Source: Escherichia phage vB_Eco_Bam. From it: 40,137 nucleotides of DNA. This document shows, piece by piece, positions 1 through 40,137 of the stretch. The stretch lies in the sequence record OW991346; one strand, given 5' to 3'. Within the stretch, counting starts at the first letter, position 1, and every line of letters starts with the position of its first letter. The notes under the pieces were generated by a model. The model was not told the DNA's origin and did no database searches. It saw only the letters and a program-made list of their open reading frames with translations. The translations under genes were made by a program, and so were the position numbers.

Positions 1-2685
1 ATGATTAACTTTGATAACATTCAGCGTAATGACTTCTCTGATGTGAAGAACGCCATTATGCCATTCAACGTACTGGCTGATGCTTACGGTGAATATCTGG
101 CTGGTGAACAACTGCGTTTAGAGCATGAGTCCTACCAGATGGGCGAGGAACGTTTCATCAAGGCGTTCGAGTCTGCCTGTAAGCGTGGTGAACTCGGTGA
201 TTCTCTGGTGGCTCGCCCGTTACTGGAAACCTTGGTTCCTGCACTGAGTGAAGCAACTAAAGCATTCTTAGCTCAAGGTGGTCGTGGTCGTCCGCATGTG
301 TCTAAGCAATACCTGAGCCGTATTGACACCGACCTTGCTGCCTTTATCACCATCAAAGTTGTGCTGATGTCCTTGGGTTCTCCTGCGACAGGCAAAGTAA
401 ACAATCACGGTGCTGTTACTGGTGCTAACATGCAGTCAGTCTGTATGTCTATCTCCAAGGCTATCGAGGAGGAGTGCCGCTTCGGTCGCATTCGTGAAGA
501 AGAAGCACAGCATTTCAAGAATCGCGTTAAACCATCGCTGGATAAGCGCCAAGGTCTGCTGTACAAGCGTGAGTACATGAAGGCTGTTGAAGCTGGCATG
601 ATTGCTAAAGGCGAGTTGGATAGTCACTTTGAGGAGTGGCCGCGCGATGAAGCATACCATGTTGGTGTCAAGATGTTGGAGCTGCTGATTGAATCAACTG
701 GTCTGTGCGAGATTGTACGCAAGAACGCTGGTAATCCTAAGTTAGACCGCTACGAAGTGGAACTGACCGAAGAATACGCTGACAAGCTGACCTCTCGTGT
801 GTCTGCCTTGGCTGGTATCTCACCTGTTAAGCAACCTTGTGTAGTACCACCTAAGCCTTGGACTGGTATCATCGGCGGTGGCTATTGGGCAAAAGGTCGC
901 AAGCCTTTGCGTCTGATTCGTACCGGAACTAAACGCGCTCTGATGCGCTACAACGATGTGGATATGCCAGATGTGTACAAAGCTATCAACATCATTCAGA
1001 ACACCGCTTGGAAGGTCAATGCGGACGTGCTGAAGGTAGCTAACGAGATTGTCTACTGGAAGCATTGCCCTGTTGAAGACATCCCACAACTGGACAAGCT
1101 GGATAAACCTGTACGTCCTGAAGGTATTGATGAAGATGAAGCCCTGCTGAAGAAGTGGAAGAAGAACGCTGCGACCATCTACCGCAAGGAGAAAGCCCGT
1201 CAGTCTCGCCGCTTGTCTCTTGACTTCATGATGGCACAAGCTAACAAGTTCGCTCAGTACGATGCCATTTGGTTCCCGTACACAATGGACTGGCGCGGTC
1301 GTGTATATGCTGAGCCAATGTTTAACCCACAAGGTAACGACCTGACCAAAGGTCTGTTAACTTTCGCTAACGGCTGTGAGCTGGGTTCTGAAGGTGCTTA
1401 CTGGCTGGCGGTGCATGGCTCCAACTGTGCGGGTGTCGATAAAGTATCACTGGACGACCGCGTTAAGTGGGTGTACGAGAACGAAGAAAACATCTTGGCA
1501 TCCGCTGAGAACCCATTAGACTGCACTTGGTGGGCGGAACAAGACTCCCCATTCTGCTTCTTAGCATTCTGCTTCGAGTGGGCAGGGTACGTTAAGTCTG
1601 GCCGTAGTGAAGGCTATGTGTCTCACCTGCCACTGGCATTCGATGGTACTTGCTCCGGTCTGCAACACTTCTCTGCAATGCTGCGTGATGAAGTTGGTGG
1701 TGCTGCTGTTAACCTGCTGCCTGCTGACAAACCACAAGACATCTACGGTATTGTTGCCCAGAAAGTAAACGTCCTGTTGGAGCGTGACCTGTTGAACGGC
1801 ACCGAGGACAGCACCAAGATTGTTGTCGATAAGAAGACAGGTGAACAGATTGAGAAGTTTGTTCTGGGTACACGTAACGCTGCTAAACAATGGCTGCAAC
1901 ACGGTGTAAACCGTAGCGTAACCAAGCGTTCTGTGATGACTCTGGCATACGGTTCCAAGAAGTACGGCTTTGCCGAGCAAATCATGGAGGATACTTTACG
2001 TCCTGCCATTGATAAAGGCGAAGGTAATCAGTTCACTGCACCTAACCAAGCTGCAATGTATCTGGCTGGTCTTATCTGGGACTGTGTATCAACTACCGTA
2101 ATCGCTGCGGTACAAGCTATGGAATGGTTGCAGAAGTCCGCTGCTCTGATTAGTTCAGAAGTGCGAGACAAGAAGACCAAGGAGCTGTTAAAGCCTGCTC
2201 TGCCTATTCACTGGACTACTCCTAACGGGTTCCCTGTTTGGTCAGAGTACATGATTCAGGAGGAGAAGCGCATTGAAGCGACTCTGTTTGGTGAACTGCG
2301 TATCCGCAACACTATCAAGCTGCGTGATACCGCCAAGATTGACGCTCAAGCTCAGGCTTCTGGTATTGCACCTAACTTCATCCATAGCAACGATGCGTCT
2401 CACCTGCAAATGACCGCTGTGTACTGCCACGATGTGTACGGGATTGTTGACTTTGCATTCATCCACGACTCATTCGGTTGTCACGCTGGTAAAGCTCACC
2501 TGCTGTTCAAAGGTGTGCGTGAGACAATGGTTAAGACTTACAGTGAACACGATGTAATCGCTGAGTTCTATGAGCAATTCGCTGAGCAACTGCACGAGTC
2601 CCAACTGGACAAGATGCCAGCTCTTCCTGAGAAGGGTAACTTAGACCTGAACGAAATCCTGAAGTCACTGTACACTTTCAGTTAA
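1..2685 (+). CDS. gp1: DNA-directed RNA polymerase, single-subunit T7-type (gene 1)
   Basis: 894-aa ORF; N-terminus MINFDNIQRNDFSD and blocks such as WFPYTMDWRGRVYA, DGTCSGLQHFSAMLRDEVGG, FIHDSFG and the C-terminal LPEKGNLDLNEILKS match T7 RNAP (883 aa) along the whole length from memory. Window starts at its ATG. Confidence 0.97.
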   Translation: MINFDNIQRNDFSDVKNAIMPFNVLADAYGEYLAGEQLRLEHESYQMGEERFIKAFESACKRGELGDSLVARPLLETLVPALSEATKAFLAQGGRGRPHVSKQYLSRIDTDLAAFITIKVVLMSLGSPATGKVNNHGAVTGANMQSVCMSISKAIEEECRFGRIREEEAQHFKNRVKPSLDKRQGLLYKREYMKAVEAGMIAKGELDSHFEEWPRDEAYHVGVKMLELLIESTGLCEIVRKNAGNPKLDRYEVELTEEYADKLTSRVSALAGISPVKQPCVVPPKPWTGIIGGGYWAKGRKPLRLIRTGTKRALMRYNDVDMPDVYKAINIIQNTAWKVNADVLKVANEIVYWKHCPVEDIPQLDKLDKPVRPEGIDEDEALLKKWKKNAATIYRKEKARQSRRLSLDFMMAQANKFAQYDAIWFPYTMDWRGRVYAEPMFNPQGNDLTKGLLTFANGCELGSEGAYWLAVHGSNCAGVDKVSLDDRVKWVYENEENILASAENPLDCTWWAEQDSPFCFLAFCFEWAGYVKSGRSEGYVSHLPLAFDGTCSGLQHFSAMLRDEVGGAAVNLLPADKPQDIYGIVAQKVNVLLERDLLNGTEDSTKIVVDKKTGEQIEKFVLGTRNAAKQWLQHGVNRSVTKRSVMTLAYGSKKYGFAEQIMEDTLRPAIDKGEGNQFTAPNQAAMYLAGLIWDCVSTTVIAAVQAMEWLQKSAALISSEVRDKKTKELLKPALPIHWTTPNGFPVWSEYMIQEEKRIEATLFGELRIRNTIKLRDTAKIDAQAQASGIAPNFIHSNDASHLQMTAVYCHDVYGIVDFAFIHDSFGCHAGKAHLLFKGVRETMVKTYSEHDVIAEFYEQFAEQLHESQLDKMPALPEKGNLDLNEILKSLYTFS

Positions 2686-2704
2686 TAACACCCACTATGG
2701 GACA
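2683..2704 (+). promoter_or_regulatory. phage RNAP promoter, variant (TAATAACACCCACTATGGGACA)
   Basis: Matches the consensus core CACCCACTAT; initiating region GGGA instead of TGGAGA. Directly after the gene 1 stop. Confidence 0.5.
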
Positions 2705-2722
2705 GACAATCCGGTTTGTCCC
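2699..2722 (+). other. 5' leader hairpin at the transcription start
   Basis: GGGACAGAC-AATCCG-GTTTGTCCC, 9-bp stem beginning at the predicted +1, analogous to the stem-loop at the 5' end of T7 late transcripts. Confidence 0.5.
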
Positions 2723-2749
2723 TAATTACTTAACATTTAGGAGGATAAA

Positions 2750-3247
2750 ATGGTTGACTTTTCTGCTGTTGCTGCTGTTGGTTGTGGTGTTCTGAGCATT
2801 GTGTCTTGCGTCCTGATGTCTAAGCGAAGCATGGACAAGGAAGACATGAAGGTACTGCGCGGCCAAGTCCATGAGTTGAACCAAAAGCTGAAGGCTGAAA
2901 AAGAGTACAACGAGTACATGAAGAAAGACTACAAGTCACGCGAGATTGACTGGATGGGCAAGGTCATTGATGAACAACGGGTAGCCAAGGTGCTGCGTGA
3001 CGAGTTAGGTAAAGCACGTAAGCAACTGAACGAGAAGTTACAACCTGCTACTGTGCAGTGTGACGGGGTGTCTATCCGCTTGGACTCCAAGACTTCAATG
3101 AACTTCTCGGTAGGAAAAGTGATTAAAGAACTGTCACTCTCTGTGCTCGGTAACACTGTGACGGTCACTGTAGTTAAACACAATGGAATTGTTAAATCAC
3201 ATACATTCCAGAACGTGAGCTATAGTTACCGACAAGCGCAGCAATAA
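2750..3247 (+). CDS. hypothetical membrane-anchored coiled-coil protein
   Basis: 165-aa ORF with RBS AGGAGG 7 nt upstream of ATG; N-terminal hydrophobic helix (FSAVAAVGCGVLSIVSCVLM), then a charged heptad-like region, then a beta-rich C-terminus. No recognisable T7 counterpart. Confidence 0.6.
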   Translation: MVDFSAVAAVGCGVLSIVSCVLMSKRSMDKEDMKVLRGQVHELNQKLKAEKEYNEYMKKDYKSREIDWMGKVIDEQRVAKVLRDELGKARKQLNEKLQPATVQCDGVSIRLDSKTSMNFSVGKVIKELSLSVLGNTVTVTVVKHNGIVKSHTFQNVSYSYRQAQQ

Positions 3248-3254
3248 CAATAAC

Positions 3255-3293
3255 TTAGGGTAGTCTGTAATGGGCTACCCTTTTGTCGTTTGT
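3255..3293 (+). terminator. rho-independent terminator (early terminator, TE-like)
   Basis: 9-bp stem AGGGTAGTC / GGCTACCCT with 7-nt loop, followed by TTTTGTCGTTTG. Confidence 0.6.
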
Positions 3294-3303
3294 TAATGCC
3301 ACT

Positions 3304-3325
3304 AATTAACACCCACTATTGGAAT
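3304..3325 (+). promoter_or_regulatory. phage RNAP promoter (AATTAACACCCACTATTGGAAT)
   Basis: Near-perfect match to the ~18-copy consensus AATTAACACCCACTATTGGAGA; first of a tandem pair. Confidence 0.7.
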
Positions 3326-3458
3326 ATAATGACAATAACACTAAGTCTATAAACATTAAGTCTATAACTTATTGTCTATACATTTTGTCTTATTGTTATA
3401 TTAATTATTTAACACCCACTATTGGAAACATTAAGTCTAAACACTAAGAGGAAACATT
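3326..3458 (+). other. candidate primary origin of replication (tandem promoters with AT-rich repeated element)
   Basis: AT-rich tract between and after two tandem phage promoters containing repeated TAAGTCTATAA / TTGTCTATACA motifs. T7's primary origin has the same architecture after gene 1. Confidence 0.4.
3407..3428 (+). promoter_or_regulatory. phage RNAP promoter (ATTTAACACCCACTATTGGAAA)
   Basis: Consensus match; 103 bp after the previous promoter; precedes the methyltransferase gene. Confidence 0.7.
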
Positions 3459-4184
3459 ATGTTAGGTGGAGCACCATTTCAGATTGTACAACCTAAAGAG
3501 CCAGTGAAGTTCGGTGGATTAGGTCACGCTAATGTAGGCATAAAGTCATTACCTAAAGACCGTGGTGTATCATGGTCTGACTTCTATAAGGGTCGCTTAG
3601 GTCAGTCCTATGTTAGTCATGTGTACAAGAACTATAAGGTACATATTGAAGCTATTCGCAGATACATCATTCAGCTATCGCTCAGTAAGAACAGCTCAAT
3701 CAAACCACTACGTGTAGTCGAAGCTGGTTGTGGTATCGGGTCTATCACACTGAACCTTGCTGATATGTCAGACCATAAGACAGTTATCTGCTCAGGCTTT
3801 GATGTGTCAGAAGGACAAGTTGTTAACTCTCGTGAGAACGCATTGCTTAACAATGTGGGTGACAGAGTGTCCTTTCATAAAGGTGACATCTTTAATAGTG
3901 ACGTATATAAAGATGCCCACATCATTCACTCTCATGGTGTCTTAGAACACTTCAGTGACGATGACATTATGAAAATCCTATTGACACAACTCAGTTCTCC
4001 TAACGTTCGGTATGTCATTCACTATGTACCACTGGAAGGATGGAAGACTCCCTCTTATGGTGATGAACGCCTGTTACCGCTGACACATTGGGTCAATGAG
4101 TTCGCTCCTACCCGTACCGTTGCGTTCAACGATGGTAAAGACGCTGTGCTAATCTGGGACGTTGAGTCTTTACTTCGCAATTAA
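3459..4184 (+). CDS. class I SAM-dependent methyltransferase (substrate unknown)
   Basis: 241 aa; motif I VVEAGCGIGSIT, acidic post-I residue in ICSGFDVSE, motif II VSFHKGDIFN, motif III HSHGVLEHF. No DPPY/NPPY amino-methyltransferase motif seen. Downstream of a phage promoter. Confidence 0.8.
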   Translation: MLGGAPFQIVQPKEPVKFGGLGHANVGIKSLPKDRGVSWSDFYKGRLGQSYVSHVYKNYKVHIEAIRRYIIQLSLSKNSSIKPLRVVEAGCGIGSITLNLADMSDHKTVICSGFDVSEGQVVNSRENALLNNVGDRVSFHKGDIFNSDVYKDAHIIHSHGVLEHFSDDDIMKILLTQLSSPNVRYVIHYVPLEGWKTPSYGDERLLPLTHWVNEFAPTRTVAFNDGKDAVLIWDVESLLRN

Positions 4185-4200
4185 CACCCACTATTGGAGA
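4179..4200 (+). promoter_or_regulatory. phage RNAP promoter (AATTAACACCCACTATTGGAGA)
   Basis: Exact consensus; overlaps the methyltransferase stop; precedes ligase. Confidence 0.8.
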
Positions 4201-4282
4201 ACATCGTGTATGAACACTGCTGATATTCTCGCTATCAACTCTATGTTTCAATCCTTATACAAATCCATTGGAGGTAATTCAA

Positions 4283-5254
4283 ATGTTTACAATCAATCCG
4301 GCAAAGCCAGTAGCGTACAAAGAGTCAGCGATTCAGAAAGCTCTGGACAAGTCCGGTTCCCTAATCGCAGACCGCAAGTACGATGGAGTCCGTTGCCACA
4401 TCGTGATTAAACCCACGGCTGACATCAATGGTCGTCCTGCTGCCCGTGCGTACTTCCTGAGTCGTACTAACAAGATGATTGCTGCCTTGCGTAGTGCTTG
4501 GTTGAGCAACGAGGAGCAGCTAGCCTTGGGTCAATTCCTGCAAGAGTCACGCTGGCCTGAAGGCATTGTGCTGGACGGGGAGGCGATGGTTAAAGGTATG
4601 GACTTCAATGCTTCTTCAGGTCGCCTGCGGTCAGACGCTCAGTTACCACTAAGTCAATTGACCTATGTGCTGTACGGTGTGTTGCCTGCTTCTGAGTTGG
4701 AAGCATCCGAGACTGCTGACTTGAGTCTGTCCAATGTGATGATTCAGGTTATCTCTCAAGTCACCATCCATCAGCTAAAGGAACTGCTGAAACCTATTGA
4801 CTGGCAACTGGCTGAGTCATGGGACGTGTACGACATGGAGCAAATCAATGAGCTGTTTGAAGAACAGTTATCATTAGGCCGTGAAGGTCTGGTACTTAAA
4901 GACCCTATGGCACCGTGGAAGCGCGGAAAGAAAACCGGATGGTGGAAGGTGAAGAACGAAGACACCATTGACGGTAATGTAGTTGGCGTAGTGTGGGGAA
5001 CTGAAGGCAAGGCCAATGAAGGCAAAGTGATTGGCTTCGAGGTCTTACTAGAGAATGGCGTTGTGGTGAATGCCTGTGGTCTGACTCAAGACCAGATGGT
5101 TCGATTCACTAGCAACATCAAGTTGAACCCTGATTACTACAAAGATTGGGCTGTTCAGGTTAAGTTCATGGAGCGTACACCTGATGGTTCACTGCGTCAC
5201 CCTAGCTTTGACTGCTGGCGTGGCATGGCTGGGCATGAAACGGAGAAAATGTAA
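4283..5254 (+). CDS. gp1.3: ATP-dependent DNA ligase (T7 gene 1.3-like)
   Basis: Ligase motif I KYDGVRC (adenylation lysine). ATG at 4283 follows RBS GGAGGT; the track ORF begins at an upstream TTG at 4268. Confidence 0.9.
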   Translation: MFTINPAKPVAYKESAIQKALDKSGSLIADRKYDGVRCHIVIKPTADINGRPAARAYFLSRTNKMIAALRSAWLSNEEQLALGQFLQESRWPEGIVLDGEAMVKGMDFNASSGRLRSDAQLPLSQLTYVLYGVLPASELEASETADLSLSNVMIQVISQVTIHQLKELLKPIDWQLAESWDVYDMEQINELFEEQLSLGREGLVLKDPMAPWKRGKKTGWWKVKNEDTIDGNVVGVVWGTEGKANEGKVIGFEVLLENGVVVNACGLTQDQMVRFTSNIKLNPDYYKDWAVQVKFMERTPDGSLRHPSFDCWRGMAGHETEKM

Positions 5255-5322
5255 TGACTGTAGCCGTTATGTTCTTGGTTGTCGTAGGTCTGAGTATTGC
5301 AGCCTATGTGTCATCTCATTAA
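5254..5322 (+). CDS. possible 22-aa hydrophobic peptide
   Basis: ATG overlaps the ligase stop (TAATG); GGAG 8 nt upstream; product MTVAVMFLVVVGLSIAAYVSSH is a single hydrophobic helix. Very short; speculative. Confidence 0.2.
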   Translation: MTVAVMFLVVVGLSIAAYVSSH

Positions 5323-5342
5323 TTATCACCCACTATTGGAGA
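5321..5342 (+). promoter_or_regulatory. phage RNAP promoter (AATTATCACCCACTATTGGAGA)
   Basis: One mismatch to consensus. Confidence 0.65.
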
Positions 5343-5347
5343 ACATC

Positions 5348-5467
5348 ATGTTTATTTCCTATTGTTCACTGCTTGGTGCATCCTGTGGGTCTGCTCACGA
5401 GACGAACACCGTTGCAAATACTGTGGCGCTCCTTACTCTGAGTGCTTCTGTAAACATTCCTAATTAA
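5348..5467 (+). CDS. possible 39-aa protein
   Basis: ATG immediately after the promoter at 5321-5342; product MFISYCSLLGASCGSAHETNTVANTVALLTLSASVNIPN. No clear RBS. Confidence 0.2.
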   Translation: MFISYCSLLGASCGSAHETNTVANTVALLTLSASVNIPN

Positions 5468-5483
5468 CCACCACTATTGGAGA
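5462..5483 (+). promoter_or_regulatory. phage RNAP promoter, variant (AATTAACCACCACTATTGGAGA)
   Basis: Two mismatches in the upstream half; precedes the dNMP kinase. Confidence 0.6.
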
Positions 5484-5491
5484 ACATCATT

Positions 5492-6232
5492 ATGATTCAT
5501 GTACATCTGCCAACAATCATTGGTATCTGCGCTCATGCACCACGTTCAGGTAAAGACACTCTGGCTGACTACATCGAGCGAGAAGCTGAGACCAAGGGTC
5601 TGCGCTATTTCCGTATTGCCTTCGGTGACTTGCTGCGTGAGGTAGTATCAACACTGTTCGGTATGAACTCTCGTGACTACGTTATGGCTGCTCTGCTGGG
5701 TTCCATGAAAGACGTAGCTCATGGTCGGTACAGTATCCGTAACCTAGAGAACGAATCCCTTAAAGAGTTCCTGATTGGAACCTTGGGATTAGACCCAGAC
5801 GAACCACGTTCCCCACGTTTCTATATGCAGCGTGTAGGCAACGACTACGTTAAGGGTCACTTAGGTCTTGAGAGCATGTGGGTTGACGCTGTGGGTACAC
5901 AGATTACCACTCGCCTGTTGTACGGTAACGCTCCTGACTTGGTGATTATCACAGATGTCCGCTCACCTAATGAGTTCGACTATGTGACTGAATGTGGGTT
6001 CTCGGTTGAAGTTAAGACTCAGGGCTTCCCTGCCTTGACTCACTCTGCTAAACCTGACACCTCTCACCCTGTAGAGAATCACCGCTTTGACTGTGACTTT
6101 GTGTTCACCAATGTGTATGGTGACATGCAGTCCCTTCAGTATCAGCTCCGTGAGTCTGGTCTGATTGATGCAGTCATTGAGCGTAACGAGATATTGAAGC
6201 AACGTGTATTTGAACAGGAGGATTACCAGTGA
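5492..6232 (+). CDS. deoxynucleoside monophosphate kinase, T4 gp1-like P-loop type
   Basis: P-loop context GICAHAPRSGKDTLADYI resembles the T4 dNMP kinase N-terminus (SGVKRSGKDTTADFI) from memory. Unlike T7 gp1.7, which lacks this P-loop. Track ORF begins at TTG 5477; ATG at 5492 chosen. Confidence 0.7.
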   Translation: MIHVHLPTIIGICAHAPRSGKDTLADYIEREAETKGLRYFRIAFGDLLREVVSTLFGMNSRDYVMAALLGSMKDVAHGRYSIRNLENESLKEFLIGTLGLDPDEPRSPRFYMQRVGNDYVKGHLGLESMWVDAVGTQITTRLLYGNAPDLVIITDVRSPNEFDYVTECGFSVEVKTQGFPALTHSAKPDTSHPVENHRFDCDFVFTNVYGDMQSLQYQLRESGLIDAVIERNEILKQRVFEQEDYQ

Positions 6233-6396
6233 AGCGATTCGTTATCCATCTTGAACGTGAAGGTTCCAATGAGGAAGAACGCACTGTTATCTTGGCGCGT
6301 GACCTAGACCATGCACTAGACAAAGCTCACTCTTTGTACGGTGAGGACGTGGTAACTCGTGTCCGTCCTGAATTAACACCCACTATTGGAAACTAA
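6229..6396 (+). CDS. gp2: host RNA polymerase inhibitor (T7 gp2-like)
   Basis: 55-aa ORF missing from the ORF track (below its length cut-off). GTG start 6 nt after RBS AGGAGGA; C-terminal ...GEDVVTRVRPELTP matches the T7 gp2 ...FEVTRVRPCVAPK region. Confidence 0.75.
   Translation: MKRFVIHLEREGSNEEERTVILARDLDHALDKAHSLYGEDVVTRVRPELTPTIGN
6371..6392 (+). promoter_or_regulatory. phage RNAP promoter (AATTAACACCCACTATTGGAAA)
   Basis: Consensus match inside the 3' end of the gp2-like gene. Confidence 0.7.
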
Positions 6397-6401
6397 ACTC
6401 T

Positions 6402-6451
6402 AAGATAAAACTCAAGGTCATTCGCACAGAGTGGCCTTTATGATTTATCTT
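6402..6451 (+). promoter_or_regulatory. RNase III-type processing site (two-stem hairpin)
   Basis: Upper stem AAGGTCATTC / GAGTGGCCTT (10 bp with G-U pairs), lower stem AAGATAAA / TTTATCTT, internal loop ACTC / TATGA; member of a six-copy family. Confidence 0.55.
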
Positions 6452-6480
6452 TGTTCAATAAACAACCAATGAGGTAAACA

Positions 6481-6666
6481 ATGCGTAACCCTGAAGTAGT
6501 AAAGATTAAATCAAACAAGGCTCGCCGTTCAGACGAGGAGATGGAACTCATTAATGAGCGTAAGTTCAAAGGTGAGGTACGCCGCAAGGTTCGTGCTGCT
6601 AAGCGTGAACGTACTCGTTTGTGGGCTGAAGGTGAATACGAAGGAGGTGACCGCTATGCGCACTGA
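6481..6666 (+). CDS. hypothetical small basic protein
   Basis: 61 aa, highly basic (KARR, RRKVRAAKRERTR); GAGGT upstream of ATG. Confidence 0.4.
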   Translation: MRNPEVVKIKSNKARRSDEEMELINERKFKGEVRRKVRAAKRERTRLWAEGEYEGGDRYAH

Positions 6667-6969
6667 TAAAGGTTATTCAAACTTGCGTTACTTCTCACGC
6701 CGTAAGGACGCTGGGATGATGGGTGTCTTTTATAATCATGTGCTGACACAAAAGCAGCAGAAGAATATTGAGACTATCCTGTTCAAATCTGGTGACGATG
6801 GTTACAATGCCATCAAGTTACCTAACGGTGAGATTCTATTTCATCGTGAGTTCCTTGAGGCAACATTCAAGAAGGCTGTGTCTGTGTACGCAAGCACTGT
6901 CGATATGTCCATTTCATCCAGTCTAGCATTCAAGGCATTAGGCGAAGTTCTTGAACTACGAGGTGCATA

Positions 6970-6970
<1 letters not shown>
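6656..6970 (+). CDS. hypothetical protein
   Basis: 104 aa from ATG 6656 with RBS GGAGGT 7 nt upstream; the track ORF starts earlier (6554) at a non-ATG codon. Confidence 0.5.
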
Positions 6971-8867
<1,897 letters not shown>

Positions 8868-9050
8868 ATGAAAGGTGCTATTATCTTCTACATTGTGATG
8901 ACTCTGCTGGCTTGTGCTGGTTGGATTACCAACATCGTCAATGTAATTACAGGCTTCCACCATGAGGTCGGTATCCTGTTTGTTGCTCAGTGCTTTGGCA
9001 TCGCCGCCTTCCCTCTTGGGTCTGTGCTGGGCATCGCCTCTTGGTTCTAA
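8868..9050 (+). CDS. hypothetical small membrane protein (two predicted TM helices)
   Basis: 60 aa; two hydrophobic segments; GGAGA 7 nt upstream of ATG. Confidence 0.5.
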   Translation: MKGAIIFYIVMTLLACAGWITNIVNVITGFHHEVGILFVAQCFGIAAFPLGSVLGIASWF

Positions 9051-9052
9051 CT

Positions 9053-9074
9053 AATTAACCCTGACTATTGGAAA
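9053..9074 (+). promoter_or_regulatory. phage promoter-like element, divergent (AATTAACCCTGACTATTGGAAA)
   Basis: Three changes in the recognition region (CCCTGACT vs CACCCACT); may be weak or non-functional. Confidence 0.4.
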
Positions 9075-9095
9075 CTAACATAAGGAGAATACACT

Positions 9096-9371
9096 ATGTC
9101 TATCGTTGCTAAAGTTCTGCCCGCTGTTCTGCGCTTTGTTATTCGTGCTTCTGTTAAAGCTCTGACCTCTGAGGTTAACGGCTCTGAAGCCAAGCGTAAG
9201 GCAATCCAAAAGAAACACGATGCGAAAGAAGCAAAGCTGCACACTAAGATTGAGGAGCTGCGCAAGCAACGTGAAGCTATCCGGTCTGCTCGTACCGAAG
9301 AAGTGTTTGCCAATACACGTAAGACACAGCAAGCACAAGACATGCTGGACAAACTGAGCAAGCTCGCCTAA
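9096..9371 (+). CDS. hypothetical coiled-coil protein
   Basis: 91 aa; RBS AAGGAGA; amphipathic N-terminus then charged helical region. Confidence 0.55.
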   Translation: MSIVAKVLPAVLRFVIRASVKALTSEVNGSEAKRKAIQKKHDAKEAKLHTKIEELRKQREAIRSARTEEVFANTRKTQQAQDMLDKLSKLA

Positions 9372-9411
9372 CAGTGTAAGACTAAAGGTCATTCTTCGGA
9401 GTGGCCTTTGT
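9367..9411 (+). promoter_or_regulatory. RNase III-type processing site (two-stem hairpin)
   Basis: Same conserved upper stem AAGGTCATTC-TTCG-GAGTGGCCTT; lower stem TGTAA / TTACA. Confidence 0.5.
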
Positions 9412-9456
9412 GAGTTACATTGTAAACAACCTGTAAATAAATAAGGAGGACTCCTA

Positions 9457-10182
9457 ATGTCAACTAAGCCACAAAAGAAAATGTACACAACTCCGGTCGG
9501 TGTCGTAGGTGCATATCCTTACCTGCAACGTCCTGACAAGGGTAACGAGAAGTTCCCTAAGCCTCGCGGTGAGTGGAGCTGTAAGCTGCTGATTCCTAGT
9601 GCTCAAGCACAAAAGGTAGTAGACCTGATTGTGAAGGCTTCCGAGGCCAACTATCAGAACTACCTTGAGAACATTCATCCTAAGCGTCTGGCCGAAGCGA
9701 AAGCAAAAGGTAAGCGTCCGCCTAAGCAACTGGATGAAGCACAGTACCCATTCTATGAAGACGACCAAGGTAACGTAGTATTCACCTTCAAGAGTCACGC
9801 TTCATACCAAGACAAGTCTGGTGAGACTAAAGAGATTACTCTGCGTGTCTACGACTGCCAAGGTAAGCGCATTCAGGTAGTACCTAACATCTGCAATGGT
9901 TCTGAGGGTCGTGTTGAGTTCTCACTCGTGCCTTACGTCTCCGAAGTCGCTAACGTTGGTATCAAGCTGCAACTTGAGAAGTTCCAACTGTTGAAGCTGA
10001 AGGAATGGACAGGCAATGACACCTTCGGTGGTGGCGCTGTGGAAGGCTATGAAGATGGCTTCAAGGCTGATGAATTTAGTGGTGAAGGCACAGGCTTTGA
10101 AGACCACGACTACAGCGATGATGAACCTGCTGGTGGTACTGCTCAGGACTACCACGAAGACACTACCTACGGTGACTTCTAA
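9457..10182 (+). CDS. gp2.5: single-stranded DNA-binding protein (T7 gp2.5-like)
   Basis: 241 aa; acidic C-terminal tail ending in F (...TTYGDF); core LVPYVSEVANVGIKLQLEKF resembles T7 gp2.5; RBS AAGGAGGA. Confidence 0.9.
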   Translation: MSTKPQKKMYTTPVGVVGAYPYLQRPDKGNEKFPKPRGEWSCKLLIPSAQAQKVVDLIVKASEANYQNYLENIHPKRLAEAKAKGKRPPKQLDEAQYPFYEDDQGNVVFTFKSHASYQDKSGETKEITLRVYDCQGKRIQVVPNICNGSEGRVEFSLVPYVSEVANVGIKLQLEKFQLLKLKEWTGNDTFGGGAVEGYEDGFKADEFSGEGTGFEDHDYSDDEPAGGTAQDYHEDTTYGDF

Positions 10183-10631
10183 TGGCTAGGACTCCGGTAC
10201 GAAAACACAATGTGAGTGCGTATCGGTCTGGCCTAGAGGAAAAGATTGCGGGTCAGCTTGAACAGGCTGGCCTGCCAGTACGCTTCGAGGAGGCATACAT
10301 TAAGTATGTCATCCCTGAGTCAGACCATAAGTACACACCTGACTTCATCCTACCTAACGGTATCATCATTGAGTCAAAGGGTCTGTTCGATGTAGACGAT
10401 AGGAAGAAACACCTGTTGCTCAAAGACCAGTATCCTGAGTTAGACATCCGGTTTGTGTTCTCTCGATCAGCCACTAAGCTGTACAAGGGAGCCAAGACCA
10501 CGTATGCCGATTGGTGTGAACGTTATGGTTTTCAGTATGCTGACAAACTGATTCCGCCTAACTGGTTACGTGAATCCCATAAACCTATTCCAGAAGGAGT
10601 ATTGATACCTAAAGGAGGTAAATCAAAATGA
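10182..10631 (+). CDS. gp3: endonuclease I, Holliday-junction resolvase (T7 gp3-like)
   Basis: 149 aa, same length as T7 gp3; blocks YTPDFILPNGIIIESKGLFDVDDRKKHLL and KLYKG match T7 gp3. Confidence 0.93.
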   Translation: MARTPVRKHNVSAYRSGLEEKIAGQLEQAGLPVRFEEAYIKYVIPESDHKYTPDFILPNGIIIESKGLFDVDDRKKHLLLKDQYPELDIRFVFSRSATKLYKGAKTTYADWCERYGFQYADKLIPPNWLRESHKPIPEGVLIPKGGKSK

Positions 10632-11083
10632 AGACTAAATTTAAGAAACGTCCTGAGACTACCAAGATTGTAGTCCACTGTTCGGCTACCCGTGAGGACA
10701 AAGACTTTGGTGTGCGTGACATCCGCCTGTGGCATAAAGCTAAAGGTTGGCTGGATGTAGGCTACCACTACGTTATCAAGCGTGATGGTACTATCGAAGA
10801 AGGTCGTCCTGATGATGTAATCGGTGCAGGTGCAGAGGGTCACAACACTGACTCAATCCACATCTGTCTGGTTGGTGGTCTGGACAAGGAGGGCAATACA
10901 CTCGAAGGCTTCCACAATGCGTTCACTGACGCTCAGGAGGTGTCTCTGTTCCACCTGATTGCTGCAATGGAGGAGAAGTATCCTACCGTTCGCGTAGTGT
11001 GTGGACACCGCGACCTGCCTCGTGTAGCCAAAGCGTGTCCTTGCTTCGATGTCGTTAAGTGGCTGGAAGAAGTGGTAGTCTAA
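10628..11083 (+). CDS. gp3.5: lysozyme / N-acetylmuramoyl-L-alanine amidase (T7 gp3.5-like)
   Basis: 151 aa, same length as T7 lysozyme; VHCSAT, WLDVGYHYVIKRDGT, ICLVGG match T7 gp3.5. Confidence 0.95.
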   Translation: MKTKFKKRPETTKIVVHCSATREDKDFGVRDIRLWHKAKGWLDVGYHYVIKRDGTIEEGRPDDVIGAGAEGHNTDSIHICLVGGLDKEGNTLEGFHNAFTDAQEVSLFHLIAAMEEKYPTVRVVCGHRDLPRVAKACPCFDVVKWLEEVVV

Positions 11084-11131
11084 GTTACATACTCAAGGTC
11101 ATCCGTAATGGGTGGCCTTTATGAATGTAAT
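11084..11131 (+). promoter_or_regulatory. RNase III-type processing site (R3.8 analog)
   Basis: Upper stem AAGGTCATCC / GGGTGGCCTT, lower stem GTTACAT / ATGTAAT; directly after the lysozyme stop, as T7 R3.8. Confidence 0.55.
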
Positions 11132-11150
11132 TAACACCCACTATTGGTAT
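11129..11150 (+). promoter_or_regulatory. phage RNAP promoter (AATTAACACCCACTATTGGTAT)
   Basis: Consensus match through +2; overlaps the 3' arm of an RNase III-like structure. Confidence 0.65.
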
Positions 11151-11171
11151 TAACTCAAAGGAGAAAACAAT

Positions 11172-11672
11172 ATGTCAACATCTATGTCATTCGACCGTGC
11201 TGTACACATTGCCTGCAAAACTCTGATGTCTGCGGGTAGCTTCACTCAAGACGAACGCGCTGCTGCGTATGACACCTTGGTAAGCGTCAATGTCCAGTTC
11301 AAACAGATGTTCGAGAACATGTTCCCACAAATTGCTAAGGCAGAGCCAAAGGTTAACGACACTCTGTCTAAGTTTGAGGAAATCCTGAACGAACCAGAGT
11401 TGGAGATGGTTAGCAACATTGTTGAACTACGTGGTGCAACAAAGGCTATGAACGACAATGGGTTCTTTGATGGTATGAAGTTTGAGGTGGTAACATCTCG
11501 TGGTACTCCTTACTCAAACAACAAGTACCGTGTATCCCTGTGTCGTCACCTGCGTACTGGTAAGCTGGCATGGTTAACCTCAGACAAACTTGAGTCAATC
11601 GAAATGACTAAGGAGAAGTACGACTCTCTGGTTGAGAAGCGTATGGCTAAATCTTACAAGTACGACTTTTAA
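11172..11672 (+). CDS. hypothetical protein
   Basis: 166 aa; RBS AGGAGA; lies between lysozyme and DNA polymerase, where T7 carries gene 4. No recognisable motif. Confidence 0.6.
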   Translation: MSTSMSFDRAVHIACKTLMSAGSFTQDERAAAYDTLVSVNVQFKQMFENMFPQIAKAEPKVNDTLSKFEEILNEPELEMVSNIVELRGATKAMNDNGFFDGMKFEVVTSRGTPYSNNKYRVSLCRHLRTGKLAWLTSDKLESIEMTKEKYDSLVEKRMAKSYKYDF

Positions 11673-11684
11673 TAGGAGCTACAA

Positions 11685-13760
11685 ATGATTTCCATCAAGG
11701 TATCGGATATAGAGACAGACGGGCTATTGGATACTGTCTCTAAGTTTCACTGTGCTGTGGTCATCGACTACTTCACTGGTGAGACAATCCGCTATGCCCC
11801 GTGGGACTTCAAGAAGTATATCGAAGACATCGAGCGGTGGTCTGCTGAAGGCCACTTGCTTGCATACCACAACGGTATCAAGTATGACGTTCCTGCCTTG
11901 AATATCCTGAAGAAGAAACACTTCGGTAAGCGGTTGAATATCAACAAGAAATCATTTCTGGATACCCTAGTGTGTACCCGTCTTGTGTACTCAAACATCA
12001 AAGACATTGATGGGGGTCTGATGCGTTCAGGCCGCCTGCCGTCTAAGATGTTCGGGTCACACTCATTGAAGGCTTGGGGTTATCGCTTGGGAATCCTGAA
12101 GGGTGAGTACGGTGAGCAAGAGAACGCATGGGCTGAGTACACTGTGGACATGATGGACTACTGTGAGCAGGACGTTCGAGTAACAGTCTCTCTGCTTGAG
12201 AAGTTGTTCACCAATGAGTGGTACTTTACGCCTAACCAGTGGGGTGACTTCAGCGAGTCTATTCGCTTGGAGCATGACGCTGCGTGGGTTCTCGCTAAGA
12301 TGGAACGCAACGGTTTTCCGTTTGACACCAAAAGCGCAGTCGCTCTGTACGCACAAGAAGCTGGGCATAAGCAAAACTTATATCAAGAGTTGGTTAAGAC
12401 CTTCGGCTCATGGTACAGACCAAAAGGTGGTACTACTCCGTTCTTGCATCCGGTCACTGGTCAACCACTGGATAAGTATCCTCGCGTTAAATACCCTAAG
12501 GCTGGCTCACTGTTCACTAAGTCCGGTAAGCTGTCTTCAACGTTGTATTACGAAGGACGACCATTCACTCCGGTTGAGCATGTAACGTTTAACCCTGCGT
12601 CTCGTGACCACATCGTTAAGGTACTGAAAGACATCGGGTGGACTCCTGTAGACTTCACTGATGCGGGTAACCCTGTAGTAGACGATGATGCACTGTCTAT
12701 CGTTATCGAACACAAGCTAGTACCTGAGGAGTACATTTCAAAGGTAGAGCTGATTCGTGAGTACCTGACGGTTAACAAACTGCTTGGTCAGTTAGCTGAA
12801 GGTGATAACGCTTGGTTGCGACATGAACGTGATGGTTATATCCACGGTTCTGTTAACCCTAACGGCGCTGTAACTGGTCGTGCGACTCACGCATTCCCTA
12901 ACGTTGCACAGGTTCCTTCAATCCGTAAGTATCGGGGCAAAGAGTGTCGCTCATTGTTCGGCGCTTGTCACCACATCGGGAAAGACGGTAAGCCTTGGAT
13001 TCAGGTTGGTGTCGATGCTAGTGGTCTTGAGCTTCGCTGCTTGGGTCACTTCATGGCTCGCTATGATGACGGTGCTTACATTGACGTAATCCTGAACGGT
13101 GACATCCATTGGCAGAACTGTATTGCCGCTGGTCTTCATCCTAACGTTCCACGGGATAAGCACAACGAAGCACACGAAGCCGCACGTAACAACGCTAAGA
13201 CGTTTATCTATGGCTTCCTGTATGGTGCAGGTGCGGCCAAGATAGGTGAGATTGTAGGTAAGTTTGGTGAGGAAGGTAAGAAGGCAGGTAAGGAACTCAT
13301 TGAGTCATTCCTGAATGAAACACCTGCAATCAAGGCACTGCGTGAAGCTGTAGCTGACACCCTCATTGCCGATGCTAAGTGGGTCAACGGTGAGCAACAA
13401 ATCAAGTGGAAGCGTAAGTGGATTCGTGGTATGGATGGCCGTAAGGTTCACGTCCGGTCACCACACGCTGCGTTGAACACTCTGTTGCAATCTGCTGGTG
13501 CTCTCATTTGTAAGAAATGGGTAGTCGTACTTGTGCAGATGCTTGAGGACAAAGGCTATGTACACGGCTGGGATGGAGACTTTGCGCTAATGGGCTGGAT
13601 TCATGACGAGGTTCAGATTGCAGCTCGCACTGAGGAAATCGCACACGACATCATTAACGTGTGTCAAGAGGCTATGCGATTTGTTGGTGAATCGTGGAAC
13701 TTCCGGTGTCCGTTAGATACCGAAGGTAAGATTGGCCGACATTGGGCTGATTGTCACTGA
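11685..13760 (+). CDS. gp5: DNA polymerase (T7 gp5-like, family A)
   Basis: 691 aa; long matches to T7 gp5 (SDIETDGLL exonuclease motif, NPNGAVTGRATHAFPN, DASGLELRCLGHFMAR, NAKTFIYGFLYGAG, VHVRSPHAALNTLLQSAGALICK, HDEVQI). Confidence 0.97.
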   Translation: MISIKVSDIETDGLLDTVSKFHCAVVIDYFTGETIRYAPWDFKKYIEDIERWSAEGHLLAYHNGIKYDVPALNILKKKHFGKRLNINKKSFLDTLVCTRLVYSNIKDIDGGLMRSGRLPSKMFGSHSLKAWGYRLGILKGEYGEQENAWAEYTVDMMDYCEQDVRVTVSLLEKLFTNEWYFTPNQWGDFSESIRLEHDAAWVLAKMERNGFPFDTKSAVALYAQEAGHKQNLYQELVKTFGSWYRPKGGTTPFLHPVTGQPLDKYPRVKYPKAGSLFTKSGKLSSTLYYEGRPFTPVEHVTFNPASRDHIVKVLKDIGWTPVDFTDAGNPVVDDDALSIVIEHKLVPEEYISKVELIREYLTVNKLLGQLAEGDNAWLRHERDGYIHGSVNPNGAVTGRATHAFPNVAQVPSIRKYRGKECRSLFGACHHIGKDGKPWIQVGVDASGLELRCLGHFMARYDDGAYIDVILNGDIHWQNCIAAGLHPNVPRDKHNEAHEAARNNAKTFIYGFLYGAGAAKIGEIVGKFGEEGKKAGKELIESFLNETPAIKALREAVADTLIADAKWVNGEQQIKWKRKWIRGMDGRKVHVRSPHAALNTLLQSAGALICKKWVVVLVQMLEDKGYVHGWDGDFALMGWIHDEVQIAARTEEIAHDIINVCQEAMRFVGESWNFRCPLDTEGKIGRHWADCH

Positions 13761-13774
13761 TATAAGGAGGTCTT

Positions 13775-14110
13775 ATGGCTGCGCGTAAAACGCCTGTTGT
13801 TCGACCTCTCCGCTTCCATACTCACCCTAATGGGTGTATCACCTGCGTATCTCATAAAGCCAACCATGATGGATACTTTCGTTACAAGGTTGGTTCATCC
13901 CGTAATGGGACTGCCAAGATGTTCATGTTCCACCGATTCGTCTGGGAGCATAAGCATGGTGAGATACCAGAAGGCTACACTATTAACCACAAATGTAAGA
14001 ATCGAGGTTGCCAAAATGTAGACCATATGGAATTACTGAGTGTCACTGAACACGCTGCGGAGACTAATCGAAACAGATACAGGAAGATTAAACACCCACT
14101 ATTGGAGTAA
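13775..14110 (+). CDS. HNH endonuclease (putative homing endonuclease)
   Basis: 111 aa; HNH-type motif HRFVWEHKHGEIPEGYTINHKCKNRGCQNVDHMELLSVTEH; RBS AAGGAGGT. The 3' end overlaps a phage promoter. Confidence 0.8.
   Translation: MAARKTPVVRPLRFHTHPNGCITCVSHKANHDGYFRYKVGSSRNGTAKMFMFHRFVWEHKHGEIPEGYTINHKCKNRGCQNVDHMELLSVTEHAAETNRNRYRKIKHPLLE
14087..14108 (+). promoter_or_regulatory. phage RNAP promoter, variant (ATTAAACACCCACTATTGGAGT)
   Basis: Core CACCCACTATTGGAG intact, upstream AT-rich part shifted; lies within the 3' end of the HNH gene. Confidence 0.5.
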
Positions 14111-14161
14111 GGGAGCCAAAGTTCCCTAACTAAATGTCTATTAACATAAGGAGAATACACT

Positions 14162-14488
14162 ATGTCACACCCTAAACATATGACCCACAAGTTCAACGTA
14201 TCATTCGACCTGAAGACTGTTGTTCCACTGGAAGGTGCCGAAGCTGCTCTGCAAAAGATTGTAGCCCACCACAAAGAGAACGTAGAGAACAAGGTCCCTG
14301 TGACTAAGCAGACTGTATTTGCTGGTCTTGTTGCTGAAGCATATGAGACTAAAGGCATTGAAGCTGCTGTGGTTGAACTGATGCGTTTTAACTTGCGTGA
14401 AATGCTGAAGGATGAATTGTCCTCTCTGTTCCATAACACTGAGATTAAGACAATGAGTCCTGTAACCATCAAGGTAGTTCGTGACTAA
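14162..14488 (+). CDS. hypothetical protein (T7 gene 5.5 position)
   Basis: 108 aa; RBS AAGGAGA; assigned by position only. Confidence 0.5.
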   Translation: MSHPKHMTHKFNVSFDLKTVVPLEGAEAALQKIVAHHKENVENKVPVTKQTVFAGLVAEAYETKGIEAAVVELMRFNLREMLKDELSSLFHNTEIKTMSPVTIKVVRD

Positions 14489-14666
14489 GTTACGCCTGCC
14501 CAAGACAACAGTAAACGTGGAAGTGGTCAATGAGAACACCATCCTGATTAACAGGAAGTTCAAGACCACTACCCGTTTCTTTGACTTGAACAGAGAAGAA
14601 GCTCGCATAGTGTATGAAGCCTTAAAGGAGGTATTCAGTAATGAACGATTATCTGAAAGTTCTTAG
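14481..14666 (+). CDS. hypothetical small protein
   Basis: 61 aa; GTG start overlapping the upstream stop; weak support. Confidence 0.3.
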   Translation: MTKLRLPKTTVNVEVVNENTILINRKFKTTTRFFDLNREEARIVYEALKEVFSNERLSESS

Positions 14667-14847
14667 TCACGTTAAGAACCGACCACAAACATTCCAGTCT
14701 GACTTTGTGCGTAACCATGCGTCACTGGTCGCTGAGGCCGCTTCTCGTGGTCACATTAGCTGCCTGAGCAATGGGCGTAACTCAGGGCGTTGGCACCTGA
14801 CTCTCATTGGTCACTCCTTCCTGACTATGGCCGGAGGTGCGCTATGA
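14641..14847 (+). CDS. gp5.7: T7 gp5.7-like protein
   Basis: 68 aa; MNDYLKVL...TFQSDFVRNHASLVAEAASRGHISCL resembles T7 gp5.7 as recalled from memory; RBS AAGGAGGT. Confidence 0.6.
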   Translation: MNDYLKVLSHVKNRPQTFQSDFVRNHASLVAEAASRGHISCLSNGRNSGRWHLTLIGHSFLTMAGGAL

Positions 14848-15710
14848 AAGACCATGCTTTAGGTATGGATGGTGACTACCTAGTGTTTGCCGCTATGTCT
14901 GCTGCTGAGGTAGAGACTCAGTGGGAAGACGATGTGTGGACTCTGGAATGTGACCATGACAAAGCGTGGACTATCTTGTGTCAGTCCATCGAAGCTATCC
15001 GTAAGCGTAAACCTGAATGGGAGGACTCTAAAATTGTGCTCGCCTTTACAGACGAAACAAACTGGCGAAAGTCAGTATTACCAACGTACAAAGCTAATCG
15101 AAAAGCTAGCCGTAAGCCTACTGGTTATCGTCACTTTGTCGAGCGCGTTATGGCTGTTCGTGAGTGGAACTCTTTTCTGCGCCCAACTCTGGAAGGCGAT
15201 GACTGTCTTGGCATCATAGCGACTGCACCTCAGATTGTAGGCTGCAAGTCTGTGACCATCTGCTCCCCAGATAAGGACTTCAAGACTATCCCTTGCGAGT
15301 TCTTCCATATGTCATCCGGTGAGATTACTACTCGCAGTGTAGAACAAGCTGACTGGTGGCACATGTACCAGACTATCATTGGTGACACTACCGATGGTTA
15401 TGGTGGTATCAAGGGTCTGGGTGAGACTGTAGCCGTAGAGTTTCTGAACAATCCGTTTATCTGGGTCGAGTACGAACACGTATTCAAATCAGGTGCTCGC
15501 AAAGGTCAATCTGAAATGCGGTGGCGTAAAGAGCCGAAGCCTGAGGATATGACTCTGTGGCAAGCTATGGTTACCCTTGCGGCCAAGGCTGGGATGACAG
15601 AAGAAGAACTGTTGCAACAAGCACAGGTAGCCCGTATCTGCCGTGCCAGCGACTTTAACTTCAAAGACAAAGAGGTGATTCTGTGGACACCAAACAACGA
15701 CAAGATTTAA
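14844..15710 (+). CDS. gp6: 5'-3' exonuclease (T7 gp6-like)
   Basis: Blocks MDGDYLVFAAMSAAE, IVLAFTDETNWRK, YKANRK, SPDKDFKTIP and GDTTDGYGGI match T7 gp6. ATG 14844 follows RBS GGAGGT; the track ORF starts further upstream at 14790. Confidence 0.93.
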   Translation: MKDHALGMDGDYLVFAAMSAAEVETQWEDDVWTLECDHDKAWTILCQSIEAIRKRKPEWEDSKIVLAFTDETNWRKSVLPTYKANRKASRKPTGYRHFVERVMAVREWNSFLRPTLEGDDCLGIIATAPQIVGCKSVTICSPDKDFKTIPCEFFHMSSGEITTRSVEQADWWHMYQTIIGDTTDGYGGIKGLGETVAVEFLNNPFIWVEYEHVFKSGARKGQSEMRWRKEPKPEDMTLWQAMVTLAAKAGMTEEELLQQAQVARICRASDFNFKDKEVILWTPNNDKI

Positions 15711-15955
15711 AACTCTGCGTTAACTGTAAGTATTGCCGAGTTGTTCCCTGTGGTGACATCTCTGCTGCCTACTACGAGTGTCTTGCTAAGGCACCTGAGG
15801 TTAACGTTGTCACAGGTGACGAGAAGTATTCGTATTGTTCTGTCGTAAGGAACAAAGAGTGCAAAGGACAGTGGTATGTAAAGAAAGAACCTATCCCTGA
15901 GCAAGTACAGGGTACGTTCAGAAAGATTATCACTTGGATTAGCAATAACTTTTAG
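15683..15955 (+). CDS. hypothetical Cys-rich protein
   Basis: 90 aa with no internal Met, so a non-ATG start is required; CxxC-type spacing (CVNCKYC, CGD, C...C). Confidence 0.35.
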   Translation: MDTKQRQDLKLCVNCKYCRVVPCGDISAAYYECLAKAPEVNVVTGDEKYSYCSVVRNKECKGQWYVKKEPIPEQVQGTFRKIITWISNNF

Positions 15956-16000
15956 TTATATCATCAAGGTCATTCTTAGGAGTGGCCTTCATTGGTATAA
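15956..16000 (+). promoter_or_regulatory. RNase III-type processing site (R6.5 analog)
   Basis: Upper stem AAGGTCATTC-TTAG-GAGTGGCCTT; lower stem TTATATCA / TGGTATAA. Confidence 0.55.
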
Positions 16001-16020
16001 TTAACACCCACTATTGGAGG
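15999..16020 (+). promoter_or_regulatory. phage RNAP promoter (AATTAACACCCACTATTGGAGG)
   Basis: Consensus match. Confidence 0.8.
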
Positions 16021-16025
16021 TATCA

Positions 16026-16280
16026 ATGTCTGAAACTTTAAGTGATTTACCTAAAGTACCTCACATCAGTCGTGAACTTGCAGAACACCTAAAGGAAATC
16101 TTCAGTGCTGACCGTCAAATCAATGAAGGTCTACTGCGTGACCCTAATGTTGTTCGCTCTGAGTCTTACCTGCTTGGCTTCCTTGCTGGTCTGGCTTACT
16201 GTGCCTCTCATGTTCAGTACATGATTGACGAACAGGATGGTAAGTTCAACGATGATAATTTAGGTGGATTCCATATGTAA
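16026..16280 (+). CDS. hypothetical protein (T7 gene 6.5 position)
   Basis: 84 aa from ATG 16026 with RBS GGAGGT; follows an RNase III-like site and promoter, as T7 gene 6.5 does. Confidence 0.55.
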   Translation: MSETLSDLPKVPHISRELAEHLKEIFSADRQINEGLLRDPNVVRSESYLLGFLAGLAYCASHVQYMIDEQDGKFNDDNLGGFHM

Positions 16281-16291
16281 GGAGGTCAAAG

Positions 16292-16540
16292 ATGTGTTTC
16301 TTTAAACCGCCTAAGATTGATATGCCTGAGACACCAACTCCTGCCCCACTTCCGCCTCCTGTTGAGGATGCACCTAAAGTGGAGTCCGTAGAGTTCGGAG
16401 GTAAGAAGGAATCAGTCGAGGACGTAACCGGAGTTAAAGGGTCTGGTAGTTCTGGTAAGTCTGCCCTGAAGATTCAGAAGACACCTAAACCAGTAACCAA
16501 CACTACCGGAGCAAACGTGGGTCTTAACACTGTACGGTGA
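16292..16540 (+). CDS. gp6.7: virion protein (T7 gp6.7-like)
   Basis: 82 aa; N-terminus MCF...PK...P and VESVEFGGKKESVED resemble T7 gp6.7; RBS AAGGAGGT. Confidence 0.7.
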   Translation: MCFFKPPKIDMPETPTPAPLPPPVEDAPKVESVEFGGKKESVEDVTGVKGSGSSGKSALKIQKTPKPVTNTTGANVGLNTVR

Positions 16541-16545
16541 TACTT

Positions 16546-16953
16546 ATGGGACTGACAACTAAGTGTTTCTTTCGTGGTGCGGACGAACCGCTGTACACGT
16601 ATGAAGCTCTCCATAAGTATTGCCTTCAGGAGTCACAAGACGTGGAACGTACCAAAGAGGTCTTAGAAGGTCTGCACCGTTATGAGGTGTACGTCTATGA
16701 CCAAGATGGTAACGTTATTGCCTGCACTTACCTTGTACGGTATTTGTGTATGCACCACGGAGATGTGATTGCTTTGGCTGCTTTGTGGATAGACAAGTCA
16801 TATCGTGATGCTGTGTCCGTACAGAAAGCGATTACGCGGGAGGTTGTCACTGTGTGTAAGATGTTCGGTATTACCAAATATCAGCGCAGTAAACACCTCT
16901 CAAAGACTAAACAACTGATAATCACAAAGGAGATACCAAATGGGATTCATTAA
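16546..16953 (+). CDS. hypothetical protein (T7 gene 7 position)
   Basis: About 135 aa from ATG 16546; positional assignment only. Confidence 0.5.
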   Translation: MGLTTKCFFRGADEPLYTYEALHKYCLQESQDVERTKEVLEGLHRYEVYVYDQDGNVIACTYLVRYLCMHHGDVIALAALWIDKSYRDAVSVQKAITREVVTVCKMFGITKYQRSKHLSKTKQLIITKEIPNGIH

Positions 16954-17224
16954 GAAAACCTTTAAGAAACTGACTGGTGCGGATGACGCTGAGAAACGCG
17001 CCCGTGAGGAAGCTGAACGTGCTCGCCGTGAGCAAGAAGAAGCTATCCGTAAACAAGCTGAATTGGACGCTGCTCAACGTGCTGCTACCGAATTGGCTGG
17101 TGAGCAAGAGGTTCAAGCGGAGTCTGTAGGTGACACCACTGAGTCAACACAAAAAAAGAAACTACGGGCAGGTCGAAAGTCCTTGACTGTGGCGCGTGCT
17201 GGCGGCTCTGGTATTAACATCTAA
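16940..17224 (+). CDS. gp7.3: tail assembly / host-range protein (T7 gp7.3-like)
   Basis: 94 aa; C-terminus GRKSLTVARAGGSGINI matches the T7 gp7.3 C-terminus (KKSLSVARSSGGGINI). Confidence 0.75.
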   Translation: MGFIKKTFKKLTGADDAEKRAREEAERARREQEEAIRKQAELDAAQRAATELAGEQEVQAESVGDTTESTQKKKLRAGRKSLTVARAGGSGINI

Positions 17225-17235
17225 GGTGGTAGTCT

Positions 17236-18840
17236 ATGGCTGAAGTTAAACGTGAAGGTCTAGCTGCTGAAGGTGCAGCCAAGACATATGAGCGTTTGAA
17301 GAATGACCGTAACGACTACGTGACCCGTGCAGAGGACTGTGCCAAGTACACCATTCCTAGTCTGTTCCCTAAGGATTCAGACGATGGTGGTACGAGTTAT
17401 ACGACTCCTTGGCAGTCCATTGGTGCTCGCGGTCTGAACAACATTAGCGCAAAGGTAAACCTAGCGTTGTTCCCTGTAGGTGCGCCTTTCTTCAAACTGA
17501 ATATCTCTGAGCTAGAGCTGAAGCAAATCATCACCGATTCGTCTGCACTTCAAGATGTAGCACAAGGTCTGTCGATGGTTGAGCGTATTGTTCTTAGCTA
17601 CATGGAGGCCAACGGTTATCGAACTTCTCTGGTTGAAGCTATTCGTCAACTCTTTGTTAGCGGTAACGTGCTGCTGTACGTGACCAATCCTGACGAGATG
17701 ATGGATGGTGAAATGGCTGGTCTGAAGGTCTACCGATTGCCGTCCTATGTAGTTGAACGAGATGGATTCGATAACGTCTTGCAGATTGTAGCAGTCGATA
17801 AGATTGCCCGCGTAGCGTTACCTGAAGACATCCAATCTGCTATCGCTGAGGAGACTACCGATGAAAACCTGACAGAAGAAGTCGAGATTTACACTCACAT
17901 CTACCGTAACTCTGAGACACAAATGTTCACAGTTTATCAGGAGATTGAGGGTGAAATCGTAGCTGGCTCTGAAGGTGAGTACCCATTGGATGCTTGCCCT
18001 TGGATTCCTGTACGTCTTATCAAGATGCCTAACGAGGACTATGGACGTTCGTTCGTAGAAGAATACCTCGGTGACTTGAAGTCATTGGAGGCTCTGTACG
18101 AGGCTATGATTAAGATGTCCATGATTGCCGCTAAGGTTCTGTTCATGGTTAACCCTAACGGACAGACTCAGGTTCGCCGTATGGCTAAGGCCAACACAGG
18201 TGACTTTGTAGCTGGTCGTAAGGAAGACATCGGAGTATTCCAGTTAGAGAAACAACAGGACTTCAACACAGCGAAGATTGTAGCTGACACCATTGAGGCT
18301 CGCTTGTCGTATGCCTTCATGTTGAACTCTGCGGTACAACGCGGTGGTGACCGTGTTACTGCTGAGGAGATTCGCTATGTGGCTGGTGAATTGGAGGACA
18401 CTCTGGGTGGTATCTATTCGTTACTGTCCCAAGAGTTACAGATGCCTTTAGTCCGCATCCTGTTGCGTGTACTGGAAGCTACCTCGAAGATTCCTAACTT
18501 GCCTAAGGAAGCTGTTGAACCTGCTGTTGCTACTGGTCTGGAAGCTCTGGGTCGTGGTCATGACCTTGACAAGCTGAATATGTTCGTTAACGGTATTGCT
18601 ACTCTGTCTGCAATCCAAGACGAAGACCTGAACATGCGTGACATTAAGATGCGCTACGCTAACTCTCTGGGTATGGACACTGCTGGTATGATTCTGACTC
18701 CTGAGGAGAAACAACAGAAGATGGCTGAAATGGCTCAACAACAGGCCATGATGCAAGGTGGTGCCGCTGCGGGTGGCGTAATGGGTCAAGCTGGTGGTCA
18801 AGCAATGGCTGAACAAGCTGCTCAGATGATGCAACAATAA
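17236..18840 (+). CDS. gp8: portal (head-to-tail connector) protein (T7 gp8-like)
   Basis: 534 aa (T7 gp8 is 536 aa); position immediately before scaffold and capsid; Gln/Ala/Gly-rich C-terminus. Confidence 0.95.
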   Translation: MAEVKREGLAAEGAAKTYERLKNDRNDYVTRAEDCAKYTIPSLFPKDSDDGGTSYTTPWQSIGARGLNNISAKVNLALFPVGAPFFKLNISELELKQIITDSSALQDVAQGLSMVERIVLSYMEANGYRTSLVEAIRQLFVSGNVLLYVTNPDEMMDGEMAGLKVYRLPSYVVERDGFDNVLQIVAVDKIARVALPEDIQSAIAEETTDENLTEEVEIYTHIYRNSETQMFTVYQEIEGEIVAGSEGEYPLDACPWIPVRLIKMPNEDYGRSFVEEYLGDLKSLEALYEAMIKMSMIAAKVLFMVNPNGQTQVRRMAKANTGDFVAGRKEDIGVFQLEKQQDFNTAKIVADTIEARLSYAFMLNSAVQRGGDRVTAEEIRYVAGELEDTLGGIYSLLSQELQMPLVRILLRVLEATSKIPNLPKEAVEPAVATGLEALGRGHDLDKLNMFVNGIATLSAIQDEDLNMRDIKMRYANSLGMDTAGMILTPEEKQQKMAEMAQQQAMMQGGAAAGGVMGQAGGQAMAEQAAQMMQQ

Positions 18841-18860
18841 TTAACACCCACTATTGGAGA
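18839..18860 (+). promoter_or_regulatory. phage RNAP promoter (AATTAACACCCACTATTGGAGA), copy 1 of a duplicated pair
   Basis: Exact consensus, overlapping the portal stop codon. Confidence 0.8.
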
Positions 18861-18965
18861 GTCAACAACAGGCCATGATGCAAGGTGGTGCCGCTGCGGG
18901 TGGCGTAATGGGTCAAGCTGGTGGTCAAGCAATGGCTGAACAAGCTGCTCAGATGATGCAACAAT

Positions 18966-18987
18966 AATTAACACCCACTATTGGAGA
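18966..18987 (+). promoter_or_regulatory. phage RNAP promoter (AATTAACACCCACTATTGGAGA), copy 2 of a duplicated pair
   Basis: Exact consensus, 127 bp downstream of copy 1 within a tandem duplication. Confidence 0.8.
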
Positions 18988-19034
18988 GATGAACAATTTG
19001 TCTCTCCTTAGTGATTAACTTAATGGAGGAAACA

Positions 19035-19934
19035 ATGCCATATTCACACCTGTCCGGTGCTATCGTAACGTCTGCACAAGAAGCTGAACACGCACAAGCT
19101 ATGCTGGAAATGCCTGTAGCTGTTCGTGATGGTGATGATGCTATTGTCATTCAAGAGGAAGAACCGAAAGAGACTCCGACTGAAGACACTCCGTCTGAGC
19201 CTGAGATTCTGGATTCAGTAAACATCAATACCGATGGGGAAGACGACCCTGAGGAACTTCCTGCTGAGGAAGAACAAAAGCAAACCCAACAAGAAGAAAC
19301 AGAGTTGGACTTCTCCAAGGCTGACCTGAAGTCTATTGACGATGTGTCTGCTGCAATGAAGACTGCTGAACAAGGCCGAGACGAGTTGATTAAATCTGCC
19401 GTTGAGAAAGGTCTGGACAGCTCCGTTGTAGACACCCTGACCGCTGAGTATGAGCGTGACGGTAAAATCTCTGAGGCTTCCTACAAAGCTCTGGAAGACA
19501 TCGGCTATGGTCGTTCGTTCATTGACTCCTTTATTGCTGGTCAGGAATTGATTGCCACTAAGTTTGTGCATTCAATCTATGACTACGCTGGTGGCAAGGA
19601 GAACTTTGAGAAACTGACAGCCTTTATCGGTCAGAACCATCCTAATGTTGCCGATGCGTTCAACGATGCGTTGGAACGTAATGACCCTGTGGTTATCAAG
19701 GCAATGTTGGACTCAGGTAAGGCTCTGTACACCAAACACTTTGGTAAGCAACCTGCTCGTAACTTGGCGAACCTCGCTAAGCCTACAGCAACAAGTCGCA
19801 CTAAAGGTGAGGTCGTACAGCCGTACACTGAGCGTGCTGAGATGATTAAAGACATGAGTGACCCACGTTACGCTAAGGACGCTAAGTTCCGCGCTAAGGT
19901 GGAAGCTCGTGTAGCCAAATCGTCTTTCTTCTGA
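19035..19934 (+). CDS. gp9: capsid assembly scaffolding protein (T7 gp9-like)
   Basis: Acidic protein; VAVRDGDDAI, IGYGRSFIDSFIAGQE and MIKDMSDPRY match T7 gp9. ATG 19035 follows RBS GGAGG; the track ORF starts at an upstream GTG (19011). Confidence 0.9.
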   Translation: MPYSHLSGAIVTSAQEAEHAQAMLEMPVAVRDGDDAIVIQEEEPKETPTEDTPSEPEILDSVNINTDGEDDPEELPAEEEQKQTQQEETELDFSKADLKSIDDVSAAMKTAEQGRDELIKSAVEKGLDSSVVDTLTAEYERDGKISEASYKALEDIGYGRSFIDSFIAGQELIATKFVHSIYDYAGGKENFEKLTAFIGQNHPNVADAFNDALERNDPVVIKAMLDSGKALYTKHFGKQPARNLANLAKPTATSRTKGEVVQPYTERAEMIKDMSDPRYAKDAKFRAKVEARVAKSSFF

Positions 19935-19942
19935 TTGAACTG

Positions 19943-19964
19943 AATTAACACCCACTATTGGAGA
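19943..19964 (+). promoter_or_regulatory. phage RNAP promoter upstream of the major capsid gene (phi10 analog)
   Basis: Exact consensus; followed by a ~100-nt leader with strong RBS. Confidence 0.85.
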
Positions 19965-20068
19965 GGACATGCAGAGATGAATAAGTCTGACAGTAAAGAA
20001 GCTGTGAGCATCATCCTGTGTGTGTATCTCAACCTGATTTATTTTGATATTAACGGAGGTATTTATAT

Positions 20069-21247
20069 ATGGCAGATATGCAACGTGCGCAACACATTGG
20101 TAAAGACCAAGGTAAAGGTGCTGTAGACGCAACAGGTCTGGCTCTGTTCCTGAAGGTCTATGGTGGTGAGGTTCTGACTGCGTTCGCACGTCAAGCTCAA
20201 ACTCTGGACAAGGTTATGGTTCGTACCATCCAGAATGGTAAGTCCGCTCAGTTCCCTGTTATGGGTCGTACCAAAGCGTATTACCTGAAGGCTGGTAAGA
20301 ATCTGGATGACCTGCGCGGTGAAATCAAGCACACCGAAAAGGTTATCTCCATTGATGGTCTGCTGACTACCGATGTTCTGATTTATGACATCGAAGATGC
20401 AATGAACCATTATGATGTCCGTTCAGAGTATTCCCGTCAGATGGGTGAAGCTCTGGCTATGGCTACTGATGCGGCTAACTACGGTGAGATTGCCAAGCTG
20501 GTTAACTCCCGTGCCACTGCCGCTAAGAACGAGAACATCGCCGGTCTGGGTAGCTCCTCTCTGATTATGATTGGTAAGGACATCGTTGATGCGGCTGACC
20601 CTGCCAAGATTGGTGAGGCTCTGATTCAAGCTCTGACCTACGCTCGTGCTGAGTTCACTAAGCGTTACATCCCTTCGGGTGACCGTTACTTTGCTACCTC
20701 TCCTGACAACTACTCTGCGATTCTGTCTGCGATGATGCCTCATGCAGCGAACTATGCAGCTCTGATTGACCCTGAGACTGGTAATATCCGTAACGTGATG
20801 GGCTTCGAGGTGTACGAAACCCCTCATATGGTCAAGATGTCCGACTTTGTGGATAACCCTGCTGATGCTCTGGCTGGTGACGGTCACGTATTCCCTACCA
20901 CTGCTGCTGATGATAACTTCGCTGTGCCTACTGGTACTGCTGTTGTTAACGCCACTAACGTGATGGGTCTGTACTGGCACCGTTCTGCGGTAGCAACTCT
21001 GAAGCTGAAAGACATGGCTCTGGAACGTGCTCGCCGTCCTGAGTTCCAAGCTGACCAACTGATTGCTAAGTATGCAATGGGTCATGGTGGTCTGCGTCCT
21101 GAAGCTGCTGGTGCAATCATCGTAACCAAAGACGCTGCTACTGGCGTGAAGGTGGACAAGCTGGCTGGTCACGATGGTGCTGCTGCTGCGGCTCTGTCTG
21201 CTGACGAAGGTACTGCTCGTACTCGCCGTTCTGCAAAGTCTGAGTAA
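20069..21247 (+). CDS. gp10: major capsid protein (T7 gp10-like)
   Basis: 392 aa; long near-identities to T7 gp10 (LFLKV.GGEVLTAFAR, KHTEKVI.IDGLLT.DVLIYDIEDAMNHYDVRSEY, AANYAALIDPE.G.IRNVMGFEV, RRPEFQADQLIAKYAMGHGGLRPEAAGA); strong RBS GGAGGT in a long leader. Confidence 0.97.
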   Translation: MADMQRAQHIGKDQGKGAVDATGLALFLKVYGGEVLTAFARQAQTLDKVMVRTIQNGKSAQFPVMGRTKAYYLKAGKNLDDLRGEIKHTEKVISIDGLLTTDVLIYDIEDAMNHYDVRSEYSRQMGEALAMATDAANYGEIAKLVNSRATAAKNENIAGLGSSSLIMIGKDIVDAADPAKIGEALIQALTYARAEFTKRYIPSGDRYFATSPDNYSAILSAMMPHAANYAALIDPETGNIRNVMGFEVYETPHMVKMSDFVDNPADALAGDGHVFPTTAADDNFAVPTGTAVVNATNVMGLYWHRSAVATLKLKDMALERARRPEFQADQLIAKYAMGHGGLRPEAAGAIIVTKDAATGVKVDKLAGHDGAAAAALSADEGTARTRRSAKSE

Positions 21248-21267
21248 TTCCATTAACATCTGACATA

Positions 21268-21300
21268 AAGGGGAGGCCATTAGGTCTTCCCTTTTTTTTT
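21268..21300 (+). terminator. rho-independent terminator after the capsid gene (T-phi analog)
   Basis: 11-bp stem AAGGGGAGGCC / GGTCTTCCCTT (two G-U pairs) with ATTA loop, followed by nine T residues; 20 nt after the capsid stop. Confidence 0.85.
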
Positions 21301-21318
21301 CGCTAAGGAGGCTACTTT

Positions 21319-21915
21319 ATGTTCCAAGCTAACCCATATGAAACCAATTGGGCATACCAAGCGGAACTGGAAGCTGTTAACGAAATCTTGGCTGCGATTG
21401 GTGAATCACCTGTGAACACCCTTGAGGGTGACGCTAACACAGACGTAGTGAACGCCCGAAACATGCTGCAACAGGTCAATCGTACCGAGCAGGCACGAGG
21501 GTGGACATTCAACATCGAAGAAGGTTACATCTTGAACCCAGACATCTTCTCTGGTCTTATTCCGTACCTTCCGAATTACCTGAGTGTCACTACAACGGGT
21601 GGTACACCTTATGTCAACCGAGGTGGTTACATCTATGACCGCTTCAATAAGACTGACCGTTTTGATGCTCCAATTGAGGTAAACATGATTGTCTTGAAGA
21701 CATTCGATGAAATGCCTGAGCCATTCAAACGTTACGTTATCACTAAGGCTGCTCAACGCTTTAACATTCGGTTCTTTGGTGACCCTAATATTGACACCTC
21801 TCTGGGGAACGAGTTGATTGACCTTGAGCGTACAGTCAATGAGTTCGAGCTGGACTATGGTGCATTCAATATGTTCAACCAAGACCCGTTCGTATCACAA
21901 GCTATCAGCCGTTAA
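21319..21915 (+). CDS. gp11: tail tubular protein A (T7 gp11-like)
   Basis: 198 aa; AVNEILAAIGESPVNTLEGDAN, RGWTFNIEEG and YVNRGGY match T7 gp11. Confidence 0.93.
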   Translation: MFQANPYETNWAYQAELEAVNEILAAIGESPVNTLEGDANTDVVNARNMLQQVNRTEQARGWTFNIEEGYILNPDIFSGLIPYLPNYLSVTTTGGTPYVNRGGYIYDRFNKTDRFDAPIEVNMIVLKTFDEMPEPFKRYVITKAAQRFNIRFFGDPNIDTSLGNELIDLERTVNEFELDYGAFNMFNQDPFVSQAISR

Positions 21916-21929
21916 TAAGGAGGCTAACG

Positions 21930-24320
21930 ATGGGACTTGTCTCACAATCAATCAAGAACCTGAAGGGTGGTATCAGTCAACAACCTGACATCCTTCGGTT
22001 TGCAGACCAAGGGGAGAAGCAAGTCAATGCGTTCTCCTCAGAGGTTGAGGGTCTACAGAAACGACCTCCAAGCACTCACGTCAACCGATTGGCAGACCAC
22101 GGTGCTCTCAGTGAGAAACCTTATTGTCACGTAATCAACCGTGATGAACAAGAGAAGTACGTTCTGTTCTTCGGGAACAACACTGTGTACGCATACAATC
22201 TATTGACAGGTTTGTATGTTCCAGTGAACTTCCCTAGTGGTGCTTCTTACATTGCCACTGCGAACCCGCGTAAAGACTTACGAATGGTTACCGTAGCGGA
22301 CTTCACCTTTATCATCAACCGTAATGTGGTAGTACAGGAAGGTTCCACTCGGACACCGATGCACTACCAACAAGGTAAACATGGTCTTGTATATTGCCGT
22401 GGTGGCCAATATGCTCGTACCTATCAGATTATTCTGAATGGTGCAGTGCAGGCTACCTATACGGCTCCACTAGGTGACCAAGTAGCCCATGCCAAAGAGA
22501 TTGACACTCAGTTTATCTTGACTAAGCTGGCAGAGAACTTCAACGCTAACCTAAGCCAACACGGATGGTCAGCGTCAGTTCAGGATGGTTACCTGTGGAT
22601 TCAAGCAGGTGGAAACACTATCACTTCCCTGAAGGTAGTGGACGGCTTCAACGGGCAACTGTTGGATTGTATAACTTATTCAGCACAGAAGACCGTAGAC
22701 CTTCCGGTTACAGCTCCCGATAAATACCAAGTGTTAATCTCAGGAGATGCAGCTCAAGGTCAGGATGACTTCTGGGTTCAGTATGATGGTCAACGCCGTG
22801 TATGGACTGAAATCCCTGCACCTAACATCATTGCTGACCTGAACAAGAATACCATGCCTTGGGTGATGATTCGTGAGGCAGACGGTAACTTTACCCTACG
22901 TCCTACCGATTGGTCTACCCGTGGTAGTGGTGACGATGACACTAACCCGATGCCTTCCTTTGTGGGTCAGACAATCAACGATGTGTTCTTCTTCCGTAAC
23001 CGTTTAGGTTTTCTGAGCGGTGAGAACGTTGTGATGTCTGAGGCAGGGTCATACTTCAACTTCTTCCCTCGGTCTGTTGCTGTGACTTCTGATAGTGACC
23101 CTATTGACGTTGCTGTATCAACTAACCGGATTAGTATCTTGAAGTACGCTGTGCCATTCTCTGAGGAACTGCTATTATGGTCTGACCAAAGCCAGTTCGT
23201 AATGACTGCCGATGGTATTCTGACTCCTACGTCTGTCCGCTTGGATATGACCACTGAGTTCGAGGTGACCGATAGTGCTCGCCCTTACGGTATTGGCCGT
23301 GGTGTTTACTTCATTGCACCTCGCGCTAAGTTCTCCTCAGTGCGGCGTTACTATGCTGTGCAGGACGTTACTCAGGTGAAGAACGCTGAGGACGTTACAG
23401 CTCACGTACCGAGTTACATCCCTAATGGTGTACACAAAGTCACCGGTAGTTCCATTGAGAACTTGCTTACCGTGTTGACCGAGGGTGCTCCACATAAGGT
23501 GTTCCTTTACAAGTTCCTGTACTTGGAAGAACAGATTGCCCAGCAGTCTTGGTCTGAGTGGGACTTTGGGGAAGGTTCTCGTGTACTGTGCTGTGACATG
23601 ATGGGAGCTATTATGCACCTCGTGATTGATGCCCCTTCTGGTATCTACATGGAACGCATTGAGTTCACTCAGAACACTAAGGACTATCCTAACGAACCGT
23701 ACCGTTTGTATATGGACAGAAAGATTCGTTACACCATCCCTAGTGGCGCATACAACGATGACAACTTTGAGACTACTATCTACTTGCAGAACGTGTATGG
23801 TGCTAAGCCTCAGTACGGTAAGTATTTCGTAGTGTTAGAATCTGGTGTCGTGTATGAGTTCGACCCGCCTGATGGTGGTTGGGCTGCGTCAGATGGTGGT
23901 CTTCGCATCAACGGAAACCTTGAAGGTTACAACGTGTTCATCGGTGAGCAGTACACCATGCTGTATCAGTTCTCCAAGTTCCTTATTAAGTCTGTTGATA
24001 CTAATGGTGGTACAACTACTGAGGACATCGGTCGCTTACAATTGCGCCGCGCTTGGGTTAACTACGACAAGTCAGGCGACTTCCGTATCCAAGTTGAGAA
24101 TCAAGGTCGAGTGTTCACGTACAACATGACAGGTCGCCGCTTAGGGACTAAACAACTGGTACTTGGTGAGCAGAACCTAGATACAGGACAATTTAAGTAC
24201 CCTGTGTCAGGTAACGCCAAGGTGGTTAACATTACGTTGCTATCCGATGCCCCAAGCCCTGTTGCTATCATTGGTGGTGGATGGGAAGGTAACTACATCA
24301 GACGTTCATCTGGTATTTAA
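21930..24320 (+). CDS. gp12: tail tubular protein B (T7 gp12-like)
   Basis: 796 aa (T7 gp12 is 794 aa); position after gp11; RBS AAGGAGG. Confidence 0.92.
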   Translation: MGLVSQSIKNLKGGISQQPDILRFADQGEKQVNAFSSEVEGLQKRPPSTHVNRLADHGALSEKPYCHVINRDEQEKYVLFFGNNTVYAYNLLTGLYVPVNFPSGASYIATANPRKDLRMVTVADFTFIINRNVVVQEGSTRTPMHYQQGKHGLVYCRGGQYARTYQIILNGAVQATYTAPLGDQVAHAKEIDTQFILTKLAENFNANLSQHGWSASVQDGYLWIQAGGNTITSLKVVDGFNGQLLDCITYSAQKTVDLPVTAPDKYQVLISGDAAQGQDDFWVQYDGQRRVWTEIPAPNIIADLNKNTMPWVMIREADGNFTLRPTDWSTRGSGDDDTNPMPSFVGQTINDVFFFRNRLGFLSGENVVMSEAGSYFNFFPRSVAVTSDSDPIDVAVSTNRISILKYAVPFSEELLLWSDQSQFVMTADGILTPTSVRLDMTTEFEVTDSARPYGIGRGVYFIAPRAKFSSVRRYYAVQDVTQVKNAEDVTAHVPSYIPNGVHKVTGSSIENLLTVLTEGAPHKVFLYKFLYLEEQIAQQSWSEWDFGEGSRVLCCDMMGAIMHLVIDAPSGIYMERIEFTQNTKDYPNEPYRLYMDRKIRYTIPSGAYNDDNFETTIYLQNVYGAKPQYGKYFVVLESGVVYEFDPPDGGWAASDGGLRINGNLEGYNVFIGEQYTMLYQFSKFLIKSVDTNGGTTTEDIGRLQLRRAWVNYDKSGDFRIQVENQGRVFTYNMTGRRLGTKQLVLGEQNLDTGQFKYPVSGNAKVVNITLLSDAPSPVAIIGGGWEGNYIRRSSGI

Positions 24321-24336
24321 CACCCACTATTGGAGA
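24315..24336 (+). promoter_or_regulatory. phage RNAP promoter (ATTTAACACCCACTATTGGAGA) upstream of the deoxynucleoside kinase
   Basis: Consensus match overlapping the gp12 stop. Confidence 0.75.
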
Positions 24337-24353
24337 CATAACACCCACAACCT

Positions 24354-24379
24354 GAGGGTCACTATATTTAGTGGCTCTC
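24354..24379 (+). other. leader hairpin upstream of the deoxynucleoside kinase RBS
   Basis: GAGGGTCACTA-TATT-TAGTGGCTCTC, 11-bp stem with two G-U pairs, then TTTTAT and the RBS GGAGG. Confidence 0.5.
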
Positions 24380-24397
24380 TTTTATGGAGGAATTTTA

Positions 24398-25027
24398 ATG
24401 AGAATTGTAGTTATTGAAGCTAACATTGGTGCAGGTAAATCCACTTTGTTACAACCTCTTGTGGATGAACTTCAGCTATGGTCTGGTGAAGATTGGGACT
24501 TAGTGATTGAACCAGTAGACCAAGACCCTGAGTTCCACCGTCTGTTGAAAGAAATGATTGCCGATATGTCTAACCCAGACAAGCGTATTCGTTTCCAGAT
24601 GTACCTGACCGAGCAGCGTCAACAACTGTTAAAGAACTTACCTGATGGAAACTATGTCGTTGAACGCTCTCTGTTCAGTGACCTTGTGTTCTCCCAGATG
24701 TATTTCTTAACGACTGAGAAACCTTCTGCCGAGTACATGAATTATTACTACAACATCAAGGAACGTCTGAAAGACTACCCTCAGATTGATTGTGTCGTGT
24801 ACTTAGACCGTGACCCTGCGTCTTGCCATGAGTCCATCATCAAGCGTGGTCGTGAAGGTGAGCACTATGAGATGCACTATCTGGAAGACCTAAAGCGTTT
24901 CCACGATGCGTGTCTACCTCAGATTGCTCGTGAGTATAACACTAAGCTAATCACTGTGGACTTAGGTAAGACCTATGCTCTGCCTTCTGTGATTGCTGCT
25001 GATGTAATGGAGCACTTATATGGCTAA
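24398..25027 (+). CDS. deoxynucleoside kinase (dNK/dCK/dGK family)
   Basis: 209 aa; P-loop IEANIGAGKST, substrate-site EPV, ERS motif (VVERSLFSD) and arginine-rich LID KRGREGEHYE are the defining dNK-family signatures. Own phage promoter and RBS GGAGG. Confidence 0.8.
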   Translation: MRIVVIEANIGAGKSTLLQPLVDELQLWSGEDWDLVIEPVDQDPEFHRLLKEMIADMSNPDKRIRFQMYLTEQRQQLLKNLPDGNYVVERSLFSDLVFSQMYFLTTEKPSAEYMNYYYNIKERLKDYPQIDCVVYLDRDPASCHESIIKRGREGEHYEMHYLEDLKRFHDACLPQIAREYNTKLITVDLGKTYALPSVIAADVMEHLYG

Positions 25028-25517
25028 TGAAATGAAACCTATGTTTACTAAAGTCAAAGCTACTCTGGAACATGCAGACCGCTTGTCTCAGAATTTGTCC
25101 ATTGAGGACTGCAACGAACTGGTAGCCAGCGGGTCTTTACGTGAAGACTATGAACTGCGTGATGTTCGTAATCTGCTTCGCACTTGTGTTCAATTCGGTG
25201 GTGATGTTTATACCATCTTAGACCAATATCAAGTACCTATCATGATTGGTGGGGTAGCTGAAGATATGGGCTACTTTGGTGCTGGCACAGTGTGGATGCT
25301 GACCAGTAAGACTGCTTCAATGCGTCCAGCCACTCAACGTGCAGAACTTCTGTTAATGTTGTCAGACCATCTGAACCTGTGCTTGCAGAAGTACGTTAAG
25401 CTGCACAATGTGATGTGGAAGAAGAACACTGGTCATTATCGCTTCTTGTATAACCTTGGTGCTAAGTTCCGAGAGATTCCAGATAAGCCTGACTTCCTGT
25501 ACTTCAGCTTTGAATAA
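25020..25517 (+). CDS. internal virion protein A (T7 gp13 position)
   Basis: 165 aa; positional assignment immediately upstream of the gp14 homolog. Confidence 0.55.
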   Translation: MANEMKPMFTKVKATLEHADRLSQNLSIEDCNELVASGSLREDYELRDVRNLLRTCVQFGGDVYTILDQYQVPIMIGGVAEDMGYFGAGTVWMLTSKTASMRPATQRAELLLMLSDHLNLCLQKYVKLHNVMWKKNTGHYRFLYNLGAKFREIPDKPDFLYFSFE

Positions 25518-25528
25518 GGAGGTGCAAT

Positions 25529-26098
25529 ATGTGTGACCCCGCGTCAATCACAATGGCTACAATCGGGGTGGGAAGCTCTCTGATTGATGCCAAGAATCAG
25601 AACAAAGCGTATGCTGCTGGTGAGTTAGCAAGACGTAAACAACTCATGCAGATGGTACGTCAGGCCAACACTCAGGATGCGAACCTTCAGTTACAAGACA
25701 AGTCTAACTTCGAGGCTGCTATCCAAGAGCTTGAGAAGGCAACGATGGACTCTGTGAAAGCACAGGGTACTGTCCAGACTGCTATGGCTGAAAGTAACCT
25801 TGAGGGTCGCTCTATGGAACGTACAAAACGTGATGTAGAGAATGTCTACCTGCGTACCAAGGGCATGATTAACGAGAACTATGAGCGTGATTATGCAAAC
25901 ATCTATGCTCAACGTGTCTCTAACCGTGATAACCTGATTGCTGCCATCGAGGGTATGCCTCCACTTCAGCGTCCTGACCCACTGTCCCAAGGACTCAATG
26001 TGGTCACTGCTGGTGTACAAGGTGCTATTGTTGGTAGTAACATCTGGGGAACTTACAAGAAGACTCCTCAGTTCGGAAATACAGGAGTAACTAAATGA
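25529..26098 (+). CDS. gp14: internal virion protein B (T7 gp14-like)
   Basis: 189 aa; N-terminal MC and blocks AESNLEGRSMER and ENYERDY resemble T7 gp14; RBS AAGGAGGT. Confidence 0.85.
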   Translation: MCDPASITMATIGVGSSLIDAKNQNKAYAAGELARRKQLMQMVRQANTQDANLQLQDKSNFEAAIQELEKATMDSVKAQGTVQTAMAESNLEGRSMERTKRDVENVYLRTKGMINENYERDYANIYAQRVSNRDNLIAAIEGMPPLQRPDPLSQGLNVVTAGVQGAIVGSNIWGTYKKTPQFGNTGVTK

Positions 26099-28173
26099 GT
26101 AAACTTCAACAGGCTTTAGCCTCAGTTAAAGCTCCCACTGTTTCCATCAAAGGTGTACAAGGTGCAACGTTCACTGCCCAAAATGTGCAAGCACAGCAAA
26201 CCAATCAGACCAACTACTCAGGTCAGTTGTTAGGCATTGCACAGCTAGGGTCACAACTCTATGCAGACTATGTAGACCGTAGAGAGAAACAAGGGAAAGA
26301 AAGAGCTGCGGAAATCCTGATGAAGAAGATGCAGCCTGAACAGATTCGTGAACTACGACAGTCAGGCGCTCTGCTCTATCAAGATGACCCGTACGCCATG
26401 CGTGCTCTTGAACGTGAATTAGGTCGTCAGGAGGCATACAACGTTGACGCTATGGTTCGTGAACGTATTGCCAATGGCGACTACCCAACTCGTGCAGCAA
26501 TGGAACAAGACCGTAGTGATATGATGGAGTCTGCCCGTGATGGTATGGCTCAGACTTACGGTATTGAACCAACGTCAGAGTATTTCCGTGAGGGTATGCA
26601 AGCTGATATTGTTGAGCGCAATATGGCTATCTATGATGCTCAAGCACGTAAGCAAGACCAACGTCACCGCAACGAAGCCCGTGTAGTCATTGAGTCTAAC
26701 TTAGGTTCACTGGTCAATTCGGGCAATGGTGGTCACGTTCTGTCTTACCTTCAGGACATGAAGAACAAAGGTGTTATCCGCAATGATGCTGAGTTTGAAA
26801 CTTATGCTATCAAAGCGGTGAAAGACCTGTCTCAACGTCCTAACAGCATTGACCAAGTTCGTGCCATTATGGACTCGGACATTCCGCTGTACGGAGGTAA
26901 GACAACCTTACGTGCCCGTCTTGGTGAAGAAATGTTCCGTAACTTCGAGAACTCCGCTGCTGAGTCTACATTGCGTAACAATCAAGAGACGCAACGGTGG
27001 TTCACCCAGACGTTAAACTATGTGGCTAACCCAGACCTGACACAAGATGGTGCTGAGTTACAAGCATACGATAACCTTGCGAAGTTAGAACAATTTGCTA
27101 ACCAGACACAAGGTACTGAACAAGCGACTGCTGTACGACAACAAATTGAGCAGGCTAAGATTCAGCTTGAGAATAAACTCCGAGCTAAGAACCAAGCCAA
27201 GCAGAAAGAGTTAGCTAAACAGCAACAGCAATACGTTCGGTTAGCTGCGATTGATGAACGTGTGGAAGGTCGTCTAAGTGGTGACAATCAGTTATCCCTG
27301 AAGTTGGATAGCTTTGAGTCAAATGAAACCACTGGTGAATACACTAAGAATGACCTCAACGCTTACTATCGCATGAAGATGGACGAGATTAAGAACGACC
27401 CTCAAATGTCTCAGGAACAGAAGGCACTCAAGGTGTTGAACATCGGGGCACTACTGAAGGATGAAGACAAAGCGGGATTTAGCGCCCACTTTGGGGAGAT
27501 GATTAACTCGGCCACTCAGGAACTCAACAAGTACGGTGTCGCCTTAGATGCTGGCGCTGAGTTACCTCCGACTCCTACCTTGGATTCCATGATGGAGTTG
27601 TATAAAGCTGATAAGCAGAAGTTTGTCAGTGTGTTCGGTTCAGAGTCGTCTTTGATTACTGACCTAGCGGCAGGTGCTACACTTGGTGTTCACCCTGCAC
27701 GTATCGCACAAGGTCGTATCGTCTTGGATAAGATGCCTAAGGATGCTCGAATGGCTATGTCATTAGAGTTCCAGAACATGATGTCTAAGACTGATGACAT
27801 CTATAACTCGCTGCCTGATACTCAGAAGGAAAGCCTACAAGCTGCCTATGTGGGTATGTCTGGCTTGTCTAATGCAGACCGAGTGAAGGTACTGAACGAA
27901 CACCTGAAAGACCAATATCAATCACTGACTGACCGTGGATGGTTTAACACTGGTCATGTACGTGGAGTAGTCCCTAAGACTTTCCTTATGGGCGACCCTA
28001 CCAATCCATCTTCTGTGGATGTCGGTAAGGCTAAACTTCAGAAGTACATTACCACTGAGTTCGGTGATAACGGCCTGACAAGCGTCTCTGCTGTTGGTGA
28101 TACCCTCCTGTTGTGGAATACCCTGCGTAATACGCCTCGGTATCTGACCAAGGAGGAGTTGATGAAGTATTAA
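26095..28173 (+). CDS. gp15: internal virion protein C (T7 gp15-like)
   Basis: 692 aa; position and size (T7 gp15 is 747 aa); start overlaps the gp14 stop. Confidence 0.85.
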   Translation: MSKLQQALASVKAPTVSIKGVQGATFTAQNVQAQQTNQTNYSGQLLGIAQLGSQLYADYVDRREKQGKERAAEILMKKMQPEQIRELRQSGALLYQDDPYAMRALERELGRQEAYNVDAMVRERIANGDYPTRAAMEQDRSDMMESARDGMAQTYGIEPTSEYFREGMQADIVERNMAIYDAQARKQDQRHRNEARVVIESNLGSLVNSGNGGHVLSYLQDMKNKGVIRNDAEFETYAIKAVKDLSQRPNSIDQVRAIMDSDIPLYGGKTTLRARLGEEMFRNFENSAAESTLRNNQETQRWFTQTLNYVANPDLTQDGAELQAYDNLAKLEQFANQTQGTEQATAVRQQIEQAKIQLENKLRAKNQAKQKELAKQQQQYVRLAAIDERVEGRLSGDNQLSLKLDSFESNETTGEYTKNDLNAYYRMKMDEIKNDPQMSQEQKALKVLNIGALLKDEDKAGFSAHFGEMINSATQELNKYGVALDAGAELPPTPTLDSMMELYKADKQKFVSVFGSESSLITDLAAGATLGVHPARIAQGRIVLDKMPKDARMAMSLEFQNMMSKTDDIYNSLPDTQKESLQAAYVGMSGLSNADRVKVLNEHLKDQYQSLTDRGWFNTGHVRGVVPKTFLMGDPTNPSSVDVGKAKLQKYITTEFGDNGLTSVSAVGDTLLLWNTLRNTPRYLTKEELMKY

Positions 28174-28195
28174 TAACACGTAAGGAGGACTTTCA

Positions 28196-31100
28196 ATGAG
28201 TTATTCAACTGATACGTCCTCCACTTCAATGTATCAACGACTGAAGGCATTGAGTGGAGACACACACGGATTAATTACTACCGCTGGCAATGAGCTTGGA
28301 TTACCTGAAGGCCAAGCTCTGAAGGTTGGTATGATTGAGTCCGGCTTAAAGGCTGATGCCAGTTCTGGTGTAGCCAAAGGTCTATTCCAATTCACCAAGA
28401 CTACTTGGGATGCAATGAAGCAGAAGTATGGTGCTGAGTATGGTATCGACCCTACCGCTTCCCGTACTGACCCTGTAGCTAACACTATCCTTGGTGTGGC
28501 TTACCTGAAAGAGAACGCAACAAACTATCAGTCAACCTTCGGTAAAGACCCTGAGTTGGTAGACCTATACATGGGTCACTTCTTGGGTCAGTCTGGTCGT
28601 AACCAATTCCTGAAAGCAATGGAACAGAATCCTAATGCTCCGGCTTATGCTGTGGTAGGTAAACGTTCTGTAGCTAACAACAAAGATGTCTTCTTCAAGA
28701 AAGACGGTACTGCTCGCACACTGAATGAAGTGTATCAAATGTACTCTAACAAACTGAGTGCAACCGAGCTGGAACAGGACATGAAGACCGACCGTTTGAA
28801 GATGGACATTCAGGATGAATTGTTGTGGAAAACTCTAGGGCGTAGCCAAGACGGAAGTGCTAACGCAACATTGTCAACCGGAACTGCACCAAGTACACCA
28901 AACTTTGACGTCTCCCTTAGTGACTCCAAGCCTCAGTCTATCGCTGACGCTCTTAGCAGCTACGGTTTGCAAAAGCCTGAAGATACTGTAGAGAAGGACG
29001 AACGGTCTTTCTTTGATGGTGCTTGGGAAGCTGCCAAAGCGGAAATCCGATTGTCACCTATTGGTCGTGACCTACGTGAAAAGTACATTCAGTCAGGTGC
29101 TCCGGTAGAGTGGGACTCTGCGGCTGCTGCTCTGCGTGAGTCATTCAGTGGTCTGTCTCAAAGTGAAATGTTCACAGGTAACATCAATCCGTTAGAGCCT
29201 ATGGACATTACGCCTGAGATGTGGAACACAATCCTGAGCAACGGTGTAGACAAGAAGTGGATGGAGTACATCAAGATGTCCGCTAACCCACAAGACCTTG
29301 TTAACCGTGTTCAAATGGCTCAAGAGATGCAACGTGCAGACCAAGCACGACAAGCGGCTGCTACAGGTGGACAGTTAGTCGGTGGTATTGCTGGTGCATT
29401 CGGTGACCCATTGACGTTCGCTACTGGTGGTACATCCGCTGGTGGTAGCTTAATGACTCGCCTCTTTGTGGCTGGTACTGAAGCTGCTGCTGGTAATGCT
29501 GCCAATGAGTTCTCACTGAGTCAGGAGACACGAGGTGGTGTAGAGACTAACATTGCGGCTGCTGCCTTAGGTGGCTTTGCTGGGGGTGTAGCTCTGCGTG
29601 GCCTAGGTGAAGCATTCACTAATATGTCTGCTGCTGGTCGTATGAGAGCACGTCAAGAGTCTATTGATGCTGGTGTACCGGATGTTACTGCCCGACCTGA
29701 TGTGGAAGTACCTGAAGGCAAGACTTGGGTTGAGAAACCTGATGAAGCTGGTGCTGTAGTTGATGAACTCGGTAACACTCACTCTGCCACATCCTTCGGT
29801 AATCCTAAGGTAATGGAAGCTGTGGAAGCTAACAAAGGTATCGAACTTGGTGGCCTTAACTCCATCAGCTACGACCTGCTTCGCAGTGAGTCCACTGAGA
29901 CTCGTACCATTGCACAGGACTTAGTGCGTTCACCTACAGGTATCAAAGGTGGTGGCTCAGGTGTCACTCGTATGACCGCTGAGGACTATCTGGGACGACT
30001 TGAAGGGCAAGACAACCTAATCTATACCCAAGCGATGAAAGCTCGTGAGAAAGCCTATGAGCACTCTATGTTCGACCTTCAAGGTGGGCGTAATGCTCGT
30101 GAAGCTATGGAACGACAAGTAGTCGAGGCCATTGAGTCCGGTGACTTCAGCCGACTCACTCCTGAGATGAAAGAGTATGCAGACCTGTTGACTACCAACT
30201 TCACGGAGAAACACTATGCAGCCTCAAACATTGCAGCACTGAGTGGCAACGCTGATGCACCTAATGTACTGACCTCCACGATTGACCCTAAGCGTTACGT
30301 CCCTGCTATCTATGAAGAAGGTAAGGTGATTGACGCTAAGATGCGGTTTGACCCTGAAGGTAAGTACGAAGGTCTGTACAACGAGATTCAAGCAAATTGG
30401 ACTGCTCAATGGAAGAACAACCACAACGGTGTTCGTGAGCGTATGAAAGCCTTGTTTGATGAAGACAACTCTAAGTTCGCAGAAGACTTACGCGCTAAGT
30501 TGACCAAGGACAAGGAGCTGGATGTTGTACCTGAGGGTAAACAGAAGTCTGCCCGTATGGAGAAACAAGAGGGTATCCAAGCCAAGATTAGCAAGGCTGA
30601 GGAACTGCGTCAGAAGAACGCTGTCAAGTTACAGAAAGCACGTAAACCTGAAACTAGAGCTAAGTATGAGGGTCTTGTACAGAAGTATGACAAGCAATTG
30701 TCTGAACTGAAGACAGAACTCGAAATGACTAAGCCTATGGATGAAGACAAGCTGCTGGAAATCTATGCACAGCGTTACATCGAGCGTAAGTCCTACGGTA
30801 TTGCCAAGAATGGTGAGTTCACCCACTCGTCTTCTCTTGAGGATGTAGACCTGAGTGATTCACTGGTAGGTATCGAAAATAACAACTTCACCCAAGAGCG
30901 TAACATCTTTGATATGGCCTATGAGTCTATCGCTAAGGATGGTGAACCGTTCTCTCTGAATGACCTCCGTCACTTCGATATGATGAACGCTATGTCAATG
31001 TACAACAAGCGCATGAACGGTGATATTGCTATCCATGCCTCAACAGGTAAGACAACGAAAGACCTCAAAGATGCTATCGTAGCGTTGCCTGAAGGCCGTG

Positions 31101-32521
31101 ACCGTACTAACCTTGACCAACTGACCCGATTGATTACTGGCCGCCGTAGAGCTGAAGACCCTGCGTCTGCCTTGGTGACTGCAATTCGTGGTCTGCAAGA
31201 TTGGTCGTTCCTGTCTAACTCTGCGCAGATGTGGGTGAACAACCTAACTGAAGTATCAGGGTGGGCAACTAACCGGATGATGTTTGTGGCTCGTAATGGT
31301 GTCAAAGGTCTGAACCAACTGTTGAACCCAGAAACGAAGTTCTCTAAGGCTGACCTGAAGGACTTTGCTGATGGTCTGTTCGGCTATGACCTGAACACTT
31401 CGTTGTTACCTTCCTACCGGAACATCAAAGACCAACTGATTAAGACAGGTGCTAGCGAACGTGCTGCTTCAATCGCTGCTGGTATTCGTACAAGTGGTGC
31501 ATTGGCTGCAAGTCATAAGTACAACATCTACACTAAGCTGTTGAACAAGACTACTGAAGGTCTGGTCAATATGGCACGTAGTGGTGTACTGAGTGACATC
31601 ACACACGAAGCATTCGGTGGTGTGCGTATCAATAAGGCTATCTTGAGGAATGCCTCAATCACTGAGAAACAGTATGCAGGTGTCTTGGATATGTTACGTC
31701 AGCACATCAAAGTGCAAGACGGTAAGTATGTCCCTGATGTGCAGGCCATTAAGCGTGACGTTAGGTCTAATGACCTGTGGCGCTTAGCGGACTACATTGC
31801 GTCTGACTCTGTGATGCGAACAAACAAGGTGGGCTTCAACTATGTGGCTAAACCTAATGCCTTTATGAACCTTGCGTTGCAGTTCAAGTCCTTCATGTTG
31901 AAGGGTCTGAATGCTCGCACTGTTCGTATGTGGCATGAGTCATTCCAAGGTAAGTCTATTGACAACGCTATGCGAGTTATCGTTGGTGCTGGTATCACTG
32001 GTGCTATCTGGGCTGCACAGGCTCACTACCGTTCTATTGGTATTCCACCTGAGCAACGCCAAGAGTACCTTGAGCGTATGTTAGACCCTAGCATGGTAGC
32101 TTATCAGGCATTCTCACGTAGTGCTGAGATGGGTACTGTACTTGGTGGTGTAAACCTCGCGTTGACTCCATTCACAGACAGTGACCTGTTCCGTTTAGGT
32201 CGTTCTACCGTAGACCCTGTACGGGCTATGAAAGGACGCTCACCTTTACGTGCAGACGTTCTGAATCAACAAGCTGTCGGTGAACAACTTGGTGACGCTG
32301 TGTACAACACAATGCCAGCCTTGAAGTTCATTGGTACTGCTGGTGTCCTTCCGGCTAACGCTGTGCAATGGGCACTTGCCGACCACGGCTATCAGTCTGA
32401 CATGCAGGCTCGTACCTTCTTTGAGAACTTAGCGTCTGCTGCTCCTAATGCTCCTGAGATTCAGTGGTTAATCGGGATGATGGCACAAGATGCAGGTGCT
32501 TCAGGTAAGGGTATGTGGTAA
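28196..32521 (+). CDS. gp16: internal virion protein D with N-terminal lytic transglycosylase domain (T7 gp16-like)
   Basis: 1441 aa; N-terminal SLT-like motif (GMIESGLKADASSGVAKGLFQFTKTTW with catalytic-type ES); size and position as T7 gp16. Confidence 0.92.
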   Translation: MSYSTDTSSTSMYQRLKALSGDTHGLITTAGNELGLPEGQALKVGMIESGLKADASSGVAKGLFQFTKTTWDAMKQKYGAEYGIDPTASRTDPVANTILGVAYLKENATNYQSTFGKDPELVDLYMGHFLGQSGRNQFLKAMEQNPNAPAYAVVGKRSVANNKDVFFKKDGTARTLNEVYQMYSNKLSATELEQDMKTDRLKMDIQDELLWKTLGRSQDGSANATLSTGTAPSTPNFDVSLSDSKPQSIADALSSYGLQKPEDTVEKDERSFFDGAWEAAKAEIRLSPIGRDLREKYIQSGAPVEWDSAAAALRESFSGLSQSEMFTGNINPLEPMDITPEMWNTILSNGVDKKWMEYIKMSANPQDLVNRVQMAQEMQRADQARQAAATGGQLVGGIAGAFGDPLTFATGGTSAGGSLMTRLFVAGTEAAAGNAANEFSLSQETRGGVETNIAAAALGGFAGGVALRGLGEAFTNMSAAGRMRARQESIDAGVPDVTARPDVEVPEGKTWVEKPDEAGAVVDELGNTHSATSFGNPKVMEAVEANKGIELGGLNSISYDLLRSESTETRTIAQDLVRSPTGIKGGGSGVTRMTAEDYLGRLEGQDNLIYTQAMKAREKAYEHSMFDLQGGRNAREAMERQVVEAIESGDFSRLTPEMKEYADLLTTNFTEKHYAASNIAALSGNADAPNVLTSTIDPKRYVPAIYEEGKVIDAKMRFDPEGKYEGLYNEIQANWTAQWKNNHNGVRERMKALFDEDNSKFAEDLRAKLTKDKELDVVPEGKQKSARMEKQEGIQAKISKAEELRQKNAVKLQKARKPETRAKYEGLVQKYDKQLSELKTELEMTKPMDEDKLLEIYAQRYIERKSYGIAKNGEFTHSSSLEDVDLSDSLVGIENNNFTQERNIFDMAYESIAKDGEPFSLNDLRHFDMMNAMSMYNKRMNGDIAIHASTGKTTKDLKDAIVALPEGRDRTNLDQLTRLITGRRRAEDPASALVTAIRGLQDWSFLSNSAQMWVNNLTEVSGWATNRMMFVARNGVKGLNQLLNPETKFSKADLKDFADGLFGYDLNTSLLPSYRNIKDQLIKTGASERAASIAAGIRTSGALAASHKYNIYTKLLNKTTEGLVNMARSGVLSDITHEAFGGVRINKAILRNASITEKQYAGVLDMLRQHIKVQDGKYVPDVQAIKRDVRSNDLWRLADYIASDSVMRTNKVGFNYVAKPNAFMNLALQFKSFMLKGLNARTVRMWHESFQGKSIDNAMRVIVGAGITGAIWAAQAHYRSIGIPPEQRQEYLERMLDPSMVAYQAFSRSAEMGTVLGGVNLALTPFTDSDLFRLGRSTVDPVRAMKGRSPLRADVLNQQAVGEQLGDAVYNTMPALKFIGTAGVLPANAVQWALADHGYQSDMQARTFFENLASAAPNAPEIQWLIGMMAQDAGASGKGMW

Positions 32522-32541
32522 TTAACACCCACTATTGGAGA
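32520..32541 (+). promoter_or_regulatory. phage RNAP promoter upstream of the tail fiber gene (phi17 analog)
   Basis: Exact consensus overlapping the gp16 stop. Confidence 0.85.
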
Positions 32542-32561
32542 GGGAGGCTAAATGTCTCCCT
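32541..32561 (+). other. 5' leader hairpin after the tail fiber promoter
   Basis: AGGGAGGC-TAAAT-GTCTCCCT, 8-bp stem starting within the initiating GGAGA. Confidence 0.45.
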
Positions 32562-32597
32562 ACTTAATGTCTATAACAATTAGTGTAAGGAGGATAA

Positions 32598-34466
32598 ATG
32601 GCTAACGCTACTCCATTCTATACACGGTCGCCTAAGACTATTGTCGTTTATCCGATTAATGGTCAGACAGAGTTCACTATTCCCTTTGAGTTTCTAGCTC
32701 GTAAGTTCGTAGTGGTAACACTGTTGGGTGTAGACCGTTTACCGTTGGTACTCAATACCGACTATCGTTTTGTGTCTGTGAATCGTATTCAGTTACTCTC
32801 TCCGGTTCCCGCTGGGTATCCTAACATTGAGTTACGCCGATTGACTTCCGCTACTGACCGACTGGTCGATTTTCACGATGGGTCTATCCTACGTGCTTAC
32901 GACTTAAACTTGGCTCAGATTCAGACCATGCACGTTGCTGAAGAAGCTCGTGACCTGACTGCGGACAACATTGGTGTAAACGATAACGGCGACCTTGATG
33001 CTCGTAACCGTAAGATTGTCAACTTGGCTAACGGTACAGAGAACAACGATGCTGTGAACTTGGGTCAGTTACGTCAGTTCGATACATCCACTGCTAACAA
33101 TGCTGACCGTGCTGAGGCTGCAAAGAATCGTGCTGTACAAGCTGAGACTAACACTGCGCGTGACTCTGCGTCTGCCGCTGTGAATGCTACCAAGGCTGTA
33201 GCGTCTGCTGGTACTGCTGTGCAGGCTGCAAGTGATGCCAATCGGTCTTACGATAAGATTGTCCCTTTGGAACAGTCCACTGTGGCTAACGCTCAGGTAG
33301 CAACTCAACAGGCTCAACGTTCTCAGAGCGAAGCAGACCGAGCTAAGAGTGAGGCTGACAAGCTGGCTAACATTAACCAGTTCGCACAGACCATTGAACG
33401 TGTAGACGGTACTGCTCCGGTATTTAAAAGCAACCTAGCGATTGGAGGTAATTCCGCATCTACTCATGCTTACATTAGTATTAACTCAAAGGCATCCGAT
33501 GAAAGTGGTGTAACACGAAAAGGGTTTATTGGGGTTGCTGGTGAAAACGAGAAACACATTACCGTTGGTTCAGATGTTAGTGCTGTTCGTTTACAAACAC
33601 CTAGTGGTTCTGTTCAAGTTGGTGGTAATCTAGTACATTCTGCTGCCAACAGACTATTGGTATCTGCACAGGATGATAATGACTGCTATATCGACATTGC
33701 TGCCAGAAACTCTGAGAATAAGTTTCGTCGTATTTATTCAGGTGGCGGTAGGTTAGCAGTGACAGAGAACGTGTCAACAACTGGTGAGTGGTTGCGAGAT
33801 ATTATCAGCACATACCAATACCCTAGTGACCCAAGACGCGGTATCTTTGAGGTTGGTAACGCCAATATGCGCTCAAAGGCGTGGGGTTCCACTTGGGCGG
33901 ATAGTTTAACAACTTGGAACTCTGGTAACTTTGTTGATGCAAACTATGCTGCTGGGTCTGCAATTTCTGCTGTGACCCTTAGTGTCCCTTCTCGACCTAG
34001 TGTAGGGTGGCCGACTAACATTGGATTTGGTACTTTGATGGACGGTCGTGCCGGTCTTATGAATCCTTACATCTGGGCGGCTGGTATGGATAATGCAGAG
34101 TTACGAGGTTGGGAGTTCCAATCTGACGGTCGTATTCGCTCATTTAACCAGTTAGGTAGCTTAGGTATTGTGTCGTTTATGGGAGACTGGGCACCTCGTA
34201 ATGCCCCTATTGGTGCTGCTGGGTACAGTGGAGGACTTCAGATTCGTTACGGTGTTGTCTATGCTGCACAGGCAGAGGCATGGAACTGGCACGCTTACTC
34301 TGAACCTTTCCCTACTGCTACCCTCTCTGTTGCATTGACACAGCGTAACCCGCCACGTTTCGACAATACTTGGAACCCGAAGATTGGCTCTGTGAACAAC
34401 ACAGGTTTTAACTTTGCTGGTGGTGGTCAGGAACGTGACTTCTATTACATCGCTGTAGGTTACTAA
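32598..34466 (+). CDS. gp17: tail fiber protein (T7 gp17-like N-terminus, divergent C-terminus)
   Basis: 622 aa; N-terminal ~150 aa nearly collinear with T7 gp17 (FEFLARKFVVVTLLGVDR, TDRLVDFHDGSILRAYDLNLAQIQTMHVAEEARDLT, DARNRKIVNLANG); the remainder is divergent. Confidence 0.93.
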   Translation: MANATPFYTRSPKTIVVYPINGQTEFTIPFEFLARKFVVVTLLGVDRLPLVLNTDYRFVSVNRIQLLSPVPAGYPNIELRRLTSATDRLVDFHDGSILRAYDLNLAQIQTMHVAEEARDLTADNIGVNDNGDLDARNRKIVNLANGTENNDAVNLGQLRQFDTSTANNADRAEAAKNRAVQAETNTARDSASAAVNATKAVASAGTAVQAASDANRSYDKIVPLEQSTVANAQVATQQAQRSQSEADRAKSEADKLANINQFAQTIERVDGTAPVFKSNLAIGGNSASTHAYISINSKASDESGVTRKGFIGVAGENEKHITVGSDVSAVRLQTPSGSVQVGGNLVHSAANRLLVSAQDDNDCYIDIAARNSENKFRRIYSGGGRLAVTENVSTTGEWLRDIISTYQYPSDPRRGIFEVGNANMRSKAWGSTWADSLTTWNSGNFVDANYAAGSAISAVTLSVPSRPSVGWPTNIGFGTLMDGRAGLMNPYIWAAGMDNAELRGWEFQSDGRIRSFNQLGSLGIVSFMGDWAPRNAPIGAAGYSGGLQIRYGVVYAAQAEAWNWHAYSEPFPTATLSVALTQRNPPRFDNTWNPKIGSVNNTGFNFAGGGQERDFYYIAVGY

Positions 34467-34475
34467 GGAGGAACA

Positions 34476-34820
34476 ATGTACTTAAACTATTCACAAGCTA
34501 TGCAGGCTTTGTTGGATGGTTATGATGTCATTCGGGAGAGCACAGGACGTGTTCTCTCTGTTGATAAGACCAACAACAATATGTTTGCCTACTGGCCTGA
34601 ACTTGGTGAAGGTCTGCGGGATACACCAATGAGTCAAGAAGACTTAGAGGCAACCGACTGGAAAATCTATGACCATAATGGTAACGATGCTCCTGAGGAC
34701 TCCTCTCAGTTCGACATCAAGGTTCCTGTGGACACCAAGCAACAACAAATTGATGAACTAACTGATAAGTTAGCAAATCTTGAACAGAAACTCATGGAGG
34801 TGCTAAATGCCAAGTCCTAA
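34476..34820 (+). CDS. hypothetical protein downstream of tail fiber
   Basis: 114 aa; strong RBS AAGGAGGA; acidic with a C-terminal coiled-coil-like segment; stop overlaps the next start. Confidence 0.6.
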   Translation: MYLNYSQAMQALLDGYDVIRESTGRVLSVDKTNNNMFAYWPELGEGLRDTPMSQEDLEATDWKIYDHNGNDAPEDSSQFDIKVPVDTKQQQIDELTDKLANLEQKLMEVLNAKS

Positions 34821-35892
34821 AGCTCAAGACACTGTTGAGTTCGGATGGTCTGGTACTGATGGTTATATTCGTAATGGAGGTAAGTACAACCTCCTTACGT
34901 CTAAGCCTAAGATGACCTTTGCGTATGACACAGTGATGTACTCAACTGACCCTGCCGTAGAGGATGTTCGGACAGTTGGACTGCAAGTGTTCCCACTTCA
35001 GCCTAACGAAATGTCTGAACTGAATGCCTACGCTGTGGCTCACTCAATCAATGACCCGTGGAATCCGGCAGACCCTGCTGACCCTGTTGGTAAACCTGAG
35101 CATCCTGTCACTAACATGATTTACTCGTTTGACACTGCGTCTGGCCGATTGGTTCCAGTCAATGTGTATGCCCAAGATGGTGACTTCTGGGTAGGTGACC
35201 AAGCGTCAACCAATGAGAAACGACTGGCTGTGTTACGTCAGGTTGGTAGTGGGTTTACTGCTGCCTTGGTTCACATTACCGATGCTGGTCATGTTCAGGT
35301 AACTCGAACAGATAATGCAGGTAATATGGTGTCTCTGGACATTGGAGATACAGATATTGGCATCACCACGAGTGCTGGCCGTAAGCGGTTTGTTACCGAG
35401 GATGAACTGCCTCCTCCGCCTCCACCTCCTGCTGCACCTGTTGTCCAGTCTATTGACTTGGTAGATACCGTGAAACTTGCAGGTGCAAACTACGTGTCTA
35501 ACACTGCTGTGCTAACTCAAACGTTGATGCAGGAGAATGGTACTGGCGACTACGTTGTGAAGCATCGCCTTGTCAGCTACGGCACGTTCAACTTCCCAGC
35601 TACATCATCAAACACTAAGTCAACCACATTGTCTTTGTCTGGGATGTTCTCTGGCAATCAATATGTGTTCTGTGACGAGATGACAATCAGTGGTTGGACT
35701 GTATCTGGTGGTTCTAACCCAACACAGCACAGTTATCGTATTGACCAGACCAAGCGACAGACAAACCAAATTGTTGTGCAAGCAAATGGTACGACTAACG
35801 GTGCTCTGACTGTCGCTGCCACTATTGTGATTGAGTTTAATCTGCCTAACCAAGACTACGGCTTAGGTGTCCCATTCCCTGAATTTGCGTAA
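34807..35892 (+). CDS. hypothetical protein, possible second tail-fiber / receptor-binding accessory protein
   Basis: 361 aa; RBS GGAGGT; beta-rich composition, internal PPPPPPP linker and a Ser/Thr/Gly/Asn-rich C-terminal half typical of adhesin-like domains. Function inferred from context only. Confidence 0.55.
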   Translation: MPSPKAQDTVEFGWSGTDGYIRNGGKYNLLTSKPKMTFAYDTVMYSTDPAVEDVRTVGLQVFPLQPNEMSELNAYAVAHSINDPWNPADPADPVGKPEHPVTNMIYSFDTASGRLVPVNVYAQDGDFWVGDQASTNEKRLAVLRQVGSGFTAALVHITDAGHVQVTRTDNAGNMVSLDIGDTDIGITTSAGRKRFVTEDELPPPPPPPAAPVVQSIDLVDTVKLAGANYVSNTAVLTQTLMQENGTGDYVVKHRLVSYGTFNFPATSSNTKSTTLSLSGMFSGNQYVFCDEMTISGWTVSGGSNPTQHSYRIDQTKRQTNQIVVQANGTTNGALTVAATIVIEFNLPNQDYGLGVPFPEFA

Positions 35893-35903
35893 GGAGGTAA
35901 ATC

Positions 35904-36044
35904 GTGAAGGTTAAAAAGCGTATTGTTGCCGCTGTGGTTCTGGCATCCCTGATTGTTCTGGGTGCTATCTTTGAAACCGACCTGACCAAGATGGCTGACG
36001 CTCTGGTGTCCGTCTCTTGCTCTATCGTTGAGTGTACACAATGA
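35904..36044 (+). CDS. hypothetical 46-aa single-pass membrane protein
   Basis: GTG start 5 nt after strong RBS GGAGGT; product MKVKKRIVAAVVLASLIVLGAIFETDLTKMADALVSVSCSIVECTQ has an N-terminal signal-anchor-like helix; stop overlaps the holin ATG (ATGA). Below the ORF-track cut-off. Confidence 0.45.
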   Translation: MKVKKRIVAAVVLASLIVLGAIFETDLTKMADALVSVSCSIVECTQ

Positions 36045-36250
36045 GTCTTGAACTTAACTTTGGAGATGCTGTAATCCGCTCTGCCCCTGTTGGTGGGGCG
36101 GTTGCAACAGACTTAGTAGCAAGGTTCATGGGTCTAACACTTCACGAGTGGTTCTATGTAGCGGCCATAGGATACACTTGCATTCAAGGGTGGGCAGTAA
36201 TCTATAAGACTCTCAAGAAGTACAAGGAGGATAATGTAAATGACACCTAA
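36041..36250 (+). CDS. gp17.5: holin (T7 gp17.5-like)
   Basis: 69 aa from ATG 36041; LNEWFYVAAIGYT resembles T7 holin (LNEWFYVAAIAYT). Confidence 0.8.
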   Translation: MSLELNFGDAVIRSAPVGGAVATDLVARFMGLTLHEWFYVAAIGYTCIQGWAVIYKTLKKYKEDNVNDT

Positions 36251-36485
36251 AGAGTTTGAGCTATTACTTCAGGAACTAGACTACGAAGCTGCAAAGCTGA
36301 TGTTACAAGACCTGAAGAACGACGAGAAGCGTAACCCTCAGTTGTTTAACGCTGTGGTTCGCATGTTGGAACGCCACAAGCATACAATTGCAAAGGTTGT
36401 TCCTGATGAAAGCATTCTGACCAGTCTTGCGTCTGAACTACCAGACCTGACTGAAGATGAACAATATGGAGGTATCTTACAATGA
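36240..36485 (+). CDS. gp18: terminase small subunit (T7 gp18-like)
   Basis: 81 aa; RNPQLFNAVVRMLERHK matches T7 gp18 (RSPQLYNAIVRMLDRHK); RBS AAGGAGG. Confidence 0.9.
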   Translation: MTPKEFELLLQELDYEAAKLMLQDLKNDEKRNPQLFNAVVRMLERHKHTIAKVVPDESILTSLASELPDLTEDEQYGGILQ

Positions 36486-36625
36486 ACCGTATCGTAACTT
36501 GGGTTCTGTTGGTCTGTGTGTGGACTGCTGTTCTGCTGAGTCTCAGTGGTTGCACCATTATGATTGACAGTCCAAACTCACAACCAATGGTTGAATGTGG
36601 TGACTTGTTAGGTATCACCCTGTAA
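36482..36625 (+). CDS. hypothetical 47-aa lipoprotein
   Basis: ATG overlaps the gp18 stop; RBS GGAGG 9 nt upstream; signal peptide with lipobox LSLSGC, leaving a ~24-aa mature peptide (CTIMIDSPNSQPMVECGDLLGITL). Below the ORF-track cut-off. Confidence 0.45.
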   Translation: MNRIVTWVLLVCVWTAVLLSLSGCTIMIDSPNSQPMVECGDLLGITL

Positions 36626-36674
36626 GTTATATACTCAAGGTCATTCGCGTAGAGTGGCCTTTATGAATATAACT
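36625..36674 (+). promoter_or_regulatory. RNase III-type processing site (R18.5 analog)
   Basis: Upper stem AAGGTCATTC-GCGTA-GAGTGGCCTT; perfect 8-bp lower stem AGTTATAT / ATATAACT. Confidence 0.6.
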
Positions 36675-36695
36675 AGCAACTAAGGAGGTTAAATT

Positions 36696-36941
36696 ATGAC
36701 CGAAAGTGATAACGCTACGCAAAATCTGAGTAGAAGTCCTTATGGATTATGGTCAGAAATTGAAGGATTGCGTAGTCTGGCAGACACTTTGATAGGTGGA
36801 GAGATGCCTATGGAGGTGTACAACGCTCTGACTCCTGAGCAAAAGAAGATTACCCTTAACGTAACCAAGGCGTGTTCACAATGTGCTACTGCCTTAGAGA
36901 AGTTTCAAGAGGAGGTACTAAATGTCGGCTGCCCAAAGTAA
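36696..36941 (+). CDS. hypothetical protein (T7 gene 18.5 position, no transmembrane segment)
   Basis: 81 aa; strong RBS AAGGAGGT; follows the RNase III-like site as T7 gene 18.5 does, but has no hydrophobic N-terminus. Confidence 0.55.
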
Positions 36942-38694
36942 CAAAGACAAACTCATTCTAGCTCGCCTGAAGGCTGACTTTGTGGCGTTCCTCTTTGTCC
37001 TGTGGAAAGCGTTGAACCTTCCTAAGCCTACTCGGTGTCAAATCGACATGGCTAGAAAGCTCGCTGCTGGCTCTGAGAGACGTTTTATCCTTCAGGCATT
37101 TCGTGGTATTGGTAAGTCCTTTATCACCTGTGCGTTCGTTGTATGGAAGCTCTGGAACAATCCTCAGTTGAAGTTCATGATTGTGTCTGCTTCAAAGGAA
37201 CGTGCTGACGCTAACTCCATCTTTATCAAGCGTATCATTGACCTGTTACCGTTCTTGCATGAGCTGAAACCTAAGCCTAACCAACGTGACTCTGTAATCA
37301 GCTTTGATGTTGGTCTAGCGAAACCTGACCACTCTCCTTCAGTTAAGTCTGTTGGTATCACTGGTCAGTTGACTGGTAGCCGTGCTGACATCCTGATTGC
37401 GGACGACGTTGAGGTTCCTAACAACAGTTCCACACAGGCTGCTCGTGACCGCCTAGGTGAGCTTGTAAAGGAGTTTGACGCTATCTTGAAGCCTGAGGGT
37501 ACTATCATCTACCTTGGTACTCCACAATGCGAAATGACGCTGTACAGAGAGCTTGAGAACCGTGGTTACACTACTACCATCTGGCCTGCTCGTTATCCTA
37601 AAGACCGCAAAGACCTTGAGTCGTACGGCACACGCTTAGCTCCTATGCTTCTGGAAGACCTTGAGGAAAACCCTGAGGCCATGTGGTGGACACCTACTGA
37701 CCCTGTACGCTTCGATGATGAAGACCTGCGGGAACGTGAGTTGTCATATGGTAAGGCTGGCTTTGCGTTACAGTTCATGTTGAACCCTAACCTGAGTGAT
37801 GCCGAGAAGTATCCACTCAAGTGTCGTGACTTCATTGTGGCGGCTGTAGGTGATGACTTTGCGCCTTTGACCTACCAATGGCTACCTAACCACGAGAACC
37901 TAGCTGGGAACGTCCCTGCGGTGGGTTTGAAGGGAGACACATACCACTACTACCACGTAGCAGATAAGCGCACTGCGGCCTTCTCAGGCAAGATTCTGGC
38001 TATTGACCCTAGTGGTCGTGGTAAGGATGAAACAGGGTATGCTGTCTTGTACTTCCTCAATGGCTACATCTATGTGATGGCTATGGGTGGCTTCCGAGGT
38101 GGTTACGATGATGAAACCCTTGAGAAGCTAGCTAAGGTTGCCAAGCGATGGAAAGTCAATGAGGTTCTGGTGGAAGGTAACTTTGGTGACGGTATGTACC
38201 TCAAAGTGTTCTCTCCGGTACTGGCTCGTATTCATCCTTGTACGTTGACTGAGACTAAGAGTAAAGGTCAGAAGGAACAACGTATTGCTGATACCATCGA
38301 ACCTGTCTTAGGTGCTCACCGTATGGTTATCACTGAGGATGCAATTCGTCACGACTATCAGACTGCTCGTAATATTGATGGTCAGCATGACATTAAGTAT
38401 TGCTGCATGTATCAACTTACACGTCTGACTCGTGAACGCGGCGCATTGGCTCACGATGACCGTCTGGACGCATTGGCAATCGGGGTGGCATATTTCCTTG
38501 AGTCAATCGAGAAAGACGCTCAGAAAGGCGCTGAGGAGCTTACAGAGGAATGGTTGGAAGACCAACTCAATGCTGAACGCATCAGTGACCAACTGAGTGA
38601 CTACATTGTGCATCAAGGCGATGTGGAAATCCGAGTAGGTTACCAAAATGAGGACGCATATTGGGTCACTAACCTAGTTGGGTTTGACCGGTGA
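36922..38694 (+). CDS. gp19: terminase large subunit (T7 gp19-like)
   Basis: 590 aa; near-collinear with T7 gp19 ([81 protein letters not shown]). Confidence 0.97.
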
Positions 38695-38750
38695 TATGTT
38701 AACAAAGATGGTTAAATGTTAACGAATTGAGTAGATTTTTGACCATTTTG

Positions 38751-38772
38751 AATTAACACCCACTATTGGAGT
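38751..38772 (+). promoter_or_regulatory. phage RNAP promoter after the last gene (phiOR analog)
   Basis: AATTAACACCCACTATTGGAGT; no ORF downstream; followed by a structured repeat region. Confidence 0.75.
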
Positions 38773-38782
38773 ATACGACAAT

Positions 38783-38863
38783 AAGAGGGAACATTAAGTC
38801 TATAGACACTAGGAGAGTCGACCTTAGAGTAGGCACTCAGTCTGACCTTAGTGTTCCCTCTTT
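38783..38863 (+). repeat. inverted repeat AAGAGGGAACA ... TGTTCCCTCTT flanking a 59-bp spacer
   Basis: Perfect 11-bp arms at 38783-38793 and 38853-38863; spacer contains palindrome GTCTATAGAC and direct repeat GACCTTAG(A/T)GT; directly after the last phage promoter. Confidence 0.7.
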
Positions 38864-39039
38864 GTCTTGGGAGTATTCTTCATTATTAGAATAACTCCCT
38901 TCTCTTTGTGTAGAGACACTGAGGCGTATCTTGGAGGTGATTGTATGAGGAAGACTACCCTTATGGTCACCTACTATGTGGTTAAAGTTACCTTCTTGGT
39001 TTACCTGTTGGTAACCCATGCTGGCGCTTAATCTCGGTA

Positions 39040-39510
39040 TCCTTATCAGTCTACCTACGATTAAGTGTCTAGTGTCAATACCCTTATGTTAGTGACCTTA
39101 TGTGTTAACCTTAGGGTAGGTTGGTCTTAGTGTCGCCTACCTTATGTTGTTAACACTATGTTAGTCCATTTTGTACAACACTAGAAAAATCTGAGTGACC
39201 ATCTCACATATCAAGACCCATTTAATCCCCCCCATAGGGGTCAAACCTTATGTCCATCCCTTATGTCATTCCCTAAGTCTATCATTTTGTCTATCAATAG
39301 GTTTTAACTCTCGGTTGAGGTGGGGACAATAGGTGGAGACTATGGGTTTGTATCTCTATGTCTCCCTATCTGTATAGACCTTGTGTCTCCTCTCTATGTC
39401 TCTACCCTTATGTCTCCTCTCTATGTTCTATCAACTAGGCAGCATCCTACCTTATGTTAGACCCTAGGTCAATAACCTTATGTCATAGACCCTATAAATA
39501 GACCTTATCT
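39040..39510 (+). repeat. array of ~12 short direct repeats (consensus CCTTATGT) in the genome-end region
   Basis: Motif recurs at irregular spacing, e.g. ACCCTTATGTTAGTGACCTTATGTG, CTACCTTATGTTG, AACCTTATGTCCATCCCTTATGTC, CTACCCTTATGTCTCC, CTACCTTATGTTAG, AACCTTATGTCATAG; includes a 27-bp imperfect tandem at 39379-39432. Confidence 0.7.
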
Positions 39511-39521
39511 ATATAGACCAT

Positions 39522-39543
39522 AATTAACACCCACTATTGAAGA
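39522..39543 (+). promoter_or_regulatory. phage promoter-like element with altered initiation region (phiOL analog?)
   Basis: AATTAACACCCACTATTGAAGA: recognition region perfect, +2 is A instead of G. Confidence 0.4.
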
Positions 39544-39574
39544 ACAACAATCTTAATTATTTTAATATTGAGTA

Positions 39575-39603
39575 TTGACATTAGAACTTAGTGTCTATAG
39601 TAT
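39575..39603 (+). promoter_or_regulatory. sigma70-type host promoter (A1-like)
   Basis: TTGACA, 17-bp spacer, TAGTAT; AT-rich UP-like tract (TCTTAATTATTTTAATATTGAGTA) immediately upstream. Confidence 0.6.
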
Positions 39604-39703
39604 GGCGTCCATCGAAGGGAAACACGGAAACGGTGCGACTCTGAGATTACAGCGTCAAGCGGTACAAGTAGACAGCCTGCTAAGTCATACGAACAACAGG
39701 TAC

Positions 39704-39732
39704 TTGACAACAGAAACAAGAAACACTAAGAT
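39704..39732 (+). promoter_or_regulatory. sigma70-type host promoter (A2-like)
   Basis: TTGACA, 17-bp spacer, TAAGAT; same hexamers as recalled for T7 A2. Confidence 0.55.
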
Positions 39733-39774
39733 ACACCACAACGAAACAACAACAGAAACACCAACAAATAGGAG

Positions 39775-39803
39775 TTGACAATGTTCAAGTTAAAATGTAA
39801 AGT
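39775..39803 (+). promoter_or_regulatory. possible sigma70-type promoter (A3-like), overlapping a small ORF start
   Basis: TTGACA, 17-bp spacer, TAAAGT; overlaps the RBS and ATG of the 39781 ORF, so one of the two calls may be wrong. Confidence 0.3.
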
Positions 39804-39924
39804 GATGCCAATCCACAACAAACAGGGTCACACAGTATGTACACCTGATGGATTTGCGATGAATGCTCGTGTTGAACGACTGAAGCGTGAACTCAAGATG
39901 AATCGTATGCTGAACAACATCTAA
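39781..39924 (+). CDS. hypothetical small early protein
   Basis: 47 aa; RBS AGGAG 6 nt upstream of ATG; downstream of sigma70-type promoters; basic. Confidence 0.4.
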   Translation: MFKLKCKVMPIHNKQGHTVCTPDGFAMNARVERLKRELKMNRMLNNI

Positions 39925-40054
39925 TAGCTACGATAATCAAGCAACACTGCTGGTCTTGTTGTACTACGCAACTGCAAATGTAGTCGGGACGATGAAACTG
40001 CTATCCCTAAAGTTCTTTAACAATCTGGTATAAAGCGCATGTGTTGAGTTAGAA

Positions 40055-40100
40055 AGTGATTGACTCAAGGCTGCTGAATGTAGTAGCCTTTATGACAAGC
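40055..40100 (+). promoter_or_regulatory. RNase III-type processing site in the early leader (R0.3/R0.5 analog)
   Basis: ACTCAAGGCTGC-TGAATGTA-GTAGCCTTTATGA: same flanking consensus (ACTCAAGG...GGCCTTTATGA) with a divergent upper stem. Confidence 0.4.
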
Positions 40101-40137
40101 ATTTAATTTCAGCCACTATAAGATGGAGACAACAACA

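Follow-up and report, generated by a model that had tools for sequence, protein, structure and literature searches.

In phage T3, gp1.05 is a 90-aa protein that consists of the 1.05 domain only, and long forms, which carry an N-terminal transmembrane (TM) helix, are encoded by the first gene after the RNA polymerase (RNAP) gene in several T7-like phages. In JELG-KS1 (ORF8, 171 aa), phiA014S (174 aa), K11 (186 aa, 'gp1.05 fusion protein') and P483 (gp36, 185 aa) the protein comprises a TM helix, a charged helix and a C-terminal beta domain of ~70 aa; PPWS4 (ORF6, 132 aa) has the same three parts, with a charged helix of only ~20 residues. The Pfam family PF25755 (Phage_T3_1_05) matches the beta domains of JELG-KS1 (E=4.5e-27) and PPWS4 (E=6.5e-25). 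With membership defined by the Pfam gathering threshold of 27 bits, these two proteins and the short form encoded on the IMG/VR contig L018 score 87–94 bits, and the phiA014S protein is marginal (E=0.11). An ORF with a 1.05 domain was found in 38 of 81 IMG/VR T7-like loci, the median gap to the preceding RNAP gene being 102 nt, and an N-terminal TM helix is present in 26 of the 38. Stalk length differs widely among family members, from 0 to about 90 residues, and the short forms are without a TM helix; comparison of the domain profile with the PDB gave no relative. T3, K11 and P483 share the order RNAP stop codon, phage promoter, hairpin at +1 and gene 1.05.

Here we describe ORF165, which occupies the same position in OW991346, the 40,137-nucleotide stretch of Escherichia phage vB_Eco_Bam (the window). 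The phage is a T7-like coliphage and belongs to the Mak/Titus/Bam group, which is unpublished.

The locus downstream of the RNAP gene

2683–2705, + strand: phage-RNAP promoter, -17 to +6, overlapping the RNAP stop codon, TAATAACACCCACTATGGGACAG
2699–2722, + strand: 5'-terminal stem-loop of the promoter transcript, GGGACAGAC/GUUUGUCCC, a phi10-like leader
2739–2744, + strand: Shine-Dalgarno sequence AGGAGG, 5 nt upstream of the ORF165 ATG, read from the sequence
2750–3247, + strand: ORF165 coding sequence including the stop codon, 165 aa
3257–3291, + strand: intrinsic-terminator-like hairpin and T-tract (stem 3257–3281, T-tract to 3291)
39575–39803, + strand: three sigma-70-like promoters (TTGACA, 17-nt spacer, -10 hexamer), consensus matches only

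ORF165 is a genuine coding gene under purifying selection, with a dN/dS of 0.09 against the related sequence L003 and 0.20 against L004. Because an in-frame TAG is located at 2738–2740, the N-terminus cannot be extended and the start codon is fixed. The gene lies directly 3' of the RNAP gene in five of the five known genomes or contigs (Mak, Titus, Bam, L003 and L004), and in the window it sits between gene 1 and the ligase gene, as the sole gene between the RNAP stop codon (2685) and the putative terminator. The first-pass annotation had described a 165-aa gene after RNAP, alone in front of a terminator, and both statements are borne out, the former by the strong Shine-Dalgarno sequence, the fixed start and the low dN/dS, the latter for a putative terminator whose stem begins at 3257. 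It left out that this slot is that of gene 1.05 in T3-like phages.

The region between the RNAP gene and ORF165 (2683–2749) has the same order of elements as in T3, K11 and P483. The predicted promoter is of the phage-RNAP type and not sigma-70; as expected for a promoter of the T7 group, it follows the genome's multi-copy consensus on the + strand upstream of a gene. It deviates from that consensus, AATTAACACCCACTATTGGAG, at two places, in the -14 region and at -1. The core AACACCCACTAT is present in 15 exact copies in the genome, on the + strand every time, and allowing up to two mismatches gives 21 matches versus 3.9 expected. The stem-loop begins at the predicted +1, has a folding energy of -14.7 kcal/mol (z=-3.0) and is identical in L003 and L004. 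With a stem of only 9 bp, it was not accepted as an RNase III site.

The terminator-like hairpin folds with -15 kcal/mol (z=-3.9), and 0 of 200 shuffles fold as well; the terminator pattern at this site was found once, against 1.0 expected in shuffles. Its invariance in L003 and L004 is uninformative, because the flanking sequence is equally identical. The CTTTTGTCGTTT tail also ends the equivalent unit in L018, and in JELG-KS1 and phiA014S a terminator precedes the equivalent gene. Downstream of the candidate sigma-70-like promoters, no credible + strand terminator comes before this hairpin, and transcripts from them would run through both the RNAP gene and ORF165. ORF165 is probably the final gene of the host-RNAP early operon, and the predicted terminator would close that operon. 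Considering that its own upstream promoter is of the phage-RNAP type, expression is expected to be both early and middle. The anatomy given in the first-pass annotation, a promoter and 5' hairpin upstream and a rho-independent terminator downstream, was thus recovered, with the terminator putative by pattern and stability, whereas early expression with the RNAP describes only part of the expected timing: membership of the early operon stands, and middle expression from the phage-RNAP promoter has to be added.

Predicted architecture and topology of ORF165

2759–2818, + strand: N-terminal TM helix, residues 4–23, a predicted reverse signal anchor (N-out/C-in)
2819–3040, + strand: highly charged helical stalk, residues 24–97, a possible coiled coil
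3047–3244, + strand: C-terminal beta-rich domain, residues 100–165, a diverged gp1.05-like domain

The TM helix, named in the earlier annotation together with a coiled coil and a beta-rich C-terminus, is seen as a Kyte-Doolittle 19-residue mean of 2.27 for residues 4–23, with a simple Hessa-scale sum of about -0.2 to +0.4 kcal/mol. AlphaFold2 places a single helix across residues 5–96 with low confidence (the structure models have pLDDT values of 47 and 64), and six beta-strands are predicted for residues 100–165 (pLDDT 64), in agreement with the beta-rich C-terminus. Charged residues make up 46–48% of the linker. The stalk gives weak matches to coiled-coil proteins in the PDB, and in a divergent patch of L004 (residues 27–50) the hydrophobic a/d positions M33, L/M36, V/I40, L43 and L47 are retained. 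Heptad periodicity falls short of significance (P=0.09 for residues 27–60, P=0.48 for residues 27–97), so that the assignment of the low-confidence helix as a coiled coil is reduced to plausible. With a TM helix, a charged helix and a C-terminal beta domain of ~70 aa, ORF165 has the design of the long-form gp1.05 proteins.

To predict the topology, we compared the charges flanking the TM helix. ORF165 has no K or R in the N-flank (MVD) and five in the 15-residue C-flank; across 30 long-form family proteins, there is one K or R in the N-flanks versus 122 in the 15-residue C-flanks. Applying the positive-inside rule, the sole basis of the assignment, predicts an N-out/C-in orientation, which would make the C-terminal domain cytoplasmic. 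ORF165 and the long forms are also alike in combining an acidic or neutral N-tail and a K/R-rich C-flank with a basic protein, the median pI of the family proteins being 9.4 and that of the ORF165 C-terminal domain 9.8. Residues 17–20 (IVSC) match the lipobox pattern. The readings of ORF165 as a bacterial lipoprotein and of its N-terminus as a SAR domain were both rejected on account of the n-region, which lacks a positive charge: neither K nor R occurs among the first seven residues, which include D3.

The predicted orientation bears on a possible function in lysis. Known i-spanins are N-in/C-out proteins with a periplasmic coiled coil, and the o-spanin gene is embedded, overlapping or adjacent in the lysis region (PMC6139136). 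The lysis genes of the window are located elsewhere:

35904–36625: holin, gp18 and a small TM protein plus lipoprotein pair (candidate spanins)
36482–36625: candidate outer-membrane lipoprotein, 47 aa, the only lipoprotein candidate

Like lambda Rz and T7 gp18.5, to which it is similar in size, ORF165 continues from an N-terminal TM helix into a long helical segment, but it differs from both in the predicted N-out/C-in topology, the predicted early and middle expression, the beta C-terminus and the lack of a partner nearby. Besides ORF165 itself, no + strand lipobox ORF starts in 2600–3500, indicating that there is no adjacent o-spanin gene, and ORF165 is neither located nor expressed with the lysis cluster. 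ORF165 is not a lysis spanin, and the likeness to an i-spanin is superficial, as had been proposed earlier. One could still imagine an i-spanin that pairs with the 47-aa lipoprotein 33 kb away, given that the phage's candidate spanin pair seems too short for the periplasm (21 + 24 periplasmic residues), that Kongari et al. marked the ICP3 homologues of the small pair 'too small?', and that ORF165, with its TM helix and long helix, has one Cys outside the anchor, as does the lipoprotein. We regard such a pairing as very improbable: in addition to the opposite predicted topology, the missing neighbouring lipoprotein gene, the beta domain at the C-terminus and an early and middle transcript with its own predicted terminator, the small pair of TM protein and lipoprotein is retained in T7-Ah and ICP3, which have no ORF165- or 1.05-like gene after RNAP, and the family stalk can shrink from about 90 residues to none.

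Probable relationship to the gene 1.05 proteins

Direct searches with ORF165 yielded close relatives only. The word-indexed search of 5.8 billion proteins returned proteins at least 90% identical (plus one deleted fragment across the direct searches), the genuine relatives in an exhaustive phmmer search of 1.84 billion proteins were likewise all at least 90% identical, and tblastn on 50,697 phage records added no relatives beyond this level. No significant match was obtained in Pfam, PHROGs, PADLOC, NCBIfam, PDB sequences or Rfam, and PF25755 reports neither the whole protein nor its C-terminal 70 aa at E<=10. An SH3b lead, a 1358-aa autolysin at E=4e-10, was rejected because the score is summed over nine near-identical repeats, the Pfam SH3_3 profile has no match, and hhalign gives 10%.

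Scans of IMG/VR and JGI metagenomes with ORF165 alignments returned contig L018 alone. This contig encodes a short gp1.05 (PF25755, E=7e-25) followed by a 174-aa protein with TM helix, helix and beta segments, L018_174, which PF25755 does not report even at E<=10. L018_174 matches ORF165 in BLASTP (E=9e-10) and also the gp1.05 encoded beside it on L018 (43% over 37 aa, E=1.3e-4), providing a transitive chain between the two. A custom 1.05-domain HMM scored 10.5 bits on the ORF165 C-terminus (E=3.3e-5 as a single comparison), a value that, out of 5000 shuffles of each kind, was reached by 3 residue, 4 pattern-preserving and 4 block shuffles (p ~8e-4), and among 810 six-frame segments the three ORF165 orthologues rank right behind the true family members. 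In full-length hhalign against the long-form family, the ORF165 alignment with L018_174 added reached 89.6–94%, the value of 89.6% corresponding to E=1.9e-6 over 120 columns; for the domain alone, the result was 48.5% with L018 and 10–31% without it. The full-length hhalign score may partly reflect compositionally similar helical segments. The alignments of ORF165 with gp1.05 are co-linear in every method. In the single-sequence reverse search of the ORF165 C-terminus against gp1.05 proteins, the canonical 1.05 proteins were not detected.

The remote homology search suggested in the first-pass annotation thus leads, via the L018 chain, the custom HMM and hhalign, to the gp1.05 superfamily, and it is very probable that ORF165 is related to the uncharacterised gene 1.05 proteins, as a member that has diverged far and is tethered to the membrane. 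Because L018 has a gp1.05 gene plus an ORF165-type gene, ORF165 represents a paralogous branch rather than a simple orthologue. The alternative, an unrelated lineage-specific ORFan that has come to occupy the 1.05 slot with a convergent architecture, would account for the restriction of direct matches to proteins at least 90% identical, the absence of significant Pfam and PHROGs matches and the domain-only hhalign values below 50%. It is an improbable one, considering the two E-values of the chain, the shuffle tests, the co-linear alignments, and regulatory and topological features identical to those of the gp1.05 family. Placing ORF165, annotated as hypothetical and without similarity, in the gene 1.05 superfamily removes the apparent ORFan.

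The divergence is evident from the motifs. GPCG and GRIE of the gp1.05 family are absent, and of NGERK only the G is kept; the positions of KTEFKLGLGPCG, NGERK and GRIE read KTSMNFS--VG, NGIVK and YSYR in ORF165. In alignment A4, G146 (the G of NG) alone is nearly invariant. The nearest subfamily by profile is the phiA014S type (WVX92082.1; P0006–P0014 and P0019), made up of 174–179-aa proteins from an Aeromonas phage and metagenomic relatives, for which hhalign with ORF165 + L018_174 gives 92%. The two share slot, size, architecture and an NTVTVV...G strand motif at a pairwise identity of about 11–15%, but the phiA014S type differs in having a longer N-tail (13 residues) before the TM helix and, in phiA014S itself, a terminator hairpin upstream of the gene.

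Possible roles at the inner membrane

Taken as a whole, the model we favour, and hold to be reasonably likely, is that ORF165 is a diverged membrane-anchored version of gene 1.05, expressed early and middle, that acts as a tethered partner-binder. A gene of the 1.05 class directly follows the RNAP gene in many T3/K11/Berlin-type and Aeromonas T7-like phages, and ORF165 would be its version here. Host RNAP would start at the early promoters and transcribe the RNAP gene and ORF165 up to the terminator, a very short early operon; phage RNAP would then re-transcribe ORF165 from its dedicated promoter, giving an mRNA with a stabilising 5' stem-loop and a strong ribosome-binding site. The protein would enter the inner membrane via its N-terminal reverse signal anchor, with three residues left in the periplasm; in the cytoplasm would be the charged helical stalk (~74 residues) and the beta domain, which is small and basic (~66 residues). 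The stalk may hold the gp1.05-like domain at the cytoplasmic membrane face, possibly as a dimer, where it would bind a membrane-proximal partner. From the base rate for non-essential T7 class I/II proteins, that partner would most likely be a host protein that is inhibited or redirected, as in host takeover or anti-defence. The proposed mechanism draws on architecture and base rates only, and on this basis a membrane-tethered binder of a host partner is the most likely role.

Host takeover, superinfection exclusion and anti-defence are all plausible for ORF165. In its specific form, exclusion would mean that ORF165 blocks the genome entry of a second T7-like phage at the cytoplasmic membrane face, which we consider rather unlikely. 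A predicted membrane location, early expression, dispensability in some lineages, fast evolution and a metagenomic variant, P0004, that is a deleted chimera are consistent with exclusion; however, exclusion genes are usually sporadic, whereas the position of this superfamily is fixed across many genera, and ORF165 has no similarity to known exclusion or defence proteins (0 PADLOC matches).

A different use of the same architecture is suggested by p16.7 of phage phi29, an early protein in which an N-terminal TM anchor and a coiled coil are followed by a C-terminal functional domain on the cytoplasmic side. The functional domain of p16.7 is helical, not beta. By analogy, the basic domain of ORF165 could bind to the replisome or to phage DNA, and in this way place replication, or the genome on its entry, at the inner membrane. 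The design matches, the family proteins are basic, and ORF165 is adjoined by an AT-rich stretch (26% GC) with two flanking phage promoters at 3295–3458, resembling the layout of the T7 primary origin. Nevertheless, ORF165 shows no sequence similarity to the p16.7 chains in the PDB, its domain is predicted as beta rather than helical, no DNA-binding motif was found, T7 replicates well without any 1.05 gene, and the family includes short forms without a TM helix and stalks of widely differing length. The comparison is an analogy across different hosts and phage families, and a replication or genome organiser of this kind is unlikely, if a shade less so than exclusion. The broader version, in which long-form gp1.05 proteins including ORF165 would act as inner-membrane tethers, on the cytoplasmic side, for origin-proximal phage DNA, the replisome or the transcribing RNAP–DNA complex, has about the same low probability as exclusion. 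For phi29 itself, p16.7 organises membrane-associated replication (PMC11476376). Were the membrane-organiser reading true, roughly half of T7-like phages would possess an overlooked functional counterpart of p16.7.

The result for the OW991346 stretch alone is ordinary. For the gene 1.05 family, which about half of the T7-like phages sampled carry at a fixed position beside the RNAP gene, it implies that most members are predicted inner-membrane-tethered cytoplasmic proteins of early to mid infection. T7-like phages serve as a main model for host takeover and find wide use in therapy and engineering. An accessory protein that is conserved and membrane-anchored makes a reasonable target for experiments, with simple, testable predictions for topology, partner and deletion phenotype. 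A topology analogue exists in the host: E. coli ZipA, a division protein unrelated in sequence, spans the inner membrane once in the N-out/C-in orientation; its N-tail is acidic, K/R residues follow the TM helix, and a linker and a globular domain lie in the cytoplasm.

The gene following the RNA polymerase and its transcription

Positions 2400–3600 of the window match Escherichia phage vB_Eco_Titus at 100% identity and vB_Eco_Mak at 99.9% (Autographiviridae, Studiervirinae); there, the gene of interest is annotated as TITUS_052 and MAK_002, 'hypothetical, no BLASTP similarity'. Mak, Bam and Titus, all three unpublished, constitute a tentative new genus (PMC10974468). The window starts inside the phage RNA polymerase (RNAP) gene, owing to circular permutation; relative to Mak record OX001577.1 (both 40137 bp), the coordinate offset is 206 at 2.4–3.6 kb and 80 at 36 kb, so simple rotation of that record does not yield the window, which may represent the Bam isolate or carry indels. 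The RNAP is only ~64–66% identical to that of the nearest described relatives, Aeromonas phages T7-Ah, PT2 and PZL-Ah152 and Vibrio phages ICP3, N4 and VP4. The first gene after it, ORF165, lies among the following elements.

Features of the ORF165 transcription unit
39575, 39704 and 39775, + strand: three sigma-70-like promoters, each combining an exact TTGACA with a spacer of 17 nt
2683–2705, + strand: phage-RNAP promoter, core AACACCCACTAT, overlapping the RNAP stop codon
2699–2722, + strand: 5' stem-loop beginning at the predicted +1 (G2700), −14.7 kcal/mol, z = −3.0
2750–3247, + strand: ORF165, 165 aa
3257–3281, + strand: hairpin of a candidate terminator, with a TTTGTCGTTT tract, −15 kcal/mol, z = −3.9

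An AGGAGG motif is found 5 nt upstream of the ORF165 start codon, which is fixed by an in-frame TAG at 2738–2740. Orthologues from metagenomic contigs L003 and L004 are 96% and 90% identical, lie directly 3' of the RNAP gene in both, and yield dN/dS values of 0.09 and 0.20, respectively. The L004 substitutions concentrate at residues 27–50, with hydrophobic positions 33, 36, 40, 43 and 47 retained, a pattern that fits a helix constrained by packing. The 74-aa metagenomic protein P0004 is a chimera of an upstream overlapping frame (window 2697–2795, MGQTI...) with ORF165 residues 83–102 and ~137–165; it looks like a doubly deleted ORF165 derivative and could stem from misassembly or from a pseudogene carried by a relative.

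The promoter core occurs in 15 exact copies in the window, every time on the + strand and before genes, and the stem-loop is similar to the T7 phi10 leader. Because the hairpin at 3257–3281 is the earliest credible + strand terminator past the three sigma-70-like promoters, an early unit appears to end after ORF165, in the order promoters, 47-aa ORF, RNAP gene, ORF165, terminator. The bracketing of the gene by a promoter and 5' hairpin upstream and a terminator-like hairpin downstream, as described in the first-pass annotation, is borne out; its proposal of early expression with the RNAP agrees with the apparent early unit but covers only part of the pattern, as ORF165 is predicted to be transcribed a second time from its own phage promoter, that is, early plus middle.

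The early region (38694–40137, wrapping to 1) is very small: the ORFs ahead of the RNAP gene are all tiny, and neither ocr nor the 0.7 kinase is present; L004, with 95.5% RNAP identity, has 0.6, ocr and a 0.7-type kinase (L004 positions 1–2400). Beyond the candidate terminator, DNA of 26% GC with phage promoters at 3308 and 3411 precedes a methyltransferase gene, and the ligase gene comes next. The AT-rich stretch (3295–3458), which the two promoters flank, has two copies of TAAGTCTATAA and three of TTGTCT as short direct repeats and resembles the T7 primary origin in layout, combining tandem promoters with an AT-rich region. The SAM-dependent methyltransferase gene (3459–4184; Methyltransf_31, E = 1.7e-10) is also present in L003 and PZL-Ah152, and is replaced in L004 by a short unrelated stretch. 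The promoter type is AATTAACACCCACTATTGGAG in the window versus AATTAACCCTGACTATTGGAG in L003 and L004, relatives at 96% identity, whose RNAPs carry 37–40 substitutions relative to the window, clustered at residues 103–130 and 752–771 (specificity-loop region); the RNAP and its promoters vary together. One promoter of the L003/L004 type is kept in the window, at 9057; further window promoters lie, e.g., at 3308, 3411 and 4183.

Probable relationship to the gp1.05 class

The first-pass annotation had suggested a remote homology search. Run with ORF165 alone, sequence and profile searches returned near-identical proteins only, and the gp1.05 superfamily was reached by way of the post-RNAP slot and contig L018; a match to the SH3b repeats of an autolysin was rejected by Pfam and profile–profile checks. 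In a position-guided search, we inspected the post-RNAP slot of related phages, which holds an HNH endonuclease in T7-Ah and nothing in ICP3. The first post-RNAP gene of JELG-KS1 (171 aa), phiA014S (174 aa) and PPWS4 (132 aa) encodes an N-terminal TM helix, a charged helix (long in the first two, only ~20 residues in PPWS4) and a beta-rich C-terminus. The C-terminal domain is PF25755 'Phage_T3_1_05', the gp1.05 domain of T3-like phages, in JELG-KS1 (E = 4.5e-27) and PPWS4 (E = 6.5e-25), with a marginal match in phiA014S (E = 0.11). The same three-part design is found in the K11 'gp1.05 fusion protein' (186 aa) and P483 gp36 (185 aa), while T3 gp1.05 (90 aa) is the domain without the other parts; in T3, K11 and P483, as in the window, a phage promoter with a transcript-initial hairpin precedes the slot gene. 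The domain occurs in 539 phage records (tblastn), none of which assigns a function, and three phage-genome papers mentioning 1.05 either enter 'unknown' for its function or have no entry. Among 81 IMG/VR T7-like loci, 38 contain a 1.05-domain ORF, at a median of 102 nt past the RNAP gene, 26 of them with an N-terminal TM helix.

Without extra sequences, hhalign of ORF165 against 1.05 gave 10–31%, always pairing residues 121–153 with the equivalent part of the domain. A 28-sequence HMM of the domain scored ORF165 at 10.5 bits (E = 3.3e-5 as a single comparison), a value reached by 3 of 5000 residue shuffles, 4 of 5000 shuffles preserving the hydrophobic pattern and 4 of 5000 block shuffles. Among 810 six-frame segments, the three ORF165 orthologues came immediately behind the true 1.05 members, and MAFFT aligned ORF165 and the 1.05 domains in register unaided. 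At this level, the evidence for homology is suggestive only. The survey of T7-like loci also contained IMG/VR contig L018, with a 66% identical RNAP C-terminus.

Gene order after the RNAP gene on contig L018
Gene 1: 105-aa gp1.05 (PF25755, E = 7e-25)
Gene 2: 174-aa TM + helix + beta protein (L018_174), with its own phage promoter
Gene 3: 52-aa membrane ORF
Next: terminator, with a CTTTTGTCGTTT tail identical to that of the window; then promoter and ligase gene

L018_174 aligns with ORF165 (37% over 62 aa, E = 9e-10; phmmer 29–32 bits) and with the adjacent L018 gp1.05 (43% over 37 aa, E = 1.3e-4), and judged from these alignments L018 is a bridge between the two. With L018_174 included, profile–profile comparison gave 89.6% against the long-form family (E = 1.9e-6, 120 columns), 94% against families B and C of long-form proteins combined, 92% against the phiA014S type and 48.5% for the domain alone; between the phiA014S type and canonical 1.05 proteins the value was 97%. 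ORF165 very probably represents a diverged branch of the gp1.05 superfamily, adding a variant to a known class. As L018 carries both genes, ORF165 would be a paralogue, not an orthologue, of canonical 1.05; we do not class it as a PF25755 member, since it falls below the Pfam threshold and most signature motifs are absent.

An early-terminator-like hairpin lies directly after the RNAP gene, ahead of the 1.05-like gene, in JELG-KS1 and phiA014S (L011, 4912–4933; L012, 5235–5256), and 3' of the 1.05-like gene(s) in the window clade and L018 (4478–4510). About 10 IMG/VR T7-like contigs (L059, L063 at 3410–3610, L069, L075, L081, L084, L087 and L088) have a 66–71 aa ORF (MKFAHKQTGVNGGTQIVTVTEHNGKGLVKTT...) immediately after the RNAP gene, weakly similar to the ORF165 strand pair NTVTVTVVKHNGIVKSHT (E = 0.13–0.3). 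These ORFs may be short members of the ORF165-type branch that consist of the domain alone.

Topology, the spanin question and possible role

Residues 4–23 of ORF165 are strongly hydrophobic (Kyte–Doolittle mean 2.27). AlphaFold2 modelled the full protein as a single long helix (5–96) followed by strands, at low confidence (pLDDT 47), and the C-terminal 70 residues, modelled separately, as six strands (pLDDT 64). The previously noted TM helix and beta-rich C-terminus are in line with these results; the coiled coil is only plausible, as heptad periodicity in the stalk (46–48% charged residues) lacked statistical significance. The N-tail is MVD, and five K/R residues fall within 15 residues C-terminal to the TM helix; in 30 long-form proteins covering the three branches, the N-flanks contain a total of 1 K or R and the C-flanks 122. 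By the positive-inside rule, the long-form family including ORF165 is predicted to be N-out/C-in, which would place the stalk and beta domain in the cytoplasm.

The window encodes homologues of a small spanin pair.

Spanin-pair homologues in the window
35904–36044: 46-aa TM protein, ending C..VECTQ
36482–36625: 47-aa lipoprotein, LSGC lipobox, mature length 24 aa

Both are homologous to adjacent pairs in T7-Ah and ICP3 (L008, 4004–4296; L009, 3265–3605); in the window the holin and gp18 genes separate them. Kongari et al. list the VP4/ICP3 pair as 'separated' spanins and flag it 'too small?', and the window's pair indeed looks too short for spanning the periplasm; a gp18.5/18.7-type spanin is absent from the window. 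ORF165 might then serve as a remote spanin partner, yet this is very unlikely: i-spanins are N-in/C-out and encoded with an o-spanin gene (PMC6139136), whereas the topology predicted for ORF165 is the reverse, no lipoprotein gene was found embedded in it or next to it, ORF165 lies in the early/middle region, and T7-Ah and ICP3 keep the small pair with no 1.05-like gene after the RNAP. The resemblance to an i-spanin is therefore superficial, as had been proposed.

T7 and several relatives can dispense with a gp1.05-class gene. Among non-essential T7 class I/II proteins, the majority act by inhibiting host proteins (Ocr, 0.4, 0.6, 0.7, 1.2, 2, 4.5, 5.5, 5.9), and from this base rate we tentatively regard a host-takeover or anti-defence binder as the likeliest class for ORF165. 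Two other roles rank lower, each being unlikely: tethering of DNA or the replisome in the manner of p16.7, and superinfection exclusion. The first-pass observation is confirmed and its interpretation partly supported; the roles that it proposed for the membrane protein, in host takeover, superinfection exclusion or anti-defence, are plausible. The beta domain, small and basic (pI 9.8; family median 8.5), would bind a membrane-proximal partner, with the stalk, whose length across the family ranges from 0 to ~90 residues, acting as a spacer.

Follow-up and report, generated by a model that had tools for sequence, protein, structure and literature searches.

The window analyzed here, the whole stretch of 40,137 nucleotides from Escherichia phage vB_Eco_Bam (OW991346), represents a T7-like Studiervirinae phage of the vB_Eco_Mak/Titus type, and across positions 2600–4300 it is 99.9–100% identical to vB_Eco_Mak (OX001577.1) and vB_Eco_Titus (OX090892.1). 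It is circularly permuted: its first base is the ATG of gene 1, which codes for the RNA polymerase (1–2685), and the true genome ends lie near 39.2–39.4 kb, so that the labels right-end and left-end are valid only after re-linearizing and the promoter at 38753 becomes the phiOR equivalent. A module consisting of two phage promoters, an AT-rich tract between them and a leader running into a SAM-methyltransferase gene begins 621 bp 3' of gene 1, beyond a single 165-aa ORF and a terminator-like hairpin; after re-linearizing, it is found ~4.25 kb from the inferred left end, i.e., at about 10.6% of the genome (Table 1). No published promoter or origin analysis of Mak/Titus/Bam-type phages was found (PMC10974468 mentions Mak or Titus without discussing either), and a search of IMG/VR by polymerase protein found no close relatives.

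The hairpin just upstream of the module, to judge from its form, probably ends early transcription by the host polymerase and marks the left edge of the module, which would thus open the region transcribed by the phage polymerase. The phage promoter 18-mer, TTAACACCCACTATTGGA, can be recognized at 18 genome sites when up to three mismatches are allowed, every one of them on the + strand, against a chance expectation of 0.04. As the first-pass annotation had described, two of these, both exact (3306 and 3409), stand 103 bp apart around an AT-rich tract with repeats. The 35 nt around the second promoter share 80% identity with the region of the first. The exact 18-mer has no match in IMG/VR (0 matches); single matches in eight metagenome contigs, which otherwise lack similarity to the phage, were set aside as chance occurrences or unrelated promoters. 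Another apparent tandem pair, at 18841 and 18968, was likewise rejected as a second origin-like module, being inside an exact tandem duplication of 127 bp (18735–18861 = 18862–18988) that spans the end of the portal gene and a promoter and was taken to be an assembly artefact. The Titus record (40010 bp) lacks this duplication and the Mak record has an extra 127 bp as the overlap of its two ends; the duplication looks like a k=127 assembler overlap that was internalized on contig rotation.

The tract between the promoters has a GC content of 0.19 against a genome mean of 0.47 and remains the GC minimum of the genome at all widths tested (60 to 150 bp); the 80-bp minimum of calculated duplex stability also falls here (−83 versus a mean of −110 kcal/mol). 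Since most intergenic DNA in T7-like phages adjoins a promoter, an AT minimum beside a promoter is partly expected. The repeat TAAGTCTATAA occurs exactly at 3342 and 3357, followed by the degenerate copies TTGTCTATA at 3372 and TTGTCTTAT at 3385. The tract can also be drawn as a long imperfect hairpin, with arms of 33 nt that are 79% complementary: folded alone as RNA, 3321–3408 reaches −18.4 kcal/mol (z −4.3; 0/200 shuffles equal), and with the flanks added the z-score is only −1.2 as RNA and −1.6 as DNA. An Rfam scan of 2600–4300 at E up to 1 gave no match, and no sigma-70 promoter was found within the tract on the + strand. A 42-codon ORF at 3319–3447, hypothetical in the Titus annotation, was rejected as a gene: its TTG start is within the promoter, it has neither a ribosome site nor a Pfam hit, and it crosses the second promoter.

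By AT-richness, the tract between the tandem promoters is followed in the window by the tract at the phiOL-like promoter and then by the stretch over phiOR. The second of these comes right behind the phiOL-equivalent promoter and overlaps an A1-like sigma-70 promoter (TTGACA, 17 nt, TAGTAT) at 39575–39603, and the third is mostly upstream of its promoter, not downstream. A collapsed terminal-repeat region similar to that of T7 can be made out at 39195–39520. The early region that follows (39600–40137) is tiny, with a single 49-codon ORF between the host-type promoters and gene 1; in a related Logan contig, L019, the counterpart (400–2400) holds ocr, a T7-type kinase and other early genes.

Table 1. 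Positions of the module, of features towards the genome ends and of arrays in relatives (window coordinates unless a relative is named)
Feature	Position	Strand	Remarks
Terminator-like hairpin, AGGGTAGTCTGTAATGGGCTACCCT then TTTGTCGTTT	3257..3291	+	11 pairs, 5 G-C, T-rich tail; identical in L019
First phage promoter core	3306..3323	+	exact 18-mer, common to 11 other sites; +1 G inferred at 3321 via T7 consensus alignment
AT-rich tract	3324..3408	+	85 bp, 81% A+T; lowest GC and least stable duplex genome-wide
Long imperfect hairpin	3329..3399	+	arms 3329-3361 / 3367-3399; 28 pairs including 2 G-U; 1x1 mismatches
Two tandem AACAYTAAGTCTA units	3337..3364	+	15 bp apart; degenerate units after, 3369-3395
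Second phage promoter core	3409..3426	+	exact 18-mer; +1 inferred at 3424
Unstructured AU-rich leader	3427..3458	+	AACATTAAGTCTA 3427-3439; AACACTAAGAGG 3440-3451 (Shine-Dalgarno); 7-nt spacer
phiOR-equivalent promoter	38753..38770	+	last phage promoter; 59 bp 3' of large terminase gene
phiOR leader hairpin	38777..38866	+	long and stable; 16-nt arms 94% complementary; z −3.1 to −4.1
Second phiOR-leader hairpin	38869-38899	+	
CCTTATGT-type repeats	39195-39520 region		more than 10 copies, arrays on both sides
CCCCCCATAGGGG palindrome	39228-39240		T7-like; terminal-repeat-like region
CCCTATCTGT pause-like site	39364-39373		terminal-repeat-like region
phiOL-equivalent variant promoter	starts 39524	+	one mismatch; just before first host-type promoter; region 39524..39603
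Sigma-70-type promoters, n=3	starts 39575, 39704, 39775		after phiOL-equivalent
Promoter/array upstream of gene 1	L002 2552-2720		
Promoter/array upstream of gene 1	L006 19515-19683		reverse complement
Promoter/array upstream of gene 1	L007 2052-2159		
Promoter/array upstream of gene 1	L009 18286-18386		
Promoter/array upstream of gene 1	L020 4920-5029		

The repeated leader element

A genome-wide search for the element behind the second promoter places the exact 13-mer AACATTAAGTCTA at only three sites, two in the module (3352 and 3427) and one after phiOR (38790). Its near-verbatim recurrence after the right-end promoter, as claimed in the first-pass annotation, is borne out by the alignment of 3427–3451 with 38790–38815, which over 26 columns has 23 identities, one mismatch and two one-base gaps, a score of 33 that was reached by 0/1000 shuffles. 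Two other promoter-leader pairs in the genome are more alike still (scores 50 and 35), so that leader similarity as such is common in this genome. The related motifs said to occur near the left-end host promoter are also there, as looser matches: TAAGTCTAT at 39274 in the terminal-repeat-like region, and TTAGTGTCTATAG (39586–39598) within the spacer and −10 region of the first sigma-70-type promoter.

By composition, the element is leader-like. The methyltransferase gene has its Shine-Dalgarno region in the 3' half, AACACTAAGAGG, the leader ending in AAGAGG 7 nt 5' of the ATG at 3459, and one inserted T is all that separates the 5' half, AACATTAAG, from AACATAAGGAG, the context in which ribosome sites usually stand in this phage. 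An ordinary ribosome-site context in two relatives, JELG-KS1 and phiA014S, is AACACTAAGGAGG, and two late leaders of the window, behind the promoters at 14089 and 32522, have related AATGTCTATWAAC units that follow a 5' stem-loop and precede the ribosome site. The RNA from 3424 to 3461 folds with an MFE of 0 kcal/mol, i.e., with no structure. Thus, what had been put forward as an origin element of ~25 bp is, as far as its sequence goes, a reiterated leader sequence, the local version of T7's ACTTTAAG, and not origin-specific, since its 3' half is a ribosome-binding site and its 5' half resembles one.

The copy after phiOR begins in the 5' arm of the phiOR leader hairpin, where AACATTAAGTC pairs with GACCTTAGTGTT, and no plausible start codon or ORF was found after it. 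The tract leader and the phiOR leader both begin with GGA(A/G)TATA..GACAATAA and both carry AACATTAAGTC in the 5' arm of their hairpins.

The module beside the T7 origins

The primary origin of T7 lies ~15% from the genetic left end and has an A+T-rich region of ~60 bp immediately downstream of a promoter. Its primary origins are designated phi1.1A/phi1.1B, and secondary origins such as phiOR and phi6.5 are also recognized (PMC8373140, citing Rabkin and Richardson 1988). When the AT-minimum scan was run on T7 as a control, the four lowest-GC 85-bp windows fell at or just after phiOL, phi6.5, phi1.1B and phiOR, and the phiOL tract was more AT-rich than the primary origin; the scan therefore finds T7 origins without ranking the primary above the secondary ones. 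In the window, the promoters at 3306 and 3409, as exact + strand 18-mers, face rightward as in a T7-type origin, and an AT-rich region follows right after the first of them, with just 35 AT-rich nt after the second.

The likeness to the T7 primary origin (phi1.1A, R1.1, phi1.1B and the gene 1.1 leader; T7 nt about 5848–6006) is one of order: a promoter, a hairpin, a promoter, and then an unstructured AU-rich leader of TTAAG type with a ribosome site. In both phages, the two promoters point rightward at a spacing of 75–103 bp, and the whole is among the AT-richest spots, in the left 10–15% of the genome; its place shortly after gene 1 corresponds approximately. In T7, the segment 5848–5922 folds with a z of −2.7 and 5923–6006 is unstructured, the gene 1.1 leader being AT-rich, with CTTAAG and CTTTAAG throughout. 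Beyond this promoter logic the two lack sequence homology, and the parts are also differently disposed: the AT tract of T7 comes after both promoters, whereas that of the window lies between them and is itself the hairpin, and in the window an extra 165-aa ORF and a terminator-like hairpin stand between gene 1 and the module. The T7 origin is proven in function, whereas that of the window is a candidate.

The hairpin between the tandem promoters occupies the place of the T7 RNase III site R1.1 (z −2.7 in T7, −4.3 in the window), but the sequences are unrelated, the stem in the tract having 28 pairs, nearly all A-U, broken at regular intervals by 1x1 mismatches. The conserved irregular hairpin of RNase III sites (GGTCATTCGCA...GTGGCCTTTATGA) is not seen in 3329–3399; hairpins of this canonical type are found in the window at 6408–6445 and before the promoters at 11131 and 16001. 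That at ~6408–6445 is a near-verbatim homologue of T7 R1.1 (AAACTCAAGGTCATTCGCACAGAGTGGCCTTTATGA) and follows the promoter at 6373, instead of standing between tandem promoters as in T7; GTGGCCTT(T/C)AT-type ends are also seen before the promoters at 11131 and 16001.

A parallel might also be struck with the T7 secondary origins phiOR, phi6.5 and phiOL, in that the window's final phage promoter, downstream of the terminase gene, and a variant one just ahead of the first host-type promoter coincide with AT ranks 2–3. At the window's phiOR, unlike the T7 secondary origins, the AT-rich part is upstream, and the 100 nt downstream are GC-containing stable hairpins. A motif common to phiOR and the internal module is absent in T7 and present in the window, T7-Ah, L020 and ICP3. 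The leaders of T7 late genes (gene 10, whose 'epsilon' region, AACTTTAAG, precedes the ribosome site) resemble that of the window in that a short A/T-rich motif with TAAG at its end comes immediately before the Shine-Dalgarno sequence. Both phages use their motif again in many leaders and repeatedly in the tract of the origin or origin candidate, but it is lineage-specific: AACAYTAAG(TCTA) in the window versus ACTTTAAG in T7, where it fills the origin tract and the leaders of genes 6.5, 9, 10 and 17. Olins and Rangwala, in 1989, reportedly ascribed an enhancer function to the T7 leader motif.

Other marks of an origin are less telling. Cumulative GC and AT skew is monotonic in the window and gives no signal, and is uninformative here, as it is monotonic across T7's known origin too. 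An iteron-type origin would have origin-specific repeats and a dedicated initiator; no initiator gene is evident in the annotation, and the repeats recur outside the module, near the genome ends, behind phiOR and in leaders with ribosome sites. The replication proteins resemble those of T7: a DNA polymerase and an ssDNA-binding protein are annotated in the window, and the primase-helicase shares 61% identity with T7 gp4 and retains the zinc-binding motif. With the primase site defined as 5'-(G/T)2GTC-3' (PMC12839067), the + strand has two sites, beginning at 3372 and 3385, and the − strand one, beginning at 3331, and five GTC cores on the + strand of the tract and leader (3345, 3360, 3374, 3387 and 3435; two in the form 5'-TTGTC-3') arise from the repeat itself. 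The density of such sites at the module is not above the genome average and T7's own origin sites are on the other strand, so that enrichment of primase sites was rejected as origin evidence; they are present at the module and not diagnostic. The proposal in the first-pass annotation of an origin-like module holds up for the anatomy, the tandem promoters and the AT minimum closely resembling the T7 primary-origin region, but not for the recurring element as something specific to origins.

Related phages

The contig L019, with a polymerase 96% identical to that of the window, keeps the terminator, promoter, tract, promoter and leader at the same 103-bp spacing, with all 117 non-promoter bases identical, in flanks that diverge by 5–10% (gene 1 by 6.9% and the 165-codon ORF by 9.8%). 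The perfect conservation of the tract might be taken as proof of selection; it is weakened by five other identical runs among the six of at least 99 bp in 3.4 kb, and with divergence thus mosaic the identity is weak evidence of constraint. L019 has no methyltransferase gene: the ATG of the leader opens a 16-codon ORF, and the ligase gene comes next, with its own promoter. The module is therefore not kept merely to express the methyltransferase, and its retention independently of the cargo, as far as the two sequences tell, favors a cis-acting role over a purely gene-specific leader.

The promoters of L019, including both in the module, have the same three co-ordinated changes (at −10, −8 and −7), with TTAACCCTGACTATTGGA standing where the window has TTAACACCCACTATTGGA at every promoter found. 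Differences between the two polymerases cluster at residues about 755–775 and 103–131 (nt 301–400 and 2201–2300 of gene 1), that is, in the specificity loop (RIEATLFGELRIRN versus VIDTVLFGNLRLQN, a stretch that takes in the positions equivalent to T7 N748 and Q758) and close to the AT-recognition loop. Read together, these differences are a natural and recent co-switch of polymerase and promoter specificity. One window promoter, at 9055–9072, is exactly of the L019/T7-Ah type, TTAACCCTGACTATTGGA, and not of the window's own consensus; it might be left over from the change of specificity, or else be a promoter that is weak by design.

Farther afield, in T7-Ah and PZL-Ah152, whose polymerases are 66% identical, AACAYTAAGATAA arrays come behind a phage promoter and form the AT minimum, with one copy after phiOR; on the + strand of these genomes AACAYTAAG occurs only in the array and after phiOR, against a chance expectation of ~0.3 copies per strand and genome. 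In L020 (69% identical polymerase, T3-type promoters), ACATTAAGTCTAAACATTAAGTCTAAACATTAAGT follows a promoter and AACATTAAGTTAGTC follows phiOR, with AACATTAAG in both places and in one copy elsewhere, and JELG-KS1 and phiA014S have an arrangement similar to these three. In all five, the array immediately precedes gene 1 and extends into the ribosome site of that gene, so that relatives with polymerases 61–69% identical carry it upstream of gene 1, not 3' as in the window. ICP3 and Vibrio N4 have ATCTTTAAG arrays after the ligase gene, with copies after phiOR and also in late-gene leaders; the tandem promoters of N4 are 40 bp apart, and the array folds into a hairpin (z −2.4 and −3.0). Taken as a whole, a promoter and AT-array in the left 6–15% of the genome together with a motif copy after phiOR are seen in T7-Ah, PZL-Ah152, L020, ICP3 and Vibrio N4. 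On these comparisons, conservation extends to the combination of a promoter-linked array and a further copy downstream of phiOR, and not to the motif or its exact position.

The polymerase gene itself has a promoter for the phage polymerase directly upstream in the Aeromonas phages and in one related metagenomic contig (the five L entries of Table 1), so that gene 1 would be self-activating; in T7-Ah, a host-type promoter (TTGACA, 18 nt, TATAAT) is embedded in the array upstream of gene 1.

Origin candidate and alternative readings

These patterns suggest, at a middling level of confidence, that the module is the counterpart of T7 phi1.1A/phi1.1B, i.e., a candidate promoter-driven, AT-rich replication origin that would at the same time provide the leader for the first gene that the phage polymerase transcribes. 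By analogy with T7, the phage RNA polymerase would start at 3321 and 3424, as the exact promoter matches imply, and transcription from the first promoter would traverse the 85-bp, 81% A+T tract, which by its calculated stability should be the easiest site in the genome to melt. The phage DNA polymerase might then extend short transcripts rightward, using them as primers, with a gp4-type primase-helicase loading on the displaced + strand, where five GTC cores are on offer, and priming leftward synthesis. The hairpin of the tract, whether as RNA or as displaced + strand, may conceivably hold the region open; alternatively, one may speculate that it is an RNA-processing site in the same position as T7 R1.1. 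The second promoter would restore transcription into the unstructured leader with its strong ribosome site. The repeated AACAYTAAG would then be a reiterated ribosome-site-like leader, a source of the AT-richness and near-palindromic character of the tract and not a dedicated recognition site.

The same anatomy can be accounted for as a pure gene-expression module, the main alternative though a less likely one, in which the duplicated promoter boosts the onset of middle-gene expression and origin activity is incidental or absent; the hairpin would then be a 5' stabilizer or an RNase III-type site, and the AACAYTAAG units ribosome-site-like standby or enhancer units. Much of the leader evidence fits: the Shine-Dalgarno half of the element, the single T separating AACATTAAG from AACATAAGGAG, the ordinary use of AACACTAAGGAGG in JELG-KS1 and phiA014S, the AATGTCTATWAAC motifs in late leaders, the commonness of the counterpart motif CTTTAAG in late-gene leaders of ICP3, N4 and T7, and the fully unstructured leader of the promoter at 3409, which suits translation initiation. 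The arrays of the Aeromonas phages and L020, running straight into the ribosome site of gene 1, likewise fit an expression role, and duplications of T7 promoters arise readily under selection for more transcription (PMC6171733). Yet L019 keeps the module before a mere 16-codon ORF, with the ligase served by its own promoter, and the phiOR copy has nothing plausible to translate downstream. The two readings are not exclusive, since leader and origin roles coexist in the same T7 DNA. Far less room is left for a neutral by-product, which we consider very improbable: a tandem duplication of promoter and leader, with slippage of a 15-bp unit, would have left functionless AT-rich filler. The two promoter regions do resemble a 103-bp duplication, the units have a 15-bp period, and near-palindromic TTAAG-type units form hairpins unaided; but the arrangement is the same in L019 despite the divergence of its flanks and a complete promoter switch, and analogous arrays recur across lineages whose polymerases are just 61–69% identical.

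The pairing of module and phiOR raises a further alternative, decidedly unlikely in our estimation, that AACATTAAG(TCTA) or its long hairpin is a sequence-specific cis element common to both and recognized by a phage or host factor, for example coupling phiOR-primed synthesis to terminal-repeat duplication and packaging, or setting the hand-off of the RNA primer to the DNA polymerase. It would explain the confinement of the exact 13-mer to the two loci, their shared GGA(A/G)TATA..GACAATAA starts and their long hairpins with the element in the 5' arm. The restriction of AACATTAAG in T7-Ah and PZL-Ah152 to the array and the position after phiOR, nearly repeated in L020 with its one extra copy, agrees with it, as does the presence of ATCTTTAAG in the same two places in ICP3 and N4, where it is also in late-gene leaders. 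Chung and Hinkle are said to have reported in 1990 that T7 packaging needs phiOR-proximal sequences, with a hairpin intermediate described. Against this, the phiOR copy of the putative element in T7-Ah falls in a loop and not in a stem, the motif is also ordinary ribosome-site context, and the position of the array relative to gene 1 shifts between lineages. In a fuller form, which remains unlikely, AACATTAAG(TCTA) would have been kept across an Escherichia/Aeromonas clade of Studiervirinae together with a promoter-proximal hairpin, linking module and phiOR through primer hand-off or replication-packaging coupling, and would have moved as a cassette from upstream to downstream of gene 1.

If the T7-type origin reading is correct, the module is an expected look-alike of the T7 origin and leaves the current view of how replication starts in T7-group phages unchanged. 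It would locate the origin for a little-characterized group of T7-like coliphages (Mak, Titus and Bam) and would be useful for annotation and for phage-origin plasmids with orthogonal polymerases. In evolutionary terms, the origin layout of T7 would here have been rebuilt from lineage-specific, ribosome-site-like repeats rather than inherited as sequence.

Follow-up and report, generated by a model that had tools for sequence, protein, structure and literature searches.

Orphan methyltransferases of phages are usually assumed to protect phage DNA against restriction, and the locus described here raises the question of whether its methyltransferase gene does the same or acts on another substrate. 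The window analysed (the whole stretch of DNA, 40,137 nucleotides) carries on its plus strand, at 3459-4184, an open reading frame of Escherichia phage vB_Eco_Mak (Mak) that starts with an ATG at 3459, ends with a TAA at 4182-4184 and encodes 241 aa. This gene, MAK_003, is already annotated in GenBank (OX001577.1) as 'hypothetical protein ... Methyltransferase domain'. Its features and those of its surroundings are collected in the table.

Table. Features of the MAK_003 locus (positions in the window).
Feature	Position	Strand	Description
MAK_003 CDS	3459-4184	+	241 aa + stop; class I SAM-dependent methyltransferase of a phage-restricted orphan family
Phage-RNA-polymerase promoter core 1 of 2, tandem	3306-3323	+	TTAACACCCACTATTGGA; exact consensus match; upstream of MAK_003
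Phage promoter core 2 of 2, tandem	3409-3426	+	Exact consensus match; MAK_003 start codon 33 nt downstream
Phage promoter core 3	4181-4198	+	Exact consensus match; overlaps the MAK_003 TAA (4182-4184), ahead of the ligase gene
Shine-Dalgarno AAGAGGA	3446-3452	+	Read from the sequence; 6 nt 5' of the MAK_003 ATG; strong ribosome-binding site
N-terminal extension, residues 1-37	3459-3569	+	Specific to the Mak clade; predicted disordered
N-terminal aromatic motif W39-x3-Y43-x2-R46-x4-Y51-x7-Y59	3573-3635	+	Family-specific; conservation in 72 sequences
Motif I, residues 86-97	3714-3749	+	VVEAGCGIGSIT; SAM-binding E88-x-G90-C-G92 loop after beta-1
Motif II, GFDVS	3795-3809	+	D115 invariant; it closes beta-2 (modelled as residues 109-115)
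Post-beta-4 motif SHGVLEHF	3930-3953	+	H159, G160, L162, E163 and H164 invariant or nearly so; beta-4 is residues 155-159
HYVP motif in beta-5	4020-4031	+	H188 96% conserved; Y189, V190 and P191 invariant
S-(F/Y)-G-D-E-R-L-L loop	4053-4076	+	Between beta-5 and the next helix; G201, D202, E203, R204 and L205 invariant
MAK_004, ATP-dependent DNA ligase	4283-5254	+	Adjoins MAK_003; Pfam DNA_ligase_A_M 4.2e-20, DNA_ligase_C 3.1e-23; GenBank annotation

MAK_003 is a stand-alone class I (Rossmann-fold) SAM-dependent methyltransferase. Two Pfam methyltransferase models match it above their gathering thresholds (Methyltransf_31, E=1.7e-10, 41.2 bits; Methyltransf_25, E=1.8e-8, 35.4 bits; cut-off 27 for both), well outside what chance would give, which places it in the superfamily, and 283 homologues were found in a large protein database. 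The predicted fold is seven-stranded alpha/beta, with the Rossmann SAM-binding domain expected from the preliminary description, and matches solved class I methyltransferases. All four class I motifs quoted in that description were recovered, namely the glycine-rich loop (VVEAGCGIG, residues 86-94; beta-1 of the model spans residues 84-89), D115 as the acidic motif II residue, VSFHKGDIFN (residues 137-146) and GVLEHF (residues 160-165). In 72 aligned sequences, E88, G90 and G92 are invariant. From what is established for class I methyltransferases, we take D115 to be the ribose-hydroxyl ligand.

MAK_003 is not a canonical DNA methyltransferase, and is clearly of another type than the DNA-protecting orphan enzymes. 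Where amino-methyltransferases carry motif IV, (D/N/S)-P-P-(Y/F/W), it has S-H-G after beta-4; neither a target-recognition domain nor likeness to known DNA amino-methyltransferases (N6-adenine or N4-cytosine) was found, and the cytosine-C5 motifs PCQ and ENV are both missing. A regular-expression search detected no [DNS]PP[YFWH], SPP, PC[QS], ENV or PP dipeptide, in agreement with what had been reported from the sequence, and profile searches returned no Pfam DNA_methylase match at E<=1, let alone a confident placement in a DNA methyltransferase family. The interpretation as a SAM-dependent methyltransferase of non-DNA type is supported.

A profile search had been proposed to settle the subfamily as well. 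It did so for the superfamily only, since no curated family claims MAK_003; PHROGs holds no family model for it, and the nearest models match weakly. Specifically, the label CmoM (tRNA cmo5U34 methyltransferase) given to the protein of sister phage Titus was rejected, with NF008264 scoring 27.6 bits against a cut-off of 366 and matched by only 9 of the 72 family members. BchM/ChlM (Mg-protoporphyrin IX methyltransferase) is the best NCBIfam match, but was also rejected (TIGR02021, 42.8 bits against a cut-off of 158.9). The full family profile aligned METTL6 in the PDB over positions 3-103 (E ~1e-4) through the N-terminal W-x-x-F-Y motif; membership in the METTL2/6/8-type tRNA m3C enzymes was nevertheless dismissed, because the sub-profile of the N-terminal region (A2) alone recovers neither METTL6 nor any other methyltransferase. 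Domain fusions were uninformative, the N- and C-terminal extensions of P0193, P0238 and P0060/P0068/P0124 being mutually unrelated and without a PDB match.

The SAM-binding half of the family is generic. Its substrate-side motifs (WxxFY..Y..Y, SHGVLEHF, HYVP and SFGDERLL) are invariant even between phages whose hosts differ widely, and match nothing characterised. In the aromatic motif, W39, Y43, Y51 and Y59 never vary and R46 has a conservation of 94%; a sub-profile built on that region matched nothing in the PDB, and the sub-profile of the C-terminal half (A3) brought up a single, spurious PDB match, to a designed repeat protein. SHGVLEHF is likely to be catalytic or metal-binding, and the S-(F/Y)-G-D-E-R-L-L segment is a putative substrate-binding loop. 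The extension that precedes the aromatic motif has pLDDT <50 at residues 1-9, 17-29 and 32-35. Other members of the family nearly all lack it and begin around residue 36-38, but it is conserved in relatives P0001-P0003 (85-93% identical); no in-frame alternative start codon exists near residue 37.

MAK_003 defines a small, sharply conserved family that is almost exclusively phage. A search of 1.84 billion representatives at E<=1e-30 yielded ~264 of its clusters, defined at 50% identity. A tblastn search of 50,697 phage records found homologues in only 13, on at least three unrelated backbones; neither T7 nor T3 is among them, which bears out the earlier remark that T7 has no counterpart. Among other deposited Aeromonas T7-like phages in these records, only PZL-Ah152 has a homologue. 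With regard to cellular genomes, a set of 185,579 species genomes contained ~8 true matches, every one of them on a MAG contig, and PLSDB yielded one, on a 107-kb Phocaeicola replicon. A host or prophage origin was rejected, given this single PLSDB match and the absence of the family from all 5,426 complete E. coli genomes searched. The family is thus compact and essentially phage-only. Its carriers are T7-like, T4-like, jumbo and gut phages whose hosts belong to distant bacterial phyla, and this spread implies a universal, non-DNA target.

Within Mak, the gene occupies a variable slot with the phage RNA polymerase gene on one side and the DNA ligase gene on the other. The 18-nt promoter consensus occurs 18 times on the plus strand of the window, against 0.04 occurrences expected by chance. 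With T7 class II promoters as a model, these cores would function as promoters, and the one at 4181 would drive MAK_004, whose ATG at 4283 is preceded by GGAGG at 4270-4274. Two phage promoters and a strong ribosome-binding site precede MAK_003 and a further promoter lies at its stop codon, which gives the gene a cassette of its own; by the same analogy, this would be a class II cassette.

Gene neighbourhoods were compared across 34 independent lineages, using the decay of the signal with distance as an internal control. The only recurrent neighbours were ATP-dependent ligases and RNA-repair genes (RtcB, RlaP, Rnl and HD-kinase). An ATP-dependent ligase lies within 6 kb of the methyltransferase in 8 of the 34 lineages; in Mak, PZL-Ah152, L011, L020, L034 and L090 it is the neighbouring gene or close to it. 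ATP-dependent DNA ligase is the one class of gene found repeatedly beside the family in phages that are not related. The density of ligase and RNA-repair genes falls ~10-fold, from 0.119 per kb within 1.5 kb to 0.011 per kb at 4.5-6 kb (chi-square p=0.010). This significant signal is carried mainly by DNA ligases; RNA-repair genes alone number 6/2/3/1 across the distance bins and show no significant concentration near the methyltransferase (p=0.25). Much of it could be due simply to a shared place in an early or accessory module, because T7-like DNA ligases adjoin the variable slot anyway. In a Pfam census of 202 neighbours, the ligase and RNA-repair families outranked common phage families such as helicases, and DNA polymerase was not among the families listed.

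Individual loci include more elaborate arrangements. In L097, the methyltransferase is followed by RlaP (with overlapping stop and start codons), RtcB and a ligase, and four tRNA genes lie upstream; in L094, RtcB is found 0.9 kb upstream and a seryl-tRNA synthetase gene downstream. An HD-kinase and a T4 Rnl1-type ligase are near the methyltransferase in L028, Rnl-type ligases in L092, L010 and L014, and RlaP in L081 and L086. Thg1 and Ro60/TROVE occurred in one neighbourhood each. The Mak genome has no annotated RNA-repair gene, only the adjacent MAK_004.

The almost exclusive presence in phages and the frequent ligase neighbours suggest that MAK_003 is probably an enzyme of host takeover or anti-defence. 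We consider it rather probable that this is an accessory phage methyltransferase for host takeover or counter-defence, acting on a universally conserved, non-DNA substrate. Since it is found time and again beside ligase and RNA-repair genes, it is a concrete candidate for a counter-defence activity of a new kind, and a tractable one, being a 241-aa coliphage protein encoded in an isolated cassette. As to the substrate, our best guess, a tentative one, is that MAK_003 serves counter-defence by O-methylating ribose in the manner of Hen1. The hydroxyl that it modifies would be one in tRNA or at the end of an RNA, and MAK_003 would be a counterpart of Hen1 in bacterial Pnkp/Hen1 RNA repair. A conserved His/Glu cluster suggested by the topology (H159, E163, H164 and H188, with D202/E203) would position the 2'/3' hydroxyls beside the SAM methyl group, possibly holding them through a divalent metal. 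Once methylated, the RNA would withstand being cut, or cut again when it has been ligated, by host defences that target RNA, anticodon nucleases being one example. Where a phage also has RtcB, Rnl or RlaP, the methyltransferase may work inside a repair module; in Mak, where only the ATP-dependent ligase is adjacent, it may work alone or with host repair enzymes. If RNA ends or tRNA are indeed methylated, the Hen1 principle ("repair and immunise") would extend from bacteria to phages.

Hen1 catalyses Mn2+/Mg2+-dependent methylation of the 2'-OH of the 3'-terminal nucleotide. Its metal motif is E-x-x-E-H after beta-4 together with a downstream His. MAK_003 has half of this motif, G160-x-x-E163-H164, with Gly in place of the first Glu and the E163-H164 pair invariant; H159, H188 and D202/E203 are invariant candidates for alternative metal ligands, judging from conservation. 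The likeness to bacterial Hen1 (Pnkp/Hen1, PDB 3jwi) is structural only, the sequence likeness being no more than generic SAM-binding. Hen1 was not among the best 60 PDB profile matches of the family, the 25 of 28 NCBIfam families (E<=1) listed for MAK_003 or the 25 NCBIfam families most often matched by the 72 members. Moreover, Hen1 is encoded by bacteria and MAK_003 by a phage; MAK_003 lacks the Pnkp-binding N-terminal domain, and Mak has neither Pnkp nor an RNA ligase. The operon partnership of Hen1 with the end-healing and end-sealing enzyme Pnkp has no equivalent in Mak, and is loosely paralleled in L097 (RlaP-RtcB-ligase), L028 (HD-kinase and Rnl1), L081, L092 and L094. Also at odds with Hen1-like RNA methylation, the family is acidic (median pI 6.1, with only 10% of members above pI 8) and has only three conserved basic positions, which is unusual in an RNA-gripping protein; L017, a phage locus, and the cellular sister family are found in sugar or radical-SAM contexts instead.

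A nucleotide- or NAD-derived small molecule is nearly as likely a substrate as RNA. MAK_003 would in this case methylate a universal nucleotide-derived metabolite or immune signal and thereby disarm a defence or redirect nucleotide pools, with NAD+/NMN/ADP-ribose derivatives, cyclic-nucleotide second messengers, and m6dAMP or dAMP/dIMP sensed by Metis/Kongming as candidates. The ATP-dependent ligase and other NAD-independent enzymes of the phage would keep working. Nonetheless, no conserved pathway partner was found, NAD-related neighbours occur in just 2-3 of the 34 lineages, too few for a NAD theme to be preferred, and the literature searched describes no immune-signal methylation as counter-defence. 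Structural likeness to small-molecule enzymes does not discriminate here, because the RNA enzymes CmoM and Hen1 share the same fold subgroup. The carboxyl and small-molecule O-methyltransferases BioC, Tam, BchM(ChlM) and CmoM resemble MAK_003 only in the SAM-binding half, score far below curated cut-offs and have no counterpart of the family's N- and C-terminal motifs. Likewise, the metal-dependent and natural-product C-/O-methyltransferases MppJ (4kib), SgvM (8fts/8ftr), CurJ (5thy), AprA-MT2 (6d6y) and MfnG (7ux6) share 11-17% identity with MAK_003 at a query TM-score of ~0.55-0.6; they are proteins of 330-510 aa with extra dimerisation or lid domains that MAK_003 lacks, and act in biosynthetic gene clusters, of which Mak has none. 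Were MAK_003 a housekeeping-type small-molecule enzyme, the finding would be ordinary, yet it would correct the misleading CmoM label in phage Titus. Methylation of a nucleotide signal would instead constitute a new chemical route of immune evasion.

These two readings meet in a new type of phage counter-defence enzyme acting by methyl-capping, a speculative proposal to which we give rather low confidence. Either RNA ends or tRNA, of host or phage, would be made uncleavable by anticodon or tRNA-tail nucleases, or a nucleotide-derived alarm molecule would be methylated so that its effector never fires, the candidates being m6dAMP (Metis), dAMP/dITP (Kongming), and ADP-ribose-derived or cyclic-nucleotide signals. 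The literature searched describes neither this family nor any methyltransferase with which a phage targets immune signals, tRNA or anticodon-nuclease defence, and reports no phage-encoded methyltransferase with methyl-capping activity on RNA ends, tRNA or alarm molecules.

Sugar O-methylation of a glycan or NDP-sugar (for example, to decorate polysaccharide on the host surface, a structural glycan of the phage or a glycosylated base in DNA) appears improbable. It would fit the abutting cluster of L017, in which a B12-binding radical-SAM gene, a glycosyltransferase gene, the methyltransferase and an NDP-sugar transferase gene follow one another, as well as the GT1 gene near the methyltransferase in L086. 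The cellular sister family adjoins genes for GT2, GDP-mannose 4,6-dehydratase and radical-SAM proteins, and its L103 member forms a fusion with a B12/radical-SAM domain; 5 of the 14 top BFVD structural matches are glycosyltransferase-methyltransferase fusion proteins, and models of a pseudaminic-acid-associated methylase and of the NanM sugar O-methyltransferase are matched by 19 and 17 of the 72 members, respectively. Yet such a context is found in only ~2 of the 34 phage lineages, and no glycosyltransferase is near the gene in Mak and most other carriers. The sister family has SVP in place of HYVP and lacks the N-terminal motifs of the phage family, so its context may not transfer. That the family is so strictly conserved in phages infecting Proteobacteria, Bacteroidota, Spirochaetes, Cyanobacteria and others also argues against a species-specific glycan.

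It is equally doubtful that MAK_003 methylates a host or phage protein (a translation factor, a ribosomal protein or the adjacent ligase, for example) as part of host takeover. The best single-sequence PDB matches are archaeal protein-lysine methyltransferases (5fa8 at 3.7e-4, and 5jwj), the NCBIfam PrmC/HemK glutamine methyltransferases are matched by 31 of the 72 members and an archaeal lysine methyltransferase model is matched too, and the conserved disordered extension of the Mak clade could be a docking peptide. These matches, however, are limited to the SAM-binding half and lie far below curated cut-offs; the NPPY motif of the PrmC/HemK class is missing from MAK_003, and the neighbourhoods offer no pointer to a protein target.

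A non-canonical DNA methyltransferase, serving as an anti-restriction shield or marking the ends or nicks handled by the adjacent ligase, is very unlikely in spite of the ligase adjacency (8 lineages with an ATP-dependent ligase within 6 kb), a weak match to phrog_11787 'DNA methyltransferase' (1.4e-3) and a PADLOC match to the MADS defence methyltransferase mad2 (1.6e-10), the last being uninformative as it is confined to the SAM-binding region.

Among T7-like coliphages, the SAM lyase (SAMase) gp0.3 of phage T3 is described as an anti-defence protein against type I R-M and BREX systems (10.1101/2023.02.27.530186). Like MAK_003, it is a SAM-directed accessory gene product found in some, though not all, of these phages. 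Its fold and chemistry are completely different, since gp0.3 destroys SAM and the MAK_003 methyltransferase would use it. The two genes also differ in position: gp0.3 is encoded at the left end, in the early region of class I genes, and MAK_003, of class II, comes after the RNA polymerase gene.

MAK_003 is a phage-restricted accessory methyltransferase with promoters of its own and a position linked to end-joining enzymes. The window corresponds to the complete vB_Eco_Mak genome (40,137 bp; Autographiviridae, Studiervirinae), with a rotation of 206 nt against the deposited record OX001577.1, and the gene is labelled 'hypothetical protein ... Methyltransferase domain' in GenBank. All of the class I SAM-binding motifs quoted in the preliminary description were recovered in the ORF (residues 86–97, 115, 137–146 and 160–165), and the DNA-methyltransferase motifs that it reported as missing were indeed absent (no DPPY/NPPY/SPPY, PCQ or ENV, and zero PP dipeptides in MAK_003). 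Generic class I methyltransferase models of Pfam matched above their gathering scores (Methyltransf_31, 41.2 bits; Methyltransf_25, 35.4 bits; cut-off 27 each), with no placement in a DNA methyltransferase family. Residues 1–37 were disordered in a confident AlphaFold2 model computed from a 72-sequence alignment (pLDDT 87.5, pTM 0.84), and the chain from residue 38 on took the canonical seven-stranded alpha/beta fold. The Pfam placement and the predicted fold support the proposal of a non-DNA SAM-dependent methyltransferase, and this interpretation therefore stands. MAK_003 is a real gene rather than an artefact, and it is no canonical DNA methyltransferase.

MAK_003 falls in the small-molecule/RNA structural subgroup of SAM-dependent methyltransferases. 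The top PDB matches found with Foldseek were MppJ, CurJ, SgvM, METTL6, ChlM, Hen1 and AprA-MT2, at TM-scores of only ~0.55 and 12–16% identity. Matches of the family profile to PDB sequences ran through the SAM-binding half only, and sub-profiles of the family-specific N-terminal region and of the C-terminal half found nothing meaningful in PDB, for which reason the METTL6 lead was dropped. Every NCBIfam match of MAK_003 was far under cut-off (BchM, 42.8 vs. 158.9 bits; PrmC, 29.2 vs. 199). When the 72 members were scanned singly, BioC (51/72), BchM (44), Tam (43), CpaM (32), PrmC (31) and UbiG (28) were matched most consistently, and bacterial Hen1 was outside the top 25 families. PHROGs v4 holds no model of the family and gave weak matches only (phrog_4752, 'tRNA methyltransferase', 28/72 members; phrog_22502, 20/72); the PADLOC match, to the MADS methyltransferase mad2, took in the SAM-binding region alone. 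An identical protein in the sister phage vB_Eco_Titus (OX090892.1) carries the Prokka label 'tRNA 5-carboxymethoxyuridine methyltransferase' (CmoM), which is over-specific and unsupported (NCBIfam, 27.6 bits vs. a cut-off of 366).

A large-database search returned 283 homologues, nearly all of them unnamed metagenomic proteins of 165–200 aa. When 1.84 billion representatives were searched exhaustively with a profile, ~264 clusters passed E<=1e-30 and 872 passed E<=1e-10, nearly all of them single-domain. In the alignment, 21 positions were invariant (W39, Y43, Y51, Y59, E88, G90, G92, D115, G160, L162, E163, H164, Y189, V190, P191, G201, D202, E203, R204, L205 and W211) and others nearly so (R46, C91, N127, H159, V161, F165, I170, H188, S199, P217, F223, N224 and D228). 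Four signatures lie outside SAM binding: W-x-x-F-Y..R..Y..Y, S-H-G-V-L-E-H-F after beta-4, H-Y-V-P in beta-5 and S-F-G-D-E-R-L-L in the loop after beta-5. The 37-residue N-terminal extension is conserved within the Mak clade (proteins P0001–P0003) and missing from nearly all other members; it may be a docking peptide. Members are mostly acidic (median pI 6.1; >8 in only 10%).

The MAK_003 family is a distinct, uncharacterised group of phage-restricted methyltransferases, and all contexts inspected were phage-like. By tblastn, homologues occurred in 13 of 50,697 phage records, with T7 and T3 not among them, which bears out the earlier view that T7 has no counterpart. The T7-like carriers Mak, Titus and Aeromonas phage PZL-Ah152 hold the gene in the same slot. 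Other carriers were 52–57-kb Aeromonas phages, 65-kb Escherichia and Pantoea phages, a 159-kb T4-like contig, 373–441-kb jumbo contigs and numerous human-gut phage contigs. Since PZL-Ah152 was the sole Aeromonas T7-like record with a homologue by tblastn, the methyltransferase is an accessory gene. Among 185,579 bacterial and archaeal species (one genome each) we found ~8 true members, all on MAG contigs; there were none in 5,426 complete E. coli genomes and one in PLSDB, on a 107-kb Phocaeicola replicon. A distant cellular sister family, found in CPR bacteria, DPANN archaea, Clostridia and Planctomycetota, retains SHGVLEHF, SVP and GDER-x-L..W; HYVP and the aromatic motif of the N-terminus are missing from it.

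The 18-nt promoter core TTAACACCCACTATTGGA had 18 plus-strand matches with <=3 mismatches, 10 of them exact, against a chance expectation of 0.04. Because tandem promoters lie upstream of MAK_003 and another at its stop codon, the gene forms a class II cassette complete in itself, flanked by the RNA polymerase and DNA ligase genes. This slot is variable, and in T7 it carries genes 1.1 and 1.2. The same slot holds MAK_002, whose hydrophobic N-terminal segment is followed by ~70 charge-rich residues (a possible coiled coil) and for which GenBank gives no BLAST similarity to any protein.

Positions of features in the window and in collected loci carrying the methyltransferase or its sister family
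Feature	Position	Strand	Remarks
RNA polymerase gene	1–2685		
MAK_002	2750–3247		165-aa ORF between RNA polymerase and methyltransferase genes
Promoter cores, exact, tandem	3306 and 3409	+	Short way upstream of MAK_003
AAGAGGA			6 nt upstream of MAK_003 ATG
MAK_003 ORF	ATG 3459, TAA ending 4184	+	241 aa
MAK_003 N-terminal extension	3459–3569		
Promoter core	4181	+	Exact; overlaps MAK_003 stop codon
ATP-dependent DNA ligase gene	4283–5254		84-nt gap from MAK_003
MAK_005	5477–6232		251 aa, right after ligase
Second tandem pair of promoter core	18841/18968	+	
MAK_033	24272–24901		Between tail tubular protein B and internal virion proteins
L097 (Cyclobacteriaceae MAG contig JANQEC010000023.1)	5995–11229		Methyltransferase, RlaP (stop/start overlap), RtcB, two ORFs, ligase
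L094			RtcB 0.9 kb upstream; seryl-tRNA synthetase 2 kb downstream
L028			Downstream: HD-plus-kinase protein, T4 Rnl1-type ligase
L092, L010, L014			Rnl-type ligases
L081, L086			RlaP
L009			Stand-alone Nlig-Ia domain overlaps methyltransferase start; RlaP at edge of locus
L011 (104-kb phage contig)	6097–6750		LAGLIDADG homing endonuclease
L017 (IMGVR_UViG_3300005264_000043, 43-kb viral contig)	2996–7129		B12-binding radical-SAM, glycosyltransferase, methyltransferase, NDP-sugar transferase
L012 (ENA contig BRZ_AK NODE_1033, 39.4 kb)	75–5863		NUDIX, NAMPT, adenylosuccinate-synthetase-family gene directly upstream of methyltransferase
L103 (Planctomycetota MAG)	4336–6549		Sister family fused to B12/radical-SAM domain

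To examine gene order, ORFs were called at 105 loci, neighbours were clustered and the methyltransferases were grouped into 34 lineages (<60% identity). An ATP-dependent DNA ligase, the only neighbour family found in many lineages, was near the methyltransferase in 8 of the 34. It is adjacent in Mak, separated by one small ORF in PZL-Ah152, ~0.5–1.1 kb away in L020, L034 and L090, and in L011 the homing endonuclease sits exactly between the two genes. RNA-repair genes ranked next. They include RlaP, a family of nucleotidyltransferases whose name refers to its linkage with RNA ligases (PMC12776372; PMC7824862). The L097 cluster looks like a phage RNA-repair island; its ATP-dependent ligase also matches the RNA_ligase model, and four tRNA genes (Val, Ala, Arg, Trp) lie 4–6 kb upstream. 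Thg1 and Ro60/TROVE occurred once each. Among 202 neighbours of >=125 aa examined in a Pfam census, the most recurrent families were those of ligases and RNA repair, ahead of common phage families like helicases, and DNA polymerase was absent among the families listed.

As an internal control, each lineage was represented by a single locus, and the density of ligase plus RNA-repair ORFs was compared by distance from the methyltransferase. It was 0.119 per kb in the nearest 1.5 kb and only 0.011 per kb at a distance of 4.5–6 kb (chi-square p=0.010), so the link to end-joining enzymes is real in terms of gene order. The signal was carried mainly by DNA ligases; RNA-repair genes alone (6/2/3/1 in four distance bins) were not significant (p=0.25), and their share is suggestive rather than established. 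It is possible that DNA ligase genes may just flank plastic accessory regions, as in T7-like genomes.

The invariant residues appear to occupy the usual class I active-site positions: directly behind beta-4, within beta-5 and just beyond it, and in the N-terminal lid. With three His, Glu, Asp, Arg and four aromatic residues, their chemistry would suit hydroxyl activation, possibly via a metal, as Hen1 and the MppJ/SgvM group do. On the basis of this chemistry and the neighbourhoods, we tentatively propose a Hen1-like role. The hydroxyl methylated by MAK_003 would be that of a ribose, either at an RNA end or within tRNA, and the methylated RNA would resist cleavage, or re-cleavage after ligation, by host RNA-cutting defences. 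However, Hen1 showed no sequence similarity among the NCBIfam matches listed or the best 60 PDB profile matches, and the E-x-x-E-H motif is only half present in MAK_003. The acidic family, the lack of RNA-repair genes in Mak and the non-significant RNA-repair proximity also argue against this role. The literature covered, from which Burroughs and Aravind 2016 on RNA-repair systems was absent, describes neither this family nor any phage methyltransferase that targets immune signals or tRNA or counters anticodon-nuclease defences; in the single paper that cites phage Mak, the gene goes unmentioned. MAK_003 is a clean, testable candidate counter-defence enzyme in a tractable coliphage.

Nearly as likely as the Hen1-like role is a small-molecule substrate derived from a nucleotide or NAD, a class that includes the immune signals m6dAMP (for Metis) and dITP (for Kongming). 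These recently described signals are triggered by T7-type phages. NAD genes were present at a few loci (NAD synthase in L007; NAMPT and NUDIX in L012). The L012 NUDIX and NAMPT resemble an NAD+ salvage or reconstitution pair, and the adenylosuccinate-synthetase-family gene there could be PurZ-like.

A sugar O-methyltransferase seems improbable, even with a glycan-type abutting cluster in L017, where the radical-SAM gene is split by an intein with an HNH endonuclease domain. Glycosyltransferase-methyltransferase fusions made up 5 of the 14 best BFVD structural matches, and the cellular sister family has GT2, GDP-mannose dehydratase, BpsA-like and radical-SAM neighbours (L105, L107, L099, L102), with a single fusion case in L103. 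What the glycan and RNA-repair contexts share may be O-methylation of a hydroxyl on a sugar or ribose. We consider a protein methyltransferase as improbable as a sugar O-methyltransferase, and a non-canonical DNA methyltransferase highly improbable.

Beyond the ligase, MAK_005 is a P-loop protein (GICAHAPRSGKDT), annotated as hypothetical, with no sequence relative in PDB. The dNMP-kinase family PF21448 had two matches in the neighbour census, of which MAK_005 is probably one. The Kongming defence is triggered by phage dNMP kinases, and MAK_005, if such a kinase, could bear on the methyltransferase through it. A putative deoxyribonucleoside kinase, MAK_033, lies among the structural genes listed in the table, an odd location for a nucleotide-metabolism gene in a T7-like genome.

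Follow-up and report, generated by a model that had tools for sequence, protein, structure and literature searches.

T7-type phages degrade host DNA to dNMPs with their own endonuclease and exonuclease, and these dNMPs need to be re-phosphorylated. Work from the Richardson laboratory reportedly showed that gene 1.7 makes T7 sensitive to dideoxythymidine. In T7, gp1.7 phosphorylates dTMP and dGMP according to two papers (PMC11897194, PMC7693777), the second of which reports it to be active without divalent cations. T7 gp1.7 is also a reported activator of Avs5, a SIR2-STAND defence protein of Escherichia fergusonii (PMC11897194). It belongs to the DUF3310 proteins (PF11753 match, 4.5e-23), and the motifs [AG]x4GK[ST] and GK[STD] are both absent from it, in keeping with a first-pass annotation of the DNA analysed here, which had taken gp1.7 to be without a P-loop. 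The DNMK family includes T4 gp1, with dGMP, dTMP and hm-dCMP as its substrates (PMC10653934), and T5 Dnk, a kinase of all four dNMPs (PMC8541194). Moreover, P. putida KT2440 depends on a member of this family for its essential dTMP kinase activity (PMC10653934). Genes of this kind have been known from T7-like phages since gh-1: in its record (2003), the gene flanked by ligase and gene 2 bears the remark 'similarity to deoxynucleotide monophosphate kinase of phage phiC31', and the finding as such is therefore not new. The annotation 'deoxynucleoside monophosphate kinase' stands on many T7-like phages of Pseudomonas, Aeromonas and Klebsiella, and the paper on JELG-KS1 (2024) explicitly pointed to an analogue in vB_Eco_Titus of the dNMP kinase ORF it described (PMC10974468). 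Thus the components are already known; our literature search found no paper that spells out the displacement between gp1.7 and a DNMK kinase.

Here we analysed a stretch of 40,137 nucleotides from Escherichia phage vB_Eco_Bam (record OW991346; hereafter the window), which is a whole T7-type genome with its first base at the ATG of the RNA polymerase gene. The 1.1 kb around the kinase gene shows 100% identity to Escherichia phage vB_Eco_Titus and 99.6% to vB_Eco_Mak, and the genome is of the vB_Eco_Titus/Mak type (Autographiviridae, Studiervirinae). From comparative sequence analysis we conclude that the ORF is very probably a DNMK-family dNMP kinase, a middle gene that does the job of gp1.7 in the interval between ligase and gene 2 (Table 1). 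The gene order in the window is ligase, one small ORF, kinase and gp2-like inhibitor, and that of T7 is ligase, 1.4, 1.5, 1.6, 1.7, 1.8 and gene 2. The kinase thus lies in the interval where T7 has gene 1.7, and the same genomic position had been proposed for it before. A search of the whole window with T7 gp1.7 (tblastn) found nothing beyond a 23-aa match at E 0.12, and a Pfam scan of 20 other unassigned or small window ORFs returned no match to DUF3310. On the downstream side, the GTG start of the gp2-like ORF overlaps the kinase stop codon; this ORF scores above the curated cut-off of PF16857, and tblastn with T7 gp2 matches it at E 0.012.

The kinase ORF is not a chance ORF, since it has tblastn homologues in 238 phage records (E as low as 1e-37, excluding the Titus/Mak pair) and its family profile matched 22,510 cluster representatives at E <= 1e-3 in an exhaustive profile search. 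The DNMK-type kinase family is therefore very large. The promoter-like site directly upstream is one of 18 same-strand copies of a ATTAACACCCACTATTGGA-like promoter in the window, 0.13 being expected by chance. By alignment to the T7 promoter, its +1 would be G5479 and the transcript would start GGAGAAC..., and the 5′ end of this transcript would double as the Shine-Dalgarno sequence for the kinase gene. A TTG at 5477 is an alternative start among the ORF candidates and is the one used by the GenBank record of Mak. We rejected it and prefer ATG 5492, because the TTG falls inside the promoter, upstream of the ribosome-binding site and 5′ of the probable +1 (5479). A scan for terminators and sigma-70 promoters between 5150 and 6500 gave nothing beyond shuffled expectation.

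Residues 11-28 of the kinase read GICAHAPRSGKDTLADYI, just as the first-pass annotation had given them. Searched as a single sequence, the kinase scores 26.4 bits against Pfam DNMK (PF21448; E 6e-6, best stretch residues 100-169), 0.7 bit short of the gathering score of 27.1. Orthologues fall on either side of this cut-off, NahiliMali gp17 above it (36.4 bits) and ICP3 orf10 below it (25.3 bits). PF21448 is precomputed on 8/8 close database homologues retrieved by a word-indexed protein search, and phrog_139 of PHROGs, 'deoxynucleoside monophosphate kinase', matches residues 7-221 at 4.1e-30. NCBIfam returned no model for the kinase, its adenylate-kinase match being at chance level only. Against the PDB, the single sequence had no phmmer match at E up to 10. 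A profile of 9 sequences ranked T4 dNMP kinase 1DEK first (4.4e-9), as did a profile of 80 sequences (7.7e-20, spanning residues 1-239 of 241), which then matched an animal phosphomevalonate kinase (1.2e-6) and adenylate kinases (about 1e-3).

The first-pass annotation had called the ORF a T4-type kinase unrelated to gp1.7, on account of a P-loop context like the N-terminus of T4 gp1, and had proposed a profile comparison with both proteins as a check. With hhalign, the 80-sequence profile aligns to T4 gp1 at 99.1% / 8.5e-19 and to T5 Dnk at 99.6% / 2.8e-24 over 201 columns, and its probability against T7 gp1.7 is 0.7%; a DUF3310 match is likewise absent from the kinase. The motif RSGKDTxAD[FY]I fits MKLIFLSGVKRSGKDTTADFI of T4 gp1 (N-terminus taken from the PDB 1DEK alignment, residues 1-239). 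Moreover, pairwise BLASTP of the kinase with T5 Dnk gives 4e-6, and T5-like (Demerecviridae) dNMP kinases are matched directly by tblastn. Because of the hhalign and BLASTP scores, we take T5 Dnk to be the closer characterised relative. The label 'T4-type' therefore stands at the family level, where both the 1DEK profile match and hhalign bear it out, and is refined as to the nearest relative. A best similarity to some unrelated P-loop NTPase without nucleotide-kinase residues, which had been named as the outcome that would speak against the assignment, was not what we found: T4 gp1 and T5 Dnk score best and almost all residues of the ATP and dNMP sites are kept.

Residue roles were taken from the contacts in 1DEK/1DEL (Table 2 of PMC10653934) and transferred by aligning T4 gp1 with the family in MAFFT. 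All 80 homologues share G20, K21, K73, R109, D155, R157, E161 and N207 without exception, and at least 90% of them keep D22 and T23. At the first Walker-A position, five residues before the GK glycine (-5), the window kinase has His instead of Gly or Ala, a point that the first-pass annotation had not raised. Close relatives share the P-loop pattern [AS]xxP[RQ][SA]GKDT and roughly half of the 80 homologues are without Gly or Ala at -5, and the His is a conserved subfamily variant, not decay. Which residue corresponds to T4 R68 is ambiguous from the alignment; the invariant K73 is two residues off. T4 R197, an ATP-base contact in the lid, aligns to T176 with K175 adjoining, Arg being found there in 50/80 homologues. 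Within the pocket, T4 V144, Q178 and T140 are replaced by K121, S158 and N117, respectively. Because R197 and these pocket residues are not kept, the specificity of the window kinase may differ from that of T4 gp1. An AlphaFold2 model built from the 80-sequence alignment (pLDDT 92.9, pTM 0.88) has a P-loop alpha/beta core and a helical dNMP-binding domain, the two-domain fold of the family, with low confidence only in the loop 181-190 (mean pLDDT 58) and in the last few residues.

Table 1. Features of the kinase locus and of the deoxynucleoside kinase gene, with residue equivalences to T4 gp1 (window coordinates; residue numbers of the window kinase).
Feature	Position	Strand	Basis or assigned role
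ATP-dependent DNA ligase, T7 gene 1.3 homologue, upstream anchor	4283..5254	+	tblastn with T7 gp1.3, 6e-77
Phage-RNAP promoter-like site ATTAACCACCACTATTGGAGAAC, directly 5′ of kinase gene	5463..5485	+	Copy of ATTAACACCCACTATTGGA-like sequence
Ribosome-binding site GGAG, 8 nt before ATG 5492	5480..5483	+	Read from sequence
dNMP kinase gene, DNMK family (T4 gp1 / T5 Dnk type)	5492..6232	+	246 aa + stop; ATG 5492, TGA 6230-6232
P-loop / Walker A, A14-T23 (AHAPRSGKDT)	5531..5560	+	Alignment to T4 gp1
R18 S19 G20 K21 D22 T23 = T4 R11 S12 G13 K14 D15 T16			P-loop, ATP phosphates; identical RSGKDT
R49 = T4 K37			dNMP phosphate
Predicted dNMP-binding segment R106-D118, RSPRFYMQRVGND	5807..5845	+	Alignment to T4 gp1
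R109 = T4 R132			dNMP phosphate; invariant 80/80 homologues
M112 = T4 M135			Sugar
Q113 = T4 Q136			Pocket locking
W130 = T4 W152			Hydrophobic pocket
T154-D-V-R-S-P-N-E161 motif	5951..5974	+	Base- and phosphate-contacting residues
D155 = T4 D175			Base; invariant 80/80 homologues
R157 = T4 R177			Base and phosphate; invariant 80/80 homologues
E161 = T4 E181			Base; invariant 80/80 homologues
H192-P-V-E195 = T4 H206...E209	6065..6076	+	Lid / pocket-locking residues
N207 = T4 N223	6110..6112	+	ATP adenine contact; invariant 80/80 homologues
gp2-like inhibitor of host RNA polymerase, 55 aa, downstream neighbour	6229..6396	+	RNA_pol_inhib PF16857, 1.7e-8
Deoxynucleoside kinase, 218 aa, between gp12-like and gp13-like genes	24371..25027	+	Pfam dNK PF01712, 9.9e-21

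The same order of ligase, kinase and gp2, without gp1.7, is found in Klebsiella phage NahiliMali, Vibrio phage ICP3, Pseudomonas phage gh-1 and Aeromonas phage T7-Ah. Pseudomonas phage phi15 has the arrangement of the window within the part of its sequence that was examined, and in JELG-KS1 the kinase and gp2 occur in reversed order. Co-occurrence of the two kinases was judged from host-genus counts and from five complete genomes, none of which (0/5) contains both gp1.7 and a DNMK kinase. The 238 records with a DNMK kinase (tblastn) come from phages of Pseudomonas (136), Vibrio (29), Dickeya (16), Ralstonia (10), Proteus (8), Aeromonas (6) and others, and the 1307 records with gp1.7 from phages of Klebsiella (578), Escherichia (310), Salmonella (101), Yersinia (61) and others. 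The host genera are thus nearly complementary and almost non-overlapping. With the kinase at the locus, gp1.7 absent and host genera near-complementary, the pattern is consistent with one kinase displacing a non-orthologous one at a conserved locus, which bears out the replacement at the gp1.7 position suggested by the first-pass annotation. Position and complementary distribution are the grounds on which the kinase and gp1.7 would be functionally equivalent.

Catalytic activity, substrate range and expression timing are suggested by these comparisons. The two-domain P-loop enzyme would move the gamma-phosphate of ATP onto dNMPs to give dNDPs, and its gene would belong to the middle (DNA-metabolism) class, transcribed by the phage RNA polymerase from the 5463 promoter. 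The kinase would thereby increase the flux from dNMP to dNTP for phage replication, with the host dTMP and dGMP kinases as the likely bottlenecks; its most likely role is to boost the supply of dNDPs, at least for dTMP and dGMP. In the lineage of the window it would perform the task for which T7 has the unrelated, P-loop-less gp1.7. The window also encodes a deoxynucleoside kinase (dNK), the gene of which has a phage promoter-like site of its own (24316-24334) and orthologues at the equivalent place in ICP3 and T7-Ah (68-77% identity). This enzyme is a probable pathway partner of the dNMP kinase, and together they may provide two consecutive phage-encoded salvage steps, from dN to dNMP and on to dNDP.

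The ORF could also be a true DNMK kinase that is no substitute for gp1.7. The interval between ligase and gene 2 would then be a variable accessory-gene slot in which different needs are served, for instance by a dTMP kinase of narrow specificity, such as PP_1964 of P. putida, or by a four-substrate, T5 Dnk-like enzyme beside a phage dNK. The small ORFs in the interval do differ in every genome examined, and the clade of the window carries the extra dNK gene, which is absent in T7. Moreover, specificity varies within the family (three substrates for T4, four for T5 and probably dTMP for PP_1964), and the pocket residues K121, S158 and N117 are unlike those of T4; in PP_1964, too, the V144 position is basic (Arg), which the authors of PMC10653934 connect with narrower specificity. 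Against this, gp1.7 and the DNMK kinase never occur together in the five complete genomes, their host-genus distributions hardly overlap, and characterised members of both families act on dTMP and dGMP. We therefore consider it unlikely that the kinase is something other than a substitute, and we favour a displacement between the two unrelated kinases.

A kinase of the same fold might instead act on a substrate other than free dNMPs, such as phosphomevalonate, dephospho-CoA, modified bases or DNA. This would suit the atypical first position of Walker A and the outcome of a Foldseek search of the model against the PDB, where dephospho-CoA kinases came first, with poor TM-scores, and 1DEK was absent from the top 50. 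We read the failure to recover 1DEK as a miss of the method. T4 gp1 and T5 Dnk score far better than the enzymes in question, and the residues of 1DEK that bind the phosphate and base of the dNMP are invariant across the family, which makes another substrate very improbable. An animal-type phosphomevalonate kinase was rejected on its match (1.2e-6), which is weaker than that of 1DEK (7.7e-20). A role in DNA hypermodification, as a hydroxymethyl-pyrimidine kinase, was likewise dropped, because no thymidylate-synthase/hydroxymethylase-like gene was found among the window ORFs scanned against Pfam.

Lastly, the GenBank labels of this gene call for comment. The ORF is labelled 'Virion structural protein [Aeromonas phage PZL-Ah152]' in Titus and 'hypothetical protein' in Mak; the structural label is also carried by PZL-Ah152 and PZL-Ah8, and phi15 ORF15 (2011) is entered as 'virion structural protein; putative deoxynucleotide monophosphate kinase'. 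That the protein is a structural component of the virion, as the Titus label has it and as the presence of ORF15 in the phi15 particle proteome (2 peptides, 11.2% coverage) could suggest, is scarcely credible. Genuine structural proteins listed beside ORF15 have 24-30 peptides each, and its 2 peptides fit an abundant soluble protein carried over into the particles. The gene sits among those for DNA metabolism, a long way from the structural ones, its product has the fold and the active site expected of a soluble nucleotide kinase, and the phi15 authors' own annotation is that of a dNMP kinase. Both labels, 'virion structural protein' for Titus and 'hypothetical protein' for Mak, are erroneous, and the assignment as a dNMP kinase corrects these two database annotations. 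The weak proteomics match of phi15 appears to be the origin of the structural label, which would have reached Titus via PZL-Ah152, and the case shows how such a match can spread as a misleading label across several genomes.

Taken together, two unrelated nucleotide kinases in one slot of otherwise collinear T7-type genomes make a clean and checkable case of non-orthologous displacement. The pair of gp1.7 and DNMK kinase offers a convenient system in which to ask why T7-like phages need a dTMP/dGMP kinase of their own, and it also suits the question of whether the kinase swap alters sensitivity to defences that sense gp1.7. It can be imagined that the swap keeps the kinase function yet hides Titus, Mak and Bam from such defences and, separately, that dNK and the dNMP kinase form a self-sufficient two-step deoxynucleoside salvage route that is missing in T7; we regard this reading as improbable. 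A coliphage with an unrelated kinase in place of gp1.7 might, speculatively, escape sensing by Avs5.

T7 gp1.7 occupies the same genomic interval as the window kinase and presumably has the same role in phosphorylating dTMP and dGMP. There is no detectable sequence relationship between the two, and only the window kinase has a P-loop. T4 gp1 (1DEK/1DEL) is about 19-20% identical to the window kinase, in which the long insertion of the T4 helical domain (about residues 85-125) is much shorter and the lid Arg197 is not kept. Phosphorylation of hydroxymethyl-dCMP is a need of T4 that has no counterpart in the window phage. T5 Dnk (T5.043) belongs to the same family, is of similar length (250 aa vs 246 aa) and shares the core SPR..Q..G...W...ITDVR.PNE; moreover, T5 has canonical DNA, as T7-type phages do. 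However, identity to T5 Dnk is only about 22% in the profile alignment, the genomic context is unrelated, and the -5 position of Walker A is the canonical G in T5 Dnk (GEAGSGKDT) where the window kinase has His. The orthologues at the ligase-gene 2 locus, namely gh-1 '3B', phi15 ORF15, ICP3 orf10, JELG-KS1 ORF11 and NahiliMali gp17, are 27-39% identical to the window kinase and already bear annotations as putative dNMP kinases. The window kinase ends in a C-terminal helical extension of ~30 residues (~216-246) that is absent in most T7-like orthologues, whose matches cover 85-93% of the query. Coliphages of the T7 subfamily without gp1.7 and with a P-loop dNMP kinase, as Titus, Mak and Bam are, are rare. 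The host of the window phage is E. coli, whereas almost every other carrier of the kinase has a host outside Escherichia.

The Walker A motif of the kinase (5531-5560, residues 14-23) is non-canonical, carrying His at its first position (-5, counted from the GK glycine), which is normally occupied by Gly or Ala. Close relatives of the kinase share the pattern [AS]-x-x-P-[RQ]-[SA]-G-K-D-T, and in approximately half of the 80 homologues in the family alignment this position is neither Gly nor Ala, the others having the canonical G-x4-GKDT. In phages Titus, PZL-Ah152 and PZL-Ah8 the kinase bears the label 'virion structural protein', which we regard as a case of annotation propagation. In all three the label appears to derive from a match in the particle proteome of Pseudomonas phage phi15 (2 peptides, 11.2% coverage).

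Upstream of the kinase, over 5322-5467, a second promoter copy precedes a leader shared with the kinase gene (GGAGAACATCATG versus GGAGAACATCATTATG). If the transcript begins at the +1 inferred by analogy with the T7 promoter, the start codon of the small ORF in this region would be the ATG at 5349, giving 39 aa, instead of the start at 5306, which gives 53 aa and is the counterpart of the annotated Titus CDS start. A Pfam search with this small ORF returned no match.

Features of the window and of two related phage records.
Feature	Location	Strand	Basis
Second promoter copy	5322-5344		sequence match
SAM-dependent methyltransferase-like ORF, 241 aa	3459-4184	+	Methyltransf_31, 1.7e-10
HNH_3 homing-endonuclease-like ORF	13775-14110	+	HNH_3, 5.5e-14
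114-aa ORF after tail-fibre gene	34476-34820	+	weak Tad2-like match
Kinase CDS under 'virion structural protein' label	L001 (Titus record) 1047-1787
Kinase homologue	L006 (phi15 record) 3483-4157
Primase/helicase (gp4)	7176-8867
SSB (gp2.5)	9457-10182
Endonuclease I (gp3)	10182-10631
Amidase (gp3.5)	10628-11083
Deoxynucleoside kinase gene	24371-25027	+	Pfam dNK, 9.9e-21
Own phage promoter-like site of deoxynucleoside kinase gene	24316-24334		sequence match

The methyltransferase-like ORF sits between the RNA polymerase and ligase genes, a position at which T7 has no counterpart. The HNH_3 ORF lies directly after the DNA polymerase gene. The match of the 114-aa ORF to a Tad2-like (Thoeris anti-defence 2) domain (E 0.0022; 18.9 bits, below the cut-off of 25) could be due to chance.

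The deoxynucleoside kinase gene lies amid the structural genes, flanked by the genes for tail-tube B (gp12-like) and a gp13-like internal virion protein. Orthologues occupy the equivalent place in Aeromonas phage T7-Ah and in Vibrio phage ICP3, where the gene is labelled 'thymidylate kinase'; T7 has no gene between gp12 and gp13. Gene order also differs from that of T7 over 7176-11083, with gp4 located ahead of gp2.5, gp3 and gp3.5. The same gp4-first order is seen in T7-Ah. In ICP3 gene 4A likewise precedes 2.5-3-3.5, yet there the block comes after the genes for DNA polymerase and exonuclease.

Follow-up and report, generated by a model that had tools for sequence, protein, structure and literature searches.

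An exact internal tandem repeat of 127 nucleotides in the genome record of Escherichia phage vB_Eco_Bam is very probably an untrimmed assembler end overlap

Introduction

The largest k-mer size of the SPAdes assembler is 127. Contigs that SPAdes produces from phage genomes that are circular, or that close into a circle, have been reported to carry an artificial 127-bp overlap between their start and their end, which is equal in length to the k-mer and needs to be removed (PMC5923482, PMC8104045, PMC7372960). Such an overlap is exact and usually terminal, it is seen in phage genomes that assemble as circles, and the total length of the contig is the unique length plus 127 nucleotides. T7-like phages also possess genuine direct terminal repeats of about 150–250 bp (185 bp in the related Aeromonas phage JELG-KS1; PMC10974468). 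These are located at the physical ends of the genome, in the interval that separates the terminase gene from the early region, and their position is conserved between isolates. Tandem and promoter duplications are known in the T7 group as well. Genuine duplications usually arise between short direct repeats.

Here, we describe an exact 127-nt tandem repeat in the genome record of Escherichia phage vB_Eco_Bam (OW991346), a sequence of 40,137 nucleotides that was analysed over its whole length and is called the window from here on. The window is the genome of a T7-like coliphage (Studiervirinae, Autographiviridae) and is around 99.9% identical to the phages vB_Eco_Mak and vB_Eco_Titus. We conclude, with a probability of roughly 0.93, that the repeat is not a real feature but an untrimmed assembler end overlap, with no bearing on the biology of the phage.

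The repeat shares with the end overlap of circular SPAdes contigs its exactness, its length of 127 nucleotides, the closing of a phage genome into a circle and a total equal to the unique length plus 127, and it behaves as such an overlap in every respect that could be examined. The usual terminal position is seen in Mak; the repeat of the window differs in being internal, and thereby mimics a biological duplication. Its internal position would result from re-opening of the sequence at the RNA polymerase ATG prior to trimming. The repeat also resembles the terminal repeats of T7-like phages, being a short exact direct repeat in a genome of around 40 kb; like it, these lead to circular closure of short-read assemblies. 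However, it is located at the border of the portal and scaffold genes, midway through the late region, and the 127-nt redundancy moves between Mak and the window. A true terminal repeat was considered as its identity and rejected, as the repeat is mid-genome and shifts between assemblies. With genuine duplications of the T7 group it has in common that the scaffold and capsid genes are preceded by two class III-like promoters. Unlike them, it has no counterpart in any close relative, it is seen in the sequence of a single record, and there are no short direct repeats at its junction.

Results and Discussion

Genes and promoters around the repeat

The portal gene (head-to-tail connector, T7 gp8-like; PF12236) occupies positions 17236..18840 of the plus strand and encodes a protein of 534 amino acids. 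Its reading frame is intact and is left untouched by the 127-nt repeat. It is followed on the same strand by the scaffold or capsid assembly gene (T7 gp9-like; PF05396; 299 amino acids; 19035..19934). The start codon of the latter is annotated 12 nucleotides earlier in Titus than in Mak, at window positions 19023 and 19035, respectively.

A promoter for the phage RNA polymerase, AATTAACACCCACTATTGGAGAG (positions 18839–18861, plus strand), overlaps the end of the portal gene; by alignment to the T7/T3 promoter consensus, we take it to span positions −17 to +6. The window contains 14 occurrences of the promoter core TTAACACCCACTATTGGAG, all of them on the plus strand, versus 0 expected by chance. 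Neither promoter copy in the repeat is truncated: both extend from −17 to +6 and conform to the consensus of these 14 sites.

Extent and content of the repeat

The initial annotation had described an exact tandem duplication of 127 bp, comprising positions 18735–18861 and 18862–18988, and this is borne out by the sequence itself, by Tandem Repeats Finder and by a repeat search. Tandem Repeats Finder reports a repeat at positions 18735–18996 with a period of 127, 2.1 copies and a score of 510, while the repeat search pairs 18735–18861 with 18862–18988 at 100% identity and a spacing of 127. The repeat is maximal at this length, with mismatched flanking bases on either side (C18734 against G18861 before the unit and T18862 against A18989 after it). 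An exact match of 127 nucleotides within 40 kb cannot have arisen by chance.

The unit had been read as the last 34 or so codons of the portal gene, the stop codon and a full promoter, in agreement with the coordinates of the open reading frames and with the promoter search. It consists of the terminal 103 nucleotides of portal coding sequence (34 codons plus one nucleotide), the TAA stop codon (18838–18840) and the promoter AATTAACACCCACTATTGGAGAG. The coding fragment contained in the second copy had been called promoter-less; this was incorrect, because the promoter of the first copy sits directly upstream of it. Copy 1 (18735..18861, plus strand) carries the genuine end of the portal gene together with the genuine promoter that precedes the scaffold gene, and copy 2 (18862..18988, plus strand) is 100% identical to it. 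When either copy is removed, a portal-scaffold spacer of 67 nucleotides is obtained, as in all relatives.

The junction between the two copies reads GGAGAG/TCAACAAC, with the break at 18861/18862, exactly after promoter position +6. The novel sequence created there, in which CCCACTATTGGAGAG is followed directly by TCAACAACAGGCCAT (18847..18876, plus strand), was not recovered from any other sequence. The sequence flanking the junction was inspected for in-register microhomology, and none was found. The likeness between TGAACAA, which follows copy 2, and TCAACAA, with which the unit starts, was evaluated as a sign of recombination and rejected, the two being one base out of register.

Comparison with the near-identical phages Mak and Titus

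When window positions 18400–19400 were used as a megablast query, the phages vB_Eco_Mak (OX001577.1, 40,137 bp) and vB_Eco_Titus (OX090892.1, 40,010 bp) were retrieved with 99.8% identity; the next relatives over this region are Aeromonas phages, at around 80% identity. The only matches to the exact portal protein in public assemblies are the Mak and Titus records. Mak, Bam and Titus have been named as probable isolates of one species in the paper on Aeromonas phage JELG-KS1 (PMC10974468). A literature search on Mak and Titus returned comparative mention only, without assembly methods.

Collinearity and copy number were assessed by whole-length blastn. The window is a rotation of Mak and of Titus, and the 127-nt unit is single in both genomes, which answers the question of one versus two copies in related phages that the initial annotation had raised. 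The portal-scaffold spacer measures 194 nucleotides in the window versus 67 nucleotides in Mak and Titus; in Mak, the portal gene ends at 19047 and the scaffold gene starts at 19115. Without one of the two copies, the window is 40,010 nucleotides long, which is the length of Titus and also that of Mak minus its end overlap. Mak, Titus and the collapsed window have 26 variable sites among the three of them and are otherwise collinear. Mak and Titus each differ from the window at no more than 21 other sites, and between the window and Titus there are 9 single-base differences and no irregularity besides the repeat.

The ends of the Mak record overlap exactly over 127 nucleotides, with positions 1–127 identical to positions 40011–40137. 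The counterpart of this overlap in the window (39932..40058, plus strand) is present as a single copy, just upstream of the RNA polymerase gene. Since the end overlap of Mak maps to a single-copy site of the window, the 127-nt redundancy is placed arbitrarily, at a different site in each assembly. The Titus record contains no 127-nt redundancy. Untrimmed 127-nt overlaps were thus generated and deposited by the same laboratory series.

Some of the differences between the three isolates are unevenly distributed. Most of those specific to Mak (14 of 18, relative to the window and Titus) are crowded into window positions 5123–5349, around the promoter at 5323, whereas nearly no differences are found over the remainder of the 40 kb. 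The cluster has the appearance of a short recombined patch and not of point mutation. Single-base insertions and deletions between the isolates fall in or beside homopolymers, such as an extra C in the window around 39227 (39220–39235) and an extra A in Titus around 17150. These differences in homopolymer length are likely to be sequencing or consensus errors.

Independent assemblies and more distant relatives

In Logan assemblies of 9 other public sequencing runs, contigs with a gene for the identical scaffold protein were identified. Ten Logan loci were compared in total, and eight contigs cover the region from the portal 3' end to the scaffold start (runs DRR848847, DRR848848, DRR848849, ERR1301877, ERR1301792, SRR24146894, SRR13517634 and SRR30016108). 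All eight spanning assemblies contain one copy of the 127-nt unit and are 97–99% identical to the window in this region. The portal-scaffold spacer is 67–68 nucleotides long in the five Logan contigs that contain the whole portal gene. A real tandem of 127 nucleotides would normally break a small-k assembly at its borders, but the Logan contigs run through the site unbroken. The junction 30-mer is absent from Mak, from Titus and from the ten Logan loci, eight of which span the site; the junction that a real duplication would leave is thus not present in the independent data.

In 80 more distant relatives from IMG/VR (portal protein 50–71% identical), the portal 3' end is free of tandem repeats. 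The repeats found there are confined to the normal pair of promoter/leader regions, which precede the scaffold and capsid genes at a distance of about 1 kb from each other. A 33-mer containing the junction between the copies has no match in IMG/VR, a collection without a close relative of the window. A 21-mer from the promoter also gave zero matches, in IMG/VR and in the JGI metagenomes; these collections therefore hold no close relative and are uninformative on the number of copies.

Start and rotation of the record

The first three bases of the window (1..3, plus strand) are an ATG in the reading frame of the RNA polymerase gene, and the 894-amino acid product that starts from this first ATG is a valid RNA polymerase. 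Position 1 is located 15 nucleotides downstream of the RNA polymerase start annotated in Mak, which corresponds to window position 40123. A Shine-Dalgarno-like GGAGA for the gene is present at the opposite, 3' end of the window (40126–40130). As the window opens on the ATG and the ribosome-binding site is at its far end, the sequence must have been circularised and re-opened after assembly.

Five of the seven window-specific differences are located within the first 417 nucleotides of the RNA polymerase gene, at positions 102, 117, 186, 405 and 417. These substitutions are all synonymous and all to T. They may represent a patch of recombination or, alternatively, an oddity of consensus calling close to the start chosen for the record.

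A look-up of the RNA polymerase of the window in public assemblies gave a metagenome contig with 98% identity, from a run other than that of the isolate itself. In a Logan contig from run SRR24146894 (SRR24146894_6766), a 98.2% identical relative, the RNA polymerase gene is immediately preceded by a gene for a T7-type protein kinase (PF27024, 247 amino acids, positions 172–915). The 2,685-nt polymerase gene of this contig has 42 nucleotide differences, all synonymous. The window is without the PF27024 kinase gene at the corresponding place (39,2xx–40,137); only its last 85 nucleotides before the polymerase gene align to the contig.

Origin of the repeat

The proposed series of events would begin with the assembly of short reads from a T7-like phage by means of a de Bruijn graph at k = 127. 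In short-read data, the physical terminal repeat would collapse, so that the genome would close into a circle. The circular path would then be written out as a linear contig, the first 127 nucleotides of which are the same as the last 127. If this contig was circularised and re-opened at the start codon of the RNA polymerase gene with the overlap left untrimmed, its twin 127-nt ends would come to lie side by side in the interior of the record, at the arbitrary site where the contig had been cut. In general terms, a contig of the form O-X-O, where O is the 127-nt overlap, becomes ...X-O-O-X... when closed untrimmed, which is an exact internal tandem repeat.

In vB_Eco_Bam, the cut site would have happened to fall where the portal gene ends and the promoter that precedes the scaffold gene is located. 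The original contig would have had TCAACAACAGG as its first bases and CTATTGGAGAG as its last. Copy 1 (18735..18861) would correspond to one end of this contig and copy 2 (18862..18988) to the other, the latter being the redundant, untrimmed k = 127 overlap, and the junction of CCCACTATTGGAGAG and TCAACAACAGGCCAT would have been made when the contig end was joined to the contig start. We infer the use of SPAdes, or of a pipeline based on it, and a rotation carried out by hand or by a script without trimming. On the same grounds, the isolate's own genome presumably contains the unit only once.

What was found agrees with an origin of this kind. The repeat is exact and its length is that of the assembler k-mer (127), and the length of the window is the unique circular length plus k (40,010 + 127). 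The redundancy is absent at this site from independent assemblies of nearly the same sequence (Mak, Titus and the eight Logan assemblies), and the 127-nt overlap of Mak has another position. The start of the record at the RNA polymerase ATG reveals that it was rearranged after assembly. The initial annotation had offered two readings, a very recent duplication, possibly driven by dosage, or an assembly artefact at a repeat. The evidence speaks against the former, with one copy in every near-identical genome and independent assembly. It favours the latter as to the artefact, but not as to its kind: the signature is not that of a mis-assembly at a repeat, but that of a rotated, untrimmed k = 127 overlap between contig ends.

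A real and very recent tandem duplication of 127 bp in this isolate, by slippage or unequal recombination, would place two promoters before the scaffold and capsid genes and might raise late transcription. T7-like phages do undergo tandem duplications, and the doubling of a late promoter is plausible in biological terms. Furthermore, the two promoters are complete (−17 to +6) and match the consensus, the portal reading frame remains intact, and perfect identity is what would be expected of a very young event. Nevertheless, we consider such a duplication very improbable, as its length would have to coincide both with a k-mer size of SPAdes and with the end overlap of Mak, and the window is exactly 40,010 + 127 nucleotides long. 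The junction lacks in-register microhomology, and the record that bears the repeat is demonstrably rotated. The repeat is also limited to one of three isolates that differ at 26 sites, with none in the eight assemblies or in the 80 relatives. For the position of the junction, exactly after promoter position +6, an untrimmed overlap offers only coincidence as an explanation. If the duplication were real, this position would hint at a template switch linked to transcription or to a primer, and the length of 127 would then equal the k-mer by coincidence only, a combination to which we attach just as small a chance.

Slightly less probable still is another non-biological origin, be it an error in the manual merging of contigs, the overlap of another assembler or a duplication during preparation of the sequence. 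Any head-to-tail join of overlapping ends looks alike, but the exact length of 127 and the identical 127-nt overlap of Mak point specifically to an end overlap at k = 127, and apart from the 9 single-base differences the window displays no further irregularity when compared with Titus. Such an origin would lead to the same practical conclusion as a SPAdes overlap.

Taking the repeat as an untrimmed overlap, its relevance is one of data quality only. The record overstates the genome by 127 nucleotides, and its portal-scaffold spacer contains two spurious features, a second promoter and an open reading frame from the portal tail. Left uncorrected, the repeat could distort promoter counts, comparative maps and surveys of duplications. 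In the case of Mak, completeness tools would read the end overlap as a direct terminal repeat, and the genome is inflated from 40,010 to 40,137 bp. More generally, when a short-read assembly of a phage or plasmid contains in its interior an exact tandem repeat of 127 nucleotides (or of 55, 77, 99 or 141), this is a useful warning sign that rotation was done before trimming.

Probable location of the true terminal repeat

From the coordinates of Mak, the terminase gene ends at around position 38,568 of the window. Beyond it, promoters at 38753 and 39524 flank a non-coding region (around 38,800–39,545) that leads from the terminase gene to the early genes. The motif CCTTATGT is present 12 times in the window versus 1.2 times expected, with eight of the 12 occurrences between 39082 and 39483, and Tandem Repeats Finder detects short tandem repeats at 39379–39519. 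The region from around 38,800 to 39,520 is probably the concatemer junction and the site of the true terminal repeat. The latter has probably been collapsed by the assembly, and the record is probably not in its physical orientation. The corrected record should be 40,010 nucleotides plus the true terminal repeat.

Elsewhere in the window, a 15-nt tandem repeat (AACACTAAGTCTATA, 2.1 copies) is located at 3337–3367. In a self-blast, the sequence just upstream of it (3304–3338) is 91% similar to positions 38751–38784, which hold the promoter at 38753.

Follow-up and report, generated by a model that had tools for sequence, protein, structure and literature searches.

The non-TK1 deoxynucleoside kinases (dNKs) of the Pfam family PF01712 include human dCK, human dGK, Drosophila dNK and the dAKs of Mycoplasma mycoides and Giardia. 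Phage kinases which, like a dNK, feed dNTP synthesis are represented by T7 gp1.7, with its role as a nucleotide kinase, and by the dNMP kinases of T4 (gp1) and T5; these proteins act on dNMPs and not on nucleosides, and are not homologous to the ORF considered here. Morons of phages, in their classical form, are independent promoter-gene-terminator cassettes.

The closest relatives of the gene studied here are found in Vibrio and Aeromonas phages (VP4, VP3, N4, ICP3 (orf42), T7-Ah, PZL-Ah8/Ah152, PT2, JELG-KS1 and phiA014S), all 68–77% identical to it over the full length. The window, a stretch of 40,137 nt from Escherichia phage vB_Eco_Bam (record OW991346), corresponds to Escherichia phage vB_Eco_Mak or an almost identical isolate. 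It carries its orthologue likewise between gp12 and gp13, with the same promoter over the gp12 stop codon and the same 8-nt overlap with gp13, while the host is Escherichia and the hairpin of the leader has another sequence and another shape. The gene is not new: the deposited GenBank record names it 'Putative deoxyribonucleoside kinase', and orthologues have already been annotated in VP4, N4 and ICP3 and, overall, in some 35 relatives from Vibrio and Aeromonas, which makes it an ordinary accessory gene of nucleotide salvage. A literature search found no paper characterising this phage dNK and no published assay for its clade.

Family, fold and catalytic residues

The ORF of 209 codons between gp12 and gp13, closed by a TAA at 25025–25027, is a genuine and conserved member of the dNK family. 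The profile search that had been proposed as a check of the original prediction gave a match to PF01712 with E=8.5e-21; its score of 75.1 bits exceeds the gathering cut-off of 27, and residues 5–178 cover model positions 2–172 of 203. The profile of the ORF recovered dCK from the PDB at 7e-18, and all of its PDB sequence matches were dCK, dNK, dGK or dAK, apart from NDUFA10, a relative that has lost catalysis. The best 50 Foldseek matches of its AF2 model (pLDDT 91.4, pTM 0.86) in the PDB were likewise all dCK, dGK or dAK, with TM scores of 0.69–0.80 and E values down to 2e-10. The family assignment of the original prediction was thus confirmed by Pfam, PDB sequence matches, the AF2 model and Foldseek, and every hallmark motif that it quoted for the 209-residue ORF was found: IEANIGAGKST (residues 6–16), EPV (38–40), ERS (89–91) and KRGREGE (149–155).

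The first of these motifs holds the P-loop GxxxxGK[ST] in an IEGNI-type N-terminal strand. E38-P39-V40 aligns with PEPV of dCK, whose Glu53 is the catalytic residue activating the 5'-OH, and the LID stretch K149-R150-G151-R152-E153-G154-E155 aligns with LRGRNEE of dCK (R188/R192/R194, E197). Among 56 homologues, E7, G13, K14, E38, P39, Q67, R74, E89, R90, R150, R152 and E155 were invariant, while S91 and D95 were conserved in at least 90%. In the HMMER alignments to dCK, the conserved residues correspond to E53, Q97, E127-R128-S129, D133, R192/R194 and E197; Q67 takes the place of the base-binding Gln97, and E155 that of E197, which binds the 3'-OH. Here HMMER separates Q67 from R74 by a gap of 2 residues, and the putative equivalence of R74 with dCK R104 is drawn from the helix spacing and from the ungapped alignment of the M. 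mycoides dAK, whose Gln, Arg and Asp fall on Q67-R74 and D95. Judged from these alignments, Gln67, Arg74 and Asp95 resemble the Gln/Arg/Asp triad known from dCK, from dGK and from the dAK of Mycoplasma. Tyr86 of dCK, which contacts the sugar 3'-OH, aligns, in a helix of low alignment confidence, with Ile54, a position with Ile in the consensus and preceded by Phe or Met, so that the sugar specificity is not readable from the sequence.

The phage protein has in common with dCK, dGK, Drosophila dNK and the dAKs the fold (TM 0.7–0.8), the P-loop, the catalytic Glu, ERS, the base-binding Gln, the LID arginines and the 3'-OH Glu, albeit at just 22–25% identity; it differs in its compact size (209 aa), with no counterpart of the dCK insert and apparently none of Tyr86. 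The gene is under strong purifying selection, with dN/dS values of 0.07–0.16 against eight orthologues. A total of 148 homologues was obtained at E<=1e-5, and blastn of the gene against 5,426 complete E. coli genomes gave no match at the sensitivity of a DNA-level search.

Position in the late operon and distribution among T7-like phages

The features of the locus and of the partner dNMP kinase gene are collected in the table.

Features of the dNK locus and of the dNMP kinase gene (positions in the window)
Feature	Position	Strand	Evidence
Putative dNMP kinase gene, T4 gp1/T5 type	5477..6232	+	PHROG 139, E=4.1e-30
gp12, tail tubular protein B, 796 aa	21930..24320	+	ORF; record annotation
Late promoter of the phage RNAP, positional counterpart of T7 phi13	24314..24336	+	Motif match; position kept in 9 phages
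Leader hairpin (stem 11 bp, loop 4 nt) with UUUUAU behind it	24354..24385	+	Folding; record feature Mak_Term02
Shine-Dalgarno sequence GGAGG	24386..24390	+	Read from sequence; 7 nt upstream of the dNK ATG
dNK-family deoxynucleoside kinase gene, 209 aa	24398..25027	+	Pfam, PDB profile, AF2, Foldseek, dN/dS
gp13-like internal virion/assembly protein	25020..25517	+	Pfam Phage_T7_Gp13, E=3.4e-10; PHROG 308, E=1.2e-20

The late promoter, TATTTAACACCCACTATTGGAGA, has a single mismatch over 23 positions to the consensus of the window, TAATTAACACCCACTATTGGAGA. The 19-nt core occurs there in 16 copies, every one of them on the + strand (0.01 expected). It overlaps the gp12 stop codon (24318–24320), as it does in 9 of 9 aligned relatives, and the records of ICP3 and VP3 also annotate a promoter at this position. 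By analogy with T7, transcription would start near 24332. The next promoter match follows only at 32524, from which we conclude that the same promoter also serves gp13–gp16. In T7, phi13 is all that lies between gene 12 (end at 27226) and gene 13 (start at 27307).

The stem of the leader hairpin occupies 24354–24379, and the 65-nt leader folds with a dG of -19.6 kcal/mol (z=-3.8). Each of the relatives also has a hairpin in its leader, but sequence and shape differ, with z scores from -0.3 to -3.2; a conserved leader hairpin was rejected since these sequences do not align. No match at E<=1 resulted from an Rfam search with leader and gene. A terminator, a 5'-stabiliser and an RNase III site are candidate roles for the hairpin, and with its U-tract 22 nt downstream of the presumed transcription start it could attenuate expression. 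The deposited record lists it as a terminator (Mak_Term02). The Shine-Dalgarno region behind it is kept as AGGAG in 9 of 9 aligned relatives. At the other end of the gene, its stop codon overlaps the ATG of gp13 by 8 nt, identically in the relatives, and no terminator was found after it.

A tblastn search with gp12 found homologues in 2449 phage records, 37 of which had a dNK in the gp12–gp13 slot. These 37 are all the records with a gp12 at least 58.8% identical to that of the window, each with an orthologue 68–77% identical in the same slot, while it was absent from the slot in the next tier (gp12 at most 54.4% identical); in avDM11-UST, for example, 53 nt separate gp12 from an ORF of 135 aa that takes the place of gp13. 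The dNK-bearing clade consists of the Vibrio Chatterjeevirus (VP4, N4, ICP3) together with the T7-Ah group of Aeromonas. Outside this slot, dNK genes have different neighbours: in Aeromonas phage 1233 the dNK and dNMP kinase genes adjoin, in the Colwellvirinae the dNK belongs to the replication module, where it follows genes for an exonuclease and a metallophosphatase, and in a 57-kb phage contig it is found beside NrdD, a PnuC-type transporter, a ligase and a nucleoside 2-deoxyribosyltransferase-like gene (weak Pfam match). Chromosomal homologues with 50–58% identity, in Kluyvera, Enterovibrio and a record labelled Salmonella, were stand-alone genes with uninformative neighbours.

The original prediction had described the gene as a moron with its own promoter, leader hairpin and ribosome binding site, inserted where T7 has no gene. 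The hairpin, the binding site and the difference from T7 were all recovered, and the comparison with relatives that it recommended showed the insertion to be lineage-specific. The promoter, in contrast, is the phi13 counterpart common to gp13–gp16, and a gene with no terminator downstream and a stop codon inside gp13 is not an autonomous unit. The recommended check of composition also spoke for a native and not a foreign gene: with genes of at least 100 aa as the reference, GC was 0.441 (z=-1.34), GC3 0.471 (z=-0.14) and self-CAI 0.753 (z=+0.87), and a recent horizontal acquisition was rejected on these grounds. Similar to classical morons, the dNK is an extra non-structural gene amid conserved structural genes and is absent from most T7-like phages; unlike them, it lacks a promoter and a terminator for itself alone, shares its last bases with the following gene, is of native composition, belongs to a lytic phage and is fixed throughout its clade. 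Lack of its own terminator, overlap with gp13 and ordinary GC content and codon usage show that it is not a classical moron but an insertion of long standing in the late operon, specific to this clade.

Proposed role in nucleotide salvage and alternative readings

We consider it likely that the product of the ORF is an active deoxynucleoside kinase from the non-TK1 family (dCK/dGK/dAK/Dm-dNK) and serves as an accessory enzyme of nucleotide salvage. As the first cistron of the late unit starting from the phi13-equivalent promoter, it would be translated from its strong GGAGG site, with gp13 directly after it through the overlap, and its place in this unit suggests that it is made together with the internal virion proteins; its timing relative to DNA replication is envisaged by analogy with the T7 class III genes. 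The enzyme would phosphorylate the 5'-OH of deoxynucleosides at the expense of ATP, after which the phage dNMP kinase and the host NDP kinase would carry the dNMPs to dNTPs, the predicted benefit being re-phosphorylation of deoxynucleosides during replication. Of such kinases, only thymidine kinase is known in enterobacterial hosts, and this, together with the likeness of the Gln67/Arg74/Asp95 triad, makes dA, dG and/or dC the probable substrates.

The original prediction combined the gene with a dNMP kinase into two consecutive phosphorylation steps of deoxynucleoside salvage. The partner was supported by its PHROG match, and the two consecutive steps are plausible, given a dNMP kinase elsewhere in the genome. 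The Pfam model DNMK scored 26.4 against a cut-off of 27.1 with this second ORF, which had no NCBIfam and no PDB sequence match; an RSGKDT P-loop is visible in its sequence. The ATG at 5492 is its likelier start; a promoter at 5461–5483 would place the transcription start near 5479, and the annotated TTG start lies upstream of this point. The gene occupies the T7 gene 1.7 slot, flanked by the ligase gene and by that of a gp2-like RNAP inhibitor (6229–6396), and is far more widespread than the dNK.

On this salvage reading, one T7-like clade (Chatterjeevirus, the T7-Ah group of Aeromonas phages and, with the present phage in it, the Mak group) would have added a nucleoside-level step that is missing in T7 and placed it under late control. 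Beyond correct annotation the gene matters little; it would gain interest only if the enzyme brought a fitness gain in nucleotide-poor hosts or against dNTP-depleting defences, or if it were a small dNK of broad specificity that could be used in nucleotide synthesis.

A defence-related role is improbable, although it fares best among the alternatives: the dNK, together with the dNMP kinase, would re-phosphorylate deoxynucleosides released by host dGTPase or SAMHD1-like dNTPases and so restore the dNTP pools. E. coli is not known to have a dG, dA or dC kinase, which would favour such a role, as would the Q/R/D triad with its suggestion of purine or dC substrates; the products of host dNTPases, thymidine excepted, may not be re-phosphorylated by Escherichia, Vibrio and Aeromonas, and the phage dNK may recycle them. 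The T7 gene 1.2 for the Dgt inhibitor lies between the RNAP and ligase genes, and the two ORFs in this region of the window matched no phage family, a weak negative evidence in the same direction. The dGTPase defence does turn dGTP into deoxyguanosine (PMC13519002). The argument is, however, purely inferential, and the defence papers examined do not mention kinases; moreover, spending one ATP per nucleoside against a fast triphosphohydrolase would amount to a futile cycle, the dNK is kept across Vibrio, Aeromonas and Escherichia hosts whatever their defence repertoire, and neither a PADLOC match nor a defence context was present around it. A relatedness of the locus to defence systems was rejected, the PADLOC search giving a noise match only (MTase_II, E=0.0024). 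If true, this would be the first kinase-type escape from a dNTPase defence. In a milder version, the dNK may rescue nucleosides that host 5'-nucleotidases strip from the breakdown products of host DNA.

It is very unlikely that the ORF is instead a nucleoside monophosphate kinase, namely a thymidylate kinase, as PHROG 761 describes the orthologues and as RefSeq names several of them. The two families share a common fold, and herpesvirus TKs perform both reactions; Pfam Thymidylate_kin was matched weakly (E=5e-4), as was TIGR00041 (E=3e-5). Both models nevertheless stayed far below their cut-offs (PF02223, 20.2 vs 27; TIGR00041, 23.7 vs 83.25), compared to 75 bits for the dNK model, and this identity was rejected. 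No TMPK appeared among the PDB sequence matches or the best 50 structural matches, ERS is a signature of dNKs, as are the Glu of EPV and the Gln that binds the base, and the genome already has a separate dNMP kinase. By these scores, the names 'thymidylate kinase' and 'proton/sodium-glutamate symport protein' given to orthologues look wrong.

Least probable of all is a non-canonical substrate (ribonucleosides, modified nucleosides or a nucleoside-like toxin) or a non-enzymatic, virion-associated role: replacement of the dCK Tyr reading the 3'-OH/2' position (Ile54 here, Phe/Ile in the consensus), co-transcription and overlap with gp13 among the internal virion genes, and the non-catalytic family member NDUFA10 would fit it, but invariance of all catalytic residues argues against a non-enzymatic function, E155, the counterpart of the 3'-OH-binding Glu, is likewise invariant, and elsewhere the same clade of kinases resides in replication and nucleotide-metabolism modules and not in structural ones.

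Family membership and probable role of the kinase

The assignment of the 209-aa ORF between gp12 and gp13 to the deoxynucleoside kinase (dNK) family, as originally predicted, is sound. The ORF matched Pfam dNK with 75.1 bits (cut-off 27, E=8.5e-21), and a phmmer search of the PDB returned dCK, Drosophila-type dNK, Mycoplasma dAK/dGK and Giardia dAK, followed by NDUFA10; with a profile of 56 homologues the dCK match improved to 7e-18. An AlphaFold2 model built from the 56-homologue alignment was confident (pLDDT 91.4, pTM 0.86), and its best 50 Foldseek matches in the PDB were dCK, dGK or dAK throughout (TM 0.69–0.80).

Residues E7, G13 and K14 of the P-loop, E38 and P39 of the EPV motif, Q67, R74, E89 and R90 of the ERS motif, the LID arginines R150 and R152, and E155 did not vary among the 56 homologues, and S91 and D95 were at least 90% conserved. 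The conserved residues aligned in HMMER with dCK E53, Q97, E127-R128-S129, D133, R192/R194 and E197; this alignment carries a two-residue gap and places Ile54 at the position of dCK Tyr86. The corresponding Gln, Arg and Asp of the M. mycoides dAK aligned without gaps to Q67, R74 and D95, and the Gln-to-Arg spacing is i+7, as in dCK and dGK, which suggests purine or dC deoxynucleosides rather than thymidine as the substrates.

The most likely function, as regards activity, substrates and benefit alike, would be late-expressed salvage. Deoxynucleosides released by host nucleotidases from host-DNA breakdown products, or taken from outside the cell, would be turned back into dNMPs by the dNK and then into dNTPs by the phage dNMP kinase and the host NDP kinase. 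Among deoxynucleoside kinases, enterobacteria are known to possess only thymidine kinase, so that a phage dA/dG/dC kinase would supply a capacity missing in the host. A non-canonical substrate or a structural role is less well supported, as is counter-defence against dNTPase-based immunity; the defence papers examined make no mention of kinases and PADLOC gave no meaningful match. A TMP-kinase activity also has less support, with the ORF scoring 20.2 bits, below the cut-off, against Pfam Thymidylate_kin and 23.7 against the 83.25 required for TIGR00041 dTMP kinase.

Gene context and expression signals

The gene is already known: it is annotated as a putative enzyme in this record and across its clade (MAK_033, 'Putative deoxyribonucleoside kinase', in the deposited record), and holds nothing surprising to a specialist. 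The window belongs to Escherichia phage vB_Eco_Mak or an almost identical isolate: both Mak (OX001577.1) and vB_Eco_Titus were 100% identical to a 1.8-kb query around the gene. The ORF has the ribosome-binding site ascribed to it, GGAGG 7 nt before the ATG, and its stop shares an 8-nt overlap with the gp13 ATG.

Coordinates of the kinase genes, their neighbours and signals (window positions unless a homologue locus is named)
Feature	Position	Strand	Remarks
Promoter at partner kinase	5461-5483	+	inferred +1 ~5479
Partner kinase ORF	5477-6232	+	PHROG 139 'deoxynucleoside monophosphate kinase', E=4e-30
gp2-like host RNAP inhibitor	6229-6396		PHROG 1307
Terminator-like hairpin	21267-21294		strong; 12-bp stem, then T7 (T run); just 3' of major capsid gene; Mak_Term01 in record
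gp12	21930-24320	+	ORF upstream of dNK
Promoter before dNK	24314-24336	+	one mismatch to consensus; overlaps gp12 stop codon
Leader hairpin	24354-24379	+	11-bp, then UUUUAU; within leader, inferred +1 near 24332
dNK ORF	24398-25027	+	209 aa; ATG 24398, TAA ending 25027
gp13-like gene	25020-25517	+	downstream of dNK; Pfam Phage_T7_Gp13 E=3.4e-10; PHROG 308
Stand-alone homologue, Kluyvera intermedia	L007 8001-8630		
Stand-alone homologue, record labelled Salmonella Choleraesuis	L018 8001-8633		
Stand-alone homologue, Enterovibrio calviensis	L009 8001-8630		

The phage-RNAP promoter consensus of the window is the 23-nt TAATTAACACCCACTATTGGAGA, whose 19-nt core matched at 16 sites, every one of them on the + strand (0.01 expected). 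The promoter before dNK corresponds in position to T7 phi13; its placement over the gp12 stop was kept in all nine phages aligned, and the ICP3 and VP3 records annotate a promoter at this site. Since the next downstream match lies at 32524, it serves dNK and gp13-gp16 jointly. The gene is thus not an autonomous moron with its own promoter, as had been proposed. Its composition is also unremarkable among the phage's genes (GC 0.441, z=-1.3; GC3 z=-0.1; self-referenced CAI z=+0.9), and the dN/dS values against eight orthologues were 0.07–0.16 (Nei-Gojobori), unsaturated pairs included, such as T7-Ah and PT2 at 0.068. The gene is real and old.

The predicted leader hairpin was recovered (leader fold dG -19.6 kcal/mol, z=-3.8). 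It is annotated as a terminator in the deposited record, had no match in Rfam, and may partially terminate transcription, stabilise the 5' end or serve in processing. The leaders of relatives hold non-homologous hairpins, among them an imperfect stem of about 20 bp in Vibrio phages.

Distribution among relatives

The tblastn search detected dNK in 53 phage records, 37 of them with 67.5–100% identity: Mak, Titus, six Aeromonas Studiervirinae and the Vibrio cholerae Chatterjeevirus (VP3, VP4, N4, ICP3, JSF, Rostov). Wherever flanking annotation existed in the 37 records, the gene lay immediately 5' of gp13. Exactly these 37 carried a gp12 at least 58.8% identical to that of Mak, while the next gp12 tier (at most 54.4%) lacked dNK. 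This makes the insertion specific to the clade yet fixed within it; it occurs at this position in ~1.5% of 2449 gp12-bearing records. In T7, as had been stated, the interval between genes 12 and 13 holds only promoter phi13. In avDM11-UST, from the lower gp12 tier, a 135-aa ORF occupies the gp13 slot 53 nt after gp12. Because of the HMM scores, two names given to orthologues look wrong: 'proton/sodium-glutamate symport protein' in Vibrio phages JSF11, JSF20, JSF24 and JSF30-36, and 'thymidylate kinase' in RefSeq ICP3, N4 and VP4 (NC_015159, NC_013651, NC_007149).

Members of this dNK clade that are more distant were located in nucleotide or replication modules. In the Colwellvirinae phages HJG (Aeromonas; L004 3991-5618) and 15E36.1 (Vibrio; L005 4246-5606) dNK lies downstream of an exonuclease and a metallophosphatase gene, directly after and overlapping the latter, and in Aeromonas phage 1233 it adjoins a dNMP kinase gene. 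On a 57.6-kb metagenomic phage contig (L019 980-6624), a dNK of 64% identity is grouped with a MazG-like PRA-PH gene, a PnuC-type transporter, the anaerobic RNR NrdD, a ligase and a nucleoside 2-deoxyribosyltransferase-like gene (weak Pfam match); the block resembles a more complete set of genes for salvaging and importing deoxynucleosides. Chromosomal stand-alone homologues, 50–58% identical, were found in Kluyvera, Leclercia, Pantoea, Mixta, Enterovibrio and a Salmonella-labelled record. No obvious prophage was seen around the Kluyvera, Salmonella-labelled and Enterovibrio copies, except that the last lies near DUF3310 and AAA_25 genes, and 5,426 complete E. coli genomes gave no DNA-level match.

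The partner kinase and other features of the window

The second kinase proposed for the salvage route, a putative T4 gp1/T5-type dNMP kinase with an RSGKDT P-loop, was supported by PHROG 139, while its Pfam DNMK score (26.4) fell marginally under the cut-off of 27.1. The predicted ATG at 5492 is favoured as its start, since transcription is inferred to begin only downstream of the record's TTG (5477). Flanked by the ligase and the gp2-like inhibitor, it occupies the slot of T7 gene 1.7, a non-homologous nucleotide kinase, and may be its non-orthologous replacement. It is far commoner than dNK, with 210 records that come mostly from Pseudomonas gh-1-like phages; the Titus record names its product 'virion structural protein'.

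Neither ORF 2750-3247 nor ORF 3459-4184, between the RNAP and ligase genes, matched a PHROG, the record noting a methyltransferase domain in the latter; nothing recognisable as a homologue of the Dgt inhibitor encoded by T7 gene 1.2 was seen. The hairpin behind the major capsid gene is the equivalent of T7 Tphi. At 18735-18988, between the portal and scaffold genes, a 127-bp sequence with a phage promoter inside stands twice in tandem, the copies being 100% identical. OX001577.1 has a single copy there but identical 127-bp ends, a pattern typical of a k=127 assembler overlap left after re-orientation, which makes the duplication a probable artefact. Scattered SNPs and 1-nt indels of the window relative to OX001577.1 indicate a near-identical isolate or version. 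At 5461-5494, 4171-4211 and 5313-5353 a start codon follows the promoter within 9–10 nt, so that the initially transcribed GGAGA would double as a Shine-Dalgarno sequence.

Follow-up and report, generated by a model that had tools for sequence, protein, structure and literature searches.

Spanins are defined by the fact that they span the periplasm, and the stated range of the combined periplasmic length of spanin pairs is 62-300 residues, with gene separations of up to about 1 kb being accepted (Kongari et al. 2018, PMC6139136). Periplasmic cysteines are present in about 96% of catalogued spanins. In the same database the members of one family of very small proteins, from the Vibrio phages VP4, ICP3 and N4 and from phages K1-5, K1E and SP6, are listed as i-spanins; the VP4 and K1-5 entries were marked "Too small?" by the curators, and no coiled coil is listed for the ICP3 and K1-5 homologues (Kongari et al. 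2018, PMC6139136). The same family is named "holin" in PHROGs and RefSeq (PHROG 4712, K1-5 gp47, N4 VN4_44) and therefore carries two conflicting database names. We found no experiments on the VP4 or SP6 mini pair, or on any other family member, in the literature searched; the KBNP1315 lysis paper tested the holin and endolysin only. The choice between the holin and the i-spanin label concerns more than 120 sequenced phages.

The window analysed here is the whole 40,137-nt stretch of Escherichia phage DNA in record OW991346, and we refer to the phage, which is T7-like, and its genes as Mak. A sequence-only reading of this DNA had described a 46-aa signal-anchor protein coupled to the holin, a 47-aa lipoprotein coupled to the small terminase subunit and a soluble protein in the gene 18.5 slot. 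A direct check of the window finds all of the ORFs named in that reading in place (Table 1), and both couplings hold: the stop of Mak_041 overlaps the holin start as ATGA (36041-36044), and the start of Mak_044 overlaps the small-terminase stop in the same way (36482-36485), with GGAGGT lying 5' of it. The genes of the two small membrane proteins are 437 nt apart, with the holin and small terminase genes intervening; this distance is below the accepted maximum of roughly 1 kb, and in the relatives the genes adjoin or overlap. Since the promoter upstream of the cassette is not followed by another copy until about 38752, the region from the tail fibre to the large terminase can be read as one late transcription unit, which the Mak_041 and Mak_044 genes share with the holin and terminase genes. 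The public record has no annotated terminator from 24465 to its end. A bipartite RNA hairpin stands between the lipoprotein gene and the 81-aa gene; it belongs to a set of four related hairpins in this genome and is kept in the metagenomic relative L012. We take it to resemble the T7 RNase III processing sites, and its position is presumably that of T7 R18.5. The endolysin gene, 25 kb from the cassette as in T7, completes the lysis gene set.

Table 1. Features of the Mak lysis cassette and its genomic setting
Feature	Coordinates	Strand	Basis or remarks
Endolysin, T7 gp3.5-type amidase, 151 aa	10628..11083	+	PF01510 Amidase_2 E = 5.5e-16
Last phage-RNA-polymerase promoter 5' of the cassette	32520..32541	+	consensus AATTAACACCCACTATTGGAGA; repeat families D1-D4
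Ribosome-binding site AAGGAGGT of Mak_041	35891..35898	+	read from sequence; kept in L012
Mak_041, 46 aa, candidate inner-membrane component	35904..36044	+	ORF; phrog_4712; topology; pN/pS
T7 gp17.5-type holin, 69 aa	36041..36250	+	PF10746 E = 7e-11; phrog_920 E = 7e-18
Small terminase subunit, gp18-like, 81 aa	36240..36485	+	phrog_1351 E = 3e-24; between Mak_041 and Mak_044
Mak_044, 47-aa prolipoprotein, candidate outer-membrane component	36482..36625	+	ORF; lipobox; equivalents in relatives
Bipartite RNA hairpin	36623..36678	+	repeat families D8/D13; fold -22.4 kcal/mol, z = -3.8
Mak_045, 81 aa, soluble acidic helical orphan	36696..36941	+	no hydrophobic segment; AF2 pLDDT 74

Mak_041 begins with a GTG codon 5 nt 3' of its ribosome-binding site, and an ATG stands at the same position in a 91%-identical relative. 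The protein consists of a K-rich cytoplasmic N-tail (residues 1-6), a transmembrane helix of 17 residues (7-23; Kyte-Doolittle 2.97) and an acidic periplasmic tail of 21-23 aa that ends in C39-x4-C44-T-Q. Four K/R residues ahead of this strongly hydrophobic helix, together with the acidic flank and tail behind it, predict an N-in/C-out topology, and Mak_041 is thus a predicted type II protein with a single N-terminal transmembrane domain, as is expected of an i-component. The AF2 model, which is of low confidence (pLDDT 66) and served for secondary structure only, has helices at 2-22 and 24-41; the periplasmic part has no coiled coil and no extended helical domain, only the one short low-confidence helix. 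No Pfam match was found for Mak_041, the PF10746 holin match belonging to the adjoining gene, while it matches phrog_4712 with E = 1.5e-6 (N4, 7e-23; K1-5, 3e-27), and family-profile matches among the relatives range from 1e-18 to 1e-23.

The PHROG 4712 family is rare and of constant length, all true matches in a HMMER scan of 1.84 billion representative proteins having 46-49 aa. It occurs in the Vibrio phages VP4/ICP3/N4, in Aeromonas T7-like phages and in SP6/K1-5-like phages, and a wider search (IMG/VR, JGI metagenomes, an index of 5.8 billion proteins and the HMMER scan) added only a few members and none that is longer. In the alignment K4, K5, R6, A10, G20, A21, D26, L27, C39 and C44 are invariant, the cytoplasmic K-rich tail being the most conserved segment. 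Mak_041 shares the layout of the family, that is, a K/R-rich N-tail, one transmembrane domain, D-L at the interface and a terminal C-x4-C.

The signal peptide of Mak_044 (36482-36550) is predicted to end in a canonical L-S-G-C lipobox, cut after LSG, and the predicted lipidated residue is Cys24 (codon 36551-36553). The residues at +2 and +3 are Thr and Ile, so that the protein has the predicted character of an o-component, a lipobox without Asp at +2. The mature peptide, CTIMIDSPNSQPMVECGDLLGITL, has 24 aa and a net charge of about -3, and it lacks the C-terminal hydrophobic helix of a unimolecular spanin of the T1 gp11 kind. An extra Cys at mature position 17 is absent from the lipoproteins of L005/L014 and of the Aeromonas and Vibrio phages. 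No Pfam, PHROG or NCBIfam match was found for Mak_044; the N4 o-spanin matches phrog_10167 with 4e-47, whereas Mak_044 has no match to it. Aligning the mature short lipoproteins with the Vibrio lipoproteins in hhalign gave a probability of 4%, and the resemblance seen in the alignment is limited to a short C-T-[VI]-x-[IV]-x-D-S stretch.

Both of these small ORFs are real genes under purifying selection. In comparison with the 91%-identical L012, pN/pS is 0.17 for Mak_041, and for Mak_044 it is 0.07 in the mature peptide and 0.69 in the signal peptide, where the lipobox is still kept. The 81-aa protein in the gene 18.5 slot, Mak_045, is fast-evolving (pN/pS 0.56 in the same comparison). As the sequence-only reading had it, this protein is soluble and has no transmembrane segment; it is predicted to be all-helical. 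It falls in only two protein clusters among 5.8 billion proteins; Pfam, PHROG and NCBIfam gave no family for it, and BFVD no significant match of fold. Nothing in our analysis marks Mak_045 as a member of the lysis pair, to which it appears to be unrelated.

The absence of a canonical Rz/Rz1 pair, which had also been claimed from the sequence alone, was confirmed by six-frame lipobox scans and by tblastn. Under strict and relaxed settings the 40-kb window contains a single credible lipobox ORF, that at 36482-36625, and neither an embedded Rz1-like ORF nor an embedded lipobox ORF of the T7 gp18.5/gp18.7 type was found there. All other scan matches were fragments out of frame or came from Mak_011, a two-TMD protein. 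With the Rz proteins of gh-1 and phiAS7 as queries, tblastn gave nothing better than E = 0.04 in the window. A scan of the Mak genome yielded no further candidates for a type II membrane protein or lipoprotein. Mak_002 (2750-3247), which has a membrane helix and a helical domain, was considered as a distant i-spanin and rejected: with five K/R after the helix and none before it, its predicted topology is N-out/C-in, and no lipoprotein frame lies near this early gene, which directly follows the RNA polymerase gene. Mak_002 is also an orphan, for which IMG/VR gave no relatives. No disruptin-like cationic peptide is encoded in the cassette, the net charges of Mak_041, Mak_044 and Mak_045 being +1, -2 and -4.

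The gene neighbourhoods of the PHROG 4712 family differ between lineages. In the Aeromonas phages T7-Ah, PT2 and L017 and the Vibrio phages N4, L007, L009, L010 and L011 the family gene is right behind the small terminase gene, and a lipoprotein gene comes after it or overlaps it, in the Rz/Rz1 position. In Mak, L012-L016 and L005 an ATGA overlap couples the 46-aa gene to the holin gene, and the lipoprotein gene stands apart. This split arrangement (Mak; L005/L014) is found in two lineages whose 46-aa proteins share only about 52% identity. Taken together, in three of the five lineages the family gene is coupled to the lipoprotein gene or adjoins the endolysin gene, and not the holin gene. Wherever the sequence around the family gene extends far enough (Mak, Titus, L012/L013, L005/L014, Aeromonas, Vibrio and K1-5), a lipoprotein partner is present, and the mature lipoprotein sequences vary between host genera. 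SP6-like phages and L005/L014 have in addition an extra ORF whose product has a hydrophobic N-terminus and which overlaps the lipoprotein gene in another frame. All of these phages have a separate T7-type holin, and a second holin is therefore not needed.

Our results suggest, at about an even chance, that Mak_041 and Mak_044 together form a minimal two-component spanin equivalent of the VP4/ICP3/N4 type. The T7-type holin would let the amidase destroy the peptidoglycan, and the two proteins would then cooperate to break the outer membrane in the final step of lysis. With a combined periplasmic length of 45-47 residues, at most about 16 nm when fully extended, and an E. coli periplasm of about 20-25 nm in width, the pair could not form a pre-assembled periplasm-spanning bridge of the lambda Rz/Rz1 kind. 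If the proteins act jointly, our guess is that they would engage only after the wall is lost and the inner membrane is pressed onto the outer. Several observations are consistent with the spanin reading. Judged from its sequence, Mak_041 is homologous to the listed i-spanins, the genes are linked in the relatives and co-occur with a lipoprotein gene, and no competing candidates were found; both genes are under purifying selection, which in Mak_044 acts on the mature part and not on the signal. There are periplasmic cysteines in both Mak proteins, C39 and C44 being invariant in the 46-aa family. Counting against it are the split arrangement, the rival "holin" label and the shortness of the pair, which falls below the stated range of combined periplasmic length and is shorter than any pair found in the spanin database. 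The extra ORF of the SP6-like phages and L005/L014 could be the true inner-membrane partner there. The helix of the Mak_041 family has invariant residues, whereas the helix of a classical i-spanin is a mere anchor, and homology between Mak_044 and the Vibrio o-spanin is statistically undemonstrable. Among the functions proposed from the sequence alone a minimal spanin-like pair is nevertheless the best supported. The Mak pair is not new in kind, its relatives being already catalogued as doubtfully small spanins, and its novelty is accordingly less than had been implied.

A different reading, which we consider unlikely, is that the 46-aa protein assists the holin, whether as a second holin, as an antiholin or in timing, through contacts of its helix with the T7-type holin, and that the lipoprotein, alone or with a host partner, is an outer-membrane-destabilising lipopeptide of about the size of entericidin B. 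The "holin" names given to PHROG 4712, K1-5 gp47 and N4 VN4_44 point this way but are annotation only, and the ATGA coupling to the holin, with the lipoprotein gene apart, is offset by the three lineages in which the family gene is found at the lipoprotein or endolysin gene. The small invariant helix residues A10, G20 and A21 and the strong conservation of the cytoplasmic tail also fit a holin accessory, as does a periplasmic tail that is too short for an i-spanin, and the ORF that overlaps the lipoprotein gene in SP6-like and L005-like phages could be the real partner of the lipoprotein. However, the conserved periplasmic C-x4-C end would have no obvious role if the protein acted within the membrane, and Mak_041 does not have the charged cytoplasmic C-terminal tail that is typical of holins. 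The Pfam Entericidin family has no match to Mak_044, which argues against the lipopeptide half of this proposal.

It has less in its favour that the two genes are remnants in decay, or have a role in the envelope other than in lysis, and that Mak is effectively spanin-less and would depend on a fragile outer membrane or another factor; this we consider improbable. Some 13% of the phages that infect Gram-negative bacteria lack a recognisable spanin, lysis in shaken cultures can do without spanins when no divalent cations are added, and the lipoprotein has lost the acidic C-terminal half, some 25 residues, of the Vibrio proteins. A remnant would, however, be hard to reconcile with the strong purifying selection on both mature products, with ribosome-binding sites that are intact and genes that are still translationally coupled, with a family length that stays at 46-49 aa in the scan of 1.84 billion representative proteins and with the retention of the split arrangement in two diverged lineages. 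The cassette also lacks a cationic disruptin-like peptide. Finally, the sequence-only reading had also proposed that the lipoprotein masks a receptor and excludes superinfecting phages, as T5 Llp does (phi80 Cor is of the same type), in which case the 46-aa protein would be unrelated in function. A small predicted outer-membrane lipoprotein from a virulent phage, with a mature sequence that varies between host genera, would fit such a role. Yet the gene belongs to the late operon, between the terminase genes, and not to an early unit or beside a receptor-binding protein, the same slot is filled in Vibrio, Aeromonas and E. coli phages with unlike fibres, the mature peptide has only 24 aa and no Pfam, PHROG or NCBIfam match, and the lipoprotein is the constant companion of the 46-aa protein. 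This proposal is not supported by our analysis and seems to us very improbable.

Beyond the spanin equivalent proposed above, we tentatively entertain, while thinking it rather doubtful, that the Mak pair and the Aeromonas-phage pairs, which are nearly as short, are functional disruptors of the outer membrane and form a mechanistic class of their own, contact-dependent mini-fusogens, or that the 46-49-aa family is a third, so far unrecognised lysis component. In the former case a 22-residue inner-membrane stub may meet a 24-residue lipopeptide only after the wall has been degraded and turgor presses the membranes together; such a device, unable to span the periplasm, may differ in this from the pre-assembled Rz/Rz1 bridge. 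In the latter case the family may be a component of lysis in SP6-like and N4-like phages, and both the "holin" and the "i-spanin" label may be wrong. Mak is the simplest natural version of the system in an E. coli phage, with no extra overlapping ORF, a 24-residue lipopeptide and separated genes, so that each component can be deleted or expressed alone. If the pair is functional, about 46 periplasmic residues would be enough to disrupt the outer membrane, and the smallest known size of a device for membrane fusion or disruption would be lowered.

In comparison with known systems, the Mak pair is like lambda Rz/Rz1 and T7 gp18.5/gp18.7 in predicted topology, late expression and periplasmic cysteines, and the pair genes of its relatives occupy the same slot as T7 18.5/18.7. 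It has no sequence similarity to either pair, its genes are not embedded or overlapped, and it has no coiled-coil domain and 45-47 periplasmic residues, in contrast to roughly 170 in lambda Rz and Rz1 together. The candidate pair of Pasteurella phage F108 is similarly short, with 25 and 27 periplasmic residues, and was flagged "Too short" by the curators; its combined 52 aa are still above the length of the Mak pair, its sequences are unrelated and its i-component has no periplasmic cysteine. The T7-like coliphage phiKT is also without a canonical spanin, but its disruptin, gp28, is cationic and amphipathic with no membrane anchor, whereas the Mak products are membrane-anchored and acidic, and Mak_045 is also acidic. 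A closer likeness is seen in SP6, K1-5 and K1E, enterobacterial phages that like Mak have a separate T7-type holin and a lipoprotein. Their 49-aa protein (SP6 gene 56 "i-spanin"; K1-5 gp47 "holin") belongs to the same PHROG 4712 and length class and has the C-x4-C motif, but its gene adjoins the endolysin gene, the lipoprotein is from another family (phrog_8971, 50 aa mature), and SP6 gp48 (phrog_9219) overlaps the lipoprotein gene, an ORF with no counterpart in Mak. Closest is the "separated" spanin of VP4/VP3/ICP3/N4. In these phages the two genes share 1 nt and follow the small terminase gene, while those of Mak are 437 nt apart, and the mature lipoprotein of the Vibrio phages has 49 aa, as against 24 in Mak, which is without the acidic tail. 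The inner component is homologous to Mak_041, with 46-47 aa, about 46-48% identity, the same topology and the same D-L and C-x4-C motifs; its partner, as in Mak, is a small outer-membrane lipoprotein that starts with C-T-[VI], and both are found in the same phage clade together with a T7-type holin and an amidase endolysin.

The terminase-region cassette proved to be as the sequence-only reading had described it, in its ORFs, their couplings and the lack of a canonical Rz/Rz1 pair. The TGA of Mak_041 overlaps the holin ATG as ATGA (36041-36044), and the Mak_044 start sits inside the ATGA that terminates the small terminase gene. The phage promoter consensus AATTAACACCCACTATTGGAGA has ~18 copies in the window and none between 32521 and 38752, so that this entire stretch forms a single late transcription unit. 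No Rz homologue was found when T7-family Rz proteins were searched against the window by tblastn, and strict and relaxed six-frame lipobox scans, which also cover embedded Rz1-like ORFs, gave no credible lipoprotein gene besides Mak_044. Mak_011 was rejected as a lipoprotein: despite a lipobox-like 'LLAC', it looks like an integral membrane protein. The predicted topology of Mak_041 is N-in/C-out, given its four K/R residues ahead of a strong helix and its acidic tail. The gene-18.5 slot product, Mak_045, is soluble, as had been read.

Features of the window, with pN/pS measured against the metagenomic relative L012/L013
Feature	Coordinates	Strand	Description	pN/pS
Mak_041	35904-36044	+	46 aa, MKVKKRIVAAVVLASLIVLGAIFETDLTKMADALVSVSCSIVECTQ; upstream site AAGGAGGT	0.17
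Holin	36041-36250	+	T7 gp17.5 type; PF10746, phrog_920	0.20
Small terminase	36240-36485	+	phrog_1351	0.08
Mak_044	36482-36625	+	lipoprotein; signal MNRIVTWVLLVCVWTAVLLSLSG, mature CTIMIDSPNSQPMVECGDLLGITL	mature 0.07 (4 synonymous, 1 non-synonymous change); signal 0.69
Mak_045	36696-36941	+	acidic, 81 aa, no hydrophobic segment; overlaps large terminase start	0.56
Endolysin	10628-11083	+	gp3.5-type amidase; outside the terminase-region cassette	
Mak_002	2750-3247		165-aa orphan early protein, directly 3' of RNA polymerase gene	
Mak_011	8868-9050		60 aa, two hydrophobic helices, directly 3' of primase/helicase gene; phrog_6006, unknown function	
Mak_012	9096-9371		small, strongly cationic, net +10; outside the lysis region	
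Mak_039	34476-34820		114 aa, very acidic, net charge -12; between tail fibre and Mak_040	
Mak_040	34807-35892		361 aa	
Mak_048	~39780-39923		small, strongly cationic, net +7; outside the lysis region	
Bipartite hairpins	6400-6455, 11081-11136, 15949-15990, 36623-36678		four related copies (…CTCAAGGTCATYC…GRGTGGCCTTTATGA…)	
Tandem duplication	18735-18988		exact, 127 nt, phage promoter inside	

The window region shares 99.9% identity with Escherichia phage vB_Eco_Mak (OX001577.1; in the lysis region, record coordinate minus 80 gives window coordinate) and with its near-twin vB_Eco_Titus. Mak and Titus are unclassified Studiervirinae, with Aeromonas T7-like phages and Vibrio Chatterjeevirus as their nearest kin. 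Mak_041, Mak_044 and Mak_045 are each annotated "hypothetical protein" in the public Mak record. The window corresponds to this record after rotation, with its start at record position 207; the record itself has a single copy of the duplicated 127-nt unit and two ends that overlap by 127 nt; duplication and overlap look like k = 127 assembler artefacts, not biology. Elsewhere in the window, Mak_002 (N-terminal membrane helix, lysine-rich helical region, beta-rich C-terminus; predicted N-out/C-in) had no relatives in IMG/VR or PHROGs, and Mak_039 has a weak Pfam match to the Tad2-like Thoeris anti-defence domain that stays below threshold (18.9 bits, cutoff 25; E = 0.0022).

All five cassette genes lie in identical order in L012/L013, at ~91% nucleotide identity, and the substitution pattern indicates that the small ORFs are real genes. 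The Mak_044 signal peptide diverges freely while retaining its hydrophobic core and lipobox, as one would expect if the lipopeptide is exported and its function resides in the mature part. Mak_045 (predicted helical, pLDDT 74) evolves fast, occurs only in Mak/Bam/Titus and one 67%-identical cluster, and gave no match in family and fold searches; relatives carry unrelated small genes in its slot. We regard it as variable and accessory, outside the lysis pair. Unrelated small membrane-protein genes lie directly 3' of the lipoprotein gene in the compared loci L003 (2880-2993, 37 aa) and L005 (3320-3445, 41 aa), at the place of Mak_045 in Mak; small genes for envelope proteins appear to accumulate, as at a hotspot, between the small and large terminase genes. 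The hairpin 5' of Mak_045 (-22.4 kcal/mol, z = -3.8) has a degenerate promoter-like tail and no real promoter, while two of the four copies have a phage promoter directly 3'. The four copies resemble T7 RNase III processing sites, the one 5' of Mak_045 being at the position of T7 R18.5.

Both components of the pair are present at every locus with sufficient flanking sequence. The small terminase of the Aeromonas phages T7-Ah, PT2 and L017 is directly followed by the homologue of the 46-aa protein, at 57-59% identity, and a 50-51-aa lipoprotein gene (lipobox region …LILSG, then CTVVMHSDHTELATEAKVAVEVMNGTL) overlaps or adjoins it, in the position of T7 18.5/18.7. Vibrio N4, VP4, ICP3 and metagenomic relatives share this arrangement, with a lipoprotein of 65-73 aa. 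The IMG/VR UViGs L005 and L014 (46-aa protein ~52-54% identical) have the order of Mak, that is, 46-aa gene, holin, small terminase, lipoprotein, and the 24 mature residues of their lipoprotein (CVIVSDSPNASPIIEGGSLLEVHL) are clearly related to Mak's; the split arrangement thus persists in both lineages, that of Mak and this diverged one. Residues 1-87 of Mak_040 match phrog_12315 / Vibrio N4 VN4_42; a PPPPPPPPAAP linker then leads into a C-terminal domain that is unique. In N4 and T7-Ah the Mak_040 homologue is placed between the holin and small terminase genes, and in Mak it is 5' of the 46-aa gene, a shift that marks the rearrangement by which the pair was split. Within the phage collection, members of the 46-aa family were found in 29 Vibrio phages, four Aeromonas phages, Mak/Titus and 90 SP6-like phages, whose hosts are E. 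coli, Salmonella, Citrobacter, Klebsiella and Raoultella. When 1.84 billion representative proteins were scanned in full with HMMER, only ~ten clusters emerged, and all true members have 46-49 aa; given this uniform length, they are not truncated Rz proteins.

The family is already catalogued. Vibrio N4, VP4, VP3 and four isolates of ICP3 are entered as a "VP4" family of separated two-component spanins, with a 47-aa homologue as i-spanin (periplasmic part 21 residues) and a 65-aa lipoprotein as o-spanin, and the 49-aa proteins of K1-5, K1E and SP6 are entered likewise (Kongari et al. 2018, PMC6139136). PHROG 4712 is common to Mak_041, the N4 protein and these 49-aa proteins. The family is labelled "holin" in PHROGs, RefSeq K1-5 gp47 and N4 VN4_44, and "i-spanin" in the updated SP6 record; literature searches found no experimental test of either role. 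We give roughly even chances to the candidate reading in which Mak_041 and Mak_044 form a minimal, split version of this putative VP4/SP6-type mini spanin. Within the family, mean pairwise identity is 0.78 in the cytoplasmic K-rich tail, 0.68 in the C-x4-C end, 0.67 in the D-L interface and 0.51 in the membrane helix, where A10, G20 and A21 are invariant. A sequence-specific helix would fit packing against another membrane protein, and the conserved periplasmic end would fit a periplasmic partner.

The main rival, which makes the 46-aa protein an accessory of the holin and has the lipoprotein act on its own, we regard as rather doubtful; it is kept alive by overlapping ORFs in other phages. 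SP6-like phages have three small genes 3' of the endolysin: the 49-aa protein, the original gp48 (65-73 aa, phrog_9219, hydrophobic N-terminus weak) and a lipoprotein (phrog_8971) overlapping gp48 out of frame (SP6 AY288927.2, L021, 1343-1637; K1-5, L018, 2442-2736), an arrangement that reads as the classical Rz/Rz1 signature. Annotation is inconsistent across records, SP6 putting "o-spanin" on the gp48 frame and K1-5 RefSeq annotating the lipoprotein frame alone and calling the 49-aa protein "holin". In L005 (3074-3265) and L014 (1385-1573) an out-of-frame ORF of 62-63 aa, preceded by a strong ribosome-binding site, overlaps the lipoprotein gene; its hydrophobic N-terminus is a TMD or a cleavable signal (VTA|K), and its product could instead be the partner, in the inner membrane or the periplasm. 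In both groups a third component may be what the 46-49-aa protein represents. Mak, N4 and T7-Ah have no extra ORF overlapping the lipoprotein gene. A T5 Llp-type exclusion role for Mak_044, also proposed from the sequence, is unlikely.

The spanin-like pair is the best-supported proposal of the sequence-only reading through its catalogued relatives. It falls short of a pre-formed bridge. The combined periplasmic length in Mak is 45-47 residues, against a stated minimum of 62 (Kongari et al. 2018, PMC6139136). The shortest flagged spanin-catalogue entry found, F108, has 52. Mak_041 residues 24-41 are modelled as a helix at low confidence (AF2), and 47 residues would reach ~16 nm fully extended or ~7 nm as helices. 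The E. coli periplasm is ~20-25 nm wide, so a pre-formed bridge of Rz/Rz1 type is not feasible. The Mak pair is a clean, genetically tractable case for asking if proteins this small are capable of outer-membrane disruption. In Mak, unlike in the VP4 family, the two genes are separated by 437 nt that hold the holin and small terminase genes, and the mature lipoprotein has 24 residues and no acidic tail, whereas the Vibrio protein has 49 residues; at best the Mak lipopeptide would correspond to its lipid-proximal half, and their homology has no statistical support (hhalign probability 4%; Mak_044 has no PHROG match). The putative VP4/SP6-type mini spanin is already catalogued, and Mak would be a variant of that poorly understood kind.
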